Shown here: one piece after another, positions 1 to 64,000 of the stretch
Numbering within the stretch: position 1 is the first letter of the stretch
Layout: each line of letters opens with the position of its first letter
DNA from: a virus
Length of the DNA: 64,000 nt
Virus record (IMG/VR): IMGVR_UViG_3300025652_000047
Location: 14,948 to 78,947 of that record
Reading direction: 5' to 3' (one strand)
Translations under genes and position numbers: made by a program
Notes under the pieces: model-generated
Databases searched by the model: none
What the model was told of the DNA's origin: nothing
The model's input: only the letters and a program-made list of their open reading frames with translations

Positions 1-103
1 CATAACCATGTACAACATGGCTACTTATGTGATTTAAAGATTTAATATGGTTTGCATTATACATCCCTGGTCTTAAGCTTCCGTATACAAATATGTTTTG
101 CAT
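1..103 (-). CDS. Gamma-glutamylcyclotransferase (GGCT/AIG2-like), 5' part only; runs off the window
   Basis: Not in the ORF track. Manual translation from ATG at 103 gives MQNIFVYGSLRPGMYNANHIKSL...; FVYGSL is the N-terminal GGCT signature. Adjacent to a COOH.NH2 ligase, as in phiEco32-type clusters. Confidence 0.8.
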   Translation of the reverse strand, partial: MQNIFVYGSLRPGMYNANHIKSLNHISSHVVHGY

Positions 104-930
104 GATTCTTCTTTTAAATAATTAATATTATTTTCGTCACAATATAGTCTAGCTGCTTCTACATCATAGTTGTTAATGATATCTTCTATAGGAGAGTATT
201 CATTTATATCTTCCCTAATATACATAACATCTTTATTTAAGTCTTCACCTAATTCAAGTTGTTGTATACAAGTTTCTATACCTTCCCATACCCATTCAAT
301 TAACTTAGCACTAGATAAGAAATAAGCTCCTAAAGATCTACATTCAATACCGTAATCTTTAAATCTTATTTCTCCTGCTCTGCCGTATAATTCTCTACGA
401 CCTCTTTCTGGATCTAATAAAATAGAAGGTAAGGTAATGTATTTATCAAACAACTTAGCTAATCTTTCTTGTGTACCTATGTCTGTATTTTCATCTTTAT
501 CAGCAATACTTTCATGTCCAAAGTGAATATGAAATCCTGCAGATCTTAAATTAGGGTTTGTAGATTGTACAGGTGTACTCATACCTCGTTTGTATACATT
601 CATACTGCTTTCACACCCAAATAAGGTAGCTTCAGCAGTATTTAACTCTTCATCTGGGTATATTAACATTGAATTAAAACTATACTCATACTCAGGTATC
701 ATTTCAGCTACAGTAGTTAATCCATATTCAATATAACTAATGAATTCTTCAAAATTATTTACTGGAGGTTGTGTAATTTCAACATTTACATTGTCTTCTT
801 GTCTTGCACATCCATTACCAATACTTAAAGGCTCATCTTTAGTGCCTCCTATTTTACCTACTATAGATACAGGTATACCATTTTTTGCTATAGGAATTTC
901 ATAATCAGTCCCAATTTTCCAATCTTTCAT
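73..930 (-). CDS. phiEco32-like COOH.NH2 ligase type 2 (glutamine-synthetase-fold amidoligase)
   Basis: Motifs IGTDYE, QEDNVNVE, FGC, RSAGFHIHFG, RRELYGRAGEIRFKDYGIECRSL. Confidence 0.85.
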   Translation of the reverse strand: MKDWKIGTDYEIPIAKNGIPVSIVGKIGGTKDEPLSIGNGCARQEDNVNVEITQPPVNNFEEFISYIEYGLTTVAEMIPEYEYSFNSMLIYPDEELNTAEATLFGCESSMNVYKRGMSTPVQSTNPNLRSAGFHIHFGHESIADKDENTDIGTQERLAKLFDKYITLPSILLDPERGRRELYGRAGEIRFKDYGIECRSLGAYFLSSAKLIEWVWEGIETCIQQLELGEDLNKDVMYIREDINEYSPIEDIINNYDVEAARLYCDENNINYLKEESCKTYLYTEA

Positions 931-1609
931 CTAATGTTGTTTTTATTAAATAATCAAATAATTTTGTATTTTCTAACTCTTCCATATGACCTTGGAATCC
1001 AAATATATTCTTACCTTTTACTCTGAATAATTCTAAATTGCTTTGCTCTTTTGAATATGCAATAGGACTAATCTCACTAGGTAAGGTTTTTAAATTTACA
1101 GTCTGATGGTGTAATGAATTAACTCCTGAAGTATATCCAGGAATAAATTGTAAATAATTATACTTTTGGGTTAACTTTAAGTTCTCAACTATTTTACCTC
1201 TGTTCCCTTTGTTATTGTGTTGAGTAAAAAAAGAACCCTGAGTACTAGATGGAAGTTCTACATGTTGATTTAATGTGCCTCCATAATGTACATATAAGTC
1301 TTGAAATCCACGGCAAACTCCTATTATTGGAATATTAGCCTCAATATAATCTGGAAGAATATATTGTGAGAAATAATCATATTCTACATTAGGTGCTCCA
1401 CTACCAATTCTATATTCTCCATATCTAAGAGGATTAATATCTGCACCCCCAGTAAGAACTATTGCATCTAAACTTTTATTAACTCCTTCATATGGAGCTA
1501 TTGATTGTAAAGATCCAAACTTACTAAAGTATGTAAGATATGCTTGATTAACTTCGTAAGCTCCTTTATTAGTTTTATTTGGATATAGTATTCCTATTTT
1601 GTAATGCAT
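905..1609 (-). CDS. Class I glutamine amidotransferase / peptidase C26 (gamma-glutamyl hydrolase-like)
   Basis: LTGGADINP, GVCRG nucleophile elbow, VNSLHHQ, FQGHME (Cys-His-Glu triad). Confidence 0.9.
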   Translation of the reverse strand: MHYKIGILYPNKTNKGAYEVNQAYLTYFSKFGSLQSIAPYEGVNKSLDAIVLTGGADINPLRYGEYRIGSGAPNVEYDYFSQYILPDYIEANIPIIGVCRGFQDLYVHYGGTLNQHVELPSSTQGSFFTQHNNKGNRGKIVENLKLTQKYNYLQFIPGYTSGVNSLHHQTVNLKTLPSEISPIAYSKEQSNLELFRVKGKNIFGFQGHMEELENTKLFDYLIKTTLDERLENWD

Positions 1610-1932
1610 TTCATTTCATTTATGTTAGTAAAATAATTATGCAATTTAAGAATTGCTAATCTAGCATCTTCAATGCTTAAATTAAAAGTATCATTATCTT
1701 TTAAGTTTAACTCATCTATATTTACAGGGAGTTGTAACTCAAAATCTTTATTATCTTGTATTTTAGAATATAGATTACCATCTGTATCACATTTTTCAAT
1801 AGATATAGTATGTCCATCACGTCTATTTATTGATAAAGTCCAACCGTCTCCTGCTTGATTAAACCCTGCGGTAGATCCTCCTAAATTAGATATAGGGTAA
1901 AAATTATCTTTCATTTTTATATAATATATCAT
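1594..1932 (-). CDS. Hypothetical protein
   Basis: 112-aa ORF overlapping both neighbours in the minus-strand operon. Confidence 0.6.
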   Translation of the reverse strand: MIYYIKMKDNFYPISNLGGSTAGFNQAGDGWTLSINRRDGHTISIEKCDTDGNLYSKIQDNKDFELQLPVNIDELNLKDNDTFNLSIEDARLAILKLHNYFTNINEMKCITK

Positions 1933-2851
1933 TTGTGAATTTTTTTAAAGTTTTAAAATCTTTTGTTATTAAATCTGCAGTATCATTACCTTTAGGTAAA
2001 AATAGTTGTTCTGCATTTAGCGTTCTAGCTAATAATCCTCCTTGAGTAATACCTGTTTTATCATTATCATATAGAACATATTTATTCTTATATTTATTAA
2101 TATCTAACCCTAAATCTCCATACTCTTGTTGTTTACCAATAGCTTGTACATTAAATACTTTCCATAGTATTAATGCATCTAATTTGCTTTTGGTAATTAA
2201 TATATGAGAATCATTAAATTCTTCAAGATAACAACTGTTGAAAATTTCATATTTACAATTACTCCACCATTTAAATTCTTGATTTCTAAAATACAATTTA
2301 GTATTTCCTGTTGGAAATGTAAAAGCTAAGGTTGGTATTTTGTTTGGATCGTGAAACCTATTCTTAAGTATTACAGGATCTTTCTTTGTATTTGTCCAAT
2401 AAGCTTTTACTAGGTGTATTTCTGAATCAGAATTTAATATTTCTGGAGTTAAATGTAATTCAGATAATATATTATTATCATCTGTAAAGGGTATAGTTTT
2501 GGTAAAAATAGTAATATTCTGTTCTACTGAAGGTTTATAATCAATAAGAGAAGGTGTAAAAGTATTAACCACAGTATCTATTAGTTCTTGTGTAGTACTT
2601 AAACCTTCTCTTATTTTGATTATATCAAATGCAGTAAATGCAAGTTTATTATTATAAGTAGCATTATCTATAAAAAATAATACTCCGTTATGATAATTAA
2701 ACCTGCATCCTGCATTAGTATCATGAGTCCTTAATAAACTGGTATATCTTTTAGTTAGGCTAGGATATCCTCCTATATACTGACTAAATATATCTTCTTG
2801 ATATTTTCTAAGCAGGTAAGCTAAGTCTAGAGATATTCCATTGATCATCAT
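1904..2851 (-). CDS. DNA primase (TOPRIM), crAss-type
   Basis: ILITKSKLDA and YVLYDNDKTG TOPRIM motifs; SLLRTHDTNAGC in the N-terminal region; replication-module context. Confidence 0.8.
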   Translation of the reverse strand: MMINGISLDLAYLLRKYQEDIFSQYIGGYPSLTKRYTSLLRTHDTNAGCRFNYHNGVLFFIDNATYNNKLAFTAFDIIKIREGLSTTQELIDTVVNTFTPSLIDYKPSVEQNITIFTKTIPFTDDNNILSELHLTPEILNSDSEIHLVKAYWTNTKKDPVILKNRFHDPNKIPTLAFTFPTGNTKLYFRNQEFKWWSNCKYEIFNSCYLEEFNDSHILITKSKLDALILWKVFNVQAIGKQQEYGDLGLDINKYKNKYVLYDNDKTGITQGGLLARTLNAEQLFLPKGNDTADLITKDFKTLKKFTNDILYKNER

Positions 2852-3332
2852 AAGTTAATAAAGGTTCTATTTTAATGTTTAAACTAACTCCTTCGCCTTT
2901 AAAGTATTTATTAAGCGCAGTAGTAGTAATTCCTAAATAAGCTGCTAGAGCTTTTTTAGTACACATTAAATAAATAGGATCCAATTGTTCACTATTGTAA
3001 TCTGAAATTATTTCATTTAACTGTTTTTGAATACATTCTTTCATTCCTGGGGCAGATAAATCTCCTTCTATAAAAGCAGCTTTAAAATCTCCAGGTGATA
3101 GACCACATCTGTTAATTATAAATCCTTTAGTTATAGGTAAATATCTATAAGGGCTAATTTTATTTTTACTTCTAGATCTCATTGACCTTTTTTTAACTAC
3201 AGGCAATGGTATTAAATTAGGATCTTCTTTTACTACTTCATCTACAGATTTTTTACCTAATTTATAACTATCATAAAGCATAAATATTACTCCTGCTATA
3301 ATAAAAACTATAATACAAATTTTAAATATCAT
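2808..3332 (-). CDS. Membrane-anchored protein with a C-terminal HTH-like motif
   Basis: N-terminal hydrophobic helix (ICIIVFIIAGVIFML); C-terminal TKKALAAYLGITTTALNKYF. Confidence 0.5.
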   Translation of the reverse strand: MIFKICIIVFIIAGVIFMLYDSYKLGKKSVDEVVKEDPNLIPLPVVKKRSMRSRSKNKISPYRYLPITKGFIINRCGLSPGDFKAAFIEGDLSAPGMKECIQKQLNEIISDYNSEQLDPIYLMCTKKALAAYLGITTTALNKYFKGEGVSLNIKIEPLLTYDDQWNISRLSLPA

Positions 3333-3346
3333 ATATATATAAGTTT

Positions 3347-3380
3347 AAAAATAAGAAAGAGGGGTTACCCTCTTCCTTAT
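3347..3380 (-). terminator. Probable intrinsic terminator
   Basis: Inverted repeat ATAAG-AAAGAGGG/CCCTCTTC-CTTAT followed by a T-run on the minus strand, just after the 3397 stop. Confidence 0.6.
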
Positions 3381-3396
3381 TATGATTAATAATTAA

Positions 3397-4212
3397 TTAA
3401 AATGTAATTGGTTTGATTTCTGTTGCATCATCTGCTTGAGCTACAGCAGGACTTTCCCCTGTAAACTCTTGAAATTCAATACTAGTAGCTAATTTAATAG
3501 GATATCCAGCAGCTTCTTGAGTTGCTAACATCTTCTTAAATTGCTTCTTAGCATAGTTCATACTAGCCATGTGATAGAAACAGTTGTTTTTAGTAATTAT
3601 ATTCTGATAATTTCTAGTAGCACCTGTATCAGTCATTGTCTCTTTTACTCCAAAAGGTACAATCATAGTCATAGCATTATCATTAAATATCTTAACTAGA
3701 GAATCTAGACTAACTACATTTCCATTATAAATATTAGCTGGATTATATCCTACTTTATTTACTAGTTCATCTAAGAATAAAGTATCTTTATCTATACCTA
3801 ATCCTTGTTTGAAAAAAGATACTAATGATTCTTCACCTATAAAAGCTGGTCTTGAGATTTCCCCAAACCAAGCCATATTAGGATTAGAAGTAATAGCTGC
3901 TTCATCTACTCCCCAAGAGAAGTTACCTTTAGTACTAACAAATTGAGTTTTACCAGTACTAGATAACTGGGGAGTATTGCCCAATAAGAAATCTATTACT
4001 TGGTATCCTGCACTCTCATTATGTACTAGTATGCGTACTGGTTTTAAATTATTATCACCTATCGCATTGTAGGTCATATTTCTAGGATATCCTGTGATAG
4101 CCTCAAATTCTTCTGAAGTAGGGTTTACCTTTTTCAGGGTTACTTGTCCTAATCCCGTGTATTGAGAAAAGGTAGTAGTTGGTTCTTTACTTGTGTTAAT
4201 TCCTTGAATCAT
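3397..4212 (-). CDS. Putative single-stranded DNA-binding / replication protein (crAss-type)
   Basis: YTGLGQVTLKKVNPTSEE N-terminus; acidic tail ending in Phe (DDATEIKPITF); lies next to the AAA ATPase. Confidence 0.55.
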   Translation of the reverse strand: MIQGINTSKEPTTTFSQYTGLGQVTLKKVNPTSEEFEAITGYPRNMTYNAIGDNNLKPVRILVHNESAGYQVIDFLLGNTPQLSSTGKTQFVSTKGNFSWGVDEAAITSNPNMAWFGEISRPAFIGEESLVSFFKQGLGIDKDTLFLDELVNKVGYNPANIYNGNVVSLDSLVKIFNDNAMTMIVPFGVKETMTDTGATRNYQNIITKNNCFYHMASMNYAKKQFKKMLATQEAAGYPIKLATSIEFQEFTGESPAVAQADDATEIKPITF

Positions 4213-4230
4213 AGTTTGTGTTTAGTTTGT

Positions 4231-4911
4231 TTAATAATTAATAATTGCATCTAAAATAAGGTTGTAGTCATTTGGTATAATTCCTTCTAACATTCCTTGA
4301 TTACTTCTAGCGGTATTGCTACCATTGTTTTGAGTCTCTAATAAGAACTCTGGTTCTCCTGTAGCATCATTCTTACTTACTACAGAGTATAATACATGTT
4401 CAAGATTACCTTCTATTTGCATCTTGTTAGCTAGTTTACCTAAAGTCTTTAATCGTACTCTAGTTTCATGTCCTGATTTATAAGTTTCTGTATGCCCACA
4501 TATAAATGCTACTTTCTCATCCTCAAACATATCTGCTGCTATTCCTGCATTTATATGTTCTATAATATCAGAGTATGCTGCAGGTAATTGGTGTAAAGTT
4601 GTAGTAGGGTTAAATTTCTTACCATATTCTGCTCTACCTCCTAACCAAGTAGGATTCTTCTTGTCTGCATTATACCATATATTAGTTCCAGATTCTAATG
4701 TTCTCATACCTGAACTTTTACCAGTGCCAGGTTCTCCAAGTATTAGTACTATTTCAAATCCTAAATCAGTAAGTTGATTTACAAAGTGAGATATAGTTAT
4801 ACCATAATCAAACCACTGATCATGTCCAGGCTTCTTCTTATCAGCTACATACTGTCGTTCTTGTATAGCTGTTAAAGTATCTATACATATACTTTTAATC
4901 TTCTTTGCCAT
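4231..4911 (-). CDS. AAA_24/Sak4-like P-loop ATPase with rearranged motif order
   Basis: Walker A GEPGTGKS (aa 59-66), Walker-B-like ICIDT (aa 8-12), ICGH, KTLGK, TARS and IPND motifs. Confidence 0.8.
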   Translation of the reverse strand: MAKKIKSICIDTLTAIQERQYVADKKKPGHDQWFDYGITISHFVNQLTDLGFEIVLILGEPGTGKSSGMRTLESGTNIWYNADKKNPTWLGGRAEYGKKFNPTTTLHQLPAAYSDIIEHINAGIAADMFEDEKVAFICGHTETYKSGHETRVRLKTLGKLANKMQIEGNLEHVLYSVVSKNDATGEPEFLLETQNNGSNTARSNQGMLEGIIPNDYNLILDAIINY

Positions 4912-4927
4912 TCTTTAATTTTAATTG

Positions 4928-5971
4928 TTAAATAAATTTGTATTTTTCTTTGTCTTCATCTGTTAACTCTGTAAAAAAGTTACTAGCTCCATTAAATTTA
5001 AACAGTATTGATTGATTAGAGTTACCATATCTATTTTTAAGTATATTCACTGATCTTAGAGAATCAACTCCATTATCATATGCCCACTTTTTCAAGTTAA
5101 TATTCCTAAAATTATTTTTAGCAACTATGTTATCATGTCTAAATGGATCAAATACTCCCATTACAATCATTGCATCATTCTTAGTAGATTTTGCATCTGC
5201 TAGGTTATTAAGTCTAGGCTCTAATGCATTTGCTTTTGCATGAGCTATATCTTCCCCTACATTTGCTTGTTGTTGTACTTTTATTGATGTATAATTGAAT
5301 TTCTTAGTAAACATTTTTCTAGAATAATCTGTACTATACTTTAATATAGTTTGCATTTGAGAATTTCCTTTCTCTGTATTCAATAGACTCATGTGATCAC
5401 ATACTACTATTACATGTTCATCTGGATTATCAGGAACATAATGGTCATAGTATTCTTCGCCTTCTTTGACTACTTTTACATGCTTACCTCTAATACCTGC
5501 AAAATTATAAACATGCTTCATTATTCCAGTAGGATTGTAAATATAGTCTATTATTTCAATATACTCAAGGTATTGTTTAAGTGTTTCTTCACTTTTTCTT
5601 ACTATCTCAAAATTTACTATTTTATCACTAATTCCTTGAAGGTCTAAGACAGAGTATGTTACTCCTGAATCTCTTAATATTAAATAAGATAGTAAGGAAT
5701 CTGTAAACTCTTCTAGTGACTCTTCTAAGGCATAGTATAGTATCTTTAAATCTACACCATTCTTTATAGCGTATTCTATAGGATTAATTACTCCTATAGT
5801 TTTAGTAAATTGAGTTTTACCAACTCCAGTAGCTGCAGTAAGTATATAAGGTGTACCCTTAATTACTCCTGGAACCATTGAAGCTAGTTTAGGATAAACA
5901 AAAGGAACATAATTTCTTATTCCTTGTGCTTTCTTAATGTGTACTTCTTCTAATTCTTTAATTCTTTCCAT
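4928..5971 (-). CDS. DnaB-like replicative helicase
   Basis: AATGVGKT Walker A, YYALEE, VVCDHMS, VQQQ and ILKNRYG superfamily-4 motifs. Confidence 0.85.
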   Translation of the reverse strand: MERIKELEEVHIKKAQGIRNYVPFVYPKLASMVPGVIKGTPYILTAATGVGKTQFTKTIGVINPIEYAIKNGVDLKILYYALEESLEEFTDSLLSYLILRDSGVTYSVLDLQGISDKIVNFEIVRKSEETLKQYLEYIEIIDYIYNPTGIMKHVYNFAGIRGKHVKVVKEGEEYYDHYVPDNPDEHVIVVCDHMSLLNTEKGNSQMQTILKYSTDYSRKMFTKKFNYTSIKVQQQANVGEDIAHAKANALEPRLNNLADAKSTKNDAMIVMGVFDPFRHDNIVAKNNFRNINLKKWAYDNGVDSLRSVNILKNRYGNSNQSILFKFNGASNFFTELTDEDKEKYKFI

Positions 5972-6009
5972 AATATATTATTTCTATACTTTCCTTCCGA
6001 GAGAGATAG

Positions 6010-6513
6010 TTACAATGTATTATTAGTTAAATTAGTTTCTAAGTCGCCAAAGTCGGCTTCTTCTAAGGTAGCTCCTAATGCGGAGTCCCCATTCTTTTCA
6101 ATAAAATAGTGAGCTTTCATGATATATCTAGCATCTGTATTTTCGATATACCAATTAGTAGCTGCTAGTATTTGCTGAGGAGTATAGCTGTTTTGTTTTA
6201 AGAATTTCTTCATTTTCTTAATTACACCTGATCTATCTCCCATTGCTCCAGGCTTAATGCCCCTAAATAAGCTCCTATAATCATTTATCCAATCTAAATT
6301 AGGTTCTTGAAAAAGATCCACATTTAGGTAATATTTGTTAGTTTCATAGTTTTTATTTATAACATTAGCATGATCTAATTTTACAATTACTATAGTAGGA
6401 ATAAACTTTGTAATATCTAATTCAAAGTAAATCCCTACTAAGCAACTATAACCTACATCTACGTCAATCTCATATTCTAAAAACTTAACTTTTAAGTCTT
6501 TATTCAATGTCAT
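6010..6513 (-). CDS. Hypothetical replication-associated protein
   Basis: 167 aa, directly upstream of the helicase; C-terminal part resembles small helical initiator/loader domains. Confidence 0.55.
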   Translation of the reverse strand: MTLNKDLKVKFLEYEIDVDVGYSCLVGIYFELDITKFIPTIVIVKLDHANVINKNYETNKYYLNVDLFQEPNLDWINDYRSLFRGIKPGAMGDRSGVIKKMKKFLKQNSYTPQQILAATNWYIENTDARYIMKAHYFIEKNGDSALGATLEEADFGDLETNLTNNTL

Positions 6514-6919
6514 CTAAATTATATTTTTTAAGTATTTGTGGTATATATGGGTAGTTTGTCTTTATTGTTCTGCTAAAATTATTAAATTGTATAAGGTCTG
6601 ATATAAAGAAACTAGTTTGTAAGTTTGGTGAGAGTACACGATAGCAAGTTATATTCTTTACTACTTCACATATTTGAAAATGATACCCTTTAGTCGTTAA
6701 TATTTCAGCTTTAAACCTATCTTTGTTATAGCTAGGTATATGAGAACATAGTATAGCATATATAGCATCAATAGACCTGTATGTCCCAGAAGTAACATGT
6801 ATTTTAGTACATTTTAAATCTTTAAAAGAAGGCTTAGCTGTTTGTCCAGAATTTGTCCCATATAAATGGGCTAATAATGATTGTAAGTTTGTAATATTAG
6901 CATCTACGAATTGATCCAT
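6500..6919 (-). CDS. Hypothetical protein
   Basis: 139-aa ORF overlapping both neighbours. Confidence 0.6.
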   Translation of the reverse strand: MDQFVDANITNLQSLLAHLYGTNSGQTAKPSFKDLKCTKIHVTSGTYRSIDAIYAILCSHIPSYNKDRFKAEILTTKGYHFQICEVVKNITCYRVLSPNLQTSFFISDLIQFNNFSRTIKTNYPYIPQILKKYNLDDIE

Positions 6920-7992
6920 GTTATTTTATTTTGATTAAATAATTTAAGAGCGTTTTTTGTCCAAACAATATCTTGAGTATCTTTATATGTACATACATGT
7001 ATTTCTGCTGTCGTACCTTCTGGATCTAAATTCATTGTTCTTAATATCTTCTGTATAGCATCTTCTTGTGAACTAGTTAAGTGGTGTATTACTGCCTTTT
7101 TTAAAGTAGGATCAGTAAACCCTCTACTTAAGTATTTACATACTGCAATATTATTTAAATCTCCAGATAAAAACTTATCTAAAACATCTTTAGACTTGCT
7201 ATGGTATCCATTACCTAAATAATCTGCTCTATCTGTTCTTGATGTAAATACTATACATCTATCTAATGAATCTACAATATCTTTAGCTTTTTTAAGCTTA
7301 GAGAAATACCTACTTATATATTGAGACCTCATTAACCCTATTTGCATACGCTTTTGGATTAAAGTTCTTCTATTATAAAGAGATCTTGGGTTATCATAAG
7401 TATCTTTCAGTTGTCCATTAATCTCTAATAACTTACCTGTCCAAAAATTGTAACTTTTTAACTCCGTAGTCTTCCATTTACCTACGTCTACATACTCTTC
7501 AGTTTCATTTAACTCTACTTGATGTATATAAATATGATAATCAGCAATTACATTCTCATCTATGGCTTGTTGTATAGAATATTCATATACTATATCCATT
7601 TTAAGGTCCTGTAAGAGCCGATCTTTCATTTTATCTCCTAGACTACCAGTACATCCATAAAGGATATTCTTATAAGGCTTTAAGTGCTTTACATTAGCAG
7701 GAGATAGAGTATCTATTTCATCTATAAGTATAGCATCATAGCTATCATCTTTAATCTTTTTAATACTTGATTTATTAATAATCTTATAAGTACCATTGAA
7801 CTTCCATTTTTCAATCTCATTTATCCAACCTATTTTTAAATCATTATTAGGAATAACAATAAGTATATGCAATCCTTGCAATGTCTCTAAACATACTTTA
7901 GTTTTTCCAAATCTAGGGGATGCTAATAATATTCCTCCATTTTTAAATGCTTGTACAGCCTCTGCCTGTCTGGATTCTCTTGTATATTTCAT
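6904..7992 (-). CDS. Superfamily 2 helicase (ResIII/UvsW-like)
   Basis: SPRFGKT motif I, LIDEID motif II, GCTGS motif III, LSRGF and QKILR motifs. Confidence 0.8.
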   Translation of the reverse strand: MKYTRESRQAEAVQAFKNGGILLASPRFGKTKVCLETLQGLHILIVIPNNDLKIGWINEIEKWKFNGTYKIINKSSIKKIKDDSYDAILIDEIDTLSPANVKHLKPYKNILYGCTGSLGDKMKDRLLQDLKMDIVYEYSIQQAIDENVIADYHIYIHQVELNETEEYVDVGKWKTTELKSYNFWTGKLLEINGQLKDTYDNPRSLYNRRTLIQKRMQIGLMRSQYISRYFSKLKKAKDIVDSLDRCIVFTSRTDRADYLGNGYHSKSKDVLDKFLSGDLNNIAVCKYLSRGFTDPTLKKAVIHHLTSSQEDAIQKILRTMNLDPEGTTAEIHVCTYKDTQDIVWTKNALKLFNQNKITWINS

Positions 7993-8001
7993 AAGATATT
8001 T

Positions 8002-8637
8002 TTAAAGGTCGTTGTTTAATAATTTGTGAGAATATGCAGTTACTATACTCTTGAATCTTTCTGGTGCTCCTTCATGTTCAGGATGCCCTTGCACTGCTAA
8101 CATATGAGTTTCTGGATAGTATACTATTTCTGGTTCAATTTCTGGCTTTTCAAATCCATGAGGTAGTCCTTCGTATACTTTAGTTAACTCAGATGCAAAA
8201 GCTAATATCTTGTACTGATGTTTCTTTAAGTTAAAAGGATACATCATTTGATGGTGAGTACTAGTTACATCATAAGTTTCTTTAAAATGAGTATCTGTTA
8301 CAGGATGGATATAAGATTGTCCTCTTACATTTTGAATTAACTTACCACCTGAATATACTGTAGCAAGCTGTGCTCCTCTACAAATACCTAATATAGGTAA
8401 CTGTAAAACTATAGCTTTAGCTATTTCTTCACATTCATTGATATCTCTAGTAGGGTTATAACTAGTAGTTGGGTGTTTAGTTTCATTATATAGTGCTGGC
8501 ATTACATCTGCTCCACCTGTTAATATAACTATATCTGCTTTTTCTAAAGTATCTACTACAATTGAATTTTGGATTGCATTTTTATATGTAGACTCTCCAC
8601 CTATAATATATACATTAATATTGTTATTTTTACTCAT
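8002..8637 (-). CDS. Second class I glutamine amidotransferase / peptidase C26
   Basis: LTGGADV, GICRGAQ, STHHQMM, VQGHPE. Confidence 0.9.
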   Translation of the reverse strand: MSKNNNINVYIIGGESTYKNAIQNSIVVDTLEKADIVILTGGADVMPALYNETKHPTTSYNPTRDINECEEIAKAIVLQLPILGICRGAQLATVYSGGKLIQNVRGQSYIHPVTDTHFKETYDVTSTHHQMMYPFNLKKHQYKILAFASELTKVYEGLPHGFEKPEIEPEIVYYPETHMLAVQGHPEHEGAPERFKSIVTAYSHKLLNNDL

Positions 8638-8647
8638 TTTTTTATAT

Positions 8648-10873
8648 TTAGTGTTCCCAAATCTTCGAGATTTCTCCTGAAGTTTTAAATTTAACAGTAG
8701 GACAGAAAAATTCTGCTGCTTCTACCATATATTCTCCTTGTAATTTAGATACTTCATCTTTATTACTTTCATCTGTTTGACTACAGATTTCATCATGCAA
8801 TAATAAACATAATTTCCAATTTAATTCTGGATGATTTACATAATGGCGTCTACATCTAATCTGTGCATACTTACTCTGTTTAGCTGATGTACCTTGTATT
8901 TTAAGATTACATCCTCTATTGCCAAGTCTTGATTTAAATATACCTATATCAGTATAGTTCTCTTTAATATGTGGCTTATCTTTGTATAAGTTTCTTTTGT
9001 ATTTTTCTCGTTGATCTTGAGATTTATTCTTATACTCATCTGTAAAGAAGAAACTGCTATTATATCTTTCCTTTTTCTTAATGTCTTCATACCCATCTTG
9101 GATATAAATAGCTTGTAATTTAGGTTCAAAAAGTACATATCCCTTAGCTAAAGCTTCAGACATAGAATCTTTAATAAATGATTCTAACTCAGGAAATGCT
9201 GAGAAATAATCAGTTACTAAATGCTCTGCTTCCTCTTGGGAGATACCTAATTGCTTAGATAATGATATAGCTGTTATGCCATATGCTAAACCAAAATTAA
9301 TAGATTTAGTATTCTGTCTTGTACCTTTCATCCATTTTTCATAATCAGGATGACTATCAGGATATATCTTAAAATTGATATCACTAACTTCACCTACTAA
9401 TTGAGCAGTATAACTATGAAAATCAGATCCAAATAACTCATGACCATTATTAAAGAAATCTAATAAGGATGGATCTTGAGATAATCCTGCAATAACATGA
9501 CTTTCTTGACTCGAATAATCATTTACTACTAAATATTCATCTCCAGCATGAAATGCATCTCTATGTGTACTAGGTACAGCTAATAAATTAGGTTTAGTAG
9601 TTGCTGTTCTACTACTTATCAAATGCTGTCTGTAATTAGGATGTAACCTCTTAGTAATAGGATGTACATACTTTAAAAAATCAACACCATAGGTAGTTAT
9701 ATTCATTTGTGACTTCCTAACTAGTAAGTAAGCCATTTTAAGGCTATCTAAGCATTGGATCTCTATGTCTGTATCTGTAAGGTAATTCTTTTTAAATGGA
9801 GAACTTGATAGTACTGCTTTAGCACCTACAGACCATTCCATTCGTTTAGTTTGCTTACTCTTCTCTTTATCACATATTCCTAAGTCTCTAAACAAAGCTA
9901 TTACTTGCTTAGGACTACTCCAATCTATAATACAATCACCATCTGGATTAAATAAAGATAGCTGACCATAGTTAGGAAAGTTATTAACTACATACTTGTT
10001 TAGAATATCTAACCTATCATAATAGATAGTTTTGTTCTTTTTAGCTAATTCTTCCCATACTTGTATATTAAATGGCATTCCATTTAACTCCATGTCTGCA
10101 ACTACTTGTGTATATTCAGATTCAAATCTGATATTATCTTTATTACAAAAATGAAATCCAAGTAGATCATGCCCTTCTAATTGCTTGGCTTTTACTTCTA
10201 AAGGAATTGTAACATCTTCAGCTCCATATTTAATCTGCTCATAAGTAAATGGCTTATCTTCTATTTTAAGAAAACCTAACCTAATAGATTTGTCTATGAA
10301 ATTAATATCTTCTAACTCAAATTGAGATATAGAATCATTAATATCATGTTTTGATATCTGATTAGTATTAATTACTTTTAACTGATTAAATAGATCAAAA
10401 GAATCTTGTGATTTATAATTAAGATACTTTTTACTCATAGCTTCTAAACTAAGACCTATATTAAGTCCGTTATACAAGCTTATCTCAGCAAGCATAGTAT
10501 CATATACTTTACGCATACTAATGCCATAGTTATGCTTAAAATGCTTACCCTCAAACTTAAGATTTTGACCTACTAAAAGTAAATCATGATTCCAATTTAT
10601 AAGATCTAATAAAGGTTTTAATGCAATTGCATCATAATCTCTAGTATCTATTATAAATTGCTCATCTAAATCTCCTATCTGTAACATAACTATCTCTGTA
10701 AGATAAGGATCTAATCCTCCTCTATAGATAGTTTCATCAAATGTTCCAGGTTCAAATTTAGGAGTAGTTTCTATATCTATTCCTAACTCTGGCTTACCTC
10801 TACAATATTCTATGCAGTCTTCCAGAGTACAGTTATTTATTCCTTCGACTTTATAATTTGCTATTAATCTCAT
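8648..10873 (-). CDS. polA: DNA polymerase family A with 3'-5' exonuclease
   Basis: Exonuclease motifs DIET and NLKFE; motif A NDYSSQE; motif B RQNTKSINFGLAYG; motif C LHDE. Confidence 0.95.
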   Translation of the reverse strand: MRLIANYKVEGINNCTLEDCIEYCRGKPELGIDIETTPKFEPGTFDETIYRGGLDPYLTEIVMLQIGDLDEQFIIDTRDYDAIALKPLLDLINWNHDLLLVGQNLKFEGKHFKHNYGISMRKVYDTMLAEISLYNGLNIGLSLEAMSKKYLNYKSQDSFDLFNQLKVINTNQISKHDINDSISQFELEDINFIDKSIRLGFLKIEDKPFTYEQIKYGAEDVTIPLEVKAKQLEGHDLLGFHFCNKDNIRFESEYTQVVADMELNGMPFNIQVWEELAKKNKTIYYDRLDILNKYVVNNFPNYGQLSLFNPDGDCIIDWSSPKQVIALFRDLGICDKEKSKQTKRMEWSVGAKAVLSSSPFKKNYLTDTDIEIQCLDSLKMAYLLVRKSQMNITTYGVDFLKYVHPITKRLHPNYRQHLISSRTATTKPNLLAVPSTHRDAFHAGDEYLVVNDYSSQESHVIAGLSQDPSLLDFFNNGHELFGSDFHSYTAQLVGEVSDINFKIYPDSHPDYEKWMKGTRQNTKSINFGLAYGITAISLSKQLGISQEEAEHLVTDYFSAFPELESFIKDSMSEALAKGYVLFEPKLQAIYIQDGYEDIKKKERYNSSFFFTDEYKNKSQDQREKYKRNLYKDKPHIKENYTDIGIFKSRLGNRGCNLKIQGTSAKQSKYAQIRCRRHYVNHPELNWKLCLLLHDEICSQTDESNKDEVSKLQGEYMVEAAEFFCPTVKFKTSGEISKIWEH

Positions 10874-11037
10874 AACCTAGTGCATTTATGAATATTACAG
10901 TATATAATAGAAGGAATTCTACCTTTATCTGTATTTACATCTATTTGTGCTTCTTGAGCACCTTCTATTGCAATTAAAATTCCAATTTCATTATACTCTT
11001 CACTCTTCACTTTGTCTCCTATTTTTAAATTATTCAT
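10870..11037 (-). CDS. Small hypothetical protein (55 aa)
   Basis: Manual translation MNNLKIGDKVKSEEYNEIGILIAIEG...CTRL; the stop overlaps the polA start (ATGA). Confidence 0.6.
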   Translation of the reverse strand: MNNLKIGDKVKSEEYNEIGILIAIEGAQEAQIDVNTDKGRIPSIIYCNIHKCTRL

Positions 11038-11061
11038 CTTTTTTTGTTTGGTATCATTAGT

Positions 11062-11100
11062 AAAATGGTGACACTACTTCTCCAAGTAATGTCACCAAAA
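11062..11100 (-). terminator. Probable intrinsic terminator
   Basis: TGGTGACA...TGTCACCA stem with an inner TACTT/AAGTA pair; T-run on the minus strand. Confidence 0.6.
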
Positions 11101-11103
11101 TTA

Positions 11104-11520
11104 TTATACAGTCTGAACTTCTACAATCTCATGCCCTGCTCTTGAAAAAGCAGTATCAACTTCTACACTAAAACTTGGATCTTTTACATCTCCAAGCACT
11201 ACAGTTTTGTAGGACTCTACTGTCCTTACTTCTCCCGTCTTATCAGTGAAGTTATATGGTACTACTTTTCTTCTTACAATATCTCCTAAAAGAAAAGTAC
11301 CTTCTTTTTCATCAAAACCTAAGTCGTTGATGCCATTATCCCACCTGTTTTCCCAAGCTACAATAGTTCCTGTTTGTGGTACACCTTTTGCAAATGCTAT
11401 TGTTCCATCTGCATTTGTGAATTTACTAATTACATTCTTACGAACATTAATTACTCTGTAGTTTTTTTGTGCCTTTTCTGATAATTTAGGCTCTGATACA
11501 TTTGTGATTTCTAAATACAT
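11104..11520 (-). CDS. Hypothetical protein, possibly OB-fold nucleic-acid binding
   Basis: 138 aa, beta-rich pattern, followed by a terminator. Confidence 0.55.
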   Translation of the reverse strand: MYLEITNVSEPKLSEKAQKNYRVINVRKNVISKFTNADGTIAFAKGVPQTGTIVAWENRWDNGINDLGFDEKEGTFLLGDIVRRKVVPYNFTDKTGEVRTVESYKTVVLGDVKDPSFSVEVDTAFSRAGHEIVEVQTV

Positions 11521-11562
11521 ACTATTTTGTTTAAATGTTAATTAATATACCTATATTAGGTA

Positions 11563-11823
11563 TTAAAATGATTTCAATGGTTTATTCTTATCAAAAGAAG
11601 CTTGAACTCCCTCTAATGCATATATTAATTCTCTCTCTGAGAATTTTCCACACACATTATATCTTAGGTTCTTAACCATATAAATATGTGTAATAATTAC
11701 GTCTAGTTTAGCTAGTAGATCTTTTCTACTTCTAAATTTTGATTGTAACCTCATTACAGATCTATCAAATTTTACTTTGTTACTTGCTGCACTCCATAAC
11801 TCTTCTTTCGTTCTATTATTCAT
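11563..11823 (-). CDS. Small basic hypothetical protein
   Basis: 86-aa ORF in the operon. Confidence 0.55.
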   Translation of the reverse strand: MNNRTKEELWSAASNKVKFDRSVMRLQSKFRSRKDLLAKLDVIITHIYMVKNLRYNVCGKFSERELIYALEGVQASFDKNKPLKSF

Positions 11824-11878
11824 CTGAATAATTTAAAATATAATACTTATATACGTTTACTAGGTACGTATTGGAACC

Positions 11879-12274
11879 TTAATAACAATCTATCGCATTT
11901 GGCTTTATATACAATAGAAATGCCTCTCTAGGAGTAGATAAACCACTATCTAAAGAGGATAATACTTTGCTAATGATACTTTTACTAGTCCAAAATGGAG
12001 TTGTTCTATCATTAACGTATACAAATGCTACATTTACTGTAGTATCTGGATTTATACCATCACTCAATAACAAATATGAGTAAATGTTCATACTATCATA
12101 AAAACAGTCTTCATGACCATCATCTATGAAACGAAACTCTAAAGTTCCTCTCTCTGTTAAATTATCATGTATGTTAACACACGACATTGGTGCATTTTGA
12201 GAATATGCAGCATTATAGAATCCAGCTATTAATATAACTGCAATTATTACGAATAATGTTTTTAATTTTTTCAT
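11879..12274 (-). CDS. Secreted protein (Sec signal peptide)
   Basis: MKKLKTLFVIIAVILIAGFYNAAYS|Q: signal peptide with Gln at +1, as is typical of Bacteroidota. Confidence 0.7.
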   Translation of the reverse strand: MKKLKTLFVIIAVILIAGFYNAAYSQNAPMSCVNIHDNLTERGTLEFRFIDDGHEDCFYDSMNIYSYLLLSDGINPDTTVNVAFVYVNDRTTPFWTSKSIISKVLSSLDSGLSTPREAFLLYIKPNAIDCY

Positions 12275-12280
12275 TCTTTT

Positions 12281-12811
12281 TTAGTTTAATACAAATGTAT
12301 ATTGAAAAGTGTTATTGTTTGGATTAGTGTCCCCACCTGATCCCATTATAATAGTACCTAAAAATTGAGTAGTTTCATTTTGAACATATTCTATACATTC
12401 AAAAGAAATTTCTATTATAGAACTACCTATTATATCAGTATTACTTACTAGATAGACTAAATTTCCTCCTACATAAGTGTAATCCCAATCTTCATTATTA
12501 GTAGGTAATATAAATCCACAAATATCTATTGTATTAGATACTTCAGGTATGCTAGCTTGTAATAAATCAGTATCAGGTAGTATAAGTAATACTGTTACAG
12601 GTCCACATACTTCATCGTCATTTATATTCTCAATAGAGAATATCATAGACCTTACATCTCCTAGTCCACCAAAACTACCTCCATTATTACAAGATGCTAC
12701 TGTATATTCTGTTATACATGGAGTTAATACTTGGTCTGTTGAAGGTATGCTATCTGTAGAACATGATCCTATTGTTAATGCTGCAATTAGCATTATTGAT
12801 AATTTTTTCAT
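12281..12811 (-). CDS. Lipoprotein with a DUF11-like Ig domain
   Basis: MKKLSIMLIAALTIGS|C lipobox; C-terminal GSGGDTNPNNN motif. Confidence 0.75.
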   Translation of the reverse strand: MKKLSIMLIAALTIGSCSTDSIPSTDQVLTPCITEYTVASCNNGGSFGGLGDVRSMIFSIENINDDEVCGPVTVLLILPDTDLLQASIPEVSNTIDICGFILPTNNEDWDYTYVGGNLVYLVSNTDIIGSSIIEISFECIEYVQNETTQFLGTIIMGSGGDTNPNNNTFQYTFVLN

Positions 12812-12978
12812 TCTTTTAATTTGTAAAGTTTATAAATATATACAAGTGCAACTATCGGCAATGTATATTCCATGATCATTGTTAATGTATCCCATTGTAA
12901 TAGACTAATCCAGCCTATTACAATGAGCATTAATACAAATGATAGTAGTCCTACTACCATTACTTTAAAACATTCCAT
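12808..12978 (-). CDS. Small membrane protein (56 aa), paralog of 13388..13585
   Basis: Manual translation MECFKVMVVGLLSFVLMLIVIGWISLLQWDTLTMIMEYTLPIVALVYIYKLYKLKE; ATGA overlap with the lipoprotein start. Confidence 0.65.
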   Translation of the reverse strand: MECFKVMVVGLLSFVLMLIVIGWISLLQWDTLTMIMEYTLPIVALVYIYKLYKLKE

Positions 12979-13061
12979 ATGTACTGTGTTTTTATATTCC
13001 TAGTATATTGTTGTAAGTGAAATAATCTTCTTTCCCTTGTATTCCTTCTCCTATGGTAATG

Positions 13062-13265
13062 TTATTTTTCTAATAGGTTAAGTAAATAACCTATTAAACA
13101 GATCATAATTATTCCAAATGGGAAAAATATGACGTTGTTTACTAGGAAACTAGCATTACTAGATAGTAATTCAACTAGTCCTAATGCTACTATTAAGCAA
13201 AAGCCTAGTATTAATGCGATAGATATTGCTATAAATGCAGTCCGTACTGTTTTTCGTAAGATCAT
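13062..13265 (-). CDS. Small 2-TM membrane protein
   Basis: Two hydrophobic stretches in 67 aa. Confidence 0.65.
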   Translation of the reverse strand: MILRKTVRTAFIAISIALILGFCLIVALGLVELLSSNASFLVNNVIFFPFGIIMICLIGYLLNLLEK

Positions 13266-13286
13266 CTTATTTTATTTTAAGGTTAT

Positions 13287-13311
13287 AAAAAATGAAAGCT
13301 ACCCAGCTTTC
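13287..13311 (-). terminator. Probable intrinsic terminator
   Basis: Minus strand GAAAGCT-GGGT-AGCTTTC-A-TTTTTT. Confidence 0.6.
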
Positions 13312-13387
13312 TTTCAGAGTTAATTCTCTTGCGCTCTATTTGATAAAGATGTCCAGCGTGACACCTAAATATTAATTACCCCAATAA

Positions 13388-13585
13388 TTAATCTCTCTTT
13401 TGCTTAAAAATCCATACTAAATATACAACTACAGCAATTGGTAGTGTATATTGTAAACATAAGGTAAGTATATTACTACCTATAGTGCTTATGATTCCTA
13501 AAACAACAAATAATAGTATAAATGCTACTAAGCCTGCTATAACTACTCCTATGGCTCCTAAAAGCTCTTCAGTTTGTTTATTCAT
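13388..13585 (-). CDS. Small 2-TM membrane protein
   Basis: Hydrophobic; YTLPIAVVVY motif shared with 12808..12978. Confidence 0.65.
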   Translation of the reverse strand: MNKQTEELLGAIGVVIAGLVAFILLFVVLGIISTIGSNILTLCLQYTLPIAVVVYLVWIFKQKRD

Positions 13586-13598
13586 GATTAGTTATTTT

Positions 13599-14003
13599 TT
13601 ACCAACAAAGATATTGTTCTAATATTACATATCCTACTAACATTGAGGCTGCAATAGATAATATTACTGTTACACCTATTAATATTTTTTCAGCACGTGG
13701 AGATGTAAAAGACTCTAGGTAATTATCAGCTTTAGATACCCAATTTGGCATTTTAAAATTATATTTAAGGGTTACCCATGTCCACGCCTCGGTTATACCT
13801 ATAACCAAACATACTAGTAATGGTGATGCAAATGAAATTAATAATATATATAAAATATCTATTATTAATTGTTCTCTTGTTATTATTTCACATTGTTCAG
13901 GAGCTAAAGTTACTGGTAAATAATGTAGTAACATATACATTACAATAAGTCCTATTATACTTAAAATAGATCCTCCTATATAAAATTTTAATAATTCTTT
14001 CAT
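13599..14003 (-). CDS. 3-TM membrane protein
   Basis: Three hydrophobic segments in 134 aa. Confidence 0.65.
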   Translation of the reverse strand: MKELLKFYIGGSILSIIGLIVMYMLLHYLPVTLAPEQCEIITREQLIIDILYILLISFASPLLVCLVIGITEAWTWVTLKYNFKMPNWVSKADNYLESFTSPRAEKILIGVTVILSIAASMLVGYVILEQYLCW

Positions 14004-14008
14004 GATTG

Positions 14009-14329
14009 TTATATTTTAATGTTTTTAATAGTAGTCCTAACCTTCTCAGCTAGGCCATGTCTTTCATTATACTTGTTACCTCTATACTCAGGATATTGTT
14101 CTTGTACTTTTCTTCTATTTCTACTTATAGTAGTAGGTGAGTATAAATTAGTACTACTAATAACTTTTAAAAGCTCCATAGCAGTCATGTTAGGTACATC
14201 ATATCCTAATGTACCTAACTGACCATATAGTACGTTAGCTATAAGCCTAGCATCGTTATCAGCTAAAGATTTATCCAAGCTTATCCAGTGTTTTATTATA
14301 TCTGCAAGTTTTTGCTTGATTATAGCCAT
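14009..14329 (-). CDS. Hypothetical phage protein (possible DNA-binding)
   Basis: LADNDARLIAN...TISRNRRKVQEQYPEYRG pattern recalled from Bacteroidota phage proteins. Confidence 0.65.
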   Translation of the reverse strand: MAIIKQKLADIIKHWISLDKSLADNDARLIANVLYGQLGTLGYDVPNMTAMELLKVISSTNLYSPTTISRNRRKVQEQYPEYRGNKYNERHGLAEKVRTTIKNIKI

Positions 14330-14340
14330 TGTTAGTTATT

Positions 14341-14460
14341 TTAAGTGACAGGATATCCTAGTATAATAAGAGCTATACCAGTTACTGCTAATCCTAGTAA
14401 AGTAAAAGCAGTTGCAATACTTAAACCTATTGCAGTGTGTTTAAAGATTGATTTTATCAT
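14341..14460 (-). CDS. Single-TM peptide (39 aa)
   Basis: Manual translation MIKSIFKHTAIGLSIATAFTLLGLAVTGIALIILGYPVT; ATGA overlap with the upstream stop. Confidence 0.55.
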   Translation of the reverse strand: MIKSIFKHTAIGLSIATAFTLLGLAVTGIALIILGYPVT

Positions 14461-14723
14461 ATTGTTGCGTTTAATTGAGCTATATGCTCGTGAGTATTGA
14501 AAATTGTTTCTAAAGCGTTTAATTCTTCAAGCATAGCAGCTTGCGTAGGTCCACACACTAAATGAGATGCAGGATTAGGGATATTTGCATATGAATCTAA
14601 ACCTACAAAAGTATCTTGGAATTGCATAATAGTATTAACCCTAATAGCCTTACCATTATAATCGCATAAGAATAAGATAGCTAAAGTATTAGGATTTAAA
14701 TAATCTCTGTTTATTAATTGCAT
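14457..14723 (-). CDS. Hypothetical protein
   Basis: 88 aa with an A-rich translation-initiation region. Confidence 0.6.
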   Translation of the reverse strand: MQLINRDYLNPNTLAILFLCDYNGKAIRVNTIMQFQDTFVGLDSYANIPNPASHLVCGPTQAAMLEELNALETIFNTHEHIAQLNATI

Positions 14724-14749
14724 TGTTCTTTATTTAATTAGTTAATAAA

Positions 14750-15010
14750 TTCGCCCAACAGTAATACTGCTGTCCTCGTGTCAATAGAGTTAGAGCTAAA
14801 GTTTATCCAGTATCTTATGGTTACTTGCTTCGCCACCTACTAATTGAAAAGGTATCTATACCTAGTAAGATTTTCTTGTTACAGGAACTTACTATTAACT
14901 CAGGTCTACTACACTACATAGCTTATGTTCGTGCGACACCACACTATCATAGGAGCTATCCTATGCATTTATCTTCTGTAGAATGATCAAAAAACTCTTG
15001 TTGCTCTAAA
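14750..15010 (-). ncRNA. Candidate structured RNA (about 260 nt)
   Basis: Hairpins CATAGGA/TCCTATG, TAGTAAG/CTTACTA, CAGCAGT/ACTGTTG; long-range TTAGAGC/GCTCTAA; no ORF. Confidence 0.45.
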
Positions 15011-15012
15011 GA

Positions 15013-15384
15013 TTAAGTTTCTAACTCTTGTATCTCTATCATTGCTTCTACCATTGCGTCCTCATCTGCCTTCAATGGTTCAAGTATAGAATCAATATCT
15101 AACTCTACTTCTCCATACTGATCCATTAATCTATGCTTACGCATAAACTGAACAGCACTGGTATAGCTATTAAAATCAATAATTTCTATTCCATTGTTGA
15201 AATATATAACAGGATGCCAATAATCAGTATTAATTTCATATGTAACCTGAGCATTAAACCATATAGACTCTTTAACTTTACATAGTAAAGAATATAAAGC
15301 AGGAATTACACCATTGCCAGGTTCTAAACCTAGTTTAATACATAATTCATCATTGTTGATAATATTGTTAATTATAGTTTGCAT
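15013..15384 (-). CDS. Hypothetical acidic protein embedded between structured RNAs
   Basis: 123 aa with an A-rich initiation region. Confidence 0.65.
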   Translation of the reverse strand: MQTIINNIINNDELCIKLGLEPGNGVIPALYSLLCKVKESIWFNAQVTYEINTDYWHPVIYFNNGIEIIDFNSYTSAVQFMRKHRLMDQYGEVELDIDSILEPLKADEDAMVEAMIEIQELET

Positions 15385-15410
15385 TGTTATTTATTTAATG
15401 ATTAAAAAAA

Positions 15411-15559
15411 ATATACTCCTGTGGACTTGAACCACAATTAATAATAACTTCAGGATGTTCCCTGCATTTTATATTATACCATTGAACCTCTCAGTAAAGA
15501 GTCAGTTCTGGACTTATGACTTTGTTATTATTAACCTCGCACGTAAAGAGAGAGTATAC
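15411..15559 (-). ncRNA. tRNA-like element with the anticodon arm replaced by a long helix and insert
   Basis: 9-bp closing stem GTATACTCT/GGAGTATAT; perfect T-arm TGTGG-TTCAAGT-CCACA; 11-bp helix TTAATAATAAC/GTTATTATTAA. Confidence 0.55.
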
Positions 15560-16416
15560 ACTTGAACACTCTTGGAAACATTGTTTGTGTTAGCACCATC
15601 ATAATAGCTGAATCCTAGTCATTGAACAAGCCTATTGCACTATTATAATGGTCACGTAGATACATTAAAATTACAGGTCTTAAACAGGGTTTATGTAATG
15701 TTATTCCCTATGCGTCTGCACCTTTATCTACTTGCTGTAAACTCCTAAGTGTGTAAACTAATCAGCTCACTATTTATATTCTATCAACATATTACAATAC
15801 AGTTGATACACTTGAATGATTTATATACTAGATATGAGAATCTAAGCGATATTATTTTCAAACTCATTTTTAATTATGTTTCTAACAAACACACTCAAGT
15901 AATTTATATTCACTCTTCATTTAATTGCTTATGAAGGGTTTAAGTCTTCAATTGAGTCAATTAGGTGGTAGGTTTCACCTGCTAATTCATAAAATAGGTC
16001 ACGACCTTCGTCTGTCTACCTAGTCTACATGTTAATGCAGCTTACTTGAAAGCTTATACATTGGCGCATCAATAGGGACTTTCAGCCTATTAGATTAACT
16101 CCATTTATGCTTTGGATTCATGGATTCCCATGTATTATCTCCAATGTATAAGTAATAATACACTCAATGTCTTATGCAATTACCAGTCAATACTACTAGA
16201 GTACTGAATTTCTGCAACCTGCATAAGACGTAGATAAAGGTACACAAGCTGATCAGTGCTTACCCAACTCCGTTTTCCTCCCAATATCTACAGGAGTGTG
16301 TATAATACTATAACCAAACCTCATGGTTACTACGCATACTTAATTTTAGATGTGGTATATATTTTGTTGTATGTTCCACTTTTCCAATGTTGGTAGGTTA
16401 TAGTATATTAAATTTG
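15560..16416 (-). ncRNA. Candidate large structured RNA (about 850 nt)
   Basis: At least six 10-15 bp helices, including two spanning about 500 nt. The mismatches in these long helices are G.U only when read on the minus strand. Confidence 0.6.
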
Positions 16417-16466
16417 TAAGTGCTGAAGGACTCGAACCTCTATCTGCTACCTAACTAGCGCACTTA
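16417..16466 (-). ncRNA. Minimal anticodon-less tRNA-like element (50 nt)
   Basis: TAAGTGC/GCACTTA 7-bp acceptor; D-arm GCTA-GTTAGG-TAGC; T-arm GAGG-TTCGAGT-CCTT. Confidence 0.6.
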
Positions 16467-16782
16467 TGAACAACTACTTAAAATCGTAGCTGTTCGCTGA
16501 ATCTTGAGTCATTAAGACCCCATATATACTTACGAACATAGTATAGTATTTAGTAGTTAATGTTATGACCCTCTATAGATCAAGATTTCAATGCCTTTTA
16601 GCTTAGTCTAAGTATTAATACCTACATAGAATGTAAGCATAATACTCCACTAGCTAATACTGGTGAGGCTTATTACAACCTCATGGTTTATTGCCATTTG
16701 CAATTTACATGTGTAGAATTTTGCTATTCCATAGCAAAATTTGAGGGTGAACCCTACCCGTTTAAGGGTAGAGTTCTAGCCA

Positions 16783-17100
16783 CTAGAAGTTAGTGACGCT
16801 GTCCTCCCAGACCACGTGGTGGTTGGTGTACGAAGTCCCTTGGACGACTTCCATTTCGCCAGTAGTCTGGTTCGGAACTTTTTTAGGTTGCGCTACCACA
16901 ACTTTAGTGCGAAGCTCGAACTTGTCACCGTTAGGCACTAGTCTTTTGGCGAAAGACTCAGCGTTAAAGCTGATTCGAGTCCTAGTCTCGTTAATCCACT
17001 GAGACTGATAGCCGTTAGGCTTACCTGTTTCACGGTCAAGCTCAGGCTTAGTGCCAAATGAAGTAATGTCTAATTTTGCTTTGATTTCAGAAAGTGTCAT
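16783..17100 (-). CDS. First gene of the leftward arm; hypothetical, unusually GC-rich
   Basis: 105 aa; followed by hairpin GAACTCTACCC/GGGTAGGGTTC. Confidence 0.7.
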   Translation of the reverse strand: MTLSEIKAKLDITSFGTKPELDRETGKPNGYQSQWINETRTRISFNAESFAKRLVPNGDKFELRTKVVVAQPKKVPNQTTGEMEVVQGTSYTNHHVVWEDSVTNF

Positions 17101-17214
17101 AGTTGTTGTATTTAGTAATTTGTAAATGCAATATGACCTCAGGGGTCATCCTCGCTAGTAATTAGCAATGGGCTATTGTTTGTTATACATGAACCCAAGT
17201 TTCCCTAGCGATTT

Positions 17215-17300
17215 GGTTTTTTTTAAAAATTTTTTTTTTTTTCTTATCCATCCAAGGGGGTTACTATAGGGATTGGATGGATGGATGGGGGGGGTTTGGT
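17215..17300. other. Strand-switch region with homopolymer tracts and an inverted repeat (candidate origin or genome terminus)
   Basis: T-runs, ATCCATCCAA...TTGGATGGAT inverted repeat and a G-run, lying between the divergent arms. Confidence 0.35.
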
Positions 17301-17496
17301 TTATACTATATGTCGCTGGAAAACACGTAAAAAACAGCGGAGGGTATATTTTAGGCGACTATTTCGGCTATTTTTCTAATTTACAAATAATTAAATTTAG
17401 ATTTCCATTAATTTATTCTCATATAATAAGCTATACCCTAGGTGGTTATTGACTTTACGGTTAATTAATTTTTTTTAAAAATAATTGCTTAAAAAC

Positions 17497-17527
17497 TTGC
17501 ATATGTCAAATGTTTGTTTTATATTTA
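17497..17527 (+). promoter_or_regulatory. Bacteroidota sigma-ABfr-type promoter for the rightward arm
   Basis: TTG (17497-99), 20-nt spacer, then TATATTTA, one mismatch from the -7 consensus TAnnTTTG; AT-rich upstream. Confidence 0.5.
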
Positions 17528-17874
17528 CATCTGTTATATTAGTTCAACTACTAATTACATCTTGGTTAATAGCATCTATCCTTATAGAAAGCACAAGATC
17601 AGAAGTTGGGTTGTAGGCTATGCTCTTGAGATAATAGAGGAACATAATGGCTAAGATGTCCCCAATAATAACAAAAATTGCCTGTATATAATACTTAGGG
17701 AGGAATAATACTAAGGGTTGATATAGAAGTACCTCTGTGGGTGTAGGATTAAGTTCTAACGTACAGTAAGTGGAAATTACAGGTTAATATCGGATTTAAG
17801 AAATTAGATCTCAAAAAAGATAAAAATTTTTAGGGGGATTCTTGAGTTTAGTTAAGAACAAAAAATATAAGATT

Positions 17875-18258
17875 ATGGAATTAAATTTATTAAACAAGCG
17901 GTTAAGTGACAAGACTAGCAAGGATGTTAGTGAGTTACAATTTTACAGGTATTTTTTACTTATATTAAATGAGTCCCAGGGTATATTAACTACTAAGCAG
18001 TTGGATATGGTATCTTATATGATGTCTAAGGGTACTTCTTTTAAATGCAAGGGTAGTGGCATATTAGACATTATGAATAAGGAGTTGTACATGAGTAAGC
18101 AGCATATATCAAATGTTAGGAGTCAGTTAATAAAGAAGGAGATAATTAACGAGGACGGTAGTTTATCTAAGTTATTTGCGCCTTTAGTGCATTTAGTGGA
18201 CCAAAAGAGAGAGATTAAATTAGTATTACCAATGAAGATTAAAGAAAATGAGTATTAG
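17875..18258 (+). CDS. Putative winged-helix/HTH DNA-binding protein
   Basis: LTTKQLDMVSY...MSKQHISNVRSQLIKKEII; the ATG at 17875 is preferred over the TTG at 17842. Confidence 0.55.
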   Translation: MELNLLNKRLSDKTSKDVSELQFYRYFLLILNESQGILTTKQLDMVSYMMSKGTSFKCKGSGILDIMNKELYMSKQHISNVRSQLIKKEIINEDGSLSKLFAPLVHLVDQKREIKLVLPMKIKENEY

Positions 18259-18490
18259 AGACAACATTGATGACTTATACAGAGTTTATCAGTTAGAGCA
18301 TGGTGCGATCCCTGAGATGTTAATTATGAATCATTATGATTACTTATCCTTTAAGGATGAGATGGGGGTTGATTTTTTAGATGAGATTGACCATTACCAT
18401 GGTTTACAGATAAGGGTAGAGGAAGAATCAGAGACTAGATTAGAGAGTTATGCGACTTACGAGCCAAGAGACGATTATTACTATGACTAG
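18248..18490 (+). CDS. Hypothetical acidic protein
   Basis: 80 aa, overlaps neighbours. Confidence 0.6.
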   Translation: MSIRDNIDDLYRVYQLEHGAIPEMLIMNHYDYLSFKDEMGVDFLDEIDHYHGLQIRVEEESETRLESYATYEPRDDYYYD

Positions 18491-18668
18491 TAAAGAGACA
18501 GGTTATCCTGTTGAATTAGTGGAGTATGTGTATAGAAACTTTTACGCTACTTTGAGGAGTATGTTAACTAATAGGGTAGCCGACTTCATAAAATTAGAGA
18601 AATTTTTAAAATTTAAAGACGATGAAAAAGAACAATATGCTAGAAGGATTAAATCTAGCGGAGAATGA
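18450..18668 (+). CDS. HU/IHF-like small DNA-binding protein
   Basis: Helical N-terminus IITMTSKETGYPVELVEYVY followed by IKLEKFLKF; IHF-like genes occur in crAss-like capsid modules. Confidence 0.5.
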   Translation: MRLTSQETIITMTSKETGYPVELVEYVYRNFYATLRSMLTNRVADFIKLEKFLKFKDDEKEQYARRIKSSGE

Positions 18669-19185
18669 GAGTGAGAGGTCCTATGTAGAGGATCAGGTAT
18701 TTACGTTACAGGATGTAGAGGATGTAGCTACTTATAATAAGAACATTAAGGATTTTGATCCTATGTATAATAATTTAGAGAGTATTAATTACAACATACT
18801 TGTTAGGGCGTATAAGACATCTCCAGTAGAGGAAGATGGGGTATTTATACCACCTACTAGAAATATAGAGGTATCTACTGCTGGGGGCAAGGGAGTTTGG
18901 ACTACTGTAGCTGATCCTTGGTTATTTAGTCAGAAGGTAGTTGCGGTATCTGGATTAAAGACTGATAGGAAGGATATAGTACCAGGAGAGGAGTTAATTA
19001 TTAGTCAGGCTATGATAGGTATTACACCTACTGGGGATGCTGACAATGTGACTTTAAATTTAAAGAATTCATTTATTCATCCTGAATCAGGACTTTCGGG
19101 TATGCCTACAGATCCAGCTAACAAGCATCATGGCTACTTTTTAATCCCTGTTTCACAATTATTATTTTCATGTGGAGTAAAATAA
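18622..19185 (+). CDS. Enlarged GroES-like co-chaperonin
   Basis: GroES-like pattern NILVR...GVFIP...KVVAVS...IVPGEELII...YFLIP, with extensions. Confidence 0.55.
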   Translation: MKKNNMLEGLNLAENESERSYVEDQVFTLQDVEDVATYNKNIKDFDPMYNNLESINYNILVRAYKTSPVEEDGVFIPPTRNIEVSTAGGKGVWTTVADPWLFSQKVVAVSGLKTDRKDIVPGEELIISQAMIGITPTGDADNVTLNLKNSFIHPESGLSGMPTDPANKHHGYFLIPVSQLLFSCGVK

Positions 19186-19430
19186 AATATGCTTGGCATA
19201 ATCCTATTAACGTCTTGTATTTTATACAGGGGTGTTTAAACTGGTTGATTATGAAGTTAACAGGAGTGCCTATAGGTCATAGTAAATATATTAATAAACG
19301 ATTAGGAGCTAAGGAGTGTTTAGAGAATGGAGTATGTTTAGAATGTGGGTGTAACACTAATTTGATGTTACTTTCATCTAAGCCATGTCCAAAGCGCACA
19401 TATTCTCCTGATGAAAAGCCTTGTTATTAA
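19170..19430 (+). CDS. Small Cys-rich (zinc-binding) protein
   Basis: ECLENGVCLECGC...PC motif. Confidence 0.6.
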   Translation: MWSKIKYAWHNPINVLYFIQGCLNWLIMKLTGVPIGHSKYINKRLGAKECLENGVCLECGCNTNLMLLSSKPCPKRTYSPDEKPCY

Positions 19431-19726
19431 TGTGGGATGCAGAGATTAAAGACCTAGGAGATGTCCAGGCAACGGTAAAGCAGACAATAGTATATACGTA
19501 TACAGGAGACAAGAAGATTAAATCAGTAAGGACCTCATGTGGGTGTACTGTAGCTTCTTATCCAAAAACAGATACAGGATATACTATTAATGCACAATTT
19601 ACACCTAAGCACAGTAGTAAAGACTACAAGAAGAATGGGAGTATAACGGTTACTTTTACAGACAATATAATAAAAATATTAAAATTTAAATCAAATGTTA
19701 AGACAAACAATGGTCCAGGAAATTAA
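19421..19726 (+). CDS. DUF1573-like Ig-fold protein
   Basis: IKSVRTSCGCTVA signature. Confidence 0.75.
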   Translation: MLLMWDAEIKDLGDVQATVKQTIVYTYTGDKKIKSVRTSCGCTVASYPKTDTGYTINAQFTPKHSSKDYKKNGSITVTFTDNIIKILKFKSNVKTNNGPGN

Positions 19727-19889
19727 CTGGAAATCAGATAAGATAGCTAATACAAAGGAAACAATTAGTAAATATTTATTTGGGTGGAACTATAGGACTT
19801 TTATAAATGAGACACATAATATTAACTGGGAGGCTTCAAAGGAGGACAATATTCCTGGGATAGTTCAAGGATTTAAGAATGGCTACTAA
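19695..19889 (+). CDS. Hypothetical protein
   Basis: 64 aa, overlaps neighbours. Confidence 0.45.
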   Translation: MLRQTMVQEINWKSDKIANTKETISKYLFGWNYRTFINETHNINWEASKEDNIPGIVQGFKNGY

Positions 19890-20445
19890 GGGTTGGACTC
19901 CTGATACTAACTGTTGGAAAGCTAATCCACATTTTATTACTATGCGTCCTTTTTCAGAGTTATATGAAACTGATGAAGGGGGAATATTATCTAGTAATTA
20001 TATGTGGATGGTTATTCTTATGGAGGAGAATGATGAGGAGATAAACCCACAGTATAGCTTACCTGAAGAAACTAGGATACAGAATGCAAAAGACAAGTTC
20101 TTTCCTAAGTTCAACAAAGACTTTGAGTTATATATGGGTTGCAAGTTACAATATTCAGACCAGACTATGTCTTTTGCACAGAGGGCTGTAAAGTTACATC
20201 AAGACCAGATAAAGAGGTATCAAGAGTTTATAGACAATACAGAGCTTACTTTAGATACTCCTGATACAGAGGGAAAGATGAGAATTATACCTGGAACAAT
20301 AAAGCAGGTAGCTGCATTATCAAAGACTATAACTGGATTATTTAAAGAGTTAAAAGATTTAGAAGTATTATGGCAACTAGAAAAGACGGAAGCACAATTA
20401 AAGGGAGGAAGGAAATTGACAGCTTCAGAGAAGGGTTTGATATAA
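19879..20445 (+). CDS. Conserved phage protein (possible terminase small subunit)
   Basis: Helical; C-terminal KGGRKLTASEKG motif; upstream of the terminase. Confidence 0.5.
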   Translation: MATKGWTPDTNCWKANPHFITMRPFSELYETDEGGILSSNYMWMVILMEENDEEINPQYSLPEETRIQNAKDKFFPKFNKDFELYMGCKLQYSDQTMSFAQRAVKLHQDQIKRYQEFIDNTELTLDTPDTEGKMRIIPGTIKQVAALSKTITGLFKELKDLEVLWQLEKTEAQLKGGRKLTASEKGLI

Positions 20446-20690
20446 AATTTAATATTCCTTTAGATTTTATTGCAGTATTAGAAAATGGTAATGTAATAAC
20501 AGATGGTAACAGGACTTACTATTTAAGATTAGAGGATATTATAATGGTAGAGAGGAATTCTGAAGGCGTAGAACAAGACTCTTTTATATATAAAATTGAA
20601 GATGCTCCTCTCTATGTAAAAAATCATTATATAGATTTATTAAAAATGAATTTGGAAAGATTAGGAGTTAATTTAAAGCAAAAAGATTAA
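20370..20690 (+). CDS. Hypothetical protein; start uncertain (possible -1 frameshift extension)
   Basis: The only early ATG lies 76 nt inside the upstream gene. Confidence 0.45.
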   Translation: MATRKDGSTIKGRKEIDSFREGFDIKFNIPLDFIAVLENGNVITDGNRTYYLRLEDIIMVERNSEGVEQDSFIYKIEDAPLYVKNHYIDLLKMNLERLGVNLKQKD

Positions 20691-20691
20691 C

Positions 20692-20997
20692 ATGATAATA
20701 AGCGCATTAAAAAGAAAAGGATTTATGTTAATGAATTCTACAGGATTTACAGATGAACTATGGAGTCCTGAAAATAACTTTATTATACATGTAGATTGGG
20801 TTACTAATAATCAAATCACAGTTATAGGTAGAAGTAAAGCAGGAGGATCTAATCAATATCTATTTAATAACCCAATAGATTTTGAAAAGTGGATTAACAG
20901 TAATTTTAAAGATCCTAGACATAAGGTTATAAGATATACTGATCACAATAATAAGAAAGTTGAAATTAATAATGAAAGATATGAATACCCATTATGA
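20692..20997 (+). CDS. Hypothetical protein
   Basis: 101 aa in the operon. Confidence 0.6.
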   Translation: MIISALKRKGFMLMNSTGFTDELWSPENNFIIHVDWVTNNQITVIGRSKAGGSNQYLFNNPIDFEKWINSNFKDPRHKVIRYTDHNNKKVEINNERYEYPL

Positions 20998-21281
20998 TAA
21001 AAGCACATAGCGAATACGTTAAGAAAATGAAGACTAATAGTAATCAACAAGCAATTATACAAGACCATTTTTCTAAATCAATACCTTGGAGTGGAAATAT
21101 GACTACTAAAATGATGGAAGAAGCTTTAGATTTTTATGGTAAGAATGCAATAGAACAAAGCGGTAAAGGGGTTGTTATAGAAGTAACCAACCCAAGATTA
21201 TATGAATGGTACATGGAGAAACAAAAGCAAGAAGTAGCACCATTAGATGTATTTTATAAAAACCATAAAGACAGCGAATGA
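20994..21281 (+). CDS. Hypothetical protein
   Basis: 95 aa; ATGA overlaps on both sides. Confidence 0.6.
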   Translation: MIKAHSEYVKKMKTNSNQQAIIQDHFSKSIPWSGNMTTKMMEEALDFYGKNAIEQSGKGVVIEVTNPRLYEWYMEKQKQEVAPLDVFYKNHKDSE

Positions 21282-21625
21282 TAACACTAGCAGGAGAATT
21301 AAAAGGAATAAAACAATTAGTAGACGGTAGTTTAACTATTCCAATACACACACAAGAGCTTAGTCCAGAAAAAATGGCAGCAATATTTACCATGAGTAAA
21401 TTCTGTTACATAGGATTAAAGCCAGAAGCATTTACAGCAAAGGAGTTATCTGATTTAGATAATATGAAGTCAGATGCTTCATTTGGACAGACCTTATCAA
21501 AGAGAATGAGGAATACATTATATGTAGTATATAAGAAGAGTAATATAGATGAATCTTTTGAAAACTACTATTCCAGACGAATGAGTGATTTAATTGAATT
21601 AATAAAAGATGAGATAGATGAGTGA
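21278..21625 (+). CDS. Conserved hypothetical phage protein
   Basis: DGSLTIPIHTQELSPE...SKRMRNTLY pattern. Confidence 0.65.
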   Translation: MITLAGELKGIKQLVDGSLTIPIHTQELSPEKMAAIFTMSKFCYIGLKPEAFTAKELSDLDNMKSDASFGQTLSKRMRNTLYVVYKKSNIDESFENYYSRRMSDLIELIKDEIDE

Positions 21626-21887
21626 TGAATTAGATAAAACATATGGGGAAAGGATATATGGAGTATCTTATGATGTACCCCCAGATGATATAGTATCTGA
21701 GATTAAATACAATACTGCTAAGTTAGCTGACTCATGGGCTGACATAATGGAAAGTTCTACTTTAGATATGAAAGACCAAGATATGGATGCTCAAGCAAAC
21801 ACTATGGTTAAAGTAGATTATATAATTAGGGCTTTAGAAAAGTTAGAAGAGTGTAGTTTTTTAGCAGTAAAATCACAGTATATATGA
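21618..21887 (+). CDS. Helical-hairpin protein, Acb2/Tad1-like candidate
   Basis: TYGERIYGVSYD...DIVSEIK...ALEKLEECSFLAVKS resembles the G-x-x-FNPS...MWAVKA hairpin proteins. Confidence 0.4.
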   Translation: MSDELDKTYGERIYGVSYDVPPDDIVSEIKYNTAKLADSWADIMESSTLDMKDQDMDAQANTMVKVDYIIRALEKLEECSFLAVKSQYI

Positions 21888-22171
21888 AAGAAATAGAGTT
21901 GGCTGGAGCTAAATGGTGTGTACCATGTAAGAATACTAAAGATAATATATCTAAAGTAGCTTATCAAATGGGTGCAAATATGACTTACCATGACTTAGGA
22001 GCTAAAGAACATCTACATAGAAACCTAGGAGATTTAAAAGATAGAGGATATATTATGGGTAATTTAGTAGGTATACCTATGTTTTTTGTAGATAAAAAGC
22101 AGATACCAGGTCCTACAAGTTTAGAAATGTCAGACATATATATTTGGATTACAGACAATTATAGTACTTAA
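21884..22171 (+). CDS. Thioredoxin/glutaredoxin-like protein
   Basis: WCVPC active site and cis-Pro motif GIPMF. Confidence 0.8.
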   Translation: MKEIELAGAKWCVPCKNTKDNISKVAYQMGANMTYHDLGAKEHLHRNLGDLKDRGYIMGNLVGIPMFFVDKKQIPGPTSLEMSDIYIWITDNYST

Positions 22172-22271
22172 GAAATACATTCGTGCAGGATAGTTTCTGG
22201 TTGTACTATCTGTAAATTCAAACAACTTAATAGGTGAATAGCAGGAGAGGCTCGAAGCTCTCCTGCGTTTT

Positions 22272-22343
22272 GGCTTAGTAGCTCAACTGGAAGAGCCCTA
22301 CCTTTTAAGTAGGAAGATATAGGTTCGACTCCTATCTAAGCCA
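22272..22343 (+). tRNA. tRNA-Lys (anticodon TTT); no encoded CCA
   Basis: Acceptor GGCTTAG/CTAAGCC; D-arm GCTC/GAGC; anticodon arm CCTAC-CTTTTAA-GTAGG; T-arm ATAGG-TTCGACT-CCTAT. Position 26 appears to be missing. Confidence 0.85.
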
Positions 22344-22368
22344 CAATAATATAACGTATGAAAAACGT

Positions 22369-25300
22369 ATGAAAGAATATAAACATTGGAATTGTGGGCA
22401 GCCTGACTGGATAAAGATAGATAATATAAAAGAATTTAATCTAGATGAGGTAAAGATATTCCACCCACAAGATCCTAGATATGTAGAGTATTGGAAGCAA
22501 GAGAAGAAGTACTGTATAGAAGGCAGGTGGGAAAGACAATTTGGAGGATGGATGCATATGCCAGGTTGTTTATATTTCTATGGTAAGTTTGGTATAATTG
22601 TAGATACAGACAAGTTTACAAAAGTAACTGAAAAAATTAAACCCCTAATCCAGGACTTAGAGTTTGAACAAGCTTTTATGTTTTGGGAAGCTAGGGGTTT
22701 TTCTGGGTATATAGATGACGATGAATATACCTCAGATAACATGTGGTTCAAATTCAATGAGAAAGGATTACCTACCACAGAAGAGATAGAGAAAATGGGA
22801 GATTCCCAAAGAACTGCAGTTCTTAACCTTATAAATAATAATGGTAATTTAAAGGAATATCTAACACCAAGAAAGAATTTAAGAAGAATTGCAGAGAAGC
22901 CTTTAGGTAGACCTTTGTTTCAAAATGATGCAAAGAATAAAGATACTATGGGTTGTCATGCTAAAGATAGTAAATTTAGAATGTATGATGGTTCTGTTAA
23001 AGAAGTATTTGATATAAAAATTGGGGATGCTTTAATGGGTCCCGATAGTTCTCCAAGAGAAGTTAATGAAATATTAACTGGAGAGAATGTTATGGTTAAA
23101 ATTACTCCTAAATATGGAGACGCTTTTAAAATAACTCCAAATCATATTCTTAGAGTTAGGGAAACTAATAAACATACAAATGAAAAATTAGAATATGATT
23201 TACCTGTTTGGGAATATTTAAACAAATCAGATTCTAAAAAATCATTTATAGAAATAATAGATAGAAATAAAATTGAATATCCTGAAGTACCTTTAGTTTT
23301 AGACCCTTACTTTATAGGACTATGGTTAGGAGATGGGTTTAAAAGAGAGAAATTAATATGTATTAATCAAGGTAAAGATAAAGAAATTTTAAATTGGTTA
23401 TTAGAATATTGTAACTCTAAAGATAATTTGTCATATACTACTTCCGTATCTAAAAACGGTTTATCAAATGGTTTTACAACTAGATTTAGATTAACAGATT
23501 CTAATTTATCAGGTAAAGGAAATTATTGGGCTAAAACTTTTAGAAATAACAAACACATACCTAATGAGTATCTTATTAATAGTTTAGATAATAGATTAAA
23601 ATTATTAGCAGGGTATATTGATTCTGATGGATGTTACGAAAAAAAATCAAATAGATATACAATTACGTCTGTAGATTTAGATTTATTAACCCAAACGCAA
23701 GAGTTAGCAAGATCCTGTGGATTTAGAGCAGAGATAAATAAACCTAGTAAAACTGGTATTACTGATTCTTTAAAATATAACTTAAGAATTATAGGAGATA
23801 TTAATTCTATTCCAGTGAAATTAAGTTATAAAAAAGCAACAGGAATTAGAGAAAAATTCCATAGAAATACATTTACAACTCAAGTATTACCTCCTGAAAA
23901 GTTCTATGGAGTAGAAGTTGATAAAGATCATTTGTATATGCTTGCTGATGGTAACAAAGATCACAACAGTAGGGGTGGAGGTAAGAGTTTCTTTGAAGCT
24001 GTTGCAGTCCAACTATATACTTTAACTTTTGATGGGGCTACAGAGTATATTATAGATCAAGTACAAAAGGTTGAGACTTGTATAGGTTCAGGAGATACTG
24101 ATAAGTCAGGAGAACTTGTACAGAAAGTAGTAGATGCAATGAATGAGTTTGCTATTAACCCTAAGCTAGGAGCATGGGGACAACAGGGAGACTCTGACTG
24201 GACTCCTAATCCTTTTTATAGGGATATGAATGGACCAACTAACGCAGGTAACAAGCAAAAAGGAGGTTGGGTACATAAGTACGAGAAGAAGATTAATGGT
24301 AGATGGGTAGATGGATTTGGAACAGGAACAAGAATGTTTCATGTATCTTACTCTTCAAATAAGAAAGCAGGAGCAGAAGCAGGAGCTGGAGGTAGATATA
24401 ATGTATCTACAGTAGAGGAAAAAGGTTTAACTATATTACTTATAATGTTGTGGAACTCAAATAGAGCCACAGTAATGAGAAATGGAGTTCAATTTGGAGT
24501 ACAATCTTTCTTAGGAACATCTGGTAATGCAGAACTAGTATTACCTTCAAAAGAGATGTTTACTACTCCTCATGAATTTAACCTAGTAGCTTATCCTGAT
24601 GTATGGGAAGGCACTGGAGATCTAGGATTCTTTATACCTGCGTATATGACGTATAGGCAATTTAAAGATGTAAATGGAAATACAGATGTTAAAGCAGCGA
24701 GAGAGCATTGGTTAAAAGGGTATTTAGCAGCAGGAGAATCTGCAAACCCTAAGACTCTTAGGATGTACTGTATGAATTATCCTGATATACCATCTCATAT
24801 GTGGGTAACAGATGCTCAGTATCTTTTACCTTATGAAGAAGCTATAGATAGAGAGAGGCATTTAATGGATAAGAAGTTATACCAAACCATAGGTACTGCT
24901 ATAGATTTAAGATGGGATACTTCAAAACAGAATGGAGTTACTTATGATATAGTACATAATCCACAGCCTTTCTATGATTTTCCAATTAGGAAGGATATGG
25001 AAAGGATGGATGGAGAAATAATGATGTATCAGACTCCACAAGAGATTAGAGGAGTTGTACCTAATGATATGTATTTCTTTGTACATGATCCATATGTATC
25101 AGATAACCAAGAAGACGGGGCTTCATTAGGGGTAACCTATGGATTTTTAAATCCTAAATATTCAGTAACACATGATGGAAGTCAATTAGTATGTTCATAT
25201 ATAGGAAAGCCAAAAGGAGGAAAAAAAGCATATTATCAAAATTTAGAGAAGTTATTAGCTTTCTACGGCAATCCCTTTAGGGGACTAGCATATGAAGCAA

Positions 25301-25764
25301 ACAGAGGAGAGTACTGTAGGTCTTATTTCGAGAAGAAAGGGAAACTACATTTACTAGCTTTAAGACCACAGCATGCAAAGGGAGATGGCATATACGAAAA
25401 AAATGTTACTCAATTTGGATATATGGTTGGAGCTAGAGGAGCAATAGGTAAATTAACTATGGTAGATGATACTAATGATTTTTTATTATCAGATGTAGTT
25501 AGGAGTAATGGTACAAATAAATTAATTGAGACTATACCTTGTATATTTTTAATTAGACAAATAGCACAGTTTACATTGAATGGTAACTTTGATGCAGTAT
25601 CATCTTTAATTTTAGTACCTACATTTATTTCAGAACAAGAGTCCTATATGACTCAAATTAGAAAACAAAAAGAAACAAACAGATTACAGTTTTTATCAAC
25701 AAATAGCGCAATACATGACAAGAATAATAGACACAAAGGAAAAGGTATTAACAGGCTTATCTAA
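22369..25764 (+). CDS. terL: Terminase large subunit (intein-containing; about 793 aa after splicing)
   Basis: Spliced Walker A region TMG|SRGGGKS; VEE Walker B; GTSG; nuclease motifs HDPY, YEAN and NFDAVS; crAss-like size and position. Confidence 0.9.
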   Translation: MKEYKHWNCGQPDWIKIDNIKEFNLDEVKIFHPQDPRYVEYWKQEKKYCIEGRWERQFGGWMHMPGCLYFYGKFGIIVDTDKFTKVTEKIKPLIQDLEFEQAFMFWEARGFSGYIDDDEYTSDNMWFKFNEKGLPTTEEIEKMGDSQRTAVLNLINNNGNLKEYLTPRKNLRRIAEKPLGRPLFQNDAKNKDTMGCHAKDSKFRMYDGSVKEVFDIKIGDALMGPDSSPREVNEILTGENVMVKITPKYGDAFKITPNHILRVRETNKHTNEKLEYDLPVWEYLNKSDSKKSFIEIIDRNKIEYPEVPLVLDPYFIGLWLGDGFKREKLICINQGKDKEILNWLLEYCNSKDNLSYTTSVSKNGLSNGFTTRFRLTDSNLSGKGNYWAKTFRNNKHIPNEYLINSLDNRLKLLAGYIDSDGCYEKKSNRYTITSVDLDLLTQTQELARSCGFRAEINKPSKTGITDSLKYNLRIIGDINSIPVKLSYKKATGIREKFHRNTFTTQVLPPEKFYGVEVDKDHLYMLADGNKDHNSRGGGKSFFEAVAVQLYTLTFDGATEYIIDQVQKVETCIGSGDTDKSGELVQKVVDAMNEFAINPKLGAWGQQGDSDWTPNPFYRDMNGPTNAGNKQKGGWVHKYEKKINGRWVDGFGTGTRMFHVSYSSNKKAGAEAGAGGRYNVSTVEEKGLTILLIMLWNSNRATVMRNGVQFGVQSFLGTSGNAELVLPSKEMFTTPHEFNLVAYPDVWEGTGDLGFFIPAYMTYRQFKDVNGNTDVKAAREHWLKGYLAAGESANPKTLRMYCMNYPDIPSHMWVTDAQYLLPYEEAIDRERHLMDKKLYQTIGTAIDLRWDTSKQNGVTYDIVHNPQPFYDFPIRKDMERMDGEIMMYQTPQEIRGVVPNDMYFFVHDPYVSDNQEDGASLGVTYGFLNPKYSVTHDGSQLVCSYIGKPKGGKKAYYQNLEKLLAFYGNPFRGLAYEANRGEYCRSYFEKKGKLHLLALRPQHAKGDGIYEKNVTQFGYMVGARGAIGKLTMVDDTNDFLLSDVVRSNGTNKLIETIPCIFLIRQIAQFTLNGNFDAVSSLILVPTFISEQESYMTQIRKQKETNRLQFLSTNSAIHDKNNRHKGKGINRLI
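22954..23967 (+). mobile_element. Intein with LAGLIDADG homing endonuclease (338 aa)
   Basis: Starts CHAKDSKFRMYDG and ends DHN|S; block B TPNH; LAGLIDADG motifs FIGLWLGDG and LLAGYIDSDG. Confidence 0.92.
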
Positions 25765-27124
25765 AGCTGCAGATGTAGTAGCCTCCACAATGGGAGCACA
25801 TGGTAAGTATGTACTTATAAACAAGAATGGAGAATCTAGGTTTACAAAAGATGGAGTATCAGTAGCAGAAGAAATTATACTAAGAGATCCTGTAGAAAAT
25901 ATAGGTGCACAGTTAGTTATTAATTCTGCTAAAAAAACAGTAGAAGACTGTGGGGATGGTACAACTGCAACTTCAGTATTACTACGAGCAATGGCTAATA
26001 GAGATATTCCTACTAATACAAGGGAGTATGTATCTAAATTAAAGGAAGATATAGAAACAGTTATTTCCAAAGTAGAGTCAAGTTCTAAAGAGTTAAAGAC
26101 TCTAGATGAATTAGAATCTATAGCCTCTACGTCTGGTAATTCTAAAGAAGTAGGACAAATACTTAAAACTGTATATGAGCAAGTAGGATTAGAGTCTAGA
26201 GTTACTTTAGAAGAAGACGAAGATTCTACAGAAACATATTATGAAGTTGCTAGAGGAGTTGAATTTATAGGTAATACAGGATATATTTCTGAGAGGTTTA
26301 AAAATCAACGTAATGGATACTGTATATTTGAGAATGCATTAGTTATTATAGATGAAAATAAAAGTTCAGACCATACTACATATACGGAAGCTATAAAAGC
26401 TGCCAATGCTATGGGAGCACCTTTAGTAATAATTTCACCTAATTTTTCTAATGCAGTAATATCTACTATAGCTGCAAATATGTCTAAGGGATTAAAAGCT
26501 TGTTTGGTAAGTGCTCCAGGTTGGGGTAGAAATCAAAAAGAGAATTTTAGAGATATAGAAGCTCTTAGAAATGAAAAGTGGCTAGTAGATAAAATAGTTA
26601 TTACTCCAGTAGCATTTACTATCTTCACAGAGAGCAAAGAAGGTATAGATGAGAGAATCAAAGAAGTAGAAGATTCATTCGATGGGTATATAGAAGACCA
26701 TGAAGTAAGATTTGCTGAAGTAAGAATAAATAAACTAAGAGGTTCCACTGCTATTATATATGTAGGAGGAATAACAGAAAAGAACAGACAAGAAGAGTTT
26801 GATAGAATAGAAGATGCTCTAGGAGCTGTACAGACAGCCATAGAGGGAGGATATGTAAAAGGAGGGGGTATCGCACTAGCTGAAGCCGCAAAAGGCTCTC
26901 AGATTGAGGATATATGTTTCTCTCCAGCATTCCAGATTAAAAGTAATGCAGAGTTAGACCAGACTATTGAAGAAGTCAATGTGCTTACTAAGAACCCATG
27001 TAATCTTTTAAAAGAAGGTATTATAGATCCTACTCCAGTAGTAGTTCAATCCTTAAAGAATGCATTTGCATCTTATGAGTTACTTTTAAACACAAATTAT
27101 ATACTAAATAATGAGAGCATTTAA
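25715..27124 (+). CDS. groEL: GroEL-like chaperonin (469 aa)
   Basis: TMGAHG, TKDGVSVA, GDGTT, APGWG, DRIEDAL, GGGIAL, GIIDP. Confidence 0.9.
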   Translation: MTRIIDTKEKVLTGLSKAADVVASTMGAHGKYVLINKNGESRFTKDGVSVAEEIILRDPVENIGAQLVINSAKKTVEDCGDGTTATSVLLRAMANRDIPTNTREYVSKLKEDIETVISKVESSSKELKTLDELESIASTSGNSKEVGQILKTVYEQVGLESRVTLEEDEDSTETYYEVARGVEFIGNTGYISERFKNQRNGYCIFENALVIIDENKSSDHTTYTEAIKAANAMGAPLVIISPNFSNAVISTIAANMSKGLKACLVSAPGWGRNQKENFRDIEALRNEKWLVDKIVITPVAFTIFTESKEGIDERIKEVEDSFDGYIEDHEVRFAEVRINKLRGSTAIIYVGGITEKNRQEEFDRIEDALGAVQTAIEGGYVKGGGIALAEAAKGSQIEDICFSPAFQIKSNAELDQTIEEVNVLTKNPCNLLKEGIIDPTPVVVQSLKNAFASYELLLNTNYILNNESI

Positions 27125-29699
27125 TACAGCGAATATACCGCTAAATTTAAAAGTACCAGATTCTAAGAAAGTTAAGGACTGGTATATAGATTACATGGAG
27201 TACTCCGTCCCTTATAAAGACGCATATATAGAAGACTACAACAGACTCCATAAGAATTACCAGATTTACAATGGAGATTTGTCAAGCATAAAAGAGGAGA
27301 CAAAGAAAGTTTGTAATCCTTTAGGAGTCTATTCAGACTTTAACATAGAGGAAGAGTTAGTATCTTACCCTAAATTGCATAACCTAGTTAACATTCTAAA
27401 AGGTGAGAAACTAAAAAGGGTAGAGGATTTCAAGGTTATGATTCTTTCTGCTAAAGCAATTAAAGATAAAAATGAGCAGTTATTAGCTGCTATAAGTGCA
27501 TCTGTAGAGGAAAGGGTACAGATTAAGATACAGGAGATGCAGGCACGTATGGAAGGTATGCCACCTACTGAGATTGAAAAAATGATCCAAGAGCTGCGGA
27601 CACAAGAAGAGCCAGCAGATATTAGATTAAAAAACTTTACATCTGAATGGGAAATATTTTACTCGCATGCTTTAAAATTCTGTAAGACCACTCAAGAGAC
27701 TAAAGCAAAGGAGCTTGATACAATTGCAGATTTAATTATAAATGATAGGTTCTTTGTTCACTCAGGATGGAAACATGGAGTACCTGTAGTAGAAGTATGG
27801 AATCCTTTAAGCACTAAGTTTCATAAATCTCCTAATGAGCCTAAGATACACAAAGGAGATTGGATTGCACATATAGATACTCTTTCTCCAGCTCAAGTAA
27901 TAGAAGAGTACATAGATGATCTTTCTGATAAAGAGATAGAAGAGTATTCATTTATATCTAGTTCAATTAGAGACAAAAGAAATTCATTAGGTGTAGGGTC
28001 TAGAAGTATCCAAGGGTATGAAAAAGACTATGACTATTTAGAAGAGTTATATGATGAAAATATAGCAAATCAAAAGAGATCTGATGGGTTATATCAAAGT
28101 CAAAATTTAAGAGAAAATCAGTTAGTTACTAGGACTAGGTTTGAGTTCAAGGCGTTTAAGCCTGTGTACTTTATGAGTTATATTAATGAATTAGGAGAGA
28201 AGCTTACTTTACTAGTAAGAAATGACTTTGAGATTCCTAAAACTGCAGAGAAAGTAAAGTTTACTAATAAATTTGGACATAAGACTTCTAAGTATGTATG
28301 GATGGATGATGATTCTGAATATACAGCAGAGGAGATCTGGATACCAAGAAAATATGAAATAACTAGATTAGACTCTGATAAGTATTTAAGATATAGAGAA
28401 GTACCTTACCAAACTACCAACTTAGAAAATCCTTATGCTAATTTTTCTTTATCTACTAAAGGAATTGTTTTAACAGCTAGGAATGCAGATTCAGTATCTT
28501 TATTTGAACGAGCATTGCCATTATATATGCAGTACTTGTTTGTAAAGAATATACAGAATAGAGAGTTAGCAAAGTATGAAGGGTATGTACAAAATATAGA
28601 TATTGATCAAATACCAGAGTCTTTAGGTAAAGATGTTGATGGAGAGATTATTAATGATCCTCTAAAGGTAGCACTAGTTTACCAAAGATATTTAGGTAAG
28701 AACTTTTATTCTGGATCTCAAGTAGGAGTATCTGGGTTACCTAATCCTCAAAGAACACCTGGAGGACATGGTATGATGTTATCTACTGCTAATGAAATAT
28801 ATCTTCTACAGCAGTTATTAGAGTTATTAGAAAGAGAAATGTCTATGTCTATGGGAATAAGTCCACAAAGACAAGCTGCATTTAGTTCTAATTCAAATGT
28901 ATCTGATAACCAACAAGCTATTGCTCAATCTCACCATATTACTGAGCCATTGTTTTTTGCACACTCTCAAGTATGGGCAGATGTATTTAATGACTACTTA
29001 GGTAACTTTAGAACTTATGCAGAGAGAGTATTACTAGAAGATAAAGAAGAACATTCATTAGAGTACTTACTTGAAGATGGTACTAGAGAGTTATTTAAAA
29101 TAACTAATAAATCTGTAGAAATGCTAAATACTATGGTATTCTGTACTAATACAGGTAATAACATAGAGTATCAGAACTATATGAAGCAGAACTCTCAAGC
29201 TTTTTCTCAAAACCCAGATGGTATGGAATCAGTATCAATGTTACTGAAGTCTATTACATCAGGACAGTCTGCAGAAGAGACACATAAGTTAATTCAGTTA
29301 GAAATTAAAAAGCAACAAGATAGAATGCAAGCAAATCAAGAAGCTAGTATCCAATCTCAAGAGAAGATGGCACAGATGCAGAAAGAACAAGTAGAAGATG
29401 CACAAGCTCACGAAATACAGTTAATGGGTATGCGTAATGCATCTAGTGAGAAAATAGCTGCTATGAATAATACAGCTAGATCTGAAGATAAAGATGCTGA
29501 CAATGATGGAGTGCCTGATTACATGGAAGTATTAAAGTTAGGTCAAGATGCAGAGATTAAAAGTAGAGAGTTAGATATTAAAGACCGTGATATGGATATC
29601 AAAGAATCTAAACTTAGGAGTGAAAAGGAGATTAAAGAAAAAGATATTGCTAGTAAAGAGAAAATAGCAGCATCTAAATCTACTCAAAATAGTAATTAA
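27111..29699 (+). CDS. Portal protein (crAss-type)
   Basis: 862 aa after the terminase; GISPQRQA, SHHITEPLF and a coiled-coil C-terminus typical of crAss portals. Confidence 0.85.
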   Translation: MRAFNTANIPLNLKVPDSKKVKDWYIDYMEYSVPYKDAYIEDYNRLHKNYQIYNGDLSSIKEETKKVCNPLGVYSDFNIEEELVSYPKLHNLVNILKGEKLKRVEDFKVMILSAKAIKDKNEQLLAAISASVEERVQIKIQEMQARMEGMPPTEIEKMIQELRTQEEPADIRLKNFTSEWEIFYSHALKFCKTTQETKAKELDTIADLIINDRFFVHSGWKHGVPVVEVWNPLSTKFHKSPNEPKIHKGDWIAHIDTLSPAQVIEEYIDDLSDKEIEEYSFISSSIRDKRNSLGVGSRSIQGYEKDYDYLEELYDENIANQKRSDGLYQSQNLRENQLVTRTRFEFKAFKPVYFMSYINELGEKLTLLVRNDFEIPKTAEKVKFTNKFGHKTSKYVWMDDDSEYTAEEIWIPRKYEITRLDSDKYLRYREVPYQTTNLENPYANFSLSTKGIVLTARNADSVSLFERALPLYMQYLFVKNIQNRELAKYEGYVQNIDIDQIPESLGKDVDGEIINDPLKVALVYQRYLGKNFYSGSQVGVSGLPNPQRTPGGHGMMLSTANEIYLLQQLLELLEREMSMSMGISPQRQAAFSSNSNVSDNQQAIAQSHHITEPLFFAHSQVWADVFNDYLGNFRTYAERVLLEDKEEHSLEYLLEDGTRELFKITNKSVEMLNTMVFCTNTGNNIEYQNYMKQNSQAFSQNPDGMESVSMLLKSITSGQSAEETHKLIQLEIKKQQDRMQANQEASIQSQEKMAQMQKEQVEDAQAHEIQLMGMRNASSEKIAAMNNTARSEDKDADNDGVPDYMEVLKLGQDAEIKSRELDIKDRDMDIKESKLRSEKEIKEKDIASKEKIAASKSTQNSN

Positions 29700-29714
29700 T
29701 TTTACTAAAAGTTA

Positions 29715-29770
29715 AATATGTTTGGAACTTCAAATAGTGTCTAGTATACATTTTGAAGTTTCAACATATT
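29715..29770. promoter_or_regulatory. Long imperfect inverted repeat upstream of the scaffold/capsid genes
   Basis: AATATGTT(T)GGAACTTCAAA ... TTTGAAGTTTCAACATATT. Confidence 0.45.
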
Positions 29771-29803
29771 ATATTATATTTATAAAACATAAAAAGAAAA
29801 ATT

Positions 29804-30829
29804 ATGGAAAATACGTTTGAGATTCCACTAGTGGATGACCTATTAGACAATGAAGATGTAGAAGTAATAACAGACCCTGACTTTTACAAGGATGGTGATG
29901 TAGATAGTTCTACAGAAAAGGAAGATACTATAGAAGAAGATAGTATTTCCTCTACAGAAGATGTAGAAGATGCAGAAGTAGAAGAAGAAATTGCAGTTAA
30001 TGAAGATCCTACTGCTGTTGGTACATATAAGACTTTAATAGATAAAGGTTTTATATCCGAAAGGGAGGACTGGGATGGAACATTTGATAAATTAGATGAA
30101 ATCTTTGATGAGATTCCAGAAAATGTAAAGAATGATATTCTATCTAATACTAACCCTAAAGGTAAGCAGATAATGGAATTTATCATGAATAAAGGTCACG
30201 ACCTTGATGATGATGATATCCAAGGATTTCTAAACCTTTACAGTCAACCAACTGAAGTTGATTCAATAAGTGCAGCAAAAGACATAATTACTGCACAATT
30301 AAAGTCTCAAGGATTTGATGATGATATGATCGAATCTAATATTGACCTTTTAGAGTCCAAAGACTACGAAGGGGAAGCTTTAAAAGAACTAGCTAATAAA
30401 TATGTTAAGGGTACTGCACAGGATCCAGACAAAGTATTAGAAGCTCAGAGACAAGAACAGATGGAGCTAGAAGCTGCACAAAGGGAATTTACTAATCATT
30501 TATATGATAATATAGATAATAATAAATACCCAAAAAGAACAAAAGAAGCTATAAAAGCTAATTATAGAAGTAATGCATATGTAGATAGATTTACAGAAGC
30601 ATTTACGAATCCAGAAGCATTAGTACAATTAATAACATTAAGCCAGTACTATGATTCAAAGACAAAAACATTTGACCTGACCGAGTTTGCAAAAGTAGCA
30701 GCTTCTAAGCAGGTAGAAAAATTAAAAGACAACTCCATTAGGCAAAACTATAGTTCAACGACACAAAATGGTCAAAAAGCTAAAGGAAAGTCTAGCCCAA
30801 TGGATGATGTTCAATTTGTTAATCCTTAA
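29804..30829 (+). CDS. Probable capsid scaffolding protein
   Basis: Very acidic N-terminus and helical C-terminus; between portal and major capsid protein. Confidence 0.7.
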   Translation: MENTFEIPLVDDLLDNEDVEVITDPDFYKDGDVDSSTEKEDTIEEDSISSTEDVEDAEVEEEIAVNEDPTAVGTYKTLIDKGFISEREDWDGTFDKLDEIFDEIPENVKNDILSNTNPKGKQIMEFIMNKGHDLDDDDIQGFLNLYSQPTEVDSISAAKDIITAQLKSQGFDDDMIESNIDLLESKDYEGEALKELANKYVKGTAQDPDKVLEAQRQEQMELEAAQREFTNHLYDNIDNNKYPKRTKEAIKANYRSNAYVDRFTEAFTNPEALVQLITLSQYYDSKTKTFDLTEFAKVAASKQVEKLKDNSIRQNYSSTTQNGQKAKGKSSPMDDVQFVNP

Positions 30830-30845
30830 TATAAATAAATAAAAA

Positions 30846-32474
30846 ATGAGTACATTTAGAAAAACCGCATTGGAGTTTACACGAAGAGAAACTCTTGGAG
30901 GTTCATTTCAGGACTCATTCTCACATGCGCAGATGTTTAAAAAGTATGGTCCTCACAACTTCGGTGTGAGAGGAGCACAACTGTTTTCATCTAAACCTGG
31001 GTCACATTTACTTAATAAAAAATTCCTTTACATGACTAAAGGAAATAATAACGTACATACACTCCGTCCAGGAGTTGATGATTATAAGTGGGCTTTGATT
31101 AGTGAGACTGAGACAGCATTTACTATTACTGATGTTCTAGTACCCCTAGACAGTAAACCAGGTAGAGCTGGGCTATCCTTTATGATTGGACTTGATACTC
31201 CACATGTACATGAGCCTACAGTACTTAAAACTGAAAGTTCTGATGCACCTATGATGAAAATTATAGGACATGGTAAAAGAGTATCTGATAATAATTATCA
31301 CTATGTAGTAGAACTACAAGATGGAGATCCAAGTTCATGGATAGATATCAAATACCTAATGCCAGGTAGAAAAGTTATTGATGCAACTACACAAGTAGCA
31401 ACAGAACTTAACACAAAATATTCAGCTCCTATTTTTAATCAAATGTTTGAACTACAATCTGTAGTTGGTGCATTTGCTAGAAAAGTAGAAGTTACTGATA
31501 AATTTATCAGACTAGAGATGGGTTGTAGACAAGGTGGTTCTGCATCTGGTATGTCTTACTCTGATGGTACAAGCTCTCACAATGGAGAAGCTCTAGGAGT
31601 AGGGTATATGTATTACTCTGAAACTAAGAACCTTGGAAACAAAGGTAAAGGTGGAAAGAGTACTAGAGTAATGGCTGGTACATATCTTACTAAGATGGAA
31701 TCTATTCTAGAAGAAAGAATTCACAGAGATGTTGAATTCAATATGGAATGGGGTCGTCTACAGTTCTCACAAGATCATGATTCTGGAAGACCTATCAAAA
31801 CACCTCCAGGATGGAGACAGTTAGTAAAAGATGGTAACTTCTATTCTCATAATGGTTCGTTAACTCTTTCAGATTTATCTGAATACCTAATGTCTGTATT
31901 TATTACAAGACGAGATTTCTCTGATAGATTGATTATTCTTTCTACAGGAGAAGCAGGAGTTGACTTCTTCCACAGATTAATTGCAAGAGAAGCTTCACAG
32001 TTCCAATATGTAACTGTTGATGATAAGTTTATCCGTAATGTAGATTCTAGATTCCACCAAAACTCTTTAGAGTATGGATCTCAGTTTACATCTATTAGAC
32101 TTACAAACGGTCTAGTGATCCAAGTTCAACATGATCCAATTAAAGATGATAGAAATCTATTCTCTGAAATGGCTCCAGGAGCTGACAGAACATTAGAAAG
32201 TTATGCATATGATATCTTTGATTTCGGAGCTACTGACCAAAAAGCAGCAGCAGCAGGAAATGCTAACATTACATGTATACAAGAAGGTGGAGTAGAATCT
32301 TACTACACAGTATCTAACATATACGATCCTGTTACAGGAGCAATCAATGACGGTTCAAATGCCTATTCTAATAATAAGAAAATGGGTATGTATAGAGAAA
32401 TGTCAAGTGGGCTTTGTGTATGGGATACAGAAAGAATTGGTAGAATTGAATTTGATCCTACTTTAGATTACTAA
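30846..32474 (+). CDS. Major capsid protein (crAss-type HK97 fold)
   Basis: 542 aa; GWRQL and TGEAG motifs; strong A-rich initiation region; conserved position. Confidence 0.85.
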   Translation: MSTFRKTALEFTRRETLGGSFQDSFSHAQMFKKYGPHNFGVRGAQLFSSKPGSHLLNKKFLYMTKGNNNVHTLRPGVDDYKWALISETETAFTITDVLVPLDSKPGRAGLSFMIGLDTPHVHEPTVLKTESSDAPMMKIIGHGKRVSDNNYHYVVELQDGDPSSWIDIKYLMPGRKVIDATTQVATELNTKYSAPIFNQMFELQSVVGAFARKVEVTDKFIRLEMGCRQGGSASGMSYSDGTSSHNGEALGVGYMYYSETKNLGNKGKGGKSTRVMAGTYLTKMESILEERIHRDVEFNMEWGRLQFSQDHDSGRPIKTPPGWRQLVKDGNFYSHNGSLTLSDLSEYLMSVFITRRDFSDRLIILSTGEAGVDFFHRLIAREASQFQYVTVDDKFIRNVDSRFHQNSLEYGSQFTSIRLTNGLVIQVQHDPIKDDRNLFSEMAPGADRTLESYAYDIFDFGATDQKAAAAGNANITCIQEGGVESYYTVSNIYDPVTGAINDGSNAYSNNKKMGMYREMSSGLCVWDTERIGRIEFDPTLDY

Positions 32475-32589
32475 AAATCGCTATCTGTTTTTGATTATAT
32501 ATAGATAATCAAACTGGAGATTGGTTATAGGTGACAACATGAAAAGGAACCTATTTTTTTTAAATTAACAACGAAAAAGTTAAAATGAT

Positions 32590-33720
32590 ATGAAAAATCA
32601 TACATTATATGTTAATCCTGTACAAGGGATTAGTGTCCAAGGAAGGCACACAAGAACTTACAAAACATTTGATCCTGTAACAGGAGAAGAAGTTAATAGA
32701 AGTCCTATTAATCAATCAAGAGGGTCAAAGGTACATGATCAGTATAAGTTTAAAGCAGATTATGCTAAACGAAGATTGATTACTGGTTTAGATGTACTAA
32801 TTGAAAATCCTTTTAAAGGTAAAAAAGCTACTGAGTTACAAGTAGAATATGGTCTATCAAAGTTATGGGATTCATTATTAGAATCATTAGTAATAGAAGA
32901 TAAGATTTCAAAACAAAGAGAATTTGAAGTAAAAGATGGAGTAGATCCAGATTTCTATACTTCAGAAATGAAAGGTGCAACTTTAATGGATGCAGGAAAA
33001 GGTACTGAACGAGATGCAGAAGCCCCAACCTTTCTACAAAAATTTAAGATTGTTCTTTATCCTAGAACTAATAGATTTTCATCAGACTCACCTAGAGGAA
33101 GGTTATCTATGCAGTTGATAAAGAATCATAATAGGATTGCAAGCTCACTAGATGATATTAATCCTACTTCGCATAGATTCTTTATTTCTGAAGAAAATGA
33201 AGCTACAGAAAGAAGAGTTAAACGAAGAGAGAAGATTACTGAAGCAGCATACAACTATGAAACTCTTAAACGTAAGTTTGAGGCTTTAGATAGATACAAA
33301 GCAGCGATAGTACTAAAAGATAATAATGGTATTAACATCCTAAAAGGACGAGCTACTGATGATAAAGTAAAAGAAGTTTTACTTGAGTATATCTCTAGTA
33401 CTAATAGGCATCAACTTTCTAATGGGGAAAGGTTAACTGCTTTAGTTGAAAGAATGGGTATAGCTGAAGAGTCTTATAAAATAGATATTGAGTACTTAAT
33501 ACAACAAGCTCTAAATGGTAATGTAATTACTGCTAGAGATGGAAGGTATACATGGCACTCACAAATACAAGATCCTAATGTAGGGGAGTTTACTTCATCA
33601 CTTACATTTAAAAACTTTATTCTTTCTGAATATGAAAAATACTCTCCAAAGAGTAAATCTCAGAACTGGTATAAGATTTTATTTGATGAAGTTAAATCAA
33701 AAGACATTTGGATAGAATAA
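32590..33720 (+). CDS. Conserved protein downstream of the major capsid protein
   Basis: 376 aa; position in the crAss capsid module. Confidence 0.65.
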   Translation: MKNHTLYVNPVQGISVQGRHTRTYKTFDPVTGEEVNRSPINQSRGSKVHDQYKFKADYAKRRLITGLDVLIENPFKGKKATELQVEYGLSKLWDSLLESLVIEDKISKQREFEVKDGVDPDFYTSEMKGATLMDAGKGTERDAEAPTFLQKFKIVLYPRTNRFSSDSPRGRLSMQLIKNHNRIASSLDDINPTSHRFFISEENEATERRVKRREKITEAAYNYETLKRKFEALDRYKAAIVLKDNNGINILKGRATDDKVKEVLLEYISSTNRHQLSNGERLTALVERMGIAEESYKIDIEYLIQQALNGNVITARDGRYTWHSQIQDPNVGEFTSSLTFKNFILSEYEKYSPKSKSQNWYKILFDEVKSKDIWIE

Positions 33721-33721
33721 T

Positions 33722-34468
33722 ATGGATGCATTAATTGAGAGAGTACACGTACTGGTAAAGGCTAAGGTAGAAAAGCTAGATTCAAATTCTAGATATGATC
33801 TACCCCCAGCATTAATAGATGAGCTGATTAATGTTAGTCAGGATAACTATGTAGATGCAGCATTTGCAGGTACTGTACTGGCTCAAGGAATGGGGTTTGA
33901 AGCTACACAAATGAGAATAGATATGATATCTAATTTGGTAGTAAAGCAACCTGAGCAAGCTCCTTTATTCCCTATATCTCATAATGATGGGGTTTATGAA
34001 GTGCCATTTTCATATCTTACACATAAGTATAGACATTTAGTAAGAGTTAGTATTCAGACAGATTGTGGTCCAGTTAATTTAAAGCTAGACCAACATAATC
34101 AATTAAATACTATTTTAAATGATCAATTTTCAAAGCCTTCTAGAAAATGGAAAAGAATTCCGTTTACTATTGCAAGGGCATCATCAGGGAATGGATCTGC
34201 TTTATACTTATACACAAACAAGGAATTTACAATTTCAACAGTAGATGTTGAATATATTAAACAACCTAGAAGAGCTTTTATTGGTGGCTATAATAGTATA
34301 GAAACTACTAAAAACTTAGAAGGTTATTCACAGACTGATGATTCAGTTAATCCAGAAATAGATGAAACTTTCATTGATGTTCTAGTTAACTTTGTTGTTA
34401 GGGAATGGGAGGCTATGCAGATTACTGACTATAATGTAGCACAGAGTCAATTATCTTCCAATATTTAA
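33722..34468 (+). CDS. Probable neck/ring protein
   Basis: GFEATQMRIDMISNL, YIKQP and PEIDE motifs typical of crAss ring proteins. Confidence 0.65.
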   Translation: MDALIERVHVLVKAKVEKLDSNSRYDLPPALIDELINVSQDNYVDAAFAGTVLAQGMGFEATQMRIDMISNLVVKQPEQAPLFPISHNDGVYEVPFSYLTHKYRHLVRVSIQTDCGPVNLKLDQHNQLNTILNDQFSKPSRKWKRIPFTIARASSGNGSALYLYTNKEFTISTVDVEYIKQPRRAFIGGYNSIETTKNLEGYSQTDDSVNPEIDETFIDVLVNFVVREWEAMQITDYNVAQSQLSSNI

Positions 34469-34487
34469 TTAAAATAATTTTATTAAA

Positions 34488-35933
34488 ATGACACAATTTA
34501 AAAGAAATAATAAGCTTGACATGGAAGAAATTCTGGTTGCAAAGCCACAAGCTTTTTCAAAAAACACTCCTGTATTAGGAGCTAGTAACATGAACCTAGT
34601 AGATGGACAATTTGGTGTAGCATCTGCAGATTTTTATGGTACAGTTACTGCAAATACATTTTTAGCAGGTGGTGAGACAGCATCAAATGTTAGAGCTATT
34701 AGAGTAATTCAGGGTACACCTGCAAGTTCTAATTTAGCATTAGCGGATGCATGGCAAGTATCTGATCCTGCGTATGTAGCATCAGATGATATACACAAAG
34801 ATAATGTAAGATCTCTTACTTTAACTAAGCCTAGGACAGCAGTATATTCTGCAACTGCGGTTGTTGATTTTCCTGCACCTTTAGACAATTCTGATTATGG
34901 AATTATAGTAGAGATGGACTCTAATCAAATAGAGAAAACTCATGGGTTCAATACTAAATCAGCAATAAGCAAAATACTTAGCCCTGATTTTACAGATTTA
35001 GGTACAGTTAGTCCTAAAGATTATGTACTTCAGAATTTACTTTACAAACTTAACCTTAAGTCTTTTACTTTCACAGGAGAGAACGGAGATTCAAAAGGTA
35101 AAGATCCGTTTGTAGCTTTAGCTATCAATGCAGTAGGTGGAGCAGGTACTCCAATAGGTGCAATAGTAGTAGGAGATGTAGTACCATTTATGACATACCA
35201 AGGTATCACATCTAGTGTTACAATTACTCCAGAGATGGTAGCAGGTTTAGCAAAATTACTTAAGTTACAAGCTGCAGCAGTAACTGCAGGAGATGCAACT
35301 GAAGCAATTGTAGCTGCATCTACAATAGAGGTAATTGACCTTACTACTGCAGGAGCAGCAGCTAAAGTAGATGGCTTTATTGTTTTAGGTGAGAGAGATT
35401 CAATTCCATTAGGAGTGAATACTAATCCAAATTATACAGTAGATGTTACAGTTAATTTAACTGATGCATTTAGAGTATCTGAAGGATTTAGCCAAACAAA
35501 GTCTTACAGTGAAGAGTCTAAAAACATGAATTGGTCTTTAGCTAATAGACGTAGATCACAAAGAATGAATCATAATCTATATGTAGAAACTGATTATCCT
35601 TCATTCAATGTAGTAGAAGGTTTTAATTATGTTGGAGAAAATACTCCATATACTTCTGCTATTTTAGATTACTTTGATTACGAGGAAACTTTAACTAGAG
35701 AGGAGCATAATCCTAAGCAATTAGTTATGCTTATGCCAGCAGTTATGGATGTAACAGAAACAGTTACTACTGTACTAGCAGCTTATACTTCTGATACTGA
35801 TAATTTATTTTCAGTAATTGCAGTTAGTGCAGACGGTGCTACTTCAAATGTACCATTTGTAACTGATTACAATGCAGTATTTGTACCTTGGGTAGCAAGT
35901 ACTGATGCAGTAATTGTAGGTACTCTTTCTTAA
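34488..35933 (+). CDS. Structural protein (possible auxiliary capsid protein)
   Basis: 481 aa, Ala/Val/Thr-rich; follows the ring protein and precedes a terminator. Confidence 0.6.
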   Translation: MTQFKRNNKLDMEEILVAKPQAFSKNTPVLGASNMNLVDGQFGVASADFYGTVTANTFLAGGETASNVRAIRVIQGTPASSNLALADAWQVSDPAYVASDDIHKDNVRSLTLTKPRTAVYSATAVVDFPAPLDNSDYGIIVEMDSNQIEKTHGFNTKSAISKILSPDFTDLGTVSPKDYVLQNLLYKLNLKSFTFTGENGDSKGKDPFVALAINAVGGAGTPIGAIVVGDVVPFMTYQGITSSVTITPEMVAGLAKLLKLQAAAVTAGDATEAIVAASTIEVIDLTTAGAAAKVDGFIVLGERDSIPLGVNTNPNYTVDVTVNLTDAFRVSEGFSQTKSYSEESKNMNWSLANRRRSQRMNHNLYVETDYPSFNVVEGFNYVGENTPYTSAILDYFDYEETLTREEHNPKQLVMLMPAVMDVTETVTTVLAAYTSDTDNLFSVIAVSADGATSNVPFVTDYNAVFVPWVASTDAVIVGTLS

Positions 35934-35948
35934 TATTTACAAATATAT

Positions 35949-35990
35949 AATGCAAACTTTTCCTAGTAATGGGAGAGGTTTGCATTTTTT
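35949..35990 (+). terminator. Intrinsic terminator
   Basis: AATGCAAACTTTTCC...GGGAGAGGTTTGCATT followed by a T-run. Confidence 0.75.
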
Positions 35991-36003
35991 AATATAATAT
36001 CCC

Positions 36004-36633
36004 ATGGACATTAAAAAAACATTTATAAAAGTATTTAATTCTAAAGATACTATTTTTGGGAGATCAGATGCTAGAGAATCTAAAAGTATAAGTGGAGGAT
36101 TAGCTAACTATAATAAAAGTTTTATAAGTTTAGTATCTAAAGCGTTAGAATATTTGGGAAATACTGAAGGAAATTCCCTATGCGATGCAATTAAAAATTG
36201 CACTCCAGATATAGACATTATAACTTCATTTGAACTCCAAAATAATACTTACAATCTTGGGGATTTTAAAGACCAAGTATTACGAATTAGAAATATAGGA
36301 GATGATCCTACAAAAGGACTTATTACAGTATTTATGTCTGATATAGCTGGATTTACAATTACTTTTGACCAGACTCAAACAACTGCTTCCGTAGTTTTAG
36401 GATCAAAAGATGTAAATAATAATGACTGGATAGCAATACCTATGGTAGGTGGAATAGCATATCAGAGTATAGTATCTATACCAGGAAACGGAGAAAGTAA
36501 AATTGGAATAATTACAGAAGCAACTCAAGCAGGTGTAAGTTCAACTATGGAGATTATTATACAGAATGGATCTGGAGGAGAAACTAATTACACTAATAAC
36601 TCAGACACTAAACTTCTTTCGGTTTCAGCATAA
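36004..36633 (+). CDS. Putative virion decoration/head-fibre protein with a DUF11-like domain
   Basis: N-terminal module shared with the next gene; C-terminal GSGGETNYTNN. Confidence 0.6.
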   Translation: MDIKKTFIKVFNSKDTIFGRSDARESKSISGGLANYNKSFISLVSKALEYLGNTEGNSLCDAIKNCTPDIDIITSFELQNNTYNLGDFKDQVLRIRNIGDDPTKGLITVFMSDIAGFTITFDQTQTTASVVLGSKDVNNNDWIAIPMVGGIAYQSIVSIPGNGESKIGIITEATQAGVSSTMEIIIQNGSGGETNYTNNSDTKLLSVSA

Positions 36634-36709
36634 AAATATAATAATGGATATTAAAAAAACATTTATAAAAGTATTTAATTCTAAAGATACTATTTTTGGG
36701 AGATCAGAT
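36004..36709 (+). repeat. 66-bp direct repeat (36004-36069 and 36644-36709)
   Basis: One mismatch; encodes the identical MDIKKTFIKVFNSKDTIFGRSD. Confidence 0.85.
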
Positions 36710-38878
36710 TCTGCTGGATCATCTAAAGTAATAGGTGGATTAGCTAACTACAATCGTAAATTTGTAGATTTAGTAGCAATGGCTGCTGCAGAACTCAATA
36801 TAGCAAATGTAGGAGGATCTGTTATTTCAGGAGTTACAGAAGTTCCTGATTTCAATGCAAGTACATACCCAGAAGGTACAGTAGTGCAAGGAGATAGTAT
36901 AGGAGCATTTATTTCTGATGGTATCCAGTGGGTAACACTTCAATCATCTCAAAAAAAAGTTATTGAAATACCTAATACTGAATTTGCTATTGTTAGTAAT
37001 CCTACTATATCAGAAGTGAGAACTTGGGTTGATGCAAATTTGACTGATTTACAGAAAGTAAACAGTGAACTCTATATGATAGAAGCTTTGCAAGACTTTT
37101 CTACTGAAGATGTATATACTGGGGTAACTTTCTTTACTCCAGGATTAAGTGGGGTAGCTGATATTAATATTACATCAATGGATATTGATGGCGTTAATTA
37201 TCCAATAAGCTCTTCATATAAAACTGGAGGTGTATATGACCAAGACGTAGTACAACTTTTAATAGATATAAATACAGCTACAGCAAGTGCAGGCTTAGTA
37301 TTTGATACTATAACTGTAGGTGGACCACACCAAACTGGGGATAATTTTATTATGCCTCTTAATTTAGTTTCAGGTAATTCTGAATCTATTAATATAAGTA
37401 TTAACTTTGATAATATAGCAACTCTTGGTCCTGAAACTATAGATTATGAGCTTGTATATACTATTACAACATTAGGTTCAACTCCAGATGAACCAGATTA
37501 TATTTGGAGTATTGTTCAAGATGAAATCTTACAAAAGTTTAGAAGACAAAATGATGGTGCAATTTGGTACATAGATCCTTCAATAGCAGTAGGGAGAGAA
37601 GTTTATGGACAAAAAGGTAACCCTGATAGACCTTTAAGAGTATTTGATCATATACAAGCTAATGCTAATTTAGTAGACAATGATACAGTATTATTTAGAG
37701 CAGGAAATTACACAACTACTAACGCAACTGCAATTGTCAAAGGTAATGTATATTATAAATTTGAACCAGGTGCAATAGTAGGAGGGTCTGCTGTTGGTAC
37801 AAAGATTATTACTGCTCCTGACGGTGAATTTTTAAATATTACAGGATATTTAGATACTCAAATGTACGTAGAATCTGATGGAGTAGGGGAAGTATCGGTT
37901 ACTGCAAAAGCACTTGGAAATCTAATTATAACAAATGGAACTGTATCTAAAGTACATATGGATGTAGACCACATTGAAGGTCAAAATACATCTAGTTCAT
38001 TTTTAAGTTTTTATACCCCTAATGATATAGGAGCAGTAGTAGCAAATATAAAAACATTACGTAGTAATTTTCTTACTGATAGTTTTCCAAATAATTGTGA
38101 TTATAACGTAAATATAGGTAGGATATTATTCGATGGTTATAATGGTCCTCAACTTTTTCCTATTTATCAAGTAGATGGATTAAATGCAAATATAAATATA
38201 GGATCCGTTATAGTAAATGGAGATAGTTTACCAAGTAATGCACTTATTGGTAAAGCCATAGGGGGGTCAGGGCATTACCTTACCAATTCCACTGTTAATA
38301 TAACAGTTGATTATTTTAAAGCTATAACCGCACCTTCAAGTGAATTTAATACTTCAAGTTTAGTAAATCTAAATTCCCTCCTTACTTTTACAAATAGCAA
38401 TATTACTTTAGATATAAAATCAGGAGTTACAGCCTATCAATTATACAAAGGAGGTGCAAATGATACAGTTACTGATGCTTGGACTAATTCAAATATTACT
38501 TACAAAGGCAATTTAGAATTACTTGGGTTATTTGATCCACTACAACAATTTATGGTTATGGATTCTACTTCATACATAGCTTTAGAAGGTAAATTTACAA
38601 CTCCTGCTGCCAACTTACTTAGGTTATCTAGAATAACATCTGCAGGCACAATTTTTATAAGAGATGCAAAATTGCAATCTGAAAAAGAAGCTATTGAAGT
38701 TACAAGTCCAGATTCTATAATAATAACTAACAGTACAATTATTACAGATGGTACAGTAGATATAATAAATACTACTAATGATGTAGTATCAGATAGTGTA
38801 GTTACAAATACACTTGTAACAGGAGGTTATTCTGTAGTAGGTACTGCACCAGTCAGAAATGCAGCTTTTAGAATATAA
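36644..38878 (+). CDS. Fibre/spike protein with a probable beta-helix C-terminal region
   Basis: True start likely 36644; GNPDRPL and DTVLFRAGNY beta-helix entry motifs; Asn/Ile/Thr-rich. Confidence 0.65.
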   Translation: MDIKKTFIKVFNSKDTIFGRSDSAGSSKVIGGLANYNRKFVDLVAMAAAELNIANVGGSVISGVTEVPDFNASTYPEGTVVQGDSIGAFISDGIQWVTLQSSQKKVIEIPNTEFAIVSNPTISEVRTWVDANLTDLQKVNSELYMIEALQDFSTEDVYTGVTFFTPGLSGVADINITSMDIDGVNYPISSSYKTGGVYDQDVVQLLIDINTATASAGLVFDTITVGGPHQTGDNFIMPLNLVSGNSESINISINFDNIATLGPETIDYELVYTITTLGSTPDEPDYIWSIVQDEILQKFRRQNDGAIWYIDPSIAVGREVYGQKGNPDRPLRVFDHIQANANLVDNDTVLFRAGNYTTTNATAIVKGNVYYKFEPGAIVGGSAVGTKIITAPDGEFLNITGYLDTQMYVESDGVGEVSVTAKALGNLIITNGTVSKVHMDVDHIEGQNTSSSFLSFYTPNDIGAVVANIKTLRSNFLTDSFPNNCDYNVNIGRILFDGYNGPQLFPIYQVDGLNANINIGSVIVNGDSLPSNALIGKAIGGSGHYLTNSTVNITVDYFKAITAPSSEFNTSSLVNLNSLLTFTNSNITLDIKSGVTAYQLYKGGANDTVTDAWTNSNITYKGNLELLGLFDPLQQFMVMDSTSYIALEGKFTTPAANLLRLSRITSAGTIFIRDAKLQSEKEAIEVTSPDSIIITNSTIITDGTVDIINTTNDVVSDSVVTNTLVTGGYSVVGTAPVRNAAFRI

Positions 38879-38915
38879 ATTTTCAATTAATACACAACAT
38901 TTAAAATAAAAAATT

Positions 38916-39137
38916 ATGGGTAAGTATAACGATTTAACAATAATGGATCAGATAAAAGGATGGAGATATAGTTTATTATATGTAGCTGCATTCTTAGTTA
39001 TGTTAGCATATTTCTATATATTTGATAACACAGAAGAAGTATCTAATTCAGATACTGTAATGATAGCAGTTCCATACATTGTCATAGGAGCAATTGCAGG
39101 GGTAGTACATTGGAAAAAGCTATTAGGAACTAAGTAA
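38916..39137 (+). CDS. 2-TM membrane protein (holin-like candidate)
   Basis: Two hydrophobic helices and a basic C-terminus. Confidence 0.55.
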   Translation: MGKYNDLTIMDQIKGWRYSLLYVAAFLVMLAYFYIFDNTEEVSNSDTVMIAVPYIVIGAIAGVVHWKKLLGTK

Positions 39138-39156
39138 CATAATAAATATATAAACA

Positions 39157-39519
39157 ATGGGAATTTTGAAAATAGCACTAGTTATAGTAGCAATAGTATA
39201 TTGGATTATATATACTGCAAAAGTAGATGCTGGACATATTTTAGAAGGGGAAGGTATTAAAGACCATACTCCTAGAACAATACAAAGAATCTGTGTTGGA
39301 GTACTAGTTGCTTGTATTCATCCTTTCCTTGGTTTAATTACAGCTCTTTTGTTTTGGGCGTTATTTGATACTATATTAAATTATTTAAGAGGACTCCCAC
39401 TTTCATATATAGGTAATACTGCAAAAACAGATATATTTTTTACTAATCATAAATATACTTACTGGGCATTAAAAGGACTTGCTTTATTTTGGTCATTAAT
39501 TCTAATAACATATATATAA
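39157..39519 (+). CDS. Multi-TM membrane protein
   Basis: FWALFDTILNYLRG...YIGNTAKTD; 3-4 hydrophobic segments. Confidence 0.6.
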   Translation: MGILKIALVIVAIVYWIIYTAKVDAGHILEGEGIKDHTPRTIQRICVGVLVACIHPFLGLITALLFWALFDTILNYLRGLPLSYIGNTAKTDIFFTNHKYTYWALKGLALFWSLILITYI

Positions 39520-39520
39520 T

Positions 39521-41767
39521 ATGAACACAACTTTTAATTGTTATAACAGTGTAATCATAGAAAACCCTGATTCTAACCCTTACTATGGGATATTTTCAGG
39601 CTTTGACTATGTTAATATGTCTGCATATGGTGGGGATAGTTATACTGTAGTAACATCAAACCAAGATATTATTGATGCTTTTGCAGCATTAGGTATACCA
39701 GTCAAACTAAATGGCTACGAGATAGTTATATTAGATACTACTTATAGTGCTGTAAATCTAACTTCTTCAAAGAATCCTGAAATAAAATTTACAGATGCAT
39801 TAAGTGTAGATACTTGTATTACTACAGAGACTAGGTTTAACTTAGCATTTTATGGAGGAGATTCTATAGAGTTTTTATATTCCATAGAAGAAATAAAAAC
39901 TAGATTAGAATTTTTAACTCAAGTAGATGTTACAGTAACAACATGTGGAGCTATTTTTGATAAGTATCCTGGATCTGTTCAAGATATTATAATAGATAGT
40001 GACCCTACAGCAACATATACCATAAGTACGGTAGCTACTTCAATTGATTTTGGAATACATAATGCTATAGATTTAACTCCATATGGAGGCACTATAATAG
40101 GTGTAACTACAGAAGCACAGGTTATAACAGCTTTTGCAGCATTAGGAATTACAATAACTTTTGATGATACTGCACCTATATTGGTAGAGTACACAGGAGC
40201 TGTATACCCTATAGAATTATGCTTAATAGATACTTTTGAAATAACAGGTTTTAACTTTGATAAAGTTAATTTTCCTGTAGAATACGGAGGTACACAAGTA
40301 CTTAATTCACCTGCTGCTATACAGAGTTATTTAGCAACTAATTATTCAACATCTACTACGTTTGTAAATAACCCTACAGGTTATACTTACACTGTAGTTA
40401 CTCCAGTATGTACAGAGATAGCAAATATAACTACAGATATATTCAATGTTGTTTCCGCTAATCCTGATATATATGAGTTTTGTATAGAACAAAATACATC
40501 TTTTTCTACTAATATATTGGGTAATGATTCAATGGTAGATGGTGAAGAAGTAATTAAAATAAATGGACAAAGTGTTGTAACAGGTACTTCTGTTAATATT
40601 GCTGCTGGATTAGATATAATTTACGAAGGTAATGGAGATATTCAAATAGTAGGTTCAAATGATTACGTATCTAATTTAACAGACACAGTTACTTATACAA
40701 TAAGAAACAATGATAATCAAGAGGCTGGGTCTTTTATTCAGTTTTGCTTTGCAGATACTCCAGTAGTTAATCCTGATGCAGTTACAATGACTTGTAATAC
40801 GCCATCAGCGTTACTTACAGTATTAGCAAATGACTTTACTGCATACAATAACCTAACTATAACACATATAAATAATATACAAATAGGAGTACAAACTAGT
40901 ATTAACTTAGAACCTGGGTTAGATATTACAAGTATAGATACTGCAGTAGGCTTTATAATTACACCTAGCGATGATTACCAAGGTTCTGGTAGTATATCTT
41001 ATACAGTAACAAATGGAGCCTTTACAGCTACTGGGTACGTAGAGTATGTAGTAAGTGATTGTGATCCATGTGTTACAAACAATTTAACATTTCCAGTGAC
41101 AGCAGATTGTGCTGAATTATGCTGGAGTTCATTATTAAATTCACTATCTCCAGTTGCTAATTTTATACTACAATTCTTAGATAGTTCTGGGAACCCAGTA
41201 GAAAATGCAAATGGAGACATAATAAAAGTTGCAAATGGTACATTCTATGATTCGAGTAGTACTTTGCCTATTGACACTTGTATACCTTTTAAAGCAGGAG
41301 ACTATTCAGTAGAAATAATAGATTCTGATTTAGGTAGTAATTTACTATGTCCTTCATTGGATTTTACTATGTTGCCAGTAACTTGTGATGGAAACCCTTG
41401 TACATTTAGTTATAATGGACCAGGTGGAGTAGCTTCTAGTTTACAATTTAATGTAGAAGTAGGTCCTACAGCTACTATAACAATAGTAGATTTTGAACCT
41501 TATAGTCAGCCAGATGGAATAGTAATAGAGTATAATGGCAGTGTTATATATCATACAGGATTATCTGCAACAATGCCATATATAAGTGATGCAATAACTA
41601 GTTTTGTATGTAGTGGAATAATTTATACTTCACAAATAGTTCCTGATCCTGTTAATGTAGACATATCAGTACCATACATACCAGGAGTAGAAACTGCTTT
41701 AGTAAGTATTTATGGAAAACCATGTACAACTACAGGTTGGAATCTAACAATTAAATGTACCGCATAA
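39521..41767 (+). CDS. Multi-domain Ig/cadherin-like (Big_9-like) virion protein
   Basis: ILGND and VLAND motifs, YT strands, internal AFAALGI repeats, C-terminal YSQPD...W..C domain. Confidence 0.65.
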   Translation: MNTTFNCYNSVIIENPDSNPYYGIFSGFDYVNMSAYGGDSYTVVTSNQDIIDAFAALGIPVKLNGYEIVILDTTYSAVNLTSSKNPEIKFTDALSVDTCITTETRFNLAFYGGDSIEFLYSIEEIKTRLEFLTQVDVTVTTCGAIFDKYPGSVQDIIIDSDPTATYTISTVATSIDFGIHNAIDLTPYGGTIIGVTTEAQVITAFAALGITITFDDTAPILVEYTGAVYPIELCLIDTFEITGFNFDKVNFPVEYGGTQVLNSPAAIQSYLATNYSTSTTFVNNPTGYTYTVVTPVCTEIANITTDIFNVVSANPDIYEFCIEQNTSFSTNILGNDSMVDGEEVIKINGQSVVTGTSVNIAAGLDIIYEGNGDIQIVGSNDYVSNLTDTVTYTIRNNDNQEAGSFIQFCFADTPVVNPDAVTMTCNTPSALLTVLANDFTAYNNLTITHINNIQIGVQTSINLEPGLDITSIDTAVGFIITPSDDYQGSGSISYTVTNGAFTATGYVEYVVSDCDPCVTNNLTFPVTADCAELCWSSLLNSLSPVANFILQFLDSSGNPVENANGDIIKVANGTFYDSSSTLPIDTCIPFKAGDYSVEIIDSDLGSNLLCPSLDFTMLPVTCDGNPCTFSYNGPGGVASSLQFNVEVGPTATITIVDFEPYSQPDGIVIEYNGSVIYHTGLSATMPYISDAITSFVCSGIIYTSQIVPDPVNVDISVPYIPGVETALVSIYGKPCTTTGWNLTIKCTA

Positions 41768-43260
41768 TGATATCATATAACACTAATTATATTAATATAG
41801 TAAATGATTATATTCCTCAAGTTTTTAACTCTAAGGATTTACTAAAATTATCTGTAGAGGGTAAAAAGAACTGTTGTACAGATTTAGAATCTATAGAGTT
41901 TGATTTACAATATGATCCATCTTGTATATTTACTGCAAGTTATCAGAATTATCAAGAGCAATCTACATGTACCCCTACAGGAAGTAAAAATCCAGAGGAT
42001 TGCTTACCTAATCCAATTGCATCTTACTATAAGAATGTATCGGAGTTATATATTTTGTTAGGAGGTAAGTCTACTAATATACTTGATAGAGTATATGATA
42101 TGACTTTAGAAGCTGATATTACACTATTACAGGAAGATATTATTGCTTATTTTACAGCTAACAATATAAAAGCCGTAGTAGAAGTTAATATCACTACTAA
42201 CAGTACAGGATATCTAAAAACAGAAATACTTATATCTAATTTACCTACTAATGTAAAGTTTGAAAGCTTTATATTAGCAAATGATGAGACTTGTTATGTT
42301 AACATAGTTGCAGTATGTGACTTTGGTATTGCATGTGCAGTATCTCAATATGAGTTACCTAATAATGCTTATATATATTCTATAGTAACAGATGATACTG
42401 AATTAATATTATCATCTACTGTAGGGAAGTTTGCGACAGAAGAAGAGTTACAAGTACTTACTGATTTAATGGCTAATCTCAATTACAATATTGAGTTTTC
42501 ATTTGATGATACTAATTTTATAGTAAGTACATTAGATAATCCAATTAACTATATTAAGTATAAAGTAGGAGCTGGGGAATTTACTTCTTTTAGTACATGT
42601 ATAACATATGAAGAAGAGCTACCTAAATGTGTATACTCTACAAAGATACCAAAAGGAAATACAGTTAATTCTGTGTTAGTATATAATGAAGACGAAAGTT
42701 TTACTTCTTCTTTATTTGTAGGATCAATAGATTTAACTACGGATACTTATGAAAATGATTTATACCAAAGTTTCTTACCTTCTAACAGTACTATAACAGT
42801 TGAAGAAGACTCTATAACTATAGAGATTACAGATGGAACATATATTCCTTATTCTATAATAGTAGATGATGTAGTATATTACTTTGCTTGTAACTCGTTA
42901 GAATATTTTCAAAATAACTATGACTCCGACTCAATAGAGTTTACAGGTAATGGGCTCAACTTAAAGTCTGAGTATTTAGGAGGATATACTTCAGGAGTAT
43001 ACAACGTAAAGCTTACAGTTGAGACACAAGAGCAGATAATATCAGAAAGCTATTGTTTGTTTGTTGATTTAGACCTCAAGTGTAAAATAGCAAAGCTTAC
43101 AGACTTAGATGAGCTAAGAGAAGCTATATTTTTATATGAAGCTTTAAATAGCATACAAGACTGTGCAGATTGTGAATGTGAAAATGCTTGTATTTTATAC
43201 CAAGAACTATACAATATTCTTTCAAGAAACAATATAACAAGTGAAAACTGTAACTGCTAA
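41767..43260 (+). CDS. Cys-rich tail hub-like protein
   Basis: Start 41767 (TAATG coupling); helical C-terminus with CADCECENAC...CNC. Confidence 0.55.
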   Translation: MISYNTNYINIVNDYIPQVFNSKDLLKLSVEGKKNCCTDLESIEFDLQYDPSCIFTASYQNYQEQSTCTPTGSKNPEDCLPNPIASYYKNVSELYILLGGKSTNILDRVYDMTLEADITLLQEDIIAYFTANNIKAVVEVNITTNSTGYLKTEILISNLPTNVKFESFILANDETCYVNIVAVCDFGIACAVSQYELPNNAYIYSIVTDDTELILSSTVGKFATEEELQVLTDLMANLNYNIEFSFDDTNFIVSTLDNPINYIKYKVGAGEFTSFSTCITYEEELPKCVYSTKIPKGNTVNSVLVYNEDESFTSSLFVGSIDLTTDTYENDLYQSFLPSNSTITVEEDSITIEITDGTYIPYSIIVDDVVYYFACNSLEYFQNNYDSDSIEFTGNGLNLKSEYLGGYTSGVYNVKLTVETQEQIISESYCLFVDLDLKCKIAKLTDLDELREAIFLYEALNSIQDCADCECENACILYQELYNILSRNNITSENCNC

Positions 43261-43486
43261 TATAATAGATAGTAAAGTAAATGCAATAAAGGCTGCTAAG
43301 TTCCTTATGGACTGTGGTTACGATGATAGTGAGTATATAGACAATTGGTTAAAAAATTCTGAATGTCCAGAACTTGCTTGTAAGATCATACTAGTAGATC
43401 CTTTATGTTCTACAACTTCAAAAAGTTGTATTACAATAAAGAATAAAATTAAAGTAACAGAAAAATCAAAGATTTGTAATGATTAA
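43241..43486 (+). CDS. Small Cys-rich structural protein
   Basis: 81 aa, GTG start, overlaps both neighbours. Confidence 0.55.
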   Translation: MKTVTANIIDSKVNAIKAAKFLMDCGYDDSEYIDNWLKNSECPELACKIILVDPLCSTTSKSCITIKNKIKVTEKSKICND

Positions 43487-46400
43487 GATAACAAAAGAAT
43501 TTACTTTAGAAAATGTAGTGGGAGAATTCACATATGAGTGGGTACTCCCTGATTGCATTACTCTAATTTCTAGTGTAGTAGTAGATACTACAATAACAGC
43601 AACTTTTGATTTCTGCGATAATAACTGCTTATTAGATTCTAATCTAATAGGCTTAACTATTAAAAGTAGTGATGGATGTATAACAGAAATAGAAAGCATC
43701 TTTAATAACGTCTGTAAGGACTTTGCATTTACACAAGGAGGTATAGTCCCACTAGAAGACTGTGACGGCTGTACAATAGCTTATAAAGCACCTGTCAACG
43801 ATATTAATGGAGTTTATAACTGGACTTATGATGAAGATATCTTTACAGCATCATTATTGGGTAATAGAATATACTTAACGTATAAAGACAATATAGAAGT
43901 TACAGTTACTTCTACTCCATTATCAGTAGTAGTAAATAATGAATATGGATGTACATTAGAAGACACCCTACCTTTACCTATATGTTCATATGAAAGTTTA
44001 AAGTTTGACTTTGAACTAGTATGTTCAGGAGATAGAGATGGTAACTTTGCATATGTAACTCCAAAATTAACACCTTTAAATAGTCCTTGTGGTTTAGAAC
44101 TAGATTATAGAACTACTACAATATTGTCTGTATTAAATATAGACTCTTCGTACCTTACTTTAAGTACAGGAGCTGATTATGTTAAAGTTATATTAGATGG
44201 AATAAGCCCTAATAGTACTATAGTAGTAGAGTTACAAACAAAAGATTGTACAGGATTCCCTTACATATATACTTTATGTTTAGCACCTAGACCTTGTTCT
44301 GATGTTCCTAACATAAATAACTTTGAACATACTTTTGGGTGTGAAGAATGTGCAGATACAACTAAATTTAGACCCGTAAACTCTAGTAGAGAGGAAGATT
44401 GCAGCTCTAATTTAAGTATCAACTTAGAAGATTTAATAGAGGGAGATATAGACTGGTCTACATTTACGTTTGTACCTAGAACAGGACAAACATTAAACGG
44501 ATCTACTTCTCTTACTACACCACATGGTGACGCTAATTTAGATATAAACAGAAATGTATTATTTACATATACTGGAGGATTAGTTAATACTGAAGTAGTT
44601 GAATATAGAATAGAAATAAACGGAGTAGAAACCTTTGGAGTATTAAACTTTAAAGGAACCAGATGTGGAGATACTCCAGTAGCAATAGATTTAGAAGTTT
44701 GTGTACTATCAGATAGCCAAACAGACTATATTGATATAACCGCAAATGATTCTGGAGATATAGCAGAGCTTATAATTGTAGAATATCCTCAAGTACAGAC
44801 TTTAGTAAATGGATTTAATGTTAAGTTCATTCCTAATGGGTATATTGGGACAACTGTATTGAAATATAGAGTAAAGAGTTCTACAGGTGTAGAGTCAAAT
44901 ATAGCTAGAGTTGCTATTACTTCAATAAATGCAGATATAACTACTACAGATTTATCAGTATGTCTAGGAGATATACTCGATCTTAATACTTTAGTAGATG
45001 ATAATACTGGAATGCCTTGGTCATTTGTAGGGTTTACTACAGAAGTATCAGATATTCCAGGAGATTTAGATAGTTCTACGTTCAGCGTAGGAGATGTTAT
45101 AAGTAATCCTGCAATTACATTATCAGAAGCAGGTATTTTTACTTTCCAATATGGTGAAATAGGTACATGTAATGCATATACTACAGTCAATGTAGAAGTA
45201 ATAGATGATAATGCACAAGTAGATTTAACTGTTGCAGTATGTAATAGTACTGCAGATTCTTATAATCTCAATGAGTTAACTAATTTAACTGATGGTACAT
45301 GGACTGATTTAAATCAAACTAATGTATTAGACGTAGATGGAGTTACAGTATACTCTACAATACCAACAGGAGCCTATATGTTTAGGTATAATAAAGTAAG
45401 TACAGGTATATATAATACAACAACTTGTAACAATACTTTTATATTAACTTTAGATATGCAATCAGAACTAGAAGACGTTGCTCCTATTTGTTTAAGCTAT
45501 TGTTCTTATGGTCCAAATCCTGAATTAGATTTAGATTGTAAAACCAATCCTATAGTACTTAATTCAGAACCTACTACAGGATGTGAATATGATTTATATG
45601 AGCAAGTAGGGTTACCTACAGGTAGTAAAATACAGCTATTAAATGCACCATTTACACCTATATATTTACATATTAATGGTATGGATCTACTGTTAACAAC
45701 AGGGTCTTTCTTACCAGAAGGGCAAGCTATATGGGCTAACGGAGATGCACCTTTAGGTACATATGTATTTAGGGCTTTCTACGGAGATGCTTGTACAAAA
45801 GAAGTTGATTTTGAAGTAAACATATATGCTGCATCTTGTCAGTTAGAAAGTGATACTATTACAAAATGTAACTCTGATAATGCATTCAATATATTCACTG
45901 AATTAACAGGAAGTTCTAGTTGTTTAGATAATAATATAACAGGATTAACACTAATATCTGAAAACCTAACAGGTACAGGTACAGTTGATTACAATTTAAC
46001 AACAGGAGACTTTACTCCAGGAGCACCAGGACAATGGGTGTTTGGATTTACTTCTACAGTAATTGGAACTGATGGTACTTGCTCTGCATGTAATGTAGAT
46101 GCTACTATAACAGTAATAGTTACTCCAATACCAGGACCAGGAGTTCCGCAACCAGGTACAGTCTGTAATGATGGTACTTGTGTAGTAGATGTATACCCTG
46201 ACATGTTTATAGCTAATCAAACTATATTAGGTACATTCTGCTTTGACGGATTTGCAACAACTCCATCAGGAACTCCTATAGCAGGAGGATGGGGAGGTAT
46301 AGAGCCTACATTATTACCTGGAGATATATCAGGTCCTGCATATACTTTTGAAGGAGCACTAGAAGGTTTCTATTTCTTTAGTAATAAAGTAGAAGATGCC

Positions 46401-46811
46401 AATGGTTGTTCTTCAACTTCACAAACAATAGTTCAAGTAACTAGTGCAGGTTCAGCAGGAACAGCAGATGTAATTGCAGATGTTTGTGAATTAACTCCAG
46501 CATGTTATACTCTACTAGATCACTTAACAGGAGAAGGTACAGGTGGAACATGGACAACAGGAGGTACTTACACAACAGCATTTATTAGTTGTGACCCAGG
46601 ATTCTTTGTATTAGGAGATACAGCAACATTTAATACAGAAGGTATGCCAGCAGGCACATATACCTTTACATATACAGTAACTACTCCAAACAACTTATAT
46701 CCTATATATGATGGGTGTATATCTTGTACAGGTAGCACAGCAACAATTTCAATAACAATAACAGCAGCAATACCAGCAGGGGGAGGAAGTTCTCAGATGG
46801 TATGTGCATAA
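43479..46811 (+). CDS. Large Cys-rich Ig-like repeat fibre protein (base subunit)
   Basis: Repeats of VC...L..L...G.W...G.Y.F.Y...C; ends AGGGSSQMVCA. Confidence 0.75.
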   Translation: MIKITKEFTLENVVGEFTYEWVLPDCITLISSVVVDTTITATFDFCDNNCLLDSNLIGLTIKSSDGCITEIESIFNNVCKDFAFTQGGIVPLEDCDGCTIAYKAPVNDINGVYNWTYDEDIFTASLLGNRIYLTYKDNIEVTVTSTPLSVVVNNEYGCTLEDTLPLPICSYESLKFDFELVCSGDRDGNFAYVTPKLTPLNSPCGLELDYRTTTILSVLNIDSSYLTLSTGADYVKVILDGISPNSTIVVELQTKDCTGFPYIYTLCLAPRPCSDVPNINNFEHTFGCEECADTTKFRPVNSSREEDCSSNLSINLEDLIEGDIDWSTFTFVPRTGQTLNGSTSLTTPHGDANLDINRNVLFTYTGGLVNTEVVEYRIEINGVETFGVLNFKGTRCGDTPVAIDLEVCVLSDSQTDYIDITANDSGDIAELIIVEYPQVQTLVNGFNVKFIPNGYIGTTVLKYRVKSSTGVESNIARVAITSINADITTTDLSVCLGDILDLNTLVDDNTGMPWSFVGFTTEVSDIPGDLDSSTFSVGDVISNPAITLSEAGIFTFQYGEIGTCNAYTTVNVEVIDDNAQVDLTVAVCNSTADSYNLNELTNLTDGTWTDLNQTNVLDVDGVTVYSTIPTGAYMFRYNKVSTGIYNTTTCNNTFILTLDMQSELEDVAPICLSYCSYGPNPELDLDCKTNPIVLNSEPTTGCEYDLYEQVGLPTGSKIQLLNAPFTPIYLHINGMDLLLTTGSFLPEGQAIWANGDAPLGTYVFRAFYGDACTKEVDFEVNIYAASCQLESDTITKCNSDNAFNIFTELTGSSSCLDNNITGLTLISENLTGTGTVDYNLTTGDFTPGAPGQWVFGFTSTVIGTDGTCSACNVDATITVIVTPIPGPGVPQPGTVCNDGTCVVDVYPDMFIANQTILGTFCFDGFATTPSGTPIAGGWGGIEPTLLPGDISGPAYTFEGALEGFYFFSNKVEDANGCSSTSQTIVQVTSAGSAGTADVIADVCELTPACYTLLDHLTGEGTGGTWTTGGTYTTAFISCDPGFFVLGDTATFNTEGMPAGTYTFTYTVTTPNNLYPIYDGCISCTGSTATISITITAAIPAGGGSSQMVCA

Positions 46812-46824
46812 AACAAATAAAAAA

Positions 46825-47592
46825 ATGGCTTGTACAATACTATTAAGCGACCAATTAAATTTACCTAGTCCAGGGGGTTATTATATATACCTGGGATATA
46901 ATGTAGAATCCCAGATTAATGCATCTATAAACACTCCAGGGGACAATGGGGATTTGTGTTTTGGAATAACAGACCCTTTAACTGACAGTACTCCTAGTTT
47001 ATATGCGGATGTAGGACCACTAAATGGATTAGACGCTAATGCTTTTATCTCTGGAACCCCTAGCCCTACAATAGATTTTACAGGAGTAACTCCAGGGTTC
47101 TACGGCTTTATGTACATAGTAGGAGATGATAGTGATAATGGAATAATAGATGGAATAGAATGTGGAGATGTAGAATGCTTTGAAATAGAAGTAATAGCAG
47201 GTCCTTCTGCAATGTCAACATGTAATGAAGGAGCAGATGATCCTTGTCTTTCTATATGTGAATCTAATTTACCTACAGATCCTGTTATAGATTTAACTTC
47301 GTTTTTTGATGTAGACCCTGCTGTTGCAGGAGCCCCTGGATTTATTGCAGGAGGAAGTTGGGAACATACTGGGGGAGCATTTGTTACTTTAAACGGCAAT
47401 GATGCTACTATTTTAGCAGGAGCACCTATAGGTACTATTGTATTTACATATACAATTCTACCTACTGAGTTAGGCGCAGTTCACCCTCCAGATGGAGATT
47501 GTGATGATTGTACTTCAATAGTAACAGTAACTATACAAATAACTGAACAACTATCAGCAGGTGAAGGAAGTTCATTAGCAGTTTGTAACTAA
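46825..47592 (+). CDS. Two-domain Cys-rich Ig-like subunit (candidate polymerising shaft subunit)
   Basis: Start MACTILL at 46825 after an A-rich initiation region; ends AGEGSSLAVCN. Confidence 0.75.
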   Translation: MACTILLSDQLNLPSPGGYYIYLGYNVESQINASINTPGDNGDLCFGITDPLTDSTPSLYADVGPLNGLDANAFISGTPSPTIDFTGVTPGFYGFMYIVGDDSDNGIIDGIECGDVECFEIEVIAGPSAMSTCNEGADDPCLSICESNLPTDPVIDLTSFFDVDPAVAGAPGFIAGGSWEHTGGAFVTLNGNDATILAGAPIGTIVFTYTILPTELGAVHPPDGDCDDCTSIVTVTIQITEQLSAGEGSSLAVCN

Positions 47593-47603
47593 AATATAAA
47601 TAG

Positions 47604-49211
47604 ATGGCGTTTTGTTTAAATACACTTTTAGATCCTGGATACATACCTAATGGCACTTGGCTACAGGTATCTAATCCAGCAGGTGCAACTATGTATACTC
47701 CAGTAGGAGCAGATGGTTGTATAGAAGATTGGAGTATAGAAAGTGATAAGTTAACAGTTACAGGAGAATCTTGTCCTGTACCTGGAACTTATACATTTAG
47801 TTATGATATACCTGGATTAGACTGTATAGACCCTGCATTTGTAGAAGTAGATATAGTAGATAGTCCAACTGAAATAGCGACCCCTGATACATTATATGTA
47901 TGTAGGGATGGTTCAGAAGTTGTAGGAGCTGATCATACTTTTATGTTAGCAAATGGATCTACTATAACTAATTACAGTATAGATGCTTTCTTTAGACAAT
48001 GTGATGGGGTATCTATTATAGATTATTCATTATCAGCAACTACAGGTGGCAGTGGTATTGCAGATTTTGAAAATTCATTTACACTAATTTGGAATAATAT
48101 AGATAATATTGTAAATTCAAACTTTGGGTTTACACATACAACTCAAAGTTGTACTACAATAAATATAAATACTTTTGGAGATTTAAATTGTGGAGACCAG
48201 CTAGATATTAAAATGATAGTAAGTCCTGATATAGAGGGTTACAATAGTACCTTAGTTACTTGTGATACAGTAAATGTATATGATAATATGCCAACTGGGT
48301 TAGTTACGTTTCTAAATAATATAACCGTTGGACCTCTATCTCCTATAGGTGGAGAAGCATTATTTAATATAGATACAGTAGGATATAATGGATGTACTTC
48401 AACAGGGCAAATAAGAATACAATCTAGTACAGACAATGGTGTAACATGGAAAAATATTTTAATTTCTGATACTGTTGATCCTTTATTAAATCCTACTATA
48501 CAATATAAAGTTATATGGATACCAGAAGGAGTACCTGCAGGATTTGATTGTGGAGGTATTTCTATTCTTACGATAGATACGGATAATTGTTGTGATGATA
48601 CTCCAGGAATAGAATGCCAAGAAGCATTAGTAGAAGAGGCAGGAACTGATTGGGAAATAACTATAAATGGAGTTAGTGAAGTTTATTATAGTCCTTCTAG
48701 TTTTGTACTTAATGATGCTCTTAATCAACAAGCATTACTAGATTATTTAAATACTATAGCATGTAATACGGTTACAATTTCAGCAAATGTAACTACGGGA
48801 ATATTACAAATATTTAACTTTAACGGTACAATAGATAGTATAACAAGTTCTTCAGGAAATATAGGAGTATTTACTTCTCCTTGTTGTACTGAAGTTACAG
48901 ATATATCTTTCTTGAGTGGTAGTTTTATTACTGATACAATACCTTGTTCAACTGCAGATATAGCACTAGTTAATACTGGGAATGAAAATCTTATTTTAGA
49001 AGCTAATCAAGATGTAACAGAATGGGAGTTAACTGGAATAGATGGAACTGTTACAGAAGTGTCAACCACGGCTACTACAATAGAAATTGAATTAGCAGAT
49101 TCAGGATCATATGACTGTGATGCTTTTACTAGGCAATATAGATTTAATGTAAAGGCTACTGCTTGTGGTGTAGACTATACCGAAGAGGTTATTATACGTC
49201 TCCAATTTTAA
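47604..49211 (+). CDS. Cys-rich Ig-like repeat protein (candidate tip subunit)
   Basis: Starts mid-repeat (MAFCLNTLLD...GTW...GTYTFSY); ends without a VC strand. Confidence 0.7.
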   Translation: MAFCLNTLLDPGYIPNGTWLQVSNPAGATMYTPVGADGCIEDWSIESDKLTVTGESCPVPGTYTFSYDIPGLDCIDPAFVEVDIVDSPTEIATPDTLYVCRDGSEVVGADHTFMLANGSTITNYSIDAFFRQCDGVSIIDYSLSATTGGSGIADFENSFTLIWNNIDNIVNSNFGFTHTTQSCTTININTFGDLNCGDQLDIKMIVSPDIEGYNSTLVTCDTVNVYDNMPTGLVTFLNNITVGPLSPIGGEALFNIDTVGYNGCTSTGQIRIQSSTDNGVTWKNILISDTVDPLLNPTIQYKVIWIPEGVPAGFDCGGISILTIDTDNCCDDTPGIECQEALVEEAGTDWEITINGVSEVYYSPSSFVLNDALNQQALLDYLNTIACNTVTISANVTTGILQIFNFNGTIDSITSSSGNIGVFTSPCCTEVTDISFLSGSFITDTIPCSTADIALVNTGNENLILEANQDVTEWELTGIDGTVTEVSTTATTIEIELADSGSYDCDAFTRQYRFNVKATACGVDYTEEVIIRLQF

Positions 49212-49228
49212 ATAAAAGTAATTTAATT

Positions 49229-50581
49229 ATGAGTAGAATATATATAAAAGCAGACAGCCCAGAAAATCCACCTATTCCTACAGGGGCAGACGGTGCTTCT
49301 GCTTATGATGTAGCAGTAAGTAATGGTTTTGTTGGGAGTGAAGCAGTTTGGTTACTTTCATTAAAAGGGGAGCCTGGAGACAATGGAATAAGTATACAAG
49401 GAGCAAGTGGTGTAGATGGTGTAGATGGTGTAGATGGTGCAGATGGTACTGGGCTAATGATATTAGGGTCAGATACTATAGCAAATATCTTATTGAAATC
49501 AGGCACTGCTGGAGATATATGGATATCTACAACGGCAGGAACTGACGACAATAGTGATCCTGTTGCAATAGGTGATGGTTTAGTATACGATGGAGTATCA
49601 TGGGTTACAATTGGAGCTATTAAAGGTGAAAAAGGAGATCAAGGTATACAGGGAGCACAGGGAGCACAAGGTGACCCAGGTATAGATGGTATAGATGGTA
49701 TAGATGGTATAGATGGTATAGATGGTATAGATGCTACCCCGTATGATGATGCTTACTCTAAAGTAGCAGAAGTTAATGTTGGTGGGATTTTAATATCAGA
49801 AACTGCAGGTCCAACTATTAAAGATGCTTTAGACCAGATATTAGGACCTCCATTAATACTTCCAACCTATACAACAAATAGTTTAACTACAGGAGGATTT
49901 GGAACTCAAACCCTAGAAGTAGGAACTTTATTTTCTGACACTTTAACAGCTTCTTATAATAAAGGAGTTATTACATCTAAAGATGGAAGTCCAAATATAG
50001 ATTTAACAGGTGCAGTTACAGCATTACGTTTTACAGGTACTGGAATAGACTTGGGGACTGGGGTAATTTCTACAGGAATTTTACTAGGTGCAGTAAATCA
50101 ATGGACTGCGGAAGTAGATTATGCAATAGGAACAGGCTCCTATTTTGATAGTCTTGGTAATGCAGCTACTAATTTAGATGCTTTTAGAGTTGCGGATACT
50201 ATAAGTAAAACAAGTAGTACAGTCACAGGGCTATATAAATATTGGATATTTAAAGGAGCATTGGGATTGTCTCCATCTACAAGTGCGCCTATTAGAGCAT
50301 TAATAGATGACGGCTTTTCTCAAAATAAAACATTTGATATTACAATTATCGCAGGAGAAAGAGAGGTCAGCATTTATTTACCACAAAGTATGAATTTAAT
50401 TGAAGTTTTATTAGTGGAATCTTCAAATGCAAACTTAACTAGTTTATTTATTTCAAGTGTAGTAACTATAAATGATGCAGGAGGAGTCCCAGAAAATTAC
50501 AATAAGTTTACTCAAGACATAGGTGGAATAGGATATGCATCAGATGTAACATATAGAATAACAATAAATAACGCAATATAA
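49229..50581 (+). CDS. Collagen-like fibre protein
   Basis: GASAYDVAV.NGFVGSE..WL.SLKG motif and Gly-X-Y tracts; ATG at 49229 preferred. Confidence 0.8.
   Translation: MSRIYIKADSPENPPIPTGADGASAYDVAVSNGFVGSEAVWLLSLKGEPGDNGISIQGASGVDGVDGVDGADGTGLMILGSDTIANILLKSGTAGDIWISTTAGTDDNSDPVAIGDGLVYDGVSWVTIGAIKGEKGDQGIQGAQGAQGDPGIDGIDGIDGIDGIDGIDATPYDDAYSKVAEVNVGGILISETAGPTIKDALDQILGPPLILPTYTTNSLTTGGFGTQTLEVGTLFSDTLTASYNKGVITSKDGSPNIDLTGAVTALRFTGTGIDLGTGVISTGILLGAVNQWTAEVDYAIGTGSYFDSLGNAATNLDAFRVADTISKTSSTVTGLYKYWIFKGALGLSPSTSAPIRALIDDGFSQNKTFDITIIAGEREVSIYLPQSMNLIEVLLVESSNANLTSLFISSVVTINDAGGVPENYNKFTQDIGGIGYASDVTYRITINNAI
49679..49732 (+). repeat. Perfect 9-bp tandem repeat (GGTATAGAT)x6 encoding (GID)6
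   Basis: Read directly; a related (GGTGTAGAT)x3 lies at 49409-49435. Confidence 0.9.
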
Positions 50582-53500
50582 TGGCAAATTTTAATTTACC
50601 TTTTGGGATAAGAGTTTCTAATGATGATCCAGTAGATGGAGATAGATATTTAAGAGCTAGTGAGGCAGAAATGTTTGCATTAGTGACAAATGGAAGGGCT
50701 AAAGAGGGGCAGCAGTGCTATAGAACGGATGAGAGTACGTTATACATATTAAAAGGAACTACTAATAATGATTGGGTTGTAGAAGTAAGTAGTTATGATG
50801 ATACGGCTATCCAAGCAGAAGTAGATCTTAATACAGCTAAAATATCATATACAGATGCCACAGATGTTGGTTTAAATACAGCCCACAGAAGTATTACTAC
50901 TGGCAACCCTCATTCTGTAACCAAGACAGAGATAGGATTAAGTAACGTACCTAATATTGACACAACAAACGCAAGTAATATAACTAGCGGTACACTACCA
51001 AGTTCTGTAATACCCCCAGTTGCTTTAACTAGTGTTCAAGTAGCCATATCTCAAGTAGCAATGTTAGCACTAACAACCGAAGAGGGTGATGTTGTTGTAA
51101 GGAGTGACGAGAATAAGTCCTATATACGCAACGATGGTATTACTGGTACTATGACAGACTTTACAGAATTACAAACCCCGACGGATAGTGTATTGAGTGT
51201 TAATGGAGAAACTGGTACTGTTGTACTAACTACGACAAATGTTGCTGAGGGTACTAATGAATATTACACAGAAGCTAAGGTATCAGCAAATACATCAGTA
51301 GCTGCAAACACAGCAAAAACTGGTATTACAGCACAGCAAGCTACGGATATCACAACTAATACAGCGAAGGTTGGAATTACAACTCAACAATCTAATGATA
51401 TAATTGCAAATAATGCAAAAGTTACTAATGTAAATACAGATTTATCATTAGGTCCAGTATCTGCTACTGCTATGGACGTAAATTCAAGTGATGGTAATAA
51501 TGTAACACTTACTGAAGCTACTCCTACTTTTGCAGGACTACTTAATGCTACAGATAAAGGTAAGCTTAATAATACTTCAGGAACTAACACAGGAGATCAA
51601 GATATAAGTGGGATAGCAACCAATGCAAGTGATATAACTACACTTCAGGGAGACTCCCATACGCACAATAATAAGACTCAATTAGATACTATTGATGCAG
51701 CAGATATTACTAACTTATCAAATTTATCTGGAATAAATACAGGAGACCAGATTATACCTACGTCAGGAGTTGACTTTGATCCAGTAGGAACAGATAACTC
51801 AGATAACAATGCGGTAAATACTTTATATAGTGGCTTGCAATCAGAGGTTGATTTAAATACTGCAAAAGTCACAAACGTAGATCATCCATTAGTTGAAACG
51901 GCAGTTCCAGTAGGTGCGGTATTTACTGATACTGATACGGTGTACGATGATACTGCAATACAATCAGAAGTTGATTTAAATACGGCAAAGGTATCTAATG
52001 TAGACCATCCGTTGGTAGAAACAGCCGTACCATCTGGTGCAGTCTTTACCGATACTATCTATGATGATTCAGCAGTTTTGAAAGATTCAGATGCATTAAG
52101 TGTTGTTACTGGGGTTAATAAATTAATGACCCAAAGTGATGTAGCTGGGTTAGGTGGTGGAGATATGTTAGCGGCTACTTATGACCCTATCATCAATGCG
52201 AATACTGCGAAGGTCACAAATGTAGACCACCCACTTGTAGAGACAGCTGTACCAGTTGGAGCATTGTTCACAGATACAGATACGGTATACGATGATACTG
52301 CAATCCAAGCAGAGGTAGATTTAAACACAGCTAAAGTAGGTATAACAACTGCTCAATCTAATGAGATAGCTGCTAATACATTAAAGGAAACTAACATTGC
52401 TCACCCACTTGTTGAAACAGCAGTGCCGATTGGAGCAGTATTTACTGATACTGTGTACGATGATACTGCTATTCAAGCTGAAGTAGATTTGAACACCGCA
52501 AAAATTAGTTTTGATAGTACATCTTCTACAAGATTAGCGAACACAAGTGGAACCAATACTGGAGACCAAACTTTACCAATCAGCGGTGTAGATTTTGATC
52601 CTGTTGGTACAGATAATTCAGACAACAATGCTGTGAACTCATTATATAGTGGCTTACAAGCAGAAGTAGATTTAAATACAGCTAAAGTATCTAACGTAGA
52701 TCACCCACTAGTAGAGACAGCAGTTCCGATAGGAGCAGTATTCACAGATACAGTATATGACTCAACTGCGGTTGACGCTCACATTGCTAATGTAACAACA
52801 AATCCACATTCAGTTGATAAAGCTGATGTAGGATTATCTAATGTTGATAACACATCTGATGCTAATAAACCAGTATCAACAGCAACACAAACAGAACTTG
52901 ATTTAAAGGCTTCTAACGTAGATTTAAACGCACATAGTGGCAATACATCAAATGTTCACCAAGTGAGCTTAGAACAAGCGAGAACGCAATCTAACGTATT
53001 GTCAGGTGACATTAACTTTAACAATAATAGTATTGATAACTTAACTGATTTAAACTTCACTGATGGTGGACCAATTAATTGGAATACTAAATATCATACT
53101 ATTGATGTACCAACTGGTGATGGTTCTATTGTAAAAGTAGGAATGGATACATTGTTTGATATTCATAATGCTACGGGTGATATATTATTAAAAGGTACAG
53201 TAGTTTATCCTAACGGAACTTCAACTCTTGGAATATCTAACGTTAGCAAAGCCATAGCTGACACACACGTAACTATTTCATCACAGTTAGGTGTTATAGC
53301 ATATGACGTATTACCTGGTGCTGATGGACACGTAATGGTGCAAGGAGTTCTTGACCCAATTGATACAAGTCTTTTATCAGAAGGTCCAGTATATTTATCT
53401 TCAACTGTTGCTGGTGAACTTACAAGTGTTAAGCCTGATTTCACAGATTATCATGTATTACTAGGAGTTGTTGATTCAAGTGCGGTATCAGGAGTAATAA

Positions 53501-56058
53501 CTATTGATATTGCATTCAACTTACAAAACACATTAACAAACTTTTGGAATGGTGTATTTAGAGAATCATTTAATTTCTTAATAACTTCTAATGGTACAAC
53601 TATTACTGGAACATTAACACCAGCAAGTGGTAACACTGATATGACAATGTTATTCAGCGATGGATTCTCATTATTAGATACTTCACCAAGTGCTACGGTT
53701 GTATTAACACCAGGTACAGATACAGTTCCTTTATTAAATTACATATACATACCAAGAGCTACAAAGGTTCTTACAGTAAGTACAGTTGGTTTCCCAGCGG
53801 AAGAACACATTAAAATTGGAACATCATTTTTACAAACAGCTGCAACAACACTTTCATTTAAAGCATTAAAGAATCATAATTTTAATGACCACGTTCAAGG
53901 TTCAGATGGACAAGGGCATTTAAGCCATATTACAGAGCGTTTAAGAACCTTCCCAGCTACTCATGAGTCAGGAACAGAAGCTTCTATAAGTGGATTGCCA
54001 ACCAACGCATATGTTACTGTAACATCGGGGGTAATTTACCAATTACATACCCAGATATTTGAAGCATCAGTGATGCCAACGGATAATATTCATATTGTAA
54101 ATCACTTTACAACTCCATATTTAAGAACAACTGATTTACTTACTCAATTAAATGATGCTAATGGAGATTCATTTAACAACACAAGTTTTTCACTTGTGGT
54201 TTGGGGAGTTGCTAATAAAAGTGGTGAAGGATCACACGTAATGTGTAACTTACCTATTGGTTCTTATTCTAAGAATACGCCTGATTTGGCAGTTGCTGAT
54301 AGCTTAGGTTATTCAGTATATACAATTCCAAAAGATTTTAGAGGAGCTGCTTTCCTTATCGCTAGATTTACATTCGTAAATAATAACGGTACTTGGTCAA
54401 TATTCGATACACAAGACCTTAGAGGTAAATTAGCGAACACAAGTGCTGGGGGAGTAGTTGGTGGTGGAGCTGGTGTTACTACCGTATTAGGTTTAACTGA
54501 TACACCTTCAACATTTATAGGTAACTCATTAGATTTAGTTAGAGTTAATGTAGGTGAAACTGCATTAGAGTTCACACCTGATAACACATTAAAAACAACA
54601 GATGCATTATCAACCGTAACTGCTATAAACAAACTAATGACACAAGATGATATTGCTGGTTTAGGTGATGGAGATATGTCGAAAGCTACTTATGATACTA
54701 ATAGTAATAACATCGTTGATAACGCTGAATTAGTTAATGGATTAACAGTTTTAACAGCAGTTCCATCAGGAGCTTTATTCACCGATACTATTTATAACGA
54801 TACAGCAATTCAAGCAGAAGTAGATTTGAACACAGCTAAGACTGGGATTACTACAACTCAAGCTTCAGATATTATAACAAACAATGCTAAAGTAGGGATA
54901 ACAACTCAGCAAGCTAGTGACATTACTACTAATAATGCTAAAATAGGAGTTACTACAGAATTAAAACCTGCTGATATAGATACTTTAGCAGAAGTAAACG
55001 CAATAATAACAGATGCAACATTAATTGACACTGGTGATTCTAGGTTGTCAGACGCTAGAACACCAACAGCGCATAATCATACTGCTTCTGAAGTAACAGA
55101 CTTTGACACAGAAGTATCTAATAATGCTTCCGTAACAGCTAATACTGCAAAAGTCTCCTTTGTTGATGCACCTAGTAATGGTAGCGAATACGTAAGAAAA
55201 GATGCAGCATGGGCAGTATCTACAGGAACTATTAATAACTATACATCTATAGCAGCACCACAATTATTTAATCCAAGTGCTGGAGAAGTAACTGCTAATA
55301 CGGGAGACTATACATTAGCTAACACTAATAGTGTAGCTTTTGTTTCTATTAATGGTCAGGTTGTAGATGACAGTGAATATTCATTAGCGGGTTCAACTCT
55401 TACAGTTACACCAGACAATGGATTTAGCAGTACTGCAGATGAATTATTGGTATTTCAACATACATTTACAGTTGCAGGAACTGATGTTCAAGCAGCAGTA
55501 GCATTAAATACAGCGAAGGTATCATTTGTTGATGCTCCTAGCGATGGGAGTGAGTATGTCAGGAAGGATGCAGCGTGGTCAGTAGCTAGTGGTGGTGGCG
55601 GTGTGACTATTTACGAGACATATGTAGATGGTTACATAGACCCTAATTTTGATTATTACATGGGAATATTGGTGTCTGGACCTGGGAATGAATATGGAAG
55701 AGCAAATACACTGGGCGCAATTTCTAGTATGTCAGACTTAGCATTTGAACTGTGTAGACCCAATTTACAGGTGTATCAAAACCAAACTTTAAATTCTATT
55801 ACTATTTACACAGGACAGAATGGCAATAATTTAACAGCGGTAGCAGTCGTAGTTGTAAAAATAAATGCAGATGGCACTTTATCAAAGAGAGTTACTTTGG
55901 CAGAAGTAGTAAGGACTTATATTGAAAATGACCAGTATACTATAACTACATTCAATGATACGGCATTACTAGATGGAGAAGCAGTTTATGTGTTCCCAAA
56001 GGTAAGTACTGGAACGAATGTGCATTTCTCAACAACAATAAACACAACATTATTATGA
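50581..56058 (+). CDS. Long tail fibre protein (1825 aa)
   Basis: Recurrent EVDLNTAK, HPLVETAVP.GA.FTDT, NPHSV.K..VGLSNV, SVNGETG and DAPS.GSEYVRKD modules. Confidence 0.8.
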   Translation: MANFNLPFGIRVSNDDPVDGDRYLRASEAEMFALVTNGRAKEGQQCYRTDESTLYILKGTTNNDWVVEVSSYDDTAIQAEVDLNTAKISYTDATDVGLNTAHRSITTGNPHSVTKTEIGLSNVPNIDTTNASNITSGTLPSSVIPPVALTSVQVAISQVAMLALTTEEGDVVVRSDENKSYIRNDGITGTMTDFTELQTPTDSVLSVNGETGTVVLTTTNVAEGTNEYYTEAKVSANTSVAANTAKTGITAQQATDITTNTAKVGITTQQSNDIIANNAKVTNVNTDLSLGPVSATAMDVNSSDGNNVTLTEATPTFAGLLNATDKGKLNNTSGTNTGDQDISGIATNASDITTLQGDSHTHNNKTQLDTIDAADITNLSNLSGINTGDQIIPTSGVDFDPVGTDNSDNNAVNTLYSGLQSEVDLNTAKVTNVDHPLVETAVPVGAVFTDTDTVYDDTAIQSEVDLNTAKVSNVDHPLVETAVPSGAVFTDTIYDDSAVLKDSDALSVVTGVNKLMTQSDVAGLGGGDMLAATYDPIINANTAKVTNVDHPLVETAVPVGALFTDTDTVYDDTAIQAEVDLNTAKVGITTAQSNEIAANTLKETNIAHPLVETAVPIGAVFTDTVYDDTAIQAEVDLNTAKISFDSTSSTRLANTSGTNTGDQTLPISGVDFDPVGTDNSDNNAVNSLYSGLQAEVDLNTAKVSNVDHPLVETAVPIGAVFTDTVYDSTAVDAHIANVTTNPHSVDKADVGLSNVDNTSDANKPVSTATQTELDLKASNVDLNAHSGNTSNVHQVSLEQARTQSNVLSGDINFNNNSIDNLTDLNFTDGGPINWNTKYHTIDVPTGDGSIVKVGMDTLFDIHNATGDILLKGTVVYPNGTSTLGISNVSKAIADTHVTISSQLGVIAYDVLPGADGHVMVQGVLDPIDTSLLSEGPVYLSSTVAGELTSVKPDFTDYHVLLGVVDSSAVSGVITIDIAFNLQNTLTNFWNGVFRESFNFLITSNGTTITGTLTPASGNTDMTMLFSDGFSLLDTSPSATVVLTPGTDTVPLLNYIYIPRATKVLTVSTVGFPAEEHIKIGTSFLQTAATTLSFKALKNHNFNDHVQGSDGQGHLSHITERLRTFPATHESGTEASISGLPTNAYVTVTSGVIYQLHTQIFEASVMPTDNIHIVNHFTTPYLRTTDLLTQLNDANGDSFNNTSFSLVVWGVANKSGEGSHVMCNLPIGSYSKNTPDLAVADSLGYSVYTIPKDFRGAAFLIARFTFVNNNGTWSIFDTQDLRGKLANTSAGGVVGGGAGVTTVLGLTDTPSTFIGNSLDLVRVNVGETALEFTPDNTLKTTDALSTVTAINKLMTQDDIAGLGDGDMSKATYDTNSNNIVDNAELVNGLTVLTAVPSGALFTDTIYNDTAIQAEVDLNTAKTGITTTQASDIITNNAKVGITTQQASDITTNNAKIGVTTELKPADIDTLAEVNAIITDATLIDTGDSRLSDARTPTAHNHTASEVTDFDTEVSNNASVTANTAKVSFVDAPSNGSEYVRKDAAWAVSTGTINNYTSIAAPQLFNPSAGEVTANTGDYTLANTNSVAFVSINGQVVDDSEYSLAGSTLTVTPDNGFSSTADELLVFQHTFTVAGTDVQAAVALNTAKVSFVDAPSDGSEYVRKDAAWSVASGGGGVTIYETYVDGYIDPNFDYYMGILVSGPGNEYGRANTLGAISSMSDLAFELCRPNLQVYQNQTLNSITIYTGQNGNNLTAVAVVVVKINADGTLSKRVTLAEVVRTYIENDQYTITTFNDTALLDGEAVYVFPKVSTGTNVHFSTTINTTLL

Positions 56059-56534
56059 TTTTGTATAAAGTAAATAAAGATGGTGATGTATGGAGTAAAA
56101 CAACAGAAGGAAATACATACGAACCTAAATCAAACGAATTTTTAGTCGATGTAGATTTTAAAAGACCTGTTTATAATGGGGAGCTAGTTGTAGAGGGGTG
56201 GACATTAGAAGATACTATCAAAGTAGAATCTCTTAGAAAACGAAACTTAATAATAACCAAGATTAAAGAAGATGAACAATCTGGGATTGCGTTATCGTTA
56301 GATATTAAAATTTCAGTTAATCAAAAAAGTGATGATGGATCTATATCTAATTCTGAGTATAAGAAATTAAAAAAAGACCTAAAAGAAACATTAGGATACT
56401 TAAAGGATGGAGATTGGGATAGCGCAAAAACTGAGGTTGATTTACTAAGTAGTAATAATGAAACTATCCAAGCAATATATACTGAATTGGAGAATAAAAT
56501 AGGCGCATATTTACTGAATACACCATTGGTATAG
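56055..56534 (+). CDS. Putative tail fibre assembly/chaperone protein
   Basis: RPVYNG..VEG and L..GDW.SA motifs; follows a fibre gene; similar to 59845..60426. Confidence 0.5.
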   Translation: MILYKVNKDGDVWSKTTEGNTYEPKSNEFLVDVDFKRPVYNGELVVEGWTLEDTIKVESLRKRNLIITKIKEDEQSGIALSLDIKISVNQKSDDGSISNSEYKKLKKDLKETLGYLKDGDWDSAKTEVDLLSSNNETIQAIYTELENKIGAYLLNTPLV

Positions 56535-56543
56535 CTAGAACAA

Positions 56544-56732
56544 ATTTACAGATGATGGTGTAATTTAAAAGCAAAAAACAAATATGAATAAAATAATAAT
56601 ATTAATAGCTTTCATTTTCTACACCGTAACAAGTGCAGCTCAGATAATGCCTTGGCAGATTCAAAATAACCCAGATGGAGCGAATAGGATACTGCTTACA
56701 GATAGTATAGGAGAGTACTTGAGGGTTAGCTT
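56544..56732 (+). repeat. Direct repeat, copy 1 (matches 63812..64000; offset 7268 bp)
   Basis: Near-identical sequence covering the end of a DUF285-type gene, the spacer and the first ~49 codons of a signal-peptide gene. Confidence 0.85.
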
Positions 56733-56790
56733 GGAAGATGCATCACCAGTAATAAAAATAGAAAATACAATTGAGATATGGCAAAGATAA
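56584..56790 (+). pseudogene. Probably truncated copy of the gene starting at 63852
   Basis: First ~48 aa nearly identical to the 63852 ORF; only 68 aa long. Confidence 0.55.
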
Positions 56791-59700
56791 CAAGAGAAGC
56801 AATAGAGGATAACCTAATCAACGAAGTAAACCTGAATACTGCAAAAGTGGGAATCACTACACAACAAGCTAGTGACATTACTACTAATAATGCTAAGGTA
56901 AGTGCAGATGGTCCTGTAACTACTCACAGTGATGTAACTGATGCAGGTTCAGGATTGATAATTACAGATGCAGAAAGAACTACTTTAGGTACTGCAGAAC
57001 AAACTGCTAATAAAGGACAAGCTAATGGTTATGCTTCTTTAAATGGTTCAGGATTAGTTCCAACTAGTCAGTTACCTAGTTATGTAGATGACGTATTAGA
57101 GTATGCTGATGAAGCAAGTTTCCCAGGTACTGGGGAAGCAGGAAAGATATACGTTGATATAGCAACAGGAAAGATATTTAGATGGACAGGATCTGTTTAT
57201 GTAGAGATTAGTCCTGATGCTGGTGCTCCAGTAGCAAGTGTTAATGGAGAGACAGGGACTGTAGTATTAACTACAGGAGATATAGCTGAAGATACTAACA
57301 AGAATTATGTTACTGATGCAGACTTAACTACATTATCAAATACAAGTGGAGTAAATACAGGAGATCAAGATTTAAGTGGCTATGTAGAAACAACTGATAT
57401 AGATACATTGGCAGAGCTTAATGCTATAGTAACAGATGCAACTCTTATTGATACAGCAGATCCAAGATTGAGTGATGCAAGAACACCTTTAGCACATACA
57501 CACACTGCTTCTGAGGTTACCGACTTTGAAAGTGCAGTCACAGCTAATGTTTCTGTAACAGCTAATACAGCAAAAATATCCTATCCTACAATAGACTCTA
57601 CAAAAGTTGGACACATTTCAGTTACCCAACCTGTAGATTTAGATACTTTAGAGAGCGATACTACAGCTAATACTGCAAAAGTGGGAATCACTACACAACA
57701 AGCTAATGATATTATTGCTAATAACGCTAAAGTAAGTAACGTAGATCATCCACTTGTGGAAACTGCTGTACCAATTGGGGCGGTCTTTACTGATACGGAT
57801 TACTCTTCTGTTAATGTAAATATTATAACCCCTTCTGCCTACTTAGGAGATGAAGATGATAATTGCAACGTAGTTGTAGATTACAATGCAACCTCTAATT
57901 GGGAATCTGGAGACTATGTAGAACTATTCGTATCTGGGGCAGATTTAGTAGATTTTGACAATGCAGCAACATACTTGTTTGTAGGAAACACTCAATATAG
58001 TGTTGATAATGCAGATTTTACACCGACTTCGATTGGTGGAGGGGTTCTTCTCACAACAACTAGTAAAATAGGTACATTTGGTATTAATTACCCTTACAAT
58101 CTAACATCTTCTATACAAGTAGTAATTACTGCTTTTCATAAAGATTCAGGTGGAGCTACTAAAACTAGTGAAGCTTTCAGTAGAACTTTAATAGAAACTA
58201 GAGGTAATGCTAATAAGTTTAGTGCGATAACAGCACCTGTTCCTTTTAATACACTAGTTAAAGCACCAATTTTAACTGAAGCACAAAGAGATGCAGCACT
58301 ACTTACAGATGTATCAACTGATCATGGTAAACTTATATACAACAACGATACTAAGTTTTTAGAGTATTGGGATGGTACAATATTTAGACCTACAAACTCT
58401 AGAAATCCTATATTAACTAAAATACCATATTGGCAGTATATTACCCCAAATGAAGTAGATGCTGTAAAGTGTGGGGTTAGAATCAATATTAGATCTGAAG
58501 TAGATGAGCAAGTTACATTCTCAATGCTCATATCTGCACCTTCATCTCAATTTGTAAACAGGGCGCTTATACCAGCAGGATGGAATGATATAAAAGATAT
58601 ACCATACTTTTTTATAGATGATACGTCTCCTGAATTGACTATTGGAGCTACCAATTCATCTCTTATCTCCATAACACTTACATTAAATACAAATGAAGAC
58701 TATTGTATAGGTGTACAAGGAGACGGTGCAGCAAGTATTGGGGGTTTTGGGGCAACATTTCAAGTTTCCGTTGATGATGATTTAGCTTCTTCAACTGCAA
58801 TTGCTTATCAATTTACAGATGGCGAAAATTATATACAACCTTTTACTTACGAGGATACTACCATACAAGCAGAAGTAGATTTGAACACAGCTAAAATAGG
58901 AGTTACTACAGAATTAAAACCTGCTGATATAGATACATTGGCAGAGCTTAATGCTATAGTAACAGATGCAACTTTAATAGATACAACCGATTCTAGATTA
59001 AGCGATGCTAGAACCCCAACAGCACATACTCATGTTGCAGCAGATGTGACAGACTTTGATACAGAAGTTTCTAACAATGCTTCCGTGACGGCAAATACTG
59101 CAAAATCTGCTGATGGTAAATTTGTAGATGGTACAGACCCATTAGATGCAGTATACTTAGATGGAAATGTAGGTGTAGGTACAACTGATCCATTAAGTGG
59201 TATCCATCTAAAAATAGACGGAGAAGGATCGCCAGCAAAAATTATAACAGAAAATACTAATGTAGTAGGTGGTGCTGAATTTGAAATGATTGAAGCTGGT
59301 GGTGGCAATTGGAAGTTTAAGTGTACTGGGGGAAACGCAGGTTTTAAAATACGAGACCATGGAGCAGCTGCAGATAGAATGTTTATATCTAATACTGGAG
59401 ATGTTGGGATAGGTAATAATACACCAGCAGCTAAGTTAGATGTAGTAGGTGATATAAAAGTGTCTGGAGAAATAATAGGTATGCCTATTGTATATTCATT
59501 CGCAGTAGGTGGTGAGATTGCAGATATAACAACTGGAGCAGCAAAGGTTACATTAAGAATGCCTTATGCTATGACACTTACAAGTATTAGAGCGAGTGCT
59601 ACAACCGCACCAGTAGGCAGCACAATCATACTAGATGTAAATCTTGGAGGTACATCTATTTTTACAACCAACTTGCTATCTATAGATGATGGTGAGAAAA

Positions 59701-59843
59701 CAAGTACAACTGCGGCTACTGCTGCTAACATAACCACTACGGCACTAACAGATGATGGAGAGATAACTGTGGATATAGATCAGATTGGATCTACTACGGC
59801 TGGAACTGGGATCAAAATTTATTTAATAGGCACAAGAGCATAA
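56778..59843 (+). CDS. Second long tail fibre protein (1021 aa)
   Basis: Shares modules with 50581..56058; LPSYVDDVLEY; GNVGVGTTDP/AKLDVVG repeats; C-terminal ...GIKIYLIG domain. Confidence 0.8.
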   Translation: MAKITREAIEDNLINEVNLNTAKVGITTQQASDITTNNAKVSADGPVTTHSDVTDAGSGLIITDAERTTLGTAEQTANKGQANGYASLNGSGLVPTSQLPSYVDDVLEYADEASFPGTGEAGKIYVDIATGKIFRWTGSVYVEISPDAGAPVASVNGETGTVVLTTGDIAEDTNKNYVTDADLTTLSNTSGVNTGDQDLSGYVETTDIDTLAELNAIVTDATLIDTADPRLSDARTPLAHTHTASEVTDFESAVTANVSVTANTAKISYPTIDSTKVGHISVTQPVDLDTLESDTTANTAKVGITTQQANDIIANNAKVSNVDHPLVETAVPIGAVFTDTDYSSVNVNIITPSAYLGDEDDNCNVVVDYNATSNWESGDYVELFVSGADLVDFDNAATYLFVGNTQYSVDNADFTPTSIGGGVLLTTTSKIGTFGINYPYNLTSSIQVVITAFHKDSGGATKTSEAFSRTLIETRGNANKFSAITAPVPFNTLVKAPILTEAQRDAALLTDVSTDHGKLIYNNDTKFLEYWDGTIFRPTNSRNPILTKIPYWQYITPNEVDAVKCGVRINIRSEVDEQVTFSMLISAPSSQFVNRALIPAGWNDIKDIPYFFIDDTSPELTIGATNSSLISITLTLNTNEDYCIGVQGDGAASIGGFGATFQVSVDDDLASSTAIAYQFTDGENYIQPFTYEDTTIQAEVDLNTAKIGVTTELKPADIDTLAELNAIVTDATLIDTTDSRLSDARTPTAHTHVAADVTDFDTEVSNNASVTANTAKSADGKFVDGTDPLDAVYLDGNVGVGTTDPLSGIHLKIDGEGSPAKIITENTNVVGGAEFEMIEAGGGNWKFKCTGGNAGFKIRDHGAAADRMFISNTGDVGIGNNTPAAKLDVVGDIKVSGEIIGMPIVYSFAVGGEIADITTGAAKVTLRMPYAMTLTSIRASATTAPVGSTIILDVNLGGTSIFTTNLLSIDDGEKTSTTAATAANITTTALTDDGEITVDIDQIGSTTAGTGIKIYLIGTRA

Positions 59844-59844
59844 T

Positions 59845-60426
59845 ATGAAAGCAGTATTAATAAGAAAATCGACACAAGAGGTTATAAAAAAAGGGCAATA
59901 TCCTAATCGTAAAATGAATCCAATAGAGGGTTTAGATGCTGATTTGGAATGGCTACTAGTAGTGAACTTACCTAATCCAATTTTCGATCCTACTACACAT
60001 AAGTTGGTGCAGTTGTATACTATTACAGATACTCCACATCTGGAATATACACATCTTAATACTTATGAGGTGAGTACTAGTGCGGTGCTAATGTCTCCAC
60101 AAGAGCAACAAGATTATATCCAAAAGACAGAGGATGAGGACGAGGCATCATTTTCATTAGCTAAGTATAAGGAAGATGGTGTATTGCTTTTTGATAGATT
60201 CTTCGCTAAAGTCATAAGGTTAAGAAGTAATGGAACTATAACTAATGCACAAGCGAAGCTAGTCTCAGAGTTTATATATGATAGTTTAGAGCCACTTTAT
60301 AAGGGTCTATGGCAGATTAGTAAGGTTAAGTTAGGACAATTAACTCCACCTACTAATGCTAAGTTATTAACTATTTTTAACTGGGCGAATGACAAAGTAA
60401 TTGATTACGTAAATGAGAATTACTAA
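59845..60426 (+). CDS. Putative fibre chaperone/adaptor
   Basis: P.FDP.THKL motif and L.KGLWQ; between the fibre and the adhesin. Confidence 0.5.
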   Translation: MKAVLIRKSTQEVIKKGQYPNRKMNPIEGLDADLEWLLVVNLPNPIFDPTTHKLVQLYTITDTPHLEYTHLNTYEVSTSAVLMSPQEQQDYIQKTEDEDEASFSLAKYKEDGVLLFDRFFAKVIRLRSNGTITNAQAKLVSEFIYDSLEPLYKGLWQISKVKLGQLTPPTNAKLLTIFNWANDKVIDYVNENY

Positions 60427-63400
60427 TGCACTTAATTAATTCACATAGATTTGGTCCACCAGTAGATACTTCATTTCAAATGGAGTTTACAACAACTGCA
60501 GCATCGCAGACTGTATACTTACCTATCCAGTCATCAGATGCAAATGGTAAGTTAGTATTCGATGATGGAACGGCTGATATAATCGGAGTGGCTGATAATG
60601 CTACACACACATTCGCTAATGCGGGTACTTATGTAATCAAGTACTATGGAACTGCAACGGTTTTTGAGTTCTTAGATAAATTTAATCCACAACCATACAA
60701 AGACTACTTTACGGGTGTTTTATCTTGGGGGGATACTGGAGCAAGTGCAGCTAGCTTCGGATCTGCAGACAATATTACTACAATAGACCCTAACTTACCT
60801 AGTTCACTTACTGATTTAAGTTTTTTATTCTATGCTTCAGATTCTAATCCTGATTTAAGTGAATTAGATACAAGTAATGTTACTAAGATGGTTAGTATGT
60901 TCTACTTTACAACAGTAGCAAACCCTGATACAAGTTCATGGAATACAAGTAGTTTAACTAATATGTCAAATATGTTCTGGAAGGCTTCAGCAGCTAACCC
61001 TGATACAACTAATTGGGACACTAGTAATGTAACCAATATGACATGGGTTTTCCGTGAAGCACCATCAGCAAACCCTAACACAACCAATTGGGATACTAGT
61101 AAGGTTACATCTATGCGTAGTATGTTTCAGAGTGCAATATCAGCAAATCCTGATGTTAGTGGATGGGATACTAGTAATGTAACTAGAATGGATGACATGT
61201 TCTACAATAATACAACGGCAACACCTGACACTAGTGGTTGGAATACTAGCAAGGTTACTGATATGCGTAATATGTTTAGAGGTGCTACTTTAGCAGACCC
61301 TGATGTTAGTAAGTGGAATACCAGTTTAGTAACGAATATGAATAGTATGTTTTATGCTGCAAGTTCAGCAACACCAACTACTACTTATTCAGTTGGTACT
61401 GCAAATGGCGGTGGTGACGCTTGGGATACAAGTAAGGTTACTGATATGAGTAATATGTTCCGTGGAGCAACAGTAGCAACCCCTGATACAAGCGGATGGA
61501 ATACAAGTAAAGTTATTAATTTAAGTGCTATGTTTTTCCAAGCTTCAGTAGCAAATCCTGATACTAGTGGATGGGATATAAGTCTAGTTACTAGGTTGGA
61601 TTTTATGTTCTATTCTGCAAGTTTAGCAACCCCTGACACAAGTGGATGGAATACAAGTATAGTTACTACTATGAGTTCTATGTTTTCTGGAGCGGATGTA
61701 GCAAACCCTAACACAACTAATTGGGACACTAGTAAGGTAGTAAATATGGGTAATCTGTTTTTTGGTGCGGTGGCGGCAAGTCCTGATACAAGTGGGTGGA
61801 ATTTTGAGTTAGTAACTACTTATTCTTCTATATTTCTTTTATCTGGAATATCCACCGCCAACTATGATAAGTTCCTAATAAGATTAAACGATGAAAGAAT
61901 AACACACTCATTGACTGGTAGAGCAATAGGAGACATACCATCCACATATAATGATAGTGTAAGTGGAGCAGCGAGAACTGCGCTACTAGCTAACGGATGG
62001 ACATTTACTGATGATGGTGCAGAAACTGGATTCGTAATGGAGTTTACTACTACATTACCATCAGAGGAAGTATTTTTACCTATCCAGTCATCAGATGCAA
62101 GTGGTAAGTTAGTATTCGATGATGGCACAGCAGATATTATCGGAGTAGCTGGAAACGCATCGCATACCTTCGCTAACGCTGGCACTTATGTAATTAAATA
62201 TTATGGAACAGCTACTAGTCTAGCTTGGGGAACAGCTACTACTCCGCAGAAGCAATACTTGACCAAAATATTAAATTGGGGTATTACTGGTGCTACATCT
62301 GCATCATTTAGATATTGCAGTTCATTAATTTCTGTTGCTGAGAATTTAGAGAGTACTACTACTAACTTAAGCTATTGTTTTGCAGACCAAACTGGTAACC
62401 CAGATGTGAGTTTACTTGATACATCTAACGTTACTAATATGAGTCGTATGTTTGAAGATGCTCCATCAGCAACACCAGATACAAGTGGCTGGGATACAAG
62501 TAATGTTACTAATATGAATAATATGTTTAGGGCTGCAGTCGTAGCAAATCCAGATACTAGTGGATGGGATACTAGTCTTGTTACTGATATGTATGGTATG
62601 TTTTATAATGCAGAATTAGCAACACCAGATACAAGTGGATGGAATACTAGTAAAGTTACTACTATGAATAATATGTTTAGGGATGCAGACGTAGCAAATC
62701 CAGATACAAGCGGGTGGGATACTAGTCTAGTTACTAATATGTCATATATGTTCTGGAAGGCTTCAGCAGCTAACCCTGATACAACTAATTGGGACACTAG
62801 TAATGTAACCAATATGACATATATGTTTGCAAATGCGACTCTAGCAAATCCAGACGTAAGTGGTTGGGATACTAGCCTAGTTACTAATATGTCTAAGATG
62901 TTTCTTAGTGCAATAGCAGCAACACCAGATACAAGTGGTTGGGATACTAGTAAAGTTATTAATATGTCATCTATGTTTTATTCTGCAGTATTAGCAACAC
63001 CAACTACTACTTATTCAGTTGGTACTGCAAATGGCGGTGGTGACGCTTGGGATACTAGTCTTGTTACTGATATGTATGGTATGTTTAGTTTTGCGACTAT
63101 AGCAACACCAGACACAAGTGGTTGGAATACAAGTAATGTTACTAATATGAGTGCTATGTTCCAAGGCGCAAGTGCAGCAACACCAGATACAAGTGGATGG
63201 GATACAAGTAGTGTTATTACTATGGCGTATATGTTCAGAGATTGCGACCTAGCTAACCCAGATACTAGTGGGTGGGATACTAGTAATGTTACTACTATGA
63301 CTCAGATGTTTTATAATGCAGTATTAGCAACACCAACTACTACTTATTCAGTTGGTACTGCAAATGGCGGTGGTGACGCTTGGAATACTAGTAAAGTTAT

Positions 63401-63836
63401 TGATATGTCATATATGTTTTATTCTGCAGTATTAGCAAATCCAGATACTAGCGATTGGAATACAAGTTTAGTTCTTAATATGACTCAGATGTTTTATAAT
63501 GCAATAGCAGCAACACCAGATACAAGTGGTTGGGATACTAGTAGTGTTATTAATATGTCATCTATGTTTAGGGAAGCAACTCTAGCAAGTCCTGATACTA
63601 GTCTTTGGGATTTTGAGTCAGTAACTACTTATTCTTCTATGTTTCTTTTATCTGGAATATCAACCGCCAACTACGACAAATTCTTAATTAGATTAAACGA
63701 CGAGAGAATAACACACTCACTAACTGGTAGAGCGATAGGAGATATCCCATCTACATACACTACAGGAGTAAGTGGGGCAGCTAGAACGGCATTACTAGCT
63801 AACGGATGGACATTTACAGATGATGGTGGAATTTAA
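60426..63836 (+). CDS. BspA/DUF285-type leucine-rich-repeat adhesin, internally duplicated
   Basis: Many ~25-aa repeats (PDTSGWDTSxVTxMxxMF); two copies of the N-cap (MEFTTT...LPIQSSDA.GK) and C-cap (NYDKFLIRL...GWTFTDDG). Confidence 0.88.
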   Translation: MHLINSHRFGPPVDTSFQMEFTTTAASQTVYLPIQSSDANGKLVFDDGTADIIGVADNATHTFANAGTYVIKYYGTATVFEFLDKFNPQPYKDYFTGVLSWGDTGASAASFGSADNITTIDPNLPSSLTDLSFLFYASDSNPDLSELDTSNVTKMVSMFYFTTVANPDTSSWNTSSLTNMSNMFWKASAANPDTTNWDTSNVTNMTWVFREAPSANPNTTNWDTSKVTSMRSMFQSAISANPDVSGWDTSNVTRMDDMFYNNTTATPDTSGWNTSKVTDMRNMFRGATLADPDVSKWNTSLVTNMNSMFYAASSATPTTTYSVGTANGGGDAWDTSKVTDMSNMFRGATVATPDTSGWNTSKVINLSAMFFQASVANPDTSGWDISLVTRLDFMFYSASLATPDTSGWNTSIVTTMSSMFSGADVANPNTTNWDTSKVVNMGNLFFGAVAASPDTSGWNFELVTTYSSIFLLSGISTANYDKFLIRLNDERITHSLTGRAIGDIPSTYNDSVSGAARTALLANGWTFTDDGAETGFVMEFTTTLPSEEVFLPIQSSDASGKLVFDDGTADIIGVAGNASHTFANAGTYVIKYYGTATSLAWGTATTPQKQYLTKILNWGITGATSASFRYCSSLISVAENLESTTTNLSYCFADQTGNPDVSLLDTSNVTNMSRMFEDAPSATPDTSGWDTSNVTNMNNMFRAAVVANPDTSGWDTSLVTDMYGMFYNAELATPDTSGWNTSKVTTMNNMFRDADVANPDTSGWDTSLVTNMSYMFWKASAANPDTTNWDTSNVTNMTYMFANATLANPDVSGWDTSLVTNMSKMFLSAIAATPDTSGWDTSKVINMSSMFYSAVLATPTTTYSVGTANGGGDAWDTSLVTDMYGMFSFATIATPDTSGWNTSNVTNMSAMFQGASAATPDTSGWDTSSVITMAYMFRDCDLANPDTSGWDTSNVTTMTQMFYNAVLATPTTTYSVGTANGGGDAWNTSKVIDMSYMFYSAVLANPDTSDWNTSLVLNMTQMFYNAIAATPDTSGWDTSSVINMSSMFREATLASPDTSLWDFESVTTYSSMFLLSGISTANYDKFLIRLNDERITHSLTGRAIGDIPSTYTTGVSGAARTALLANGWTFTDDGGI

Positions 63837-64000
63837 AAACAAATAACAAATATGAATAAAACAATAATATTAGTAGCTTTATTATTCTGCACCGTAACAA
63901 GTGCAGCTCAGATAATGCCTTGGCAGATTCAAAATGACCCAGATGGAGCGAATAGGATACTGCTTACAGATAGTATAGGAGAGTACTTGAGGGTTGGCTT
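63812..64000 (+). repeat. Direct repeat, copy 2 (continues to the window edge)
   Basis: Matches 56544..56732. Confidence 0.85.
63852..64000 (+). CDS. Signal-peptide-bearing protein, 5' part only
   Basis: MNKTIILVALLFCTVTSAA|QIMPWQIQNDPDGANRILLTDSIGEYLRVG...; runs off the window. Confidence 0.7.
   Translation, partial: MNKTIILVALLFCTVTSAAQIMPWQIQNDPDGANRILLTDSIGEYLRVG

Follow-up and report, generated by a model that had tools for sequence, protein, structure and literature searches.

A lineage-specific, tRNA-derived 50-nt fold in a non-coding tract of an uncultured marine crAss-like phage

Plant mitochondria carry t-elements, which were found by a screen for the motif GGTTCRANYCC and whose borders are RNase P and RNase Z cuts; they are sometimes freed as small RNAs with added C or A residues (Forner et al. 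2007, PMC1920247). In M. smegmatis YrlA, a 7-bp acceptor stem made the RNA a substrate for RNase P and for CCA addition (PMC4201824), and in MALAT1 a tRNA-like fold, mascRNA, lets RNase P and RNase Z fix where the long non-coding RNA ends (PMC12941219). Among phages, T5 encodes RNA1 and RNA2 (NC_005859, 30501-30644 and 32959-33083), which are annotated as "tRNA-like stable RNA with unknown functions"; GOLLD and ROOL, large and ornate phage-associated RNAs, often lie near tRNAs (PMC5737381). Our search of the full-text literature found no paper on anticodon-arm-less mini-tRNAs in phages, nor on the use of such RNA punctuation by phages.

We analysed a window of 64,000 nt (bases 14948-78947) from an IMG/VR viral contig of 78.9 kb, with an estimated completeness of 71% and a GC content of about 32%. 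The contig carries phage-like genes (a family-A DNA polymerase, a large terminase and a GroEL-like gene). By polymerase its closest cultured relatives are crAss-like phages, at about 25% identity, and the polymerase search also returned closer uncultured relatives from marine metagenomes, TARA among them; the carrier of the element described here is an uncultured marine crAss-like phage. Genes lie on the minus strand left of about 15.4 kb and on the plus strand right of about 17.8 kb. The replication module includes two Peptidase_C26/GATase paralogues (73-1609 and 8002-8637, minus) and a phiEco32-like COOH-NH2 ligase. The large terminase ORF (22369-25764, plus; 1131 aa) gives matches in two blocks, residues ~211-490 and 612-1113, a pattern that suggests an inserted domain or intein.

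Between an ORF of 105 aa (17100-16783, minus) and one of 123 aa (15384-15013, minus) lies a 1.4-kb tract with no credible or hidden ORF under code 11, code 4 or with TAG read as Q; the rest of the genome is tightly packed, yet this stretch has been kept non-coding. Its fold z is -4.1 on the minus strand versus -1.9 on the plus strand, and Rfam matched no family in it, even at E<=10. No tRNA-processing or Ro60 genes were recognised among the early-module genes, and we recognised no defence-related gene near the element. BLAST of the tract region against phage records gave a single 55-nt match, to a Chryseobacterium phage, which falls outside the ORF-free tract (~17472-17526). The neighbouring non-coding leader, a divergent-promoter region (17347-17900), is 78% identical over about 550 nt to the related contigs L002 and L006, and is far better conserved than the adjoining small ORFs.

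The tract contains a 50-nt element that folds as a mini-tRNA-like three-way junction (Table 1). The initial annotation had placed its sequence and three helices on the minus strand; these proved exact, and the RNAfold minimum free energy (MFE) structure agrees with them. Its helices contain only standard pairs, 14 of the 15 being Watson-Crick and the remaining one G-U, and the GC content is 46%, versus about 32% for the genome. Taken alone, the 50-mer has this junction as its MFE structure at -12.8 kcal/mol, with a z of only -1.4; the same junction is the MFE structure of a 121-mer (RNAfold, z -3.1) and is also present in both the MFE and the centroid structures of a 941-nt context, where it forms a separate domain between other stable hairpin domains. 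Its geometry is non-canonical, with a 4-bp T-stem that reaches five pairs only by counting an A.C mismatch, a 2-nt bulge between T-stem and acceptor stem, A at -1 and U at +1. Relative to a tRNA it differs by at least three indels: the 8/9 linker is missing, one arm is missing, and the CA bulge has been added.

Table 1. Positions, strands and defining traits of the 50-nt element, its parts and the associated features of the window.
Feature	Position	Strand	Remarks
ORF-free tract, 1.4 kb	15385..16782	minus	strand of early and replication genes; contains the 50-nt element
147-nt tRNA-shaped RNA, 3' end of the non-coding tract	15412..15558	minus	compensatory pairs
~105-nt structured RNA, closed by a 12-bp stem	16053..16152	minus	conserved in L002 ~3700-3802 (+)
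Mini-tRNA-like three-way junction, 50 nt	16417..16466	minus	RNAfold, motif statistics
Closing/acceptor-like stem, 7 Watson-Crick pairs	16466-16460 / 16423-16417	minus	
Hairpin 1, GCTA-GTTAGG-TAGC, 4 bp, loop GUUAGG	16459-16446	minus	
Linker AGAUA	16445-16441	minus	
T-arm GAGG-UUCGAGU-CCUU, 4 pairs including one G-U	16440-16426	minus	
T-arm motif GGTTCGAGTCC	16438-16428	minus	
CA bulge	16425-16424	minus	
Upstream hairpin, one base upstream of the element, 10-bp stem, 8-nt loop GAUUUUAA	16468..16495	minus	
tRNA-Lys(UUU), the contig's only tRNA	22272..22344	plus	just upstream of the terminase gene

The element is not a tRNA. As had been expected of it, tRNA finders pass it over: ARAGORN with its default settings and Rfam RF00005, whether at gathering score or at E<=10, are silent at this site, and the tRNA-Lys(UUU) is all that they report. 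Only at the 80% threshold does ARAGORN make a call, "tRNA-???" with a 2-nt anticodon, at 16416-16479. Features of RF00005 that the element shares are the 7-bp acceptor stem and a T-arm with the GGTTCRANYCC motif, and those that it lacks are a 7-nt anticodon loop (the loop of hairpin 1 has 6 nt) and the U8/N9 linker. The anticodon arm, annotated as absent, is indeed missing, in that there is no 7-nt anticodon loop and only five nucleotides (AGAUA) separate hairpin 1 from the T-stem. The absence of CCA was also correctly recorded and is uninformative, as the phage's own tRNA-Lys gene likewise has no encoded CCA and is followed by CAA.

Related families gave a similar picture. An ARAGORN tmRNA search of the window and of the whole contig found none. 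YrlA (RF02553) had no Rfam match, and the TROVE domain is absent from the contig in a search that found its positive controls. Like t-elements, this RNA has a non-canonical tRNA-like fold with the T-arm motif on the same strand as the flanking genes; the structured middle domain of ~60-90 nt seen in T5 RNA1 and RNA2 is lacking in its 50 nt. Several more elaborate constructions were tried and rejected. For a full-length decayed tRNA with an upstream 5' strand, the best candidate strands, TAAGTAT and TAGGTAT, would pair with an A.C mismatch, and ARAGORN makes no call when introns are allowed; for a split, permuted or intron-containing tRNA, the arm order is no cyclic permutation. The 3' strand of the 147-nt RNA, taken as a split-tRNA partner, does not pair with the element's 5' strand, and likeness to that RNA, as expected of a trimmed paralogue, ends by inspection at the T-loop.

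The fold is not random. GGTTCRANTCC occurs four times in the window versus 0.07 expected: in the tRNA-Lys, in the 50-nt element, in the tRNA-like RNA 1 kb downstream and inside a 770-aa ORF. A descriptor combining a 4-bp T-stem, the loop TTCRANY and a 7-bp closure, 44-62 nt in total, matches the 78.9-kb genome at this site only, and matches 300 dinucleotide-shuffled genomes at 0.007 per genome (0 of 300 when the inner hairpin is required). The descriptor was designed after the element was known, which makes these figures generous, yet they leave a wide margin. Relaxed to 40-62 nt with as many as two G-U pairs and an optional inner hairpin, the descriptor gave two matches in 0.65 Mb of DNA from other phages and metagenomes, and the one examined lies inside a tRNA-Ser gene.

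We conclude that the element is a real, tRNA-derived fold specific to its lineage, and its likeness to the phage's own tRNA-Lys indicates where its parts may have come from. In a Smith-Waterman comparison of the tRNA-Lys with the tract, the best match falls on the element (score 31 versus 18.5 +/- 2.2 for shuffles), and a covariance model of the element also picks the variable loop and T-arm of the tRNA-Lys (AGAUAuAGGUUCGAcUCCU), 17 of whose 20 positions are identical. Among 136 phage tRNAs, this tRNA-Lys stands near the top in likeness to the 3' part of the element, a ranking that is no more than suggestive, since the T-loop is common to any tRNA. The hairpin directly upstream adds a second resemblance, one absent from the initial annotation: its core CTAC-GA-TTTTAAGTAG corresponds to CTAC-C-TTTTAAGTAG in the anticodon arm of the tRNA-Lys(UUU), and the pattern CTAC-...-TTTTAAGTAG occurs in the window only at these two places, with 0.01 expected. 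As a plain local alignment the hairpin's likeness to tRNA-Lys is within the shuffle range, and its weight derives from the fact that the hairpin adjoins a tRNA body without an anticodon loop. The tRNA-Lys is likely the source or sister of the element's variable-loop/T-arm segment (AGATAtAGGTTCGAcTCCT) and of the upstream hairpin. In the cellular and viral genomes searched, we found no parent tRNA with this D-type hairpin or with this combination of T-arm and acceptor stem.

The origin of hairpin 1 is less clear-cut. The initial annotation had called it a D-arm with a GG loop; the GG-containing hairpin is there, and the label is ambiguous, with an anticodon arm aligning about as well. Contig L020, whose polymerase identity is only 27%, carries a 66-nt tRNA-like sequence (641-706, plus) with a 7-bp acceptor stem, a GG D-arm, a T-arm and a 3-bp "anticodon" stem, for which ARAGORN makes no call. 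A 13-mer, AGTGCGCTAGTTA, is identical between this sequence and the element, and has a different structural role in L020, where it covers the 3' strand of the D-stem, position 26 and the 5' strand of the anticodon stem; in addition, TTAGGTAG is common to the L020 D-loop and the element's hairpin 1. Because of these two likenesses, hairpin 1 is not cleanly assignable to the D-arm or to the anticodon arm, and a safe wording for the element is "one arm missing and no anticodon loop".

The relatives of this phage comprise contigs L002, L003, L004 (identical matches here) and L006, at 76-77% polymerase identity, as well as more distant phages, and neither BLAST, the covariance model nor a T-arm scan found the element in them. 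The covariance model returned no homologue besides the element itself in 29 sources, and nothing in two relatives searched whole (99 kb and 71 kb), which also contain no tRNA genes. Pattern scans aimed at the element or at a parent tRNA, six in IMG/VR and two in GTDB genomes, likewise yielded no homologue: some gave no match at all, one gave mostly ordinary tRNAs and a few uncalled T-arm sequences unlike the element, another a single match (L063) that is likely chance, a further one unrelated tRNA-like 3' pieces, and yet another a jumbo-phage fragment in which a D-arm and a T-arm stand without a closing stem. Since the element and the tRNA-Lys are both missing from the relatives, both are specific to the lineage of the window. 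Decay of an ordinary tRNA, for which complete tRNAs at homologous loci had been proposed as the sign, finds no such counterpart, as nothing tRNA-like stands at these loci in the closest relatives.

The 105-aa protein beside the element matches only itself, on 7 contigs of up to 109.8 kb, this one possibly among them; a search of IMG/VR for relatives through this ORF found none, its homologue in L002 has only 28.6% identity, and the other small ORFs have no homologues. The small genes around the element are thus not conserved, which implies high turnover in the region. Two further kinds of tRNA-like sequence came to light in other contigs. On jumbo-phage contig L074 (1843-1890, minus), and identically on L076 and L077, a canonical D-arm is followed by 10 nt and then a T-arm, with no anticodon arm, no closing acceptor stem and no ARAGORN call. 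The unrelated viral contigs L043 (~3490-3560, plus) and L054 (~1500-1575, plus) have in common an RNA-like stretch with tandem T-arm-like motifs, GTTCGAGTC ... AGGTAGC ... GGTTCGAGTCC, which is not called as tRNA.

The closest relatives keep the RNAs that neighbour the element, without the element itself. The acceptor stem of the 147-nt RNA has 8 bp and ends in U.G; a small D-like hairpin and a long arm around ~75 nt come next, and the 3' part holds a T-arm (UGUGG-UUCAAGU-CCACA) followed by a U-run. Copies lie in L002 (5667-5805, plus) and L006 (5001-5136, plus), and each copy has an ORF of ~124 aa just downstream and a U-run at its end. Two-sided changes with pairing kept affect 3 of 8 acceptor pairs, 4 of the 5 in the T-stem and one where the long arm begins, at least eight in all; these were read directly from the sequences, because MAFFT alignments of the family mis-register the acceptor stem. 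The RNA is conserved across phages although the adjacent proteins are not. A Leu-type tRNA-like gene on contig L011 (6316-6454, plus; polymerase identity 38%) has a true Leu D-arm, is called tRNA-Leu(CAA) by ARAGORN only with a 51-nt insert after position 37, and resembles T5 RNA1.

The ~105-nt RNA is 74% identical to its counterpart in L002, with double substitutions that preserve pairing at 6 of 29 predicted pairs, and is the sole other part of the tract conserved in L002; it has no Rfam match, and BLAST finds none in L006. This bears on the "large RNA" at whose 5' boundary the initial annotation had placed the element, which is conserved in relatives only as this ~105-nt core.

We suggest, with a probability of roughly 0.4, that the element is a module of tRNA origin, akin to t-elements, at which RNase P and 3' tRNA-processing enzymes cut. 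It would be co-transcribed on the minus strand with the early genes; from the 105-aa ORF down to the element we found no convincing or strong intrinsic terminator. The part recognised by maturation enzymes is retained, in that a 7-bp acceptor-like stem stacks on a T-arm whose loop is the canonical UUCGAGU, and the GG-containing hairpin could close the elbow. Decoding is impossible. Host RNase P would cut between A16467 and U16466 and remove the upstream hairpin together with the message of the 105-aa ORF, and a 3' activity (RNase Z, or RNase E with exonucleases) would cut near 16417/16416. The two cuts together would free an RNA of ~50 nt and determine where the structured RNAs downstream begin. 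We infer transcription through the element, both cleavages and any benefit to the phage; by analogy with M. smegmatis YrlA (PMC4201824) and t-elements (PMC1920247), we consider processing the likeliest fate of such a transcript.

Processing is supported by a fold that is the MFE structure in all contexts, by a motif and a composite descriptor beyond chance, by helices left whole in spite of the indels, and by placement on the early-gene strand; it is also favoured by the character of the tract as an RNA island, in which two other structures show compensatory changes in relatives. Counting against it are the lack of a homologue, the non-canonical geometry, the weak z of the 50-mer and the fact that the relatives manage without the element. 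As a single unconserved copy, the element makes a case that we regard as suggestive rather than compelling.

The element could instead be a non-functional relic, a rearranged and part-deleted copy of a tRNA or tRNA-like gene, stranded in a hypervariable cassette region after being acquired along with the tRNA-Lys or duplicated from it. This is the main rival, a serious possibility though a somewhat less probable one. In its favour, the element is lineage-specific (it is missing at 76-77% polymerase identity, and neither of the relatives searched whole has a tRNA), sits among unconserved small genes of high turnover, and shows non-canonical junctions and pieces that look scrambled, with the anticodon-arm copy outside the body and the L020 13-mer AGTGCGCTAGTTA in another role. 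Long neutral decay is nevertheless disfavoured, because none of the 15 pairs is broken, although at least three indels separate the element from a tRNA; together with a GC content well above that of the genome, this is unexpected after several indels under neutral drift. By our own estimate a 7-bp closure is only ~3-4% likely unselected, and the retention of 1.4 kb of non-coding sequence in an otherwise tightly packed genome also counts against a relic.

We consider it improbable that the element is an uncleaved domain of a longer non-coding RNA, a T-loop/elbow module for tertiary contact or protein binding within the 1.4-kb island. Its separate standing among stable hairpin domains in the 941-nt fold and the better folding of the minus strand agree with such a role, as does the tendency of GOLLD- and ROOL-type RNAs to lie near tRNAs (PMC5737381). 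The tract, however, matches no Rfam family, the relatives conserve the ~105-nt core and the 147-nt RNA and not one long RNA, and RNase P could hardly be kept away from an exposed 7-bp acceptor stem with its T-arm.

The prospect is slim that the element acts as a decoy or sponge for a tRNA-binding host factor, its body mimicking elbow and acceptor and the upstream hairpin the tRNA-Lys(UUU) anticodon stem-loop. The target would be a tRNA-Lys-directed anticodon nuclease or another tRNA-targeting defence, with the phage supplying its own tRNA-Lys. Defences of the PrrC and PARIS types attack tRNA-Lys, and a tRNA of phage T5 counteracts PARIS. The copy of the tRNA-Lys anticodon arm in the upstream hairpin would suit such a role, as would the presence of tRNA-Lys(UUU) as the sole tRNA of this phage and its absence from relatives; but the hairpin loop has 8 nt, not 7, the hairpin's likeness is insignificant as a plain local alignment, the predicted RNase P cut would part the two halves, no defence-related gene is recognised nearby, and there is no homologue elsewhere. 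Slimmer still is the specific version in which 16495-16417, a unit of 79 nt, mimics tRNA-Lys(UUU) in two parts and is expressed early, with an anticodon-stem-loop bait fused to an elbow-and-acceptor body. If this were true, the mimic would occupy or mislead a tRNA-Lys-directed host nuclease while the lineage-specific tRNA-Lys sustains translation. Finally, a chance fold in AT-rich non-coding DNA, with which the weak z of the isolated 50-mer would agree, is very improbable, being effectively refuted by the motif and descriptor statistics and contradicted by the element's resemblance to the phage's own tRNA-Lys.

If RNase P and 3' tRNA enzymes do cut the element, as we favour, this phage would be punctuating its RNA with a minimal tRNA top half, in a manner documented for mitochondria and MALAT1. 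The element and the two conserved RNAs make up a compact RNA island, which is a tractable site for asking what roles non-decoding tRNA look-alikes have in phages.

Set beside known systems, the element has in common with canonical tRNA, and with the phage's own tRNA-Lys, the 7-bp acceptor stem, the UUCGAGU T-loop, the GG hairpin and the variable-loop/T-arm segment (17/20), and departs from them in having no 7-nt anticodon loop or U8/N9, a CA bulge and a 4-bp T-stem. T5 RNA1 and RNA2 resemble it in being phage-encoded and non-decoding, with acceptor stem, D-type hairpin and T-arm; they differ in length (125-144 nt), in their elaborate middle domain and in lying inside a tRNA cluster, and have no sequence likeness to the element beyond the T-loop. 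It is the 147-nt RNA (15558-15412) that follows the design of T5 RNA1, middle domain included, a design common also to L011 6316-6454. The bacterial and phage YrlA Y RNAs likewise combine T-arm, D-arm and acceptor-like stem without decoding, but YrlA ends in a Ro60-binding stem and its gene lies beside that for Ro60, whereas the element has another topology, no TROVE/Ro60 gene and no Rfam match.

mascRNA and the NEAT1 tRNA-like element are eukaryotic and nuclear, lie 3' of their long RNAs and keep an anticodon-like stem. The likeness to mascRNA put forward in the initial annotation holds for a tRNA-like fold at the boundary of a long RNA and fails on placement, the element being 5' of the proposed RNA and mascRNA 3'. 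Plant t-elements differ in being organellar and in their mostly cloverleaf-like four-arm outline, in contrast to a 50-nt three-way junction without an anticodon loop; their cleavage is documented, that of the element predicted. Like the element, they are non-canonical tRNA-like folds inside longer transcripts, and the motif by which they were found, GGTTCRANYCC, is one that the element carries too.

Follow-up and report, generated by a model that had tools for sequence, protein, structure and literature searches.

The window analysed here, a 64,000-nucleotide stretch of an IMG/VR contig from an uncultured marine phage, holds three consecutive genes (A, B and C) that raise a simple question: why does an Ig-like repeat appear to be cut between genes twice, at the same place, and what becomes of the loose ends? 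The three genes lie on the same strand, 3' of the terminase, portal and major head genes and directly 5' of collagen-like and 1825-aa fibre genes with tail-fibre PHROGs. From their sequences and setting, they are best explained as separately encoded segments of one putative Cys-rich Ig/PKD-like virion fibre. The features discussed below are the following:

43479..46811, + strand: gene A, 1110 aa (ORF and termini); no acceptor head
44682..46772, + strand: seven PKD-like/Ig_7-type repeats of A, residues ~402-1098 (repeat HMM)
46773..46808, + strand: A tail, PAGGGSSQMVCA, an orphan first strand, the rest of the domain not being within A (termini, homologs)
46812..46824, + strand: A/B spacer, 13 nt, A-rich, holding a second in-frame stop of A's frame
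46825..47592, + strand: gene B, 255 aa (ORF and termini); MAC head and VCN tail
46825..47193, + strand: B domain 1, residues 1-123, with MAC at the A' position and without an AG..VC strand of its own (alignment, AF2)
47194..47544, + strand: B internal AG..C strand and domain 2, residues 124-240 (covariation switch, AF2)
47545..47589, + strand: B tail, EQLSAGEGSSLAVCN (family conservation, covariation)
47593..47603, + strand: B/C spacer, 11 nt, A-rich, the last three nt being TAG in C's frame
47604..49211, + strand: gene C, 535 aa (ORF); head MAFCLNTLLDPGY, no tail
47604..47873, + strand: C head domain, residues 1-90, one clear repeat copy minus its first strand (HMM)

An orphan AG....VC strand closes both A (...AGGGSSQMVCA, then the stop) and B (...AGEGSSLAVCN, then the stop), while B (MACTILLSDQL) and C (MAFCLNTLLD) begin two to three residues before the next Cys; C carries no AG....VC-type tail at its own C-terminus. 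The reading frames of A, B and C are 0, +1 and 0. These ORFs, termini and spacers, and the 10 Cys of B with one at each terminus (C3 and C254), agree with the preliminary description of this DNA. Both breaks sit in the 3-5-residue loop that separates the strand Cys from the next Cys, as seen internally in VC-NDGT-C and VC-ELTPA-C: the junction VC-N/MA-C (the slash marking the break) leaves three residues between the two Cys, like the fused VC-EGF-C, and the junction VC-N/MAF-C leaves four, like VC-NDGT-C. Two random breaks would both fall in this loop of a ~105-residue repeat with a chance of ~(5/105)^2, about 0.002.

The repeat itself was traced in two ways. BLASTP aligned A residues 927-1109 with B residues 55-254 (E=1e-7), and an iterated repeat HMM found seven units in A (residues ~402-1110), two in B, and one clear unit in C (residues 14-100, E=2.7e-14). 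The claim that one Ig-like repeat builds all three proteins thus fits the whole of B, the last 700 aa of A and the first domain of C, but neither most of C nor the first 400 aa of A, for which an atlas look-up gave only sub-threshold Ig/cadherin leads. Pfam and PHROGs returned no match for A, B or C, the window proteins falling below the Pfam thresholds. A profile of B matched 133 proteins at E<=1e-3, including giants of 1000-5600 aa with 10-46 matched stretches that carry PF22352, PF19081 and PF13585, with K319L-like PKD, Ig_7 and CHU_C domains. Phage and giant-adhesin repeats have in common the motifs AG....C, LxxL, GGxW and GxYxFxY; a profile scan of genome contigs matched flavobacterial adhesin repeats only, and the best PDB profile match was the AAVR PKD (E=0.0024). 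Judged by these matches, the homology of the A/B/C repeat to the PKD-like/Ig_7 repeat of flavobacterial T9SS (CHU_C) adhesins is real.

The split could be trivial: one gene broken by mutation or by an assembly error, or two junctions crossed by frameshifting or ribosomal bypass. Short A-rich spacers and a change of frame at both junctions are what such a reading would predict, but it is effectively refuted. The same register, whose conservation the preliminary description had proposed to check, recurs in every relative fetched (L002/L006, L005, L007, L008 and L009, with spacers of 11-99 nt), and in four further A homologs and two further C homologs. The split is kept at 34-50% protein identity, so that decay and assembly error can be rejected, and the breaks are programmed, as had been proposed. 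Spacer lengths differ: 13 nt for the A/B-equivalent spacer of L005, 33 nt for that of L002, and 99 nt for the B/C-equivalent spacer of L002, which contains an inverted repeat (hairpin). Extra in-frame stops lie in the spacers, and every B and C homolog keeps the ATG start. As to frameshifting or a gene-60-type bypass, a GCA take-off with a GCT landing can be imagined at junction 1, but at junction 2 a TAG directly precedes the ATG of C and C's frame offers no matching landing codon; the relatives have spacers of 33 and 99 nt, and recoding is rejected. All A homologs (1090-1163 aa) end in the tail, with A1100, G1101 and C1109 invariant in seven of them; the C homologs (436-710 aa) vary past their first ~330 residues. 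Since A has no acceptor head, it would be donor-only, the proximal 'base' segment; B would be both acceptor and donor, and C would be acceptor-only and the distal segment in the fibre. This division of roles, put forward earlier for the window proteins, is supported by the termini of the homologs as well.

B also exists as a stand-alone family. About 60 B-like proteins, 25-50% identical, have a near-invariant M-A-C head and ...VCN tail. There are ~23 full-length clusters at 50% identity and ~25 further two-domain proteins of 200-230 aa, all of them starting with MAC, MSC or MPC and ending with ..AG....VCN. Across 45 diverse members G246 and C254 never vary, and at least 90% keep M1 and C3; in the close family AG..S.AVCN is invariant throughout. 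Head and tail are the most conserved parts of this very diverse family, and even if docking is wrong these near-invariant termini are a functional element missed by present annotation. Natural fusions occur: P0113 is B-B, P0138 is B plus a tip-like region, and P0085 has four domain-1-type domains with an AGT....C strand ahead of each in cis. Cultured phage genomes, searched by DNA and by protein, gave no match and hence no cultured relative; profile scans of viral contigs with B, P0113 and P0105 gave one further lineage or nothing.

To which domain does the AG..VC strand belong? In a DCA of 365 repeats from 59 cellular homologs (Neff 311), the strand columns couple with the following domain: pair 20-93 ranks 15 of 5151, followed by 21-42 (19), 23-95 (39), 26-36 (46), 21-80 (50) and 28-101 (57), and the homologous pairs with the preceding domain are weak (0.88, 0.19 and 0.29). 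In 60 B-like proteins (Neff 45), 3.8% of the tail-by-domain-1 pairs lie above the 97.5th percentile, compared with 1.2% of the tail-by-domain-2 pairs, the backgrounds being 4.0% within domain 1 and 1.7% between domains. From B residue ~124 on, a sliding window prefers domain 2, and it returns to domain 1 in the tail alone; tail residues covary with the domain 1 core residues L13, F92, E117 and I124. In a mirror-tree comparison the tail has a partial correlation of 0.40 with domain 1 and of 0.13 with domain 2; the bootstrap interval of the difference includes 0, and the difference exceeds 0 in 94% of replicates. By these sequence statistics the strand belongs, evolutionarily, to the following domain, and the B tail covaries, at Neff 45, with B-type domain 1 rather than with the adjacent domain 2. 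That the orphan strand opens a following domain, as had been proposed, is borne out by the cellular DCA, the B-family covariation and the natural fusions alike.

On balance we think it somewhat more likely than not that A, B and C join end to end via the split domain. The first strand (AG....VC) of a PKD-like domain would stand at the end of the upstream protein, and the rest of this domain would be the N-terminal domain of the next protein, with its M-A-(F)-C start just past the cut loop. Once the proteins are folded, domain 1 of B would receive the A tail, and domain 1 of either C or a further B would receive the B tail. Two chains would together make up the whole domain, by beta-strand complementation from a C-terminal donor, and the proteins would be linked head to tail. 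The conserved split is established; the lending of strands end to end by the proteins is what it suggests rather than proves. The docking itself, an A-B(n)-C order, how many copies of B there are, and any covalent lock (disulfide or metal) are inferred.

The predicted structure of B allows another reading, which we think rather unlikely: the AG....VC(N) tail may fold onto its own last domain, with the tail Cys pinned to the extra Cys of a CxxC. The MAC heads would then be short N-termini in which the head Cys acts as the strand Cys, and A, B and C would be independent Ig-like virion proteins or be joined by some other interface. The AF2 monomer of B from a 45-sequence alignment reached a pLDDT of 85.8 and a pTM of 0.78 (a model from 10 sequences, at pLDDT 58.8, was too poor for use). 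It has strands E4-6, 19-26, 91-99 and 115-123 in domain 1 and E142-145 through E231-240 in domain 2. The domains are modelled as Ig-like beta-sandwich folds; domain 2 compares with Rib, cadherin and phi29 BIG2 domains at Z 6.2-6.7 and rmsd 2.9-4.0 Å over 84-95 residues, a generic Ig-like match only, and fold searches with both AF2 models of B gave the same kind of match. Domain 1 folds at pLDDT ~90 without a donor strand, and the tail is a coil at pLDDT 93 (residues 241-250) and 84 (251-255), which suggests a tail docked somewhere on the monomer. Two of the outcomes that the preliminary description had named as speaking against its proposal were thus seen in part: domain 1 folds with confidence in the absence of a donor, and the tail, although no beta strand, has a confident placement. 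The strand that is missing probably lies at the edge of the acceptor domain, so the acceptor may be stable without a donor, and AF2 can satisfy inter-chain contacts inside a monomer model. Over 145-158 residues the model matches extended tandem Ig/cadherin pairs, a geometry in which the B tail could not reach domain 1 in cis. The Cys, too, permit pairing within the chain. Tail-bearing domains (A domain 7 and B domain 2) always have an extra Cys, three residues before the conserved FG Cys, and the acceptor first domains of B and C have an even Cys count by themselves, so the tail Cys could pair in cis; this bookkeeping closes exactly for the window proteins and for minimal 6-Cys B-like proteins. 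Against a cis cap stands the covariation, in which tail-by-domain-2 coupling lies under the between-domain background and tail-by-domain-1 coupling reaches the within-domain level. Moreover, the tail still has the motif of the internal strands, and these by DCA pack on the domain that follows; a cis cap also leaves unexplained the complementary start register of every downstream protein and the fused forms.

End-to-end joining without strand insertion, by an inter-protein metal site or a disulfide-only staple of the Cys-rich termini (tail Cys, head Cys and CxxC), seems to us improbable. The conserved CxxC adjoins the invariant tail Cys and the near-invariant head Cys, H220 does not vary in the close family of B, and these proteins are made in the cytoplasm, a reducing compartment in which structural zinc sites are common. 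However, H220 is not conserved in the wider family, and the non-Cys tail residues are conserved and covary with the core of domain 1, which suggests packing and not ligation only.

Strand complementation of this kind is known from pili. Joining by the split domain would resemble the type V pili (FimA/Mfa1), in that a C-terminal strand would fill the place of an absent N-terminal strand of the next Ig-like subunit and would give head-to-tail chains with distinct base, shaft and tip subunits. The host phylum is probably the same (Bacteroidota), since the cellular homologs of the repeat are found in Flavobacteriaceae. The differences are several: A, B and C show no sequence or family relationship to these pilins (no FimA/Mfa match in Pfam or PHROGs); they have no signal peptide or lipobox, B beginning M-A-C at the domain without a leader; the domain is PKD-like and not a FimA fold; and assembly would be cytoplasmic, in the virion. 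A protease opens the pilin groove by removing an N-terminal strand, whereas the phage gene begins past the strand and would encode the socket already open. In chaperone-usher pili a neighbouring subunit's strand likewise completes a partial Ig-like fold, but there the subunit lacks its C-terminal G strand, an N-terminal extension serves as donor, and assembly depends on a periplasmic chaperone and an outer-membrane usher. The phage polarity is reversed, with the orphan strand C-terminal and the truncated end N-terminal, and no periplasmic chaperone or usher gene was found among the window proteins scanned (part of the total), the only chaperone being GroEL-like. The T9SS (CHU_C) adhesins of Flavobacteriia have continuous repeats in one chain with 2 Cys per repeat and a T9SS sorting domain at the end; the phage proteins are cut between strands A and A', have extra Cys, and lack the CHU_C/T9SS sorting domain and a signal peptide (no Pfam match; B and C start MAC/MAFC). 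In the T4 long tail fibre (gp34-gp35-gp36-gp37) consecutive genes also encode consecutive segments joined end to end, but these segments are trimeric with other interfaces, and no split domain or shared plug/socket motif is involved. SpyTag/SpyCatcher (split CnaB2) similarly sets a terminal strand apart from an Ig-like domain, to dock in trans before a covalent lock; it is engineered, with an isopeptide bond and another fold, whereas the phage split is natural and its covalent lock conjectured only.

Full-text literature searches found no virion fibre assembled by pilus-type strand complementation; if the split domain joins A, B and C, theirs would be the first built in this way. In that case the two-domain proteins of the B type would act as general spacers, all with one universal plug (...VCN) and socket (MAC...), in wide use among uncultured marine Bacteroidota phages, which would explain the widespread small Cys-rich 'hypothetical' proteins of marine phage metagenomes. 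A simple rule would govern a tip swap or a change in fibre length (the right head fits the right tail, on any gene), and protein engineering would gain a natural plug-and-socket pair.

The preliminary description had proposed a special case of joining by the split domain: B a self-polymerising shaft of variable length, A starting it, C capping it, and an inter-subunit disulfide at each junction. We consider this full model possible but doubtful, and self-association of B equally so. It would fit the covariation of the B tail with B's own domain 1, the natural B-B fusion, and the conservation of head and tail. On the other side, there is a single B gene, and the A tails keep a form of their own (SSQMVC), as do the B tails (S[LI]AVCN), which suggests specific pairings and hence a fixed chain. 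The Cys count is even in 42 of the 45 B-like proteins, compatible with symmetric head/tail bonds, but parity is equally good for intramolecular pairing, and the head Cys is missing in L005, P0008, P0010 and P0016 though the tail Cys stays; for these two reasons the inter-subunit disulfide is a conjecture. A-like proteins have 42-47 Cys and C-like proteins 16-31, with mixed parity. Which of the three Cys columns a cellular repeat has or lacks is uninformative, since all 48 discordant cases are alignment-edge gaps. That a large clade of uncultured marine Bacteroidota phages makes pilus-like fibres, with B modules polymerised via C-terminal donor strands, primed by a base, capped by a receptor-binding tip and fixed covalently at the junctions in oxidising seawater, is a speculation to which we give limited credence; if true, expression level and gene swapping, and not one long gene, would set fibre length and tip identity. 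A thioredoxin-like ORF of 95 aa with the motif WCVPC lies at 21884-22171 of the window, and is counted here on the side of the B shaft.

The window is drawn from a 78,947-bp IMG/VR viral contig (completeness estimate 71%), and the ORFs, termini, spacers and reading frames of its three consecutive fibre genes A, B and C agree exactly with the preliminary description. These genes and their surroundings are as follows (window coordinates):

21884-22171: thioredoxin/glutaredoxin-like ORF of 95 aa, bearing a WCVPC motif, immediately upstream of the terminase gene
22369-25764, same strand as A-B-C: terminase large subunit, 1131 aa, carrying an intein with a LAGLIDADG homing endonuclease
25715-27124, same strand: GroEL-like chaperonin, 469 aa (phrog_5725, E=2e-78), flanked by the terminase and portal genes
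43479-46811, plus strand: gene A, 1110 aa
46825-47592, plus strand: gene B, 255 aa
47604-49211, plus strand: gene C, 535 aa
49229-56058, directly downstream of C: collagen-like fibre gene (Pfam Collagen) and 1825-aa fibre gene with long internal repeats, both with tail-fibre PHROG matches, several of them for the collagen-like one

The terminase, GroEL-like, portal and major head protein genes lie upstream of A-B-C on the same strand, and together with the fibre genes downstream they place A, B and C within the structural module, in its tail/fibre part. Pfam and PHROG gave no match for any of these three genes, and no relative of them was found in the cultured phage genomes searched.

By an iterated HMM, A contains seven repeat units (residues ~402-1110), B contains two, and C opens with one clear unit; A(927-1109) is alignable with B(55-254) at E=1e-7. 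The C-termini of A and B consist of AG....VC plus one residue (the tail), and the N-termini of B and C read M-A-(F)-C (the head). A motif scan of the window finds the tail just in A and B and the head just in B and C, the same distribution as first described: A with a tail only, B with both, and C with a head only. Joined on paper, tail and head recreate the internal loops of the repeat: VC-N/MA-C separates the cysteines by three residues, like the fused VC-EGF-C, and VC-N/MAF-C by four, like VC-NDGT-C. An in-frame GTG at 46804, overlapping the last codons of A, would give B seven extra residues before MAC (46804-46824); since all homologs begin at the corresponding ATG, the ATG at 46825 is taken as the true start.

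The split is old and maintained. Nine B homologs (235-262 aa, 34-50% identity) span the full length of B, and every one ends in AG..S[LI]AVCN. Searched with the B profile HMM independently of length, 1.84 billion representatives yielded 133 matches, among them some 23 clusters of full-length B and some 25 further two-domain proteins of 200-230 aa with a MAC/MSC/MPC start and an ..AG....VCN end. Across an alignment of 45 B-like proteins (mean column identity 24%) C113, C145, C229, G246 and C254 are invariant, and M1, C3, L7, G18, G91, F95, Y97 and C226 show conservation of 90% or more. In all fetched loci of relatives (L002/3/4/6, L005, L007, L008, L009) the upstream A-like gene ends AG.(G/A).S...C(x) and the downstream gene, where present, begins MA(Q)FCL..LLDPGY; the termini are the same in a further four homologs of A and two of C. 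Spacers of 11, 13, 33 and 99 nt contain stops. That the register is kept despite such different spacers upholds the earlier view of the split as programmed rather than decayed, and the observation is real and conserved, marking a large unannotated family. Decay, assembly error and recoding are ruled out by the conserved split, the differing spacers, the stops within them and a hairpin in L002. This hairpin, a clear terminator-like inverted repeat in the 99-nt B-C spacer (L002 11030-11128), hints that B and C may be separately transcribed or regulated.

The long matches to the B profile (1000-5600 aa, 10-46 matched stretches each) bear CHU_C (T9SS sorting), Ig_7 and K319L-like PKD domains, a genome scan with the profile gave matches in Leeuwenhoekiella and Tenacibaculum, and a PDB profile search matched the AAVR PKD domains. 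The phage repeat is thus homologous to the one found in adhesins of marine Flavobacteriia, the probable host group. For mean-field DCA, 59 cellular homologs supplied 365 unique repeat units (Neff 311), each spanning the stretch between the FG Cys of a domain and the end of the domain after it. The top couplings are sensible sandwich contacts (52-80, 42-80, 55-81, 38-97, 70-99), and the columns of the linker and strand are coupled to the domain that follows: 20-93, 21-42, 23-95, 26-36, 21-80, 23-93 and 28-101 (ranks 15, 19, 39, 46, 50, 53 and 57 of 5151, respectively). Equivalent pairs with the preceding domain couple weakly (20-6, 0.88; 23-8, 0.19; 28-14, 0.29). In continuous cellular proteins the AG..VC strand thus opens, as its first strand, the domain that comes after it, as the proposed strand donation presupposes; a near-constant offset of ~73 suggests that it runs parallel to the G strand of that domain. 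Natural fusions among the B-like proteins are a B-B tandem with the junction VC-EGF-C (P0113), a B whose tail runs on into a tip-like region (P0138), and a protein ending ...TTCN that has four domains of the domain-1 type, every one with an AGT....C strand before it in cis (P0085). From these the AG..C strand normally belongs to B domain 1, and B encodes domain 1 without one.

APC-corrected mutual information was computed in sliding windows over 60 B-like proteins (Neff 45). Windows in residues 1-123 favour domain 1; the preference turns to domain 2 at residue ~124, the start of the internal AG strand, and holds to residue 240. This turn is an internal positive control for the test. At the C-terminal tail (244-255) the preference returns to domain 1, with a mean difference of +0.013, beyond all domain-2 windows (maximum +0.003). 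Above the 97.5th percentile lie 3.8% of tail x domain 1 pairs and 1.2% of tail x domain 2 pairs, against backgrounds of 4.0% within domain 1 and 1.7% between domains. The top tail pairs (E247-L13, S250-C118, S250-E112, E247-F92, E247-I124) resemble the strand-to-core contacts of the cellular DCA. A mirror-tree analysis gives the tail a partial correlation of 0.40 with domain 1 (given domain 2) versus 0.13 with domain 2 (given domain 1), a difference positive in 94% of bootstrap replicates and not significant; its agreement with the mutual information is suggestive.

The best explanation, which we put at slightly better than an even chance, makes A, B and C parts of a single fibre whose proteins are linked head to tail: a C-terminal donor would complete, in trans, a PKD-like domain split between them. 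Self-association of B, the polymerising shaft of the preliminary description, has some support, though well short of an even chance. The main rival, a tail docked in cis, we regard as rather unlikely. In its favour, tail-bearing domains always have one Cys beyond their internal need and acceptor domains are even by themselves, so that an all-intramolecular pairing scheme closes neatly; schemes with symmetric intermolecular bonds close too. The AF2 monomer of B failed with 10 sequences (pLDDT 58.8) and with 45 reached pLDDT 85.8 and pTM 0.78. Both domains are Ig-like sandwiches in this model, domain 2 aligning to Rib, cadherin and phi29 BIG2 domains (Z 6.2-6.7) and the pair to extended tandem Ig or cadherin pairs (145-158 residues, 4.6-6.5 A), which suggests an elongated B with its tail out of reach of domain 1 in cis. 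The same model has domain 1 at pLDDT ~90 with the donor strand absent, and a tail scored at 93 and 84 that DSSP assigns to coil, not strand. Folding without a donor and the confidently scored tail both count against strand donation; as AF2 monomers often satisfy inter-chain contacts internally, they weaken the donation model and do not refute it.

Type V pili are the closest known mechanism to the A-B-C joining proposed here, but the two are unrelated in sequence, fold, cellular compartment and activation. Full-text literature searches turned up no account of phage fibres built by donor-strand assembly, in line with the preliminary description, which knew of no such mechanism.

Cysteine counts are even in 42 of 45 B-like proteins, and the minimal set of six comprises the head Cys, the domain 1 FG Cys, a domain 2 strand Cys, the domain 2 CxxC and the tail Cys. 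The tail Cys is invariant, and the head Cys is missing in four relatives (L005, P0008, P0010, P0016), so the proposed head-tail disulfide cannot be universal. Parity is mixed in A and C, and the cellular repeats have two Cys per unit at a tight FG-to-strand spacing of 24-28 residues. H220 of B (window ~47482-47484) precedes the domain 2 CxxC by six residues. It is invariant among close B relatives, though not across the wider family, and could make up a metal site together with C226, C229 and C254. Five consecutive genes at 39521-47592 have a Cys among their last four residues, namely those for a 748-aa (...IKCTA), a 501-aa (...ENCNC) and an 81-aa protein (...KICND), A and B. This pattern recurs in L002, and in three lineages Cys7 of the 748-aa protein is retained as well; such terminal cysteines may characterise the fibre/baseplate module more widely.

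In the terminase, Pfam places Hom_end_hint at residues 196-271 and LAGLIDADG_3 and Hom_end at 397-473, and PHROG matches flank the intein insertion on either side. The WCVPC ORF, with no Pfam match at E<=0.01, shows only that a redox gene is present in the phage. The GroEL-like chaperonin could be relevant to the folding of the large Cys-rich fibre proteins.
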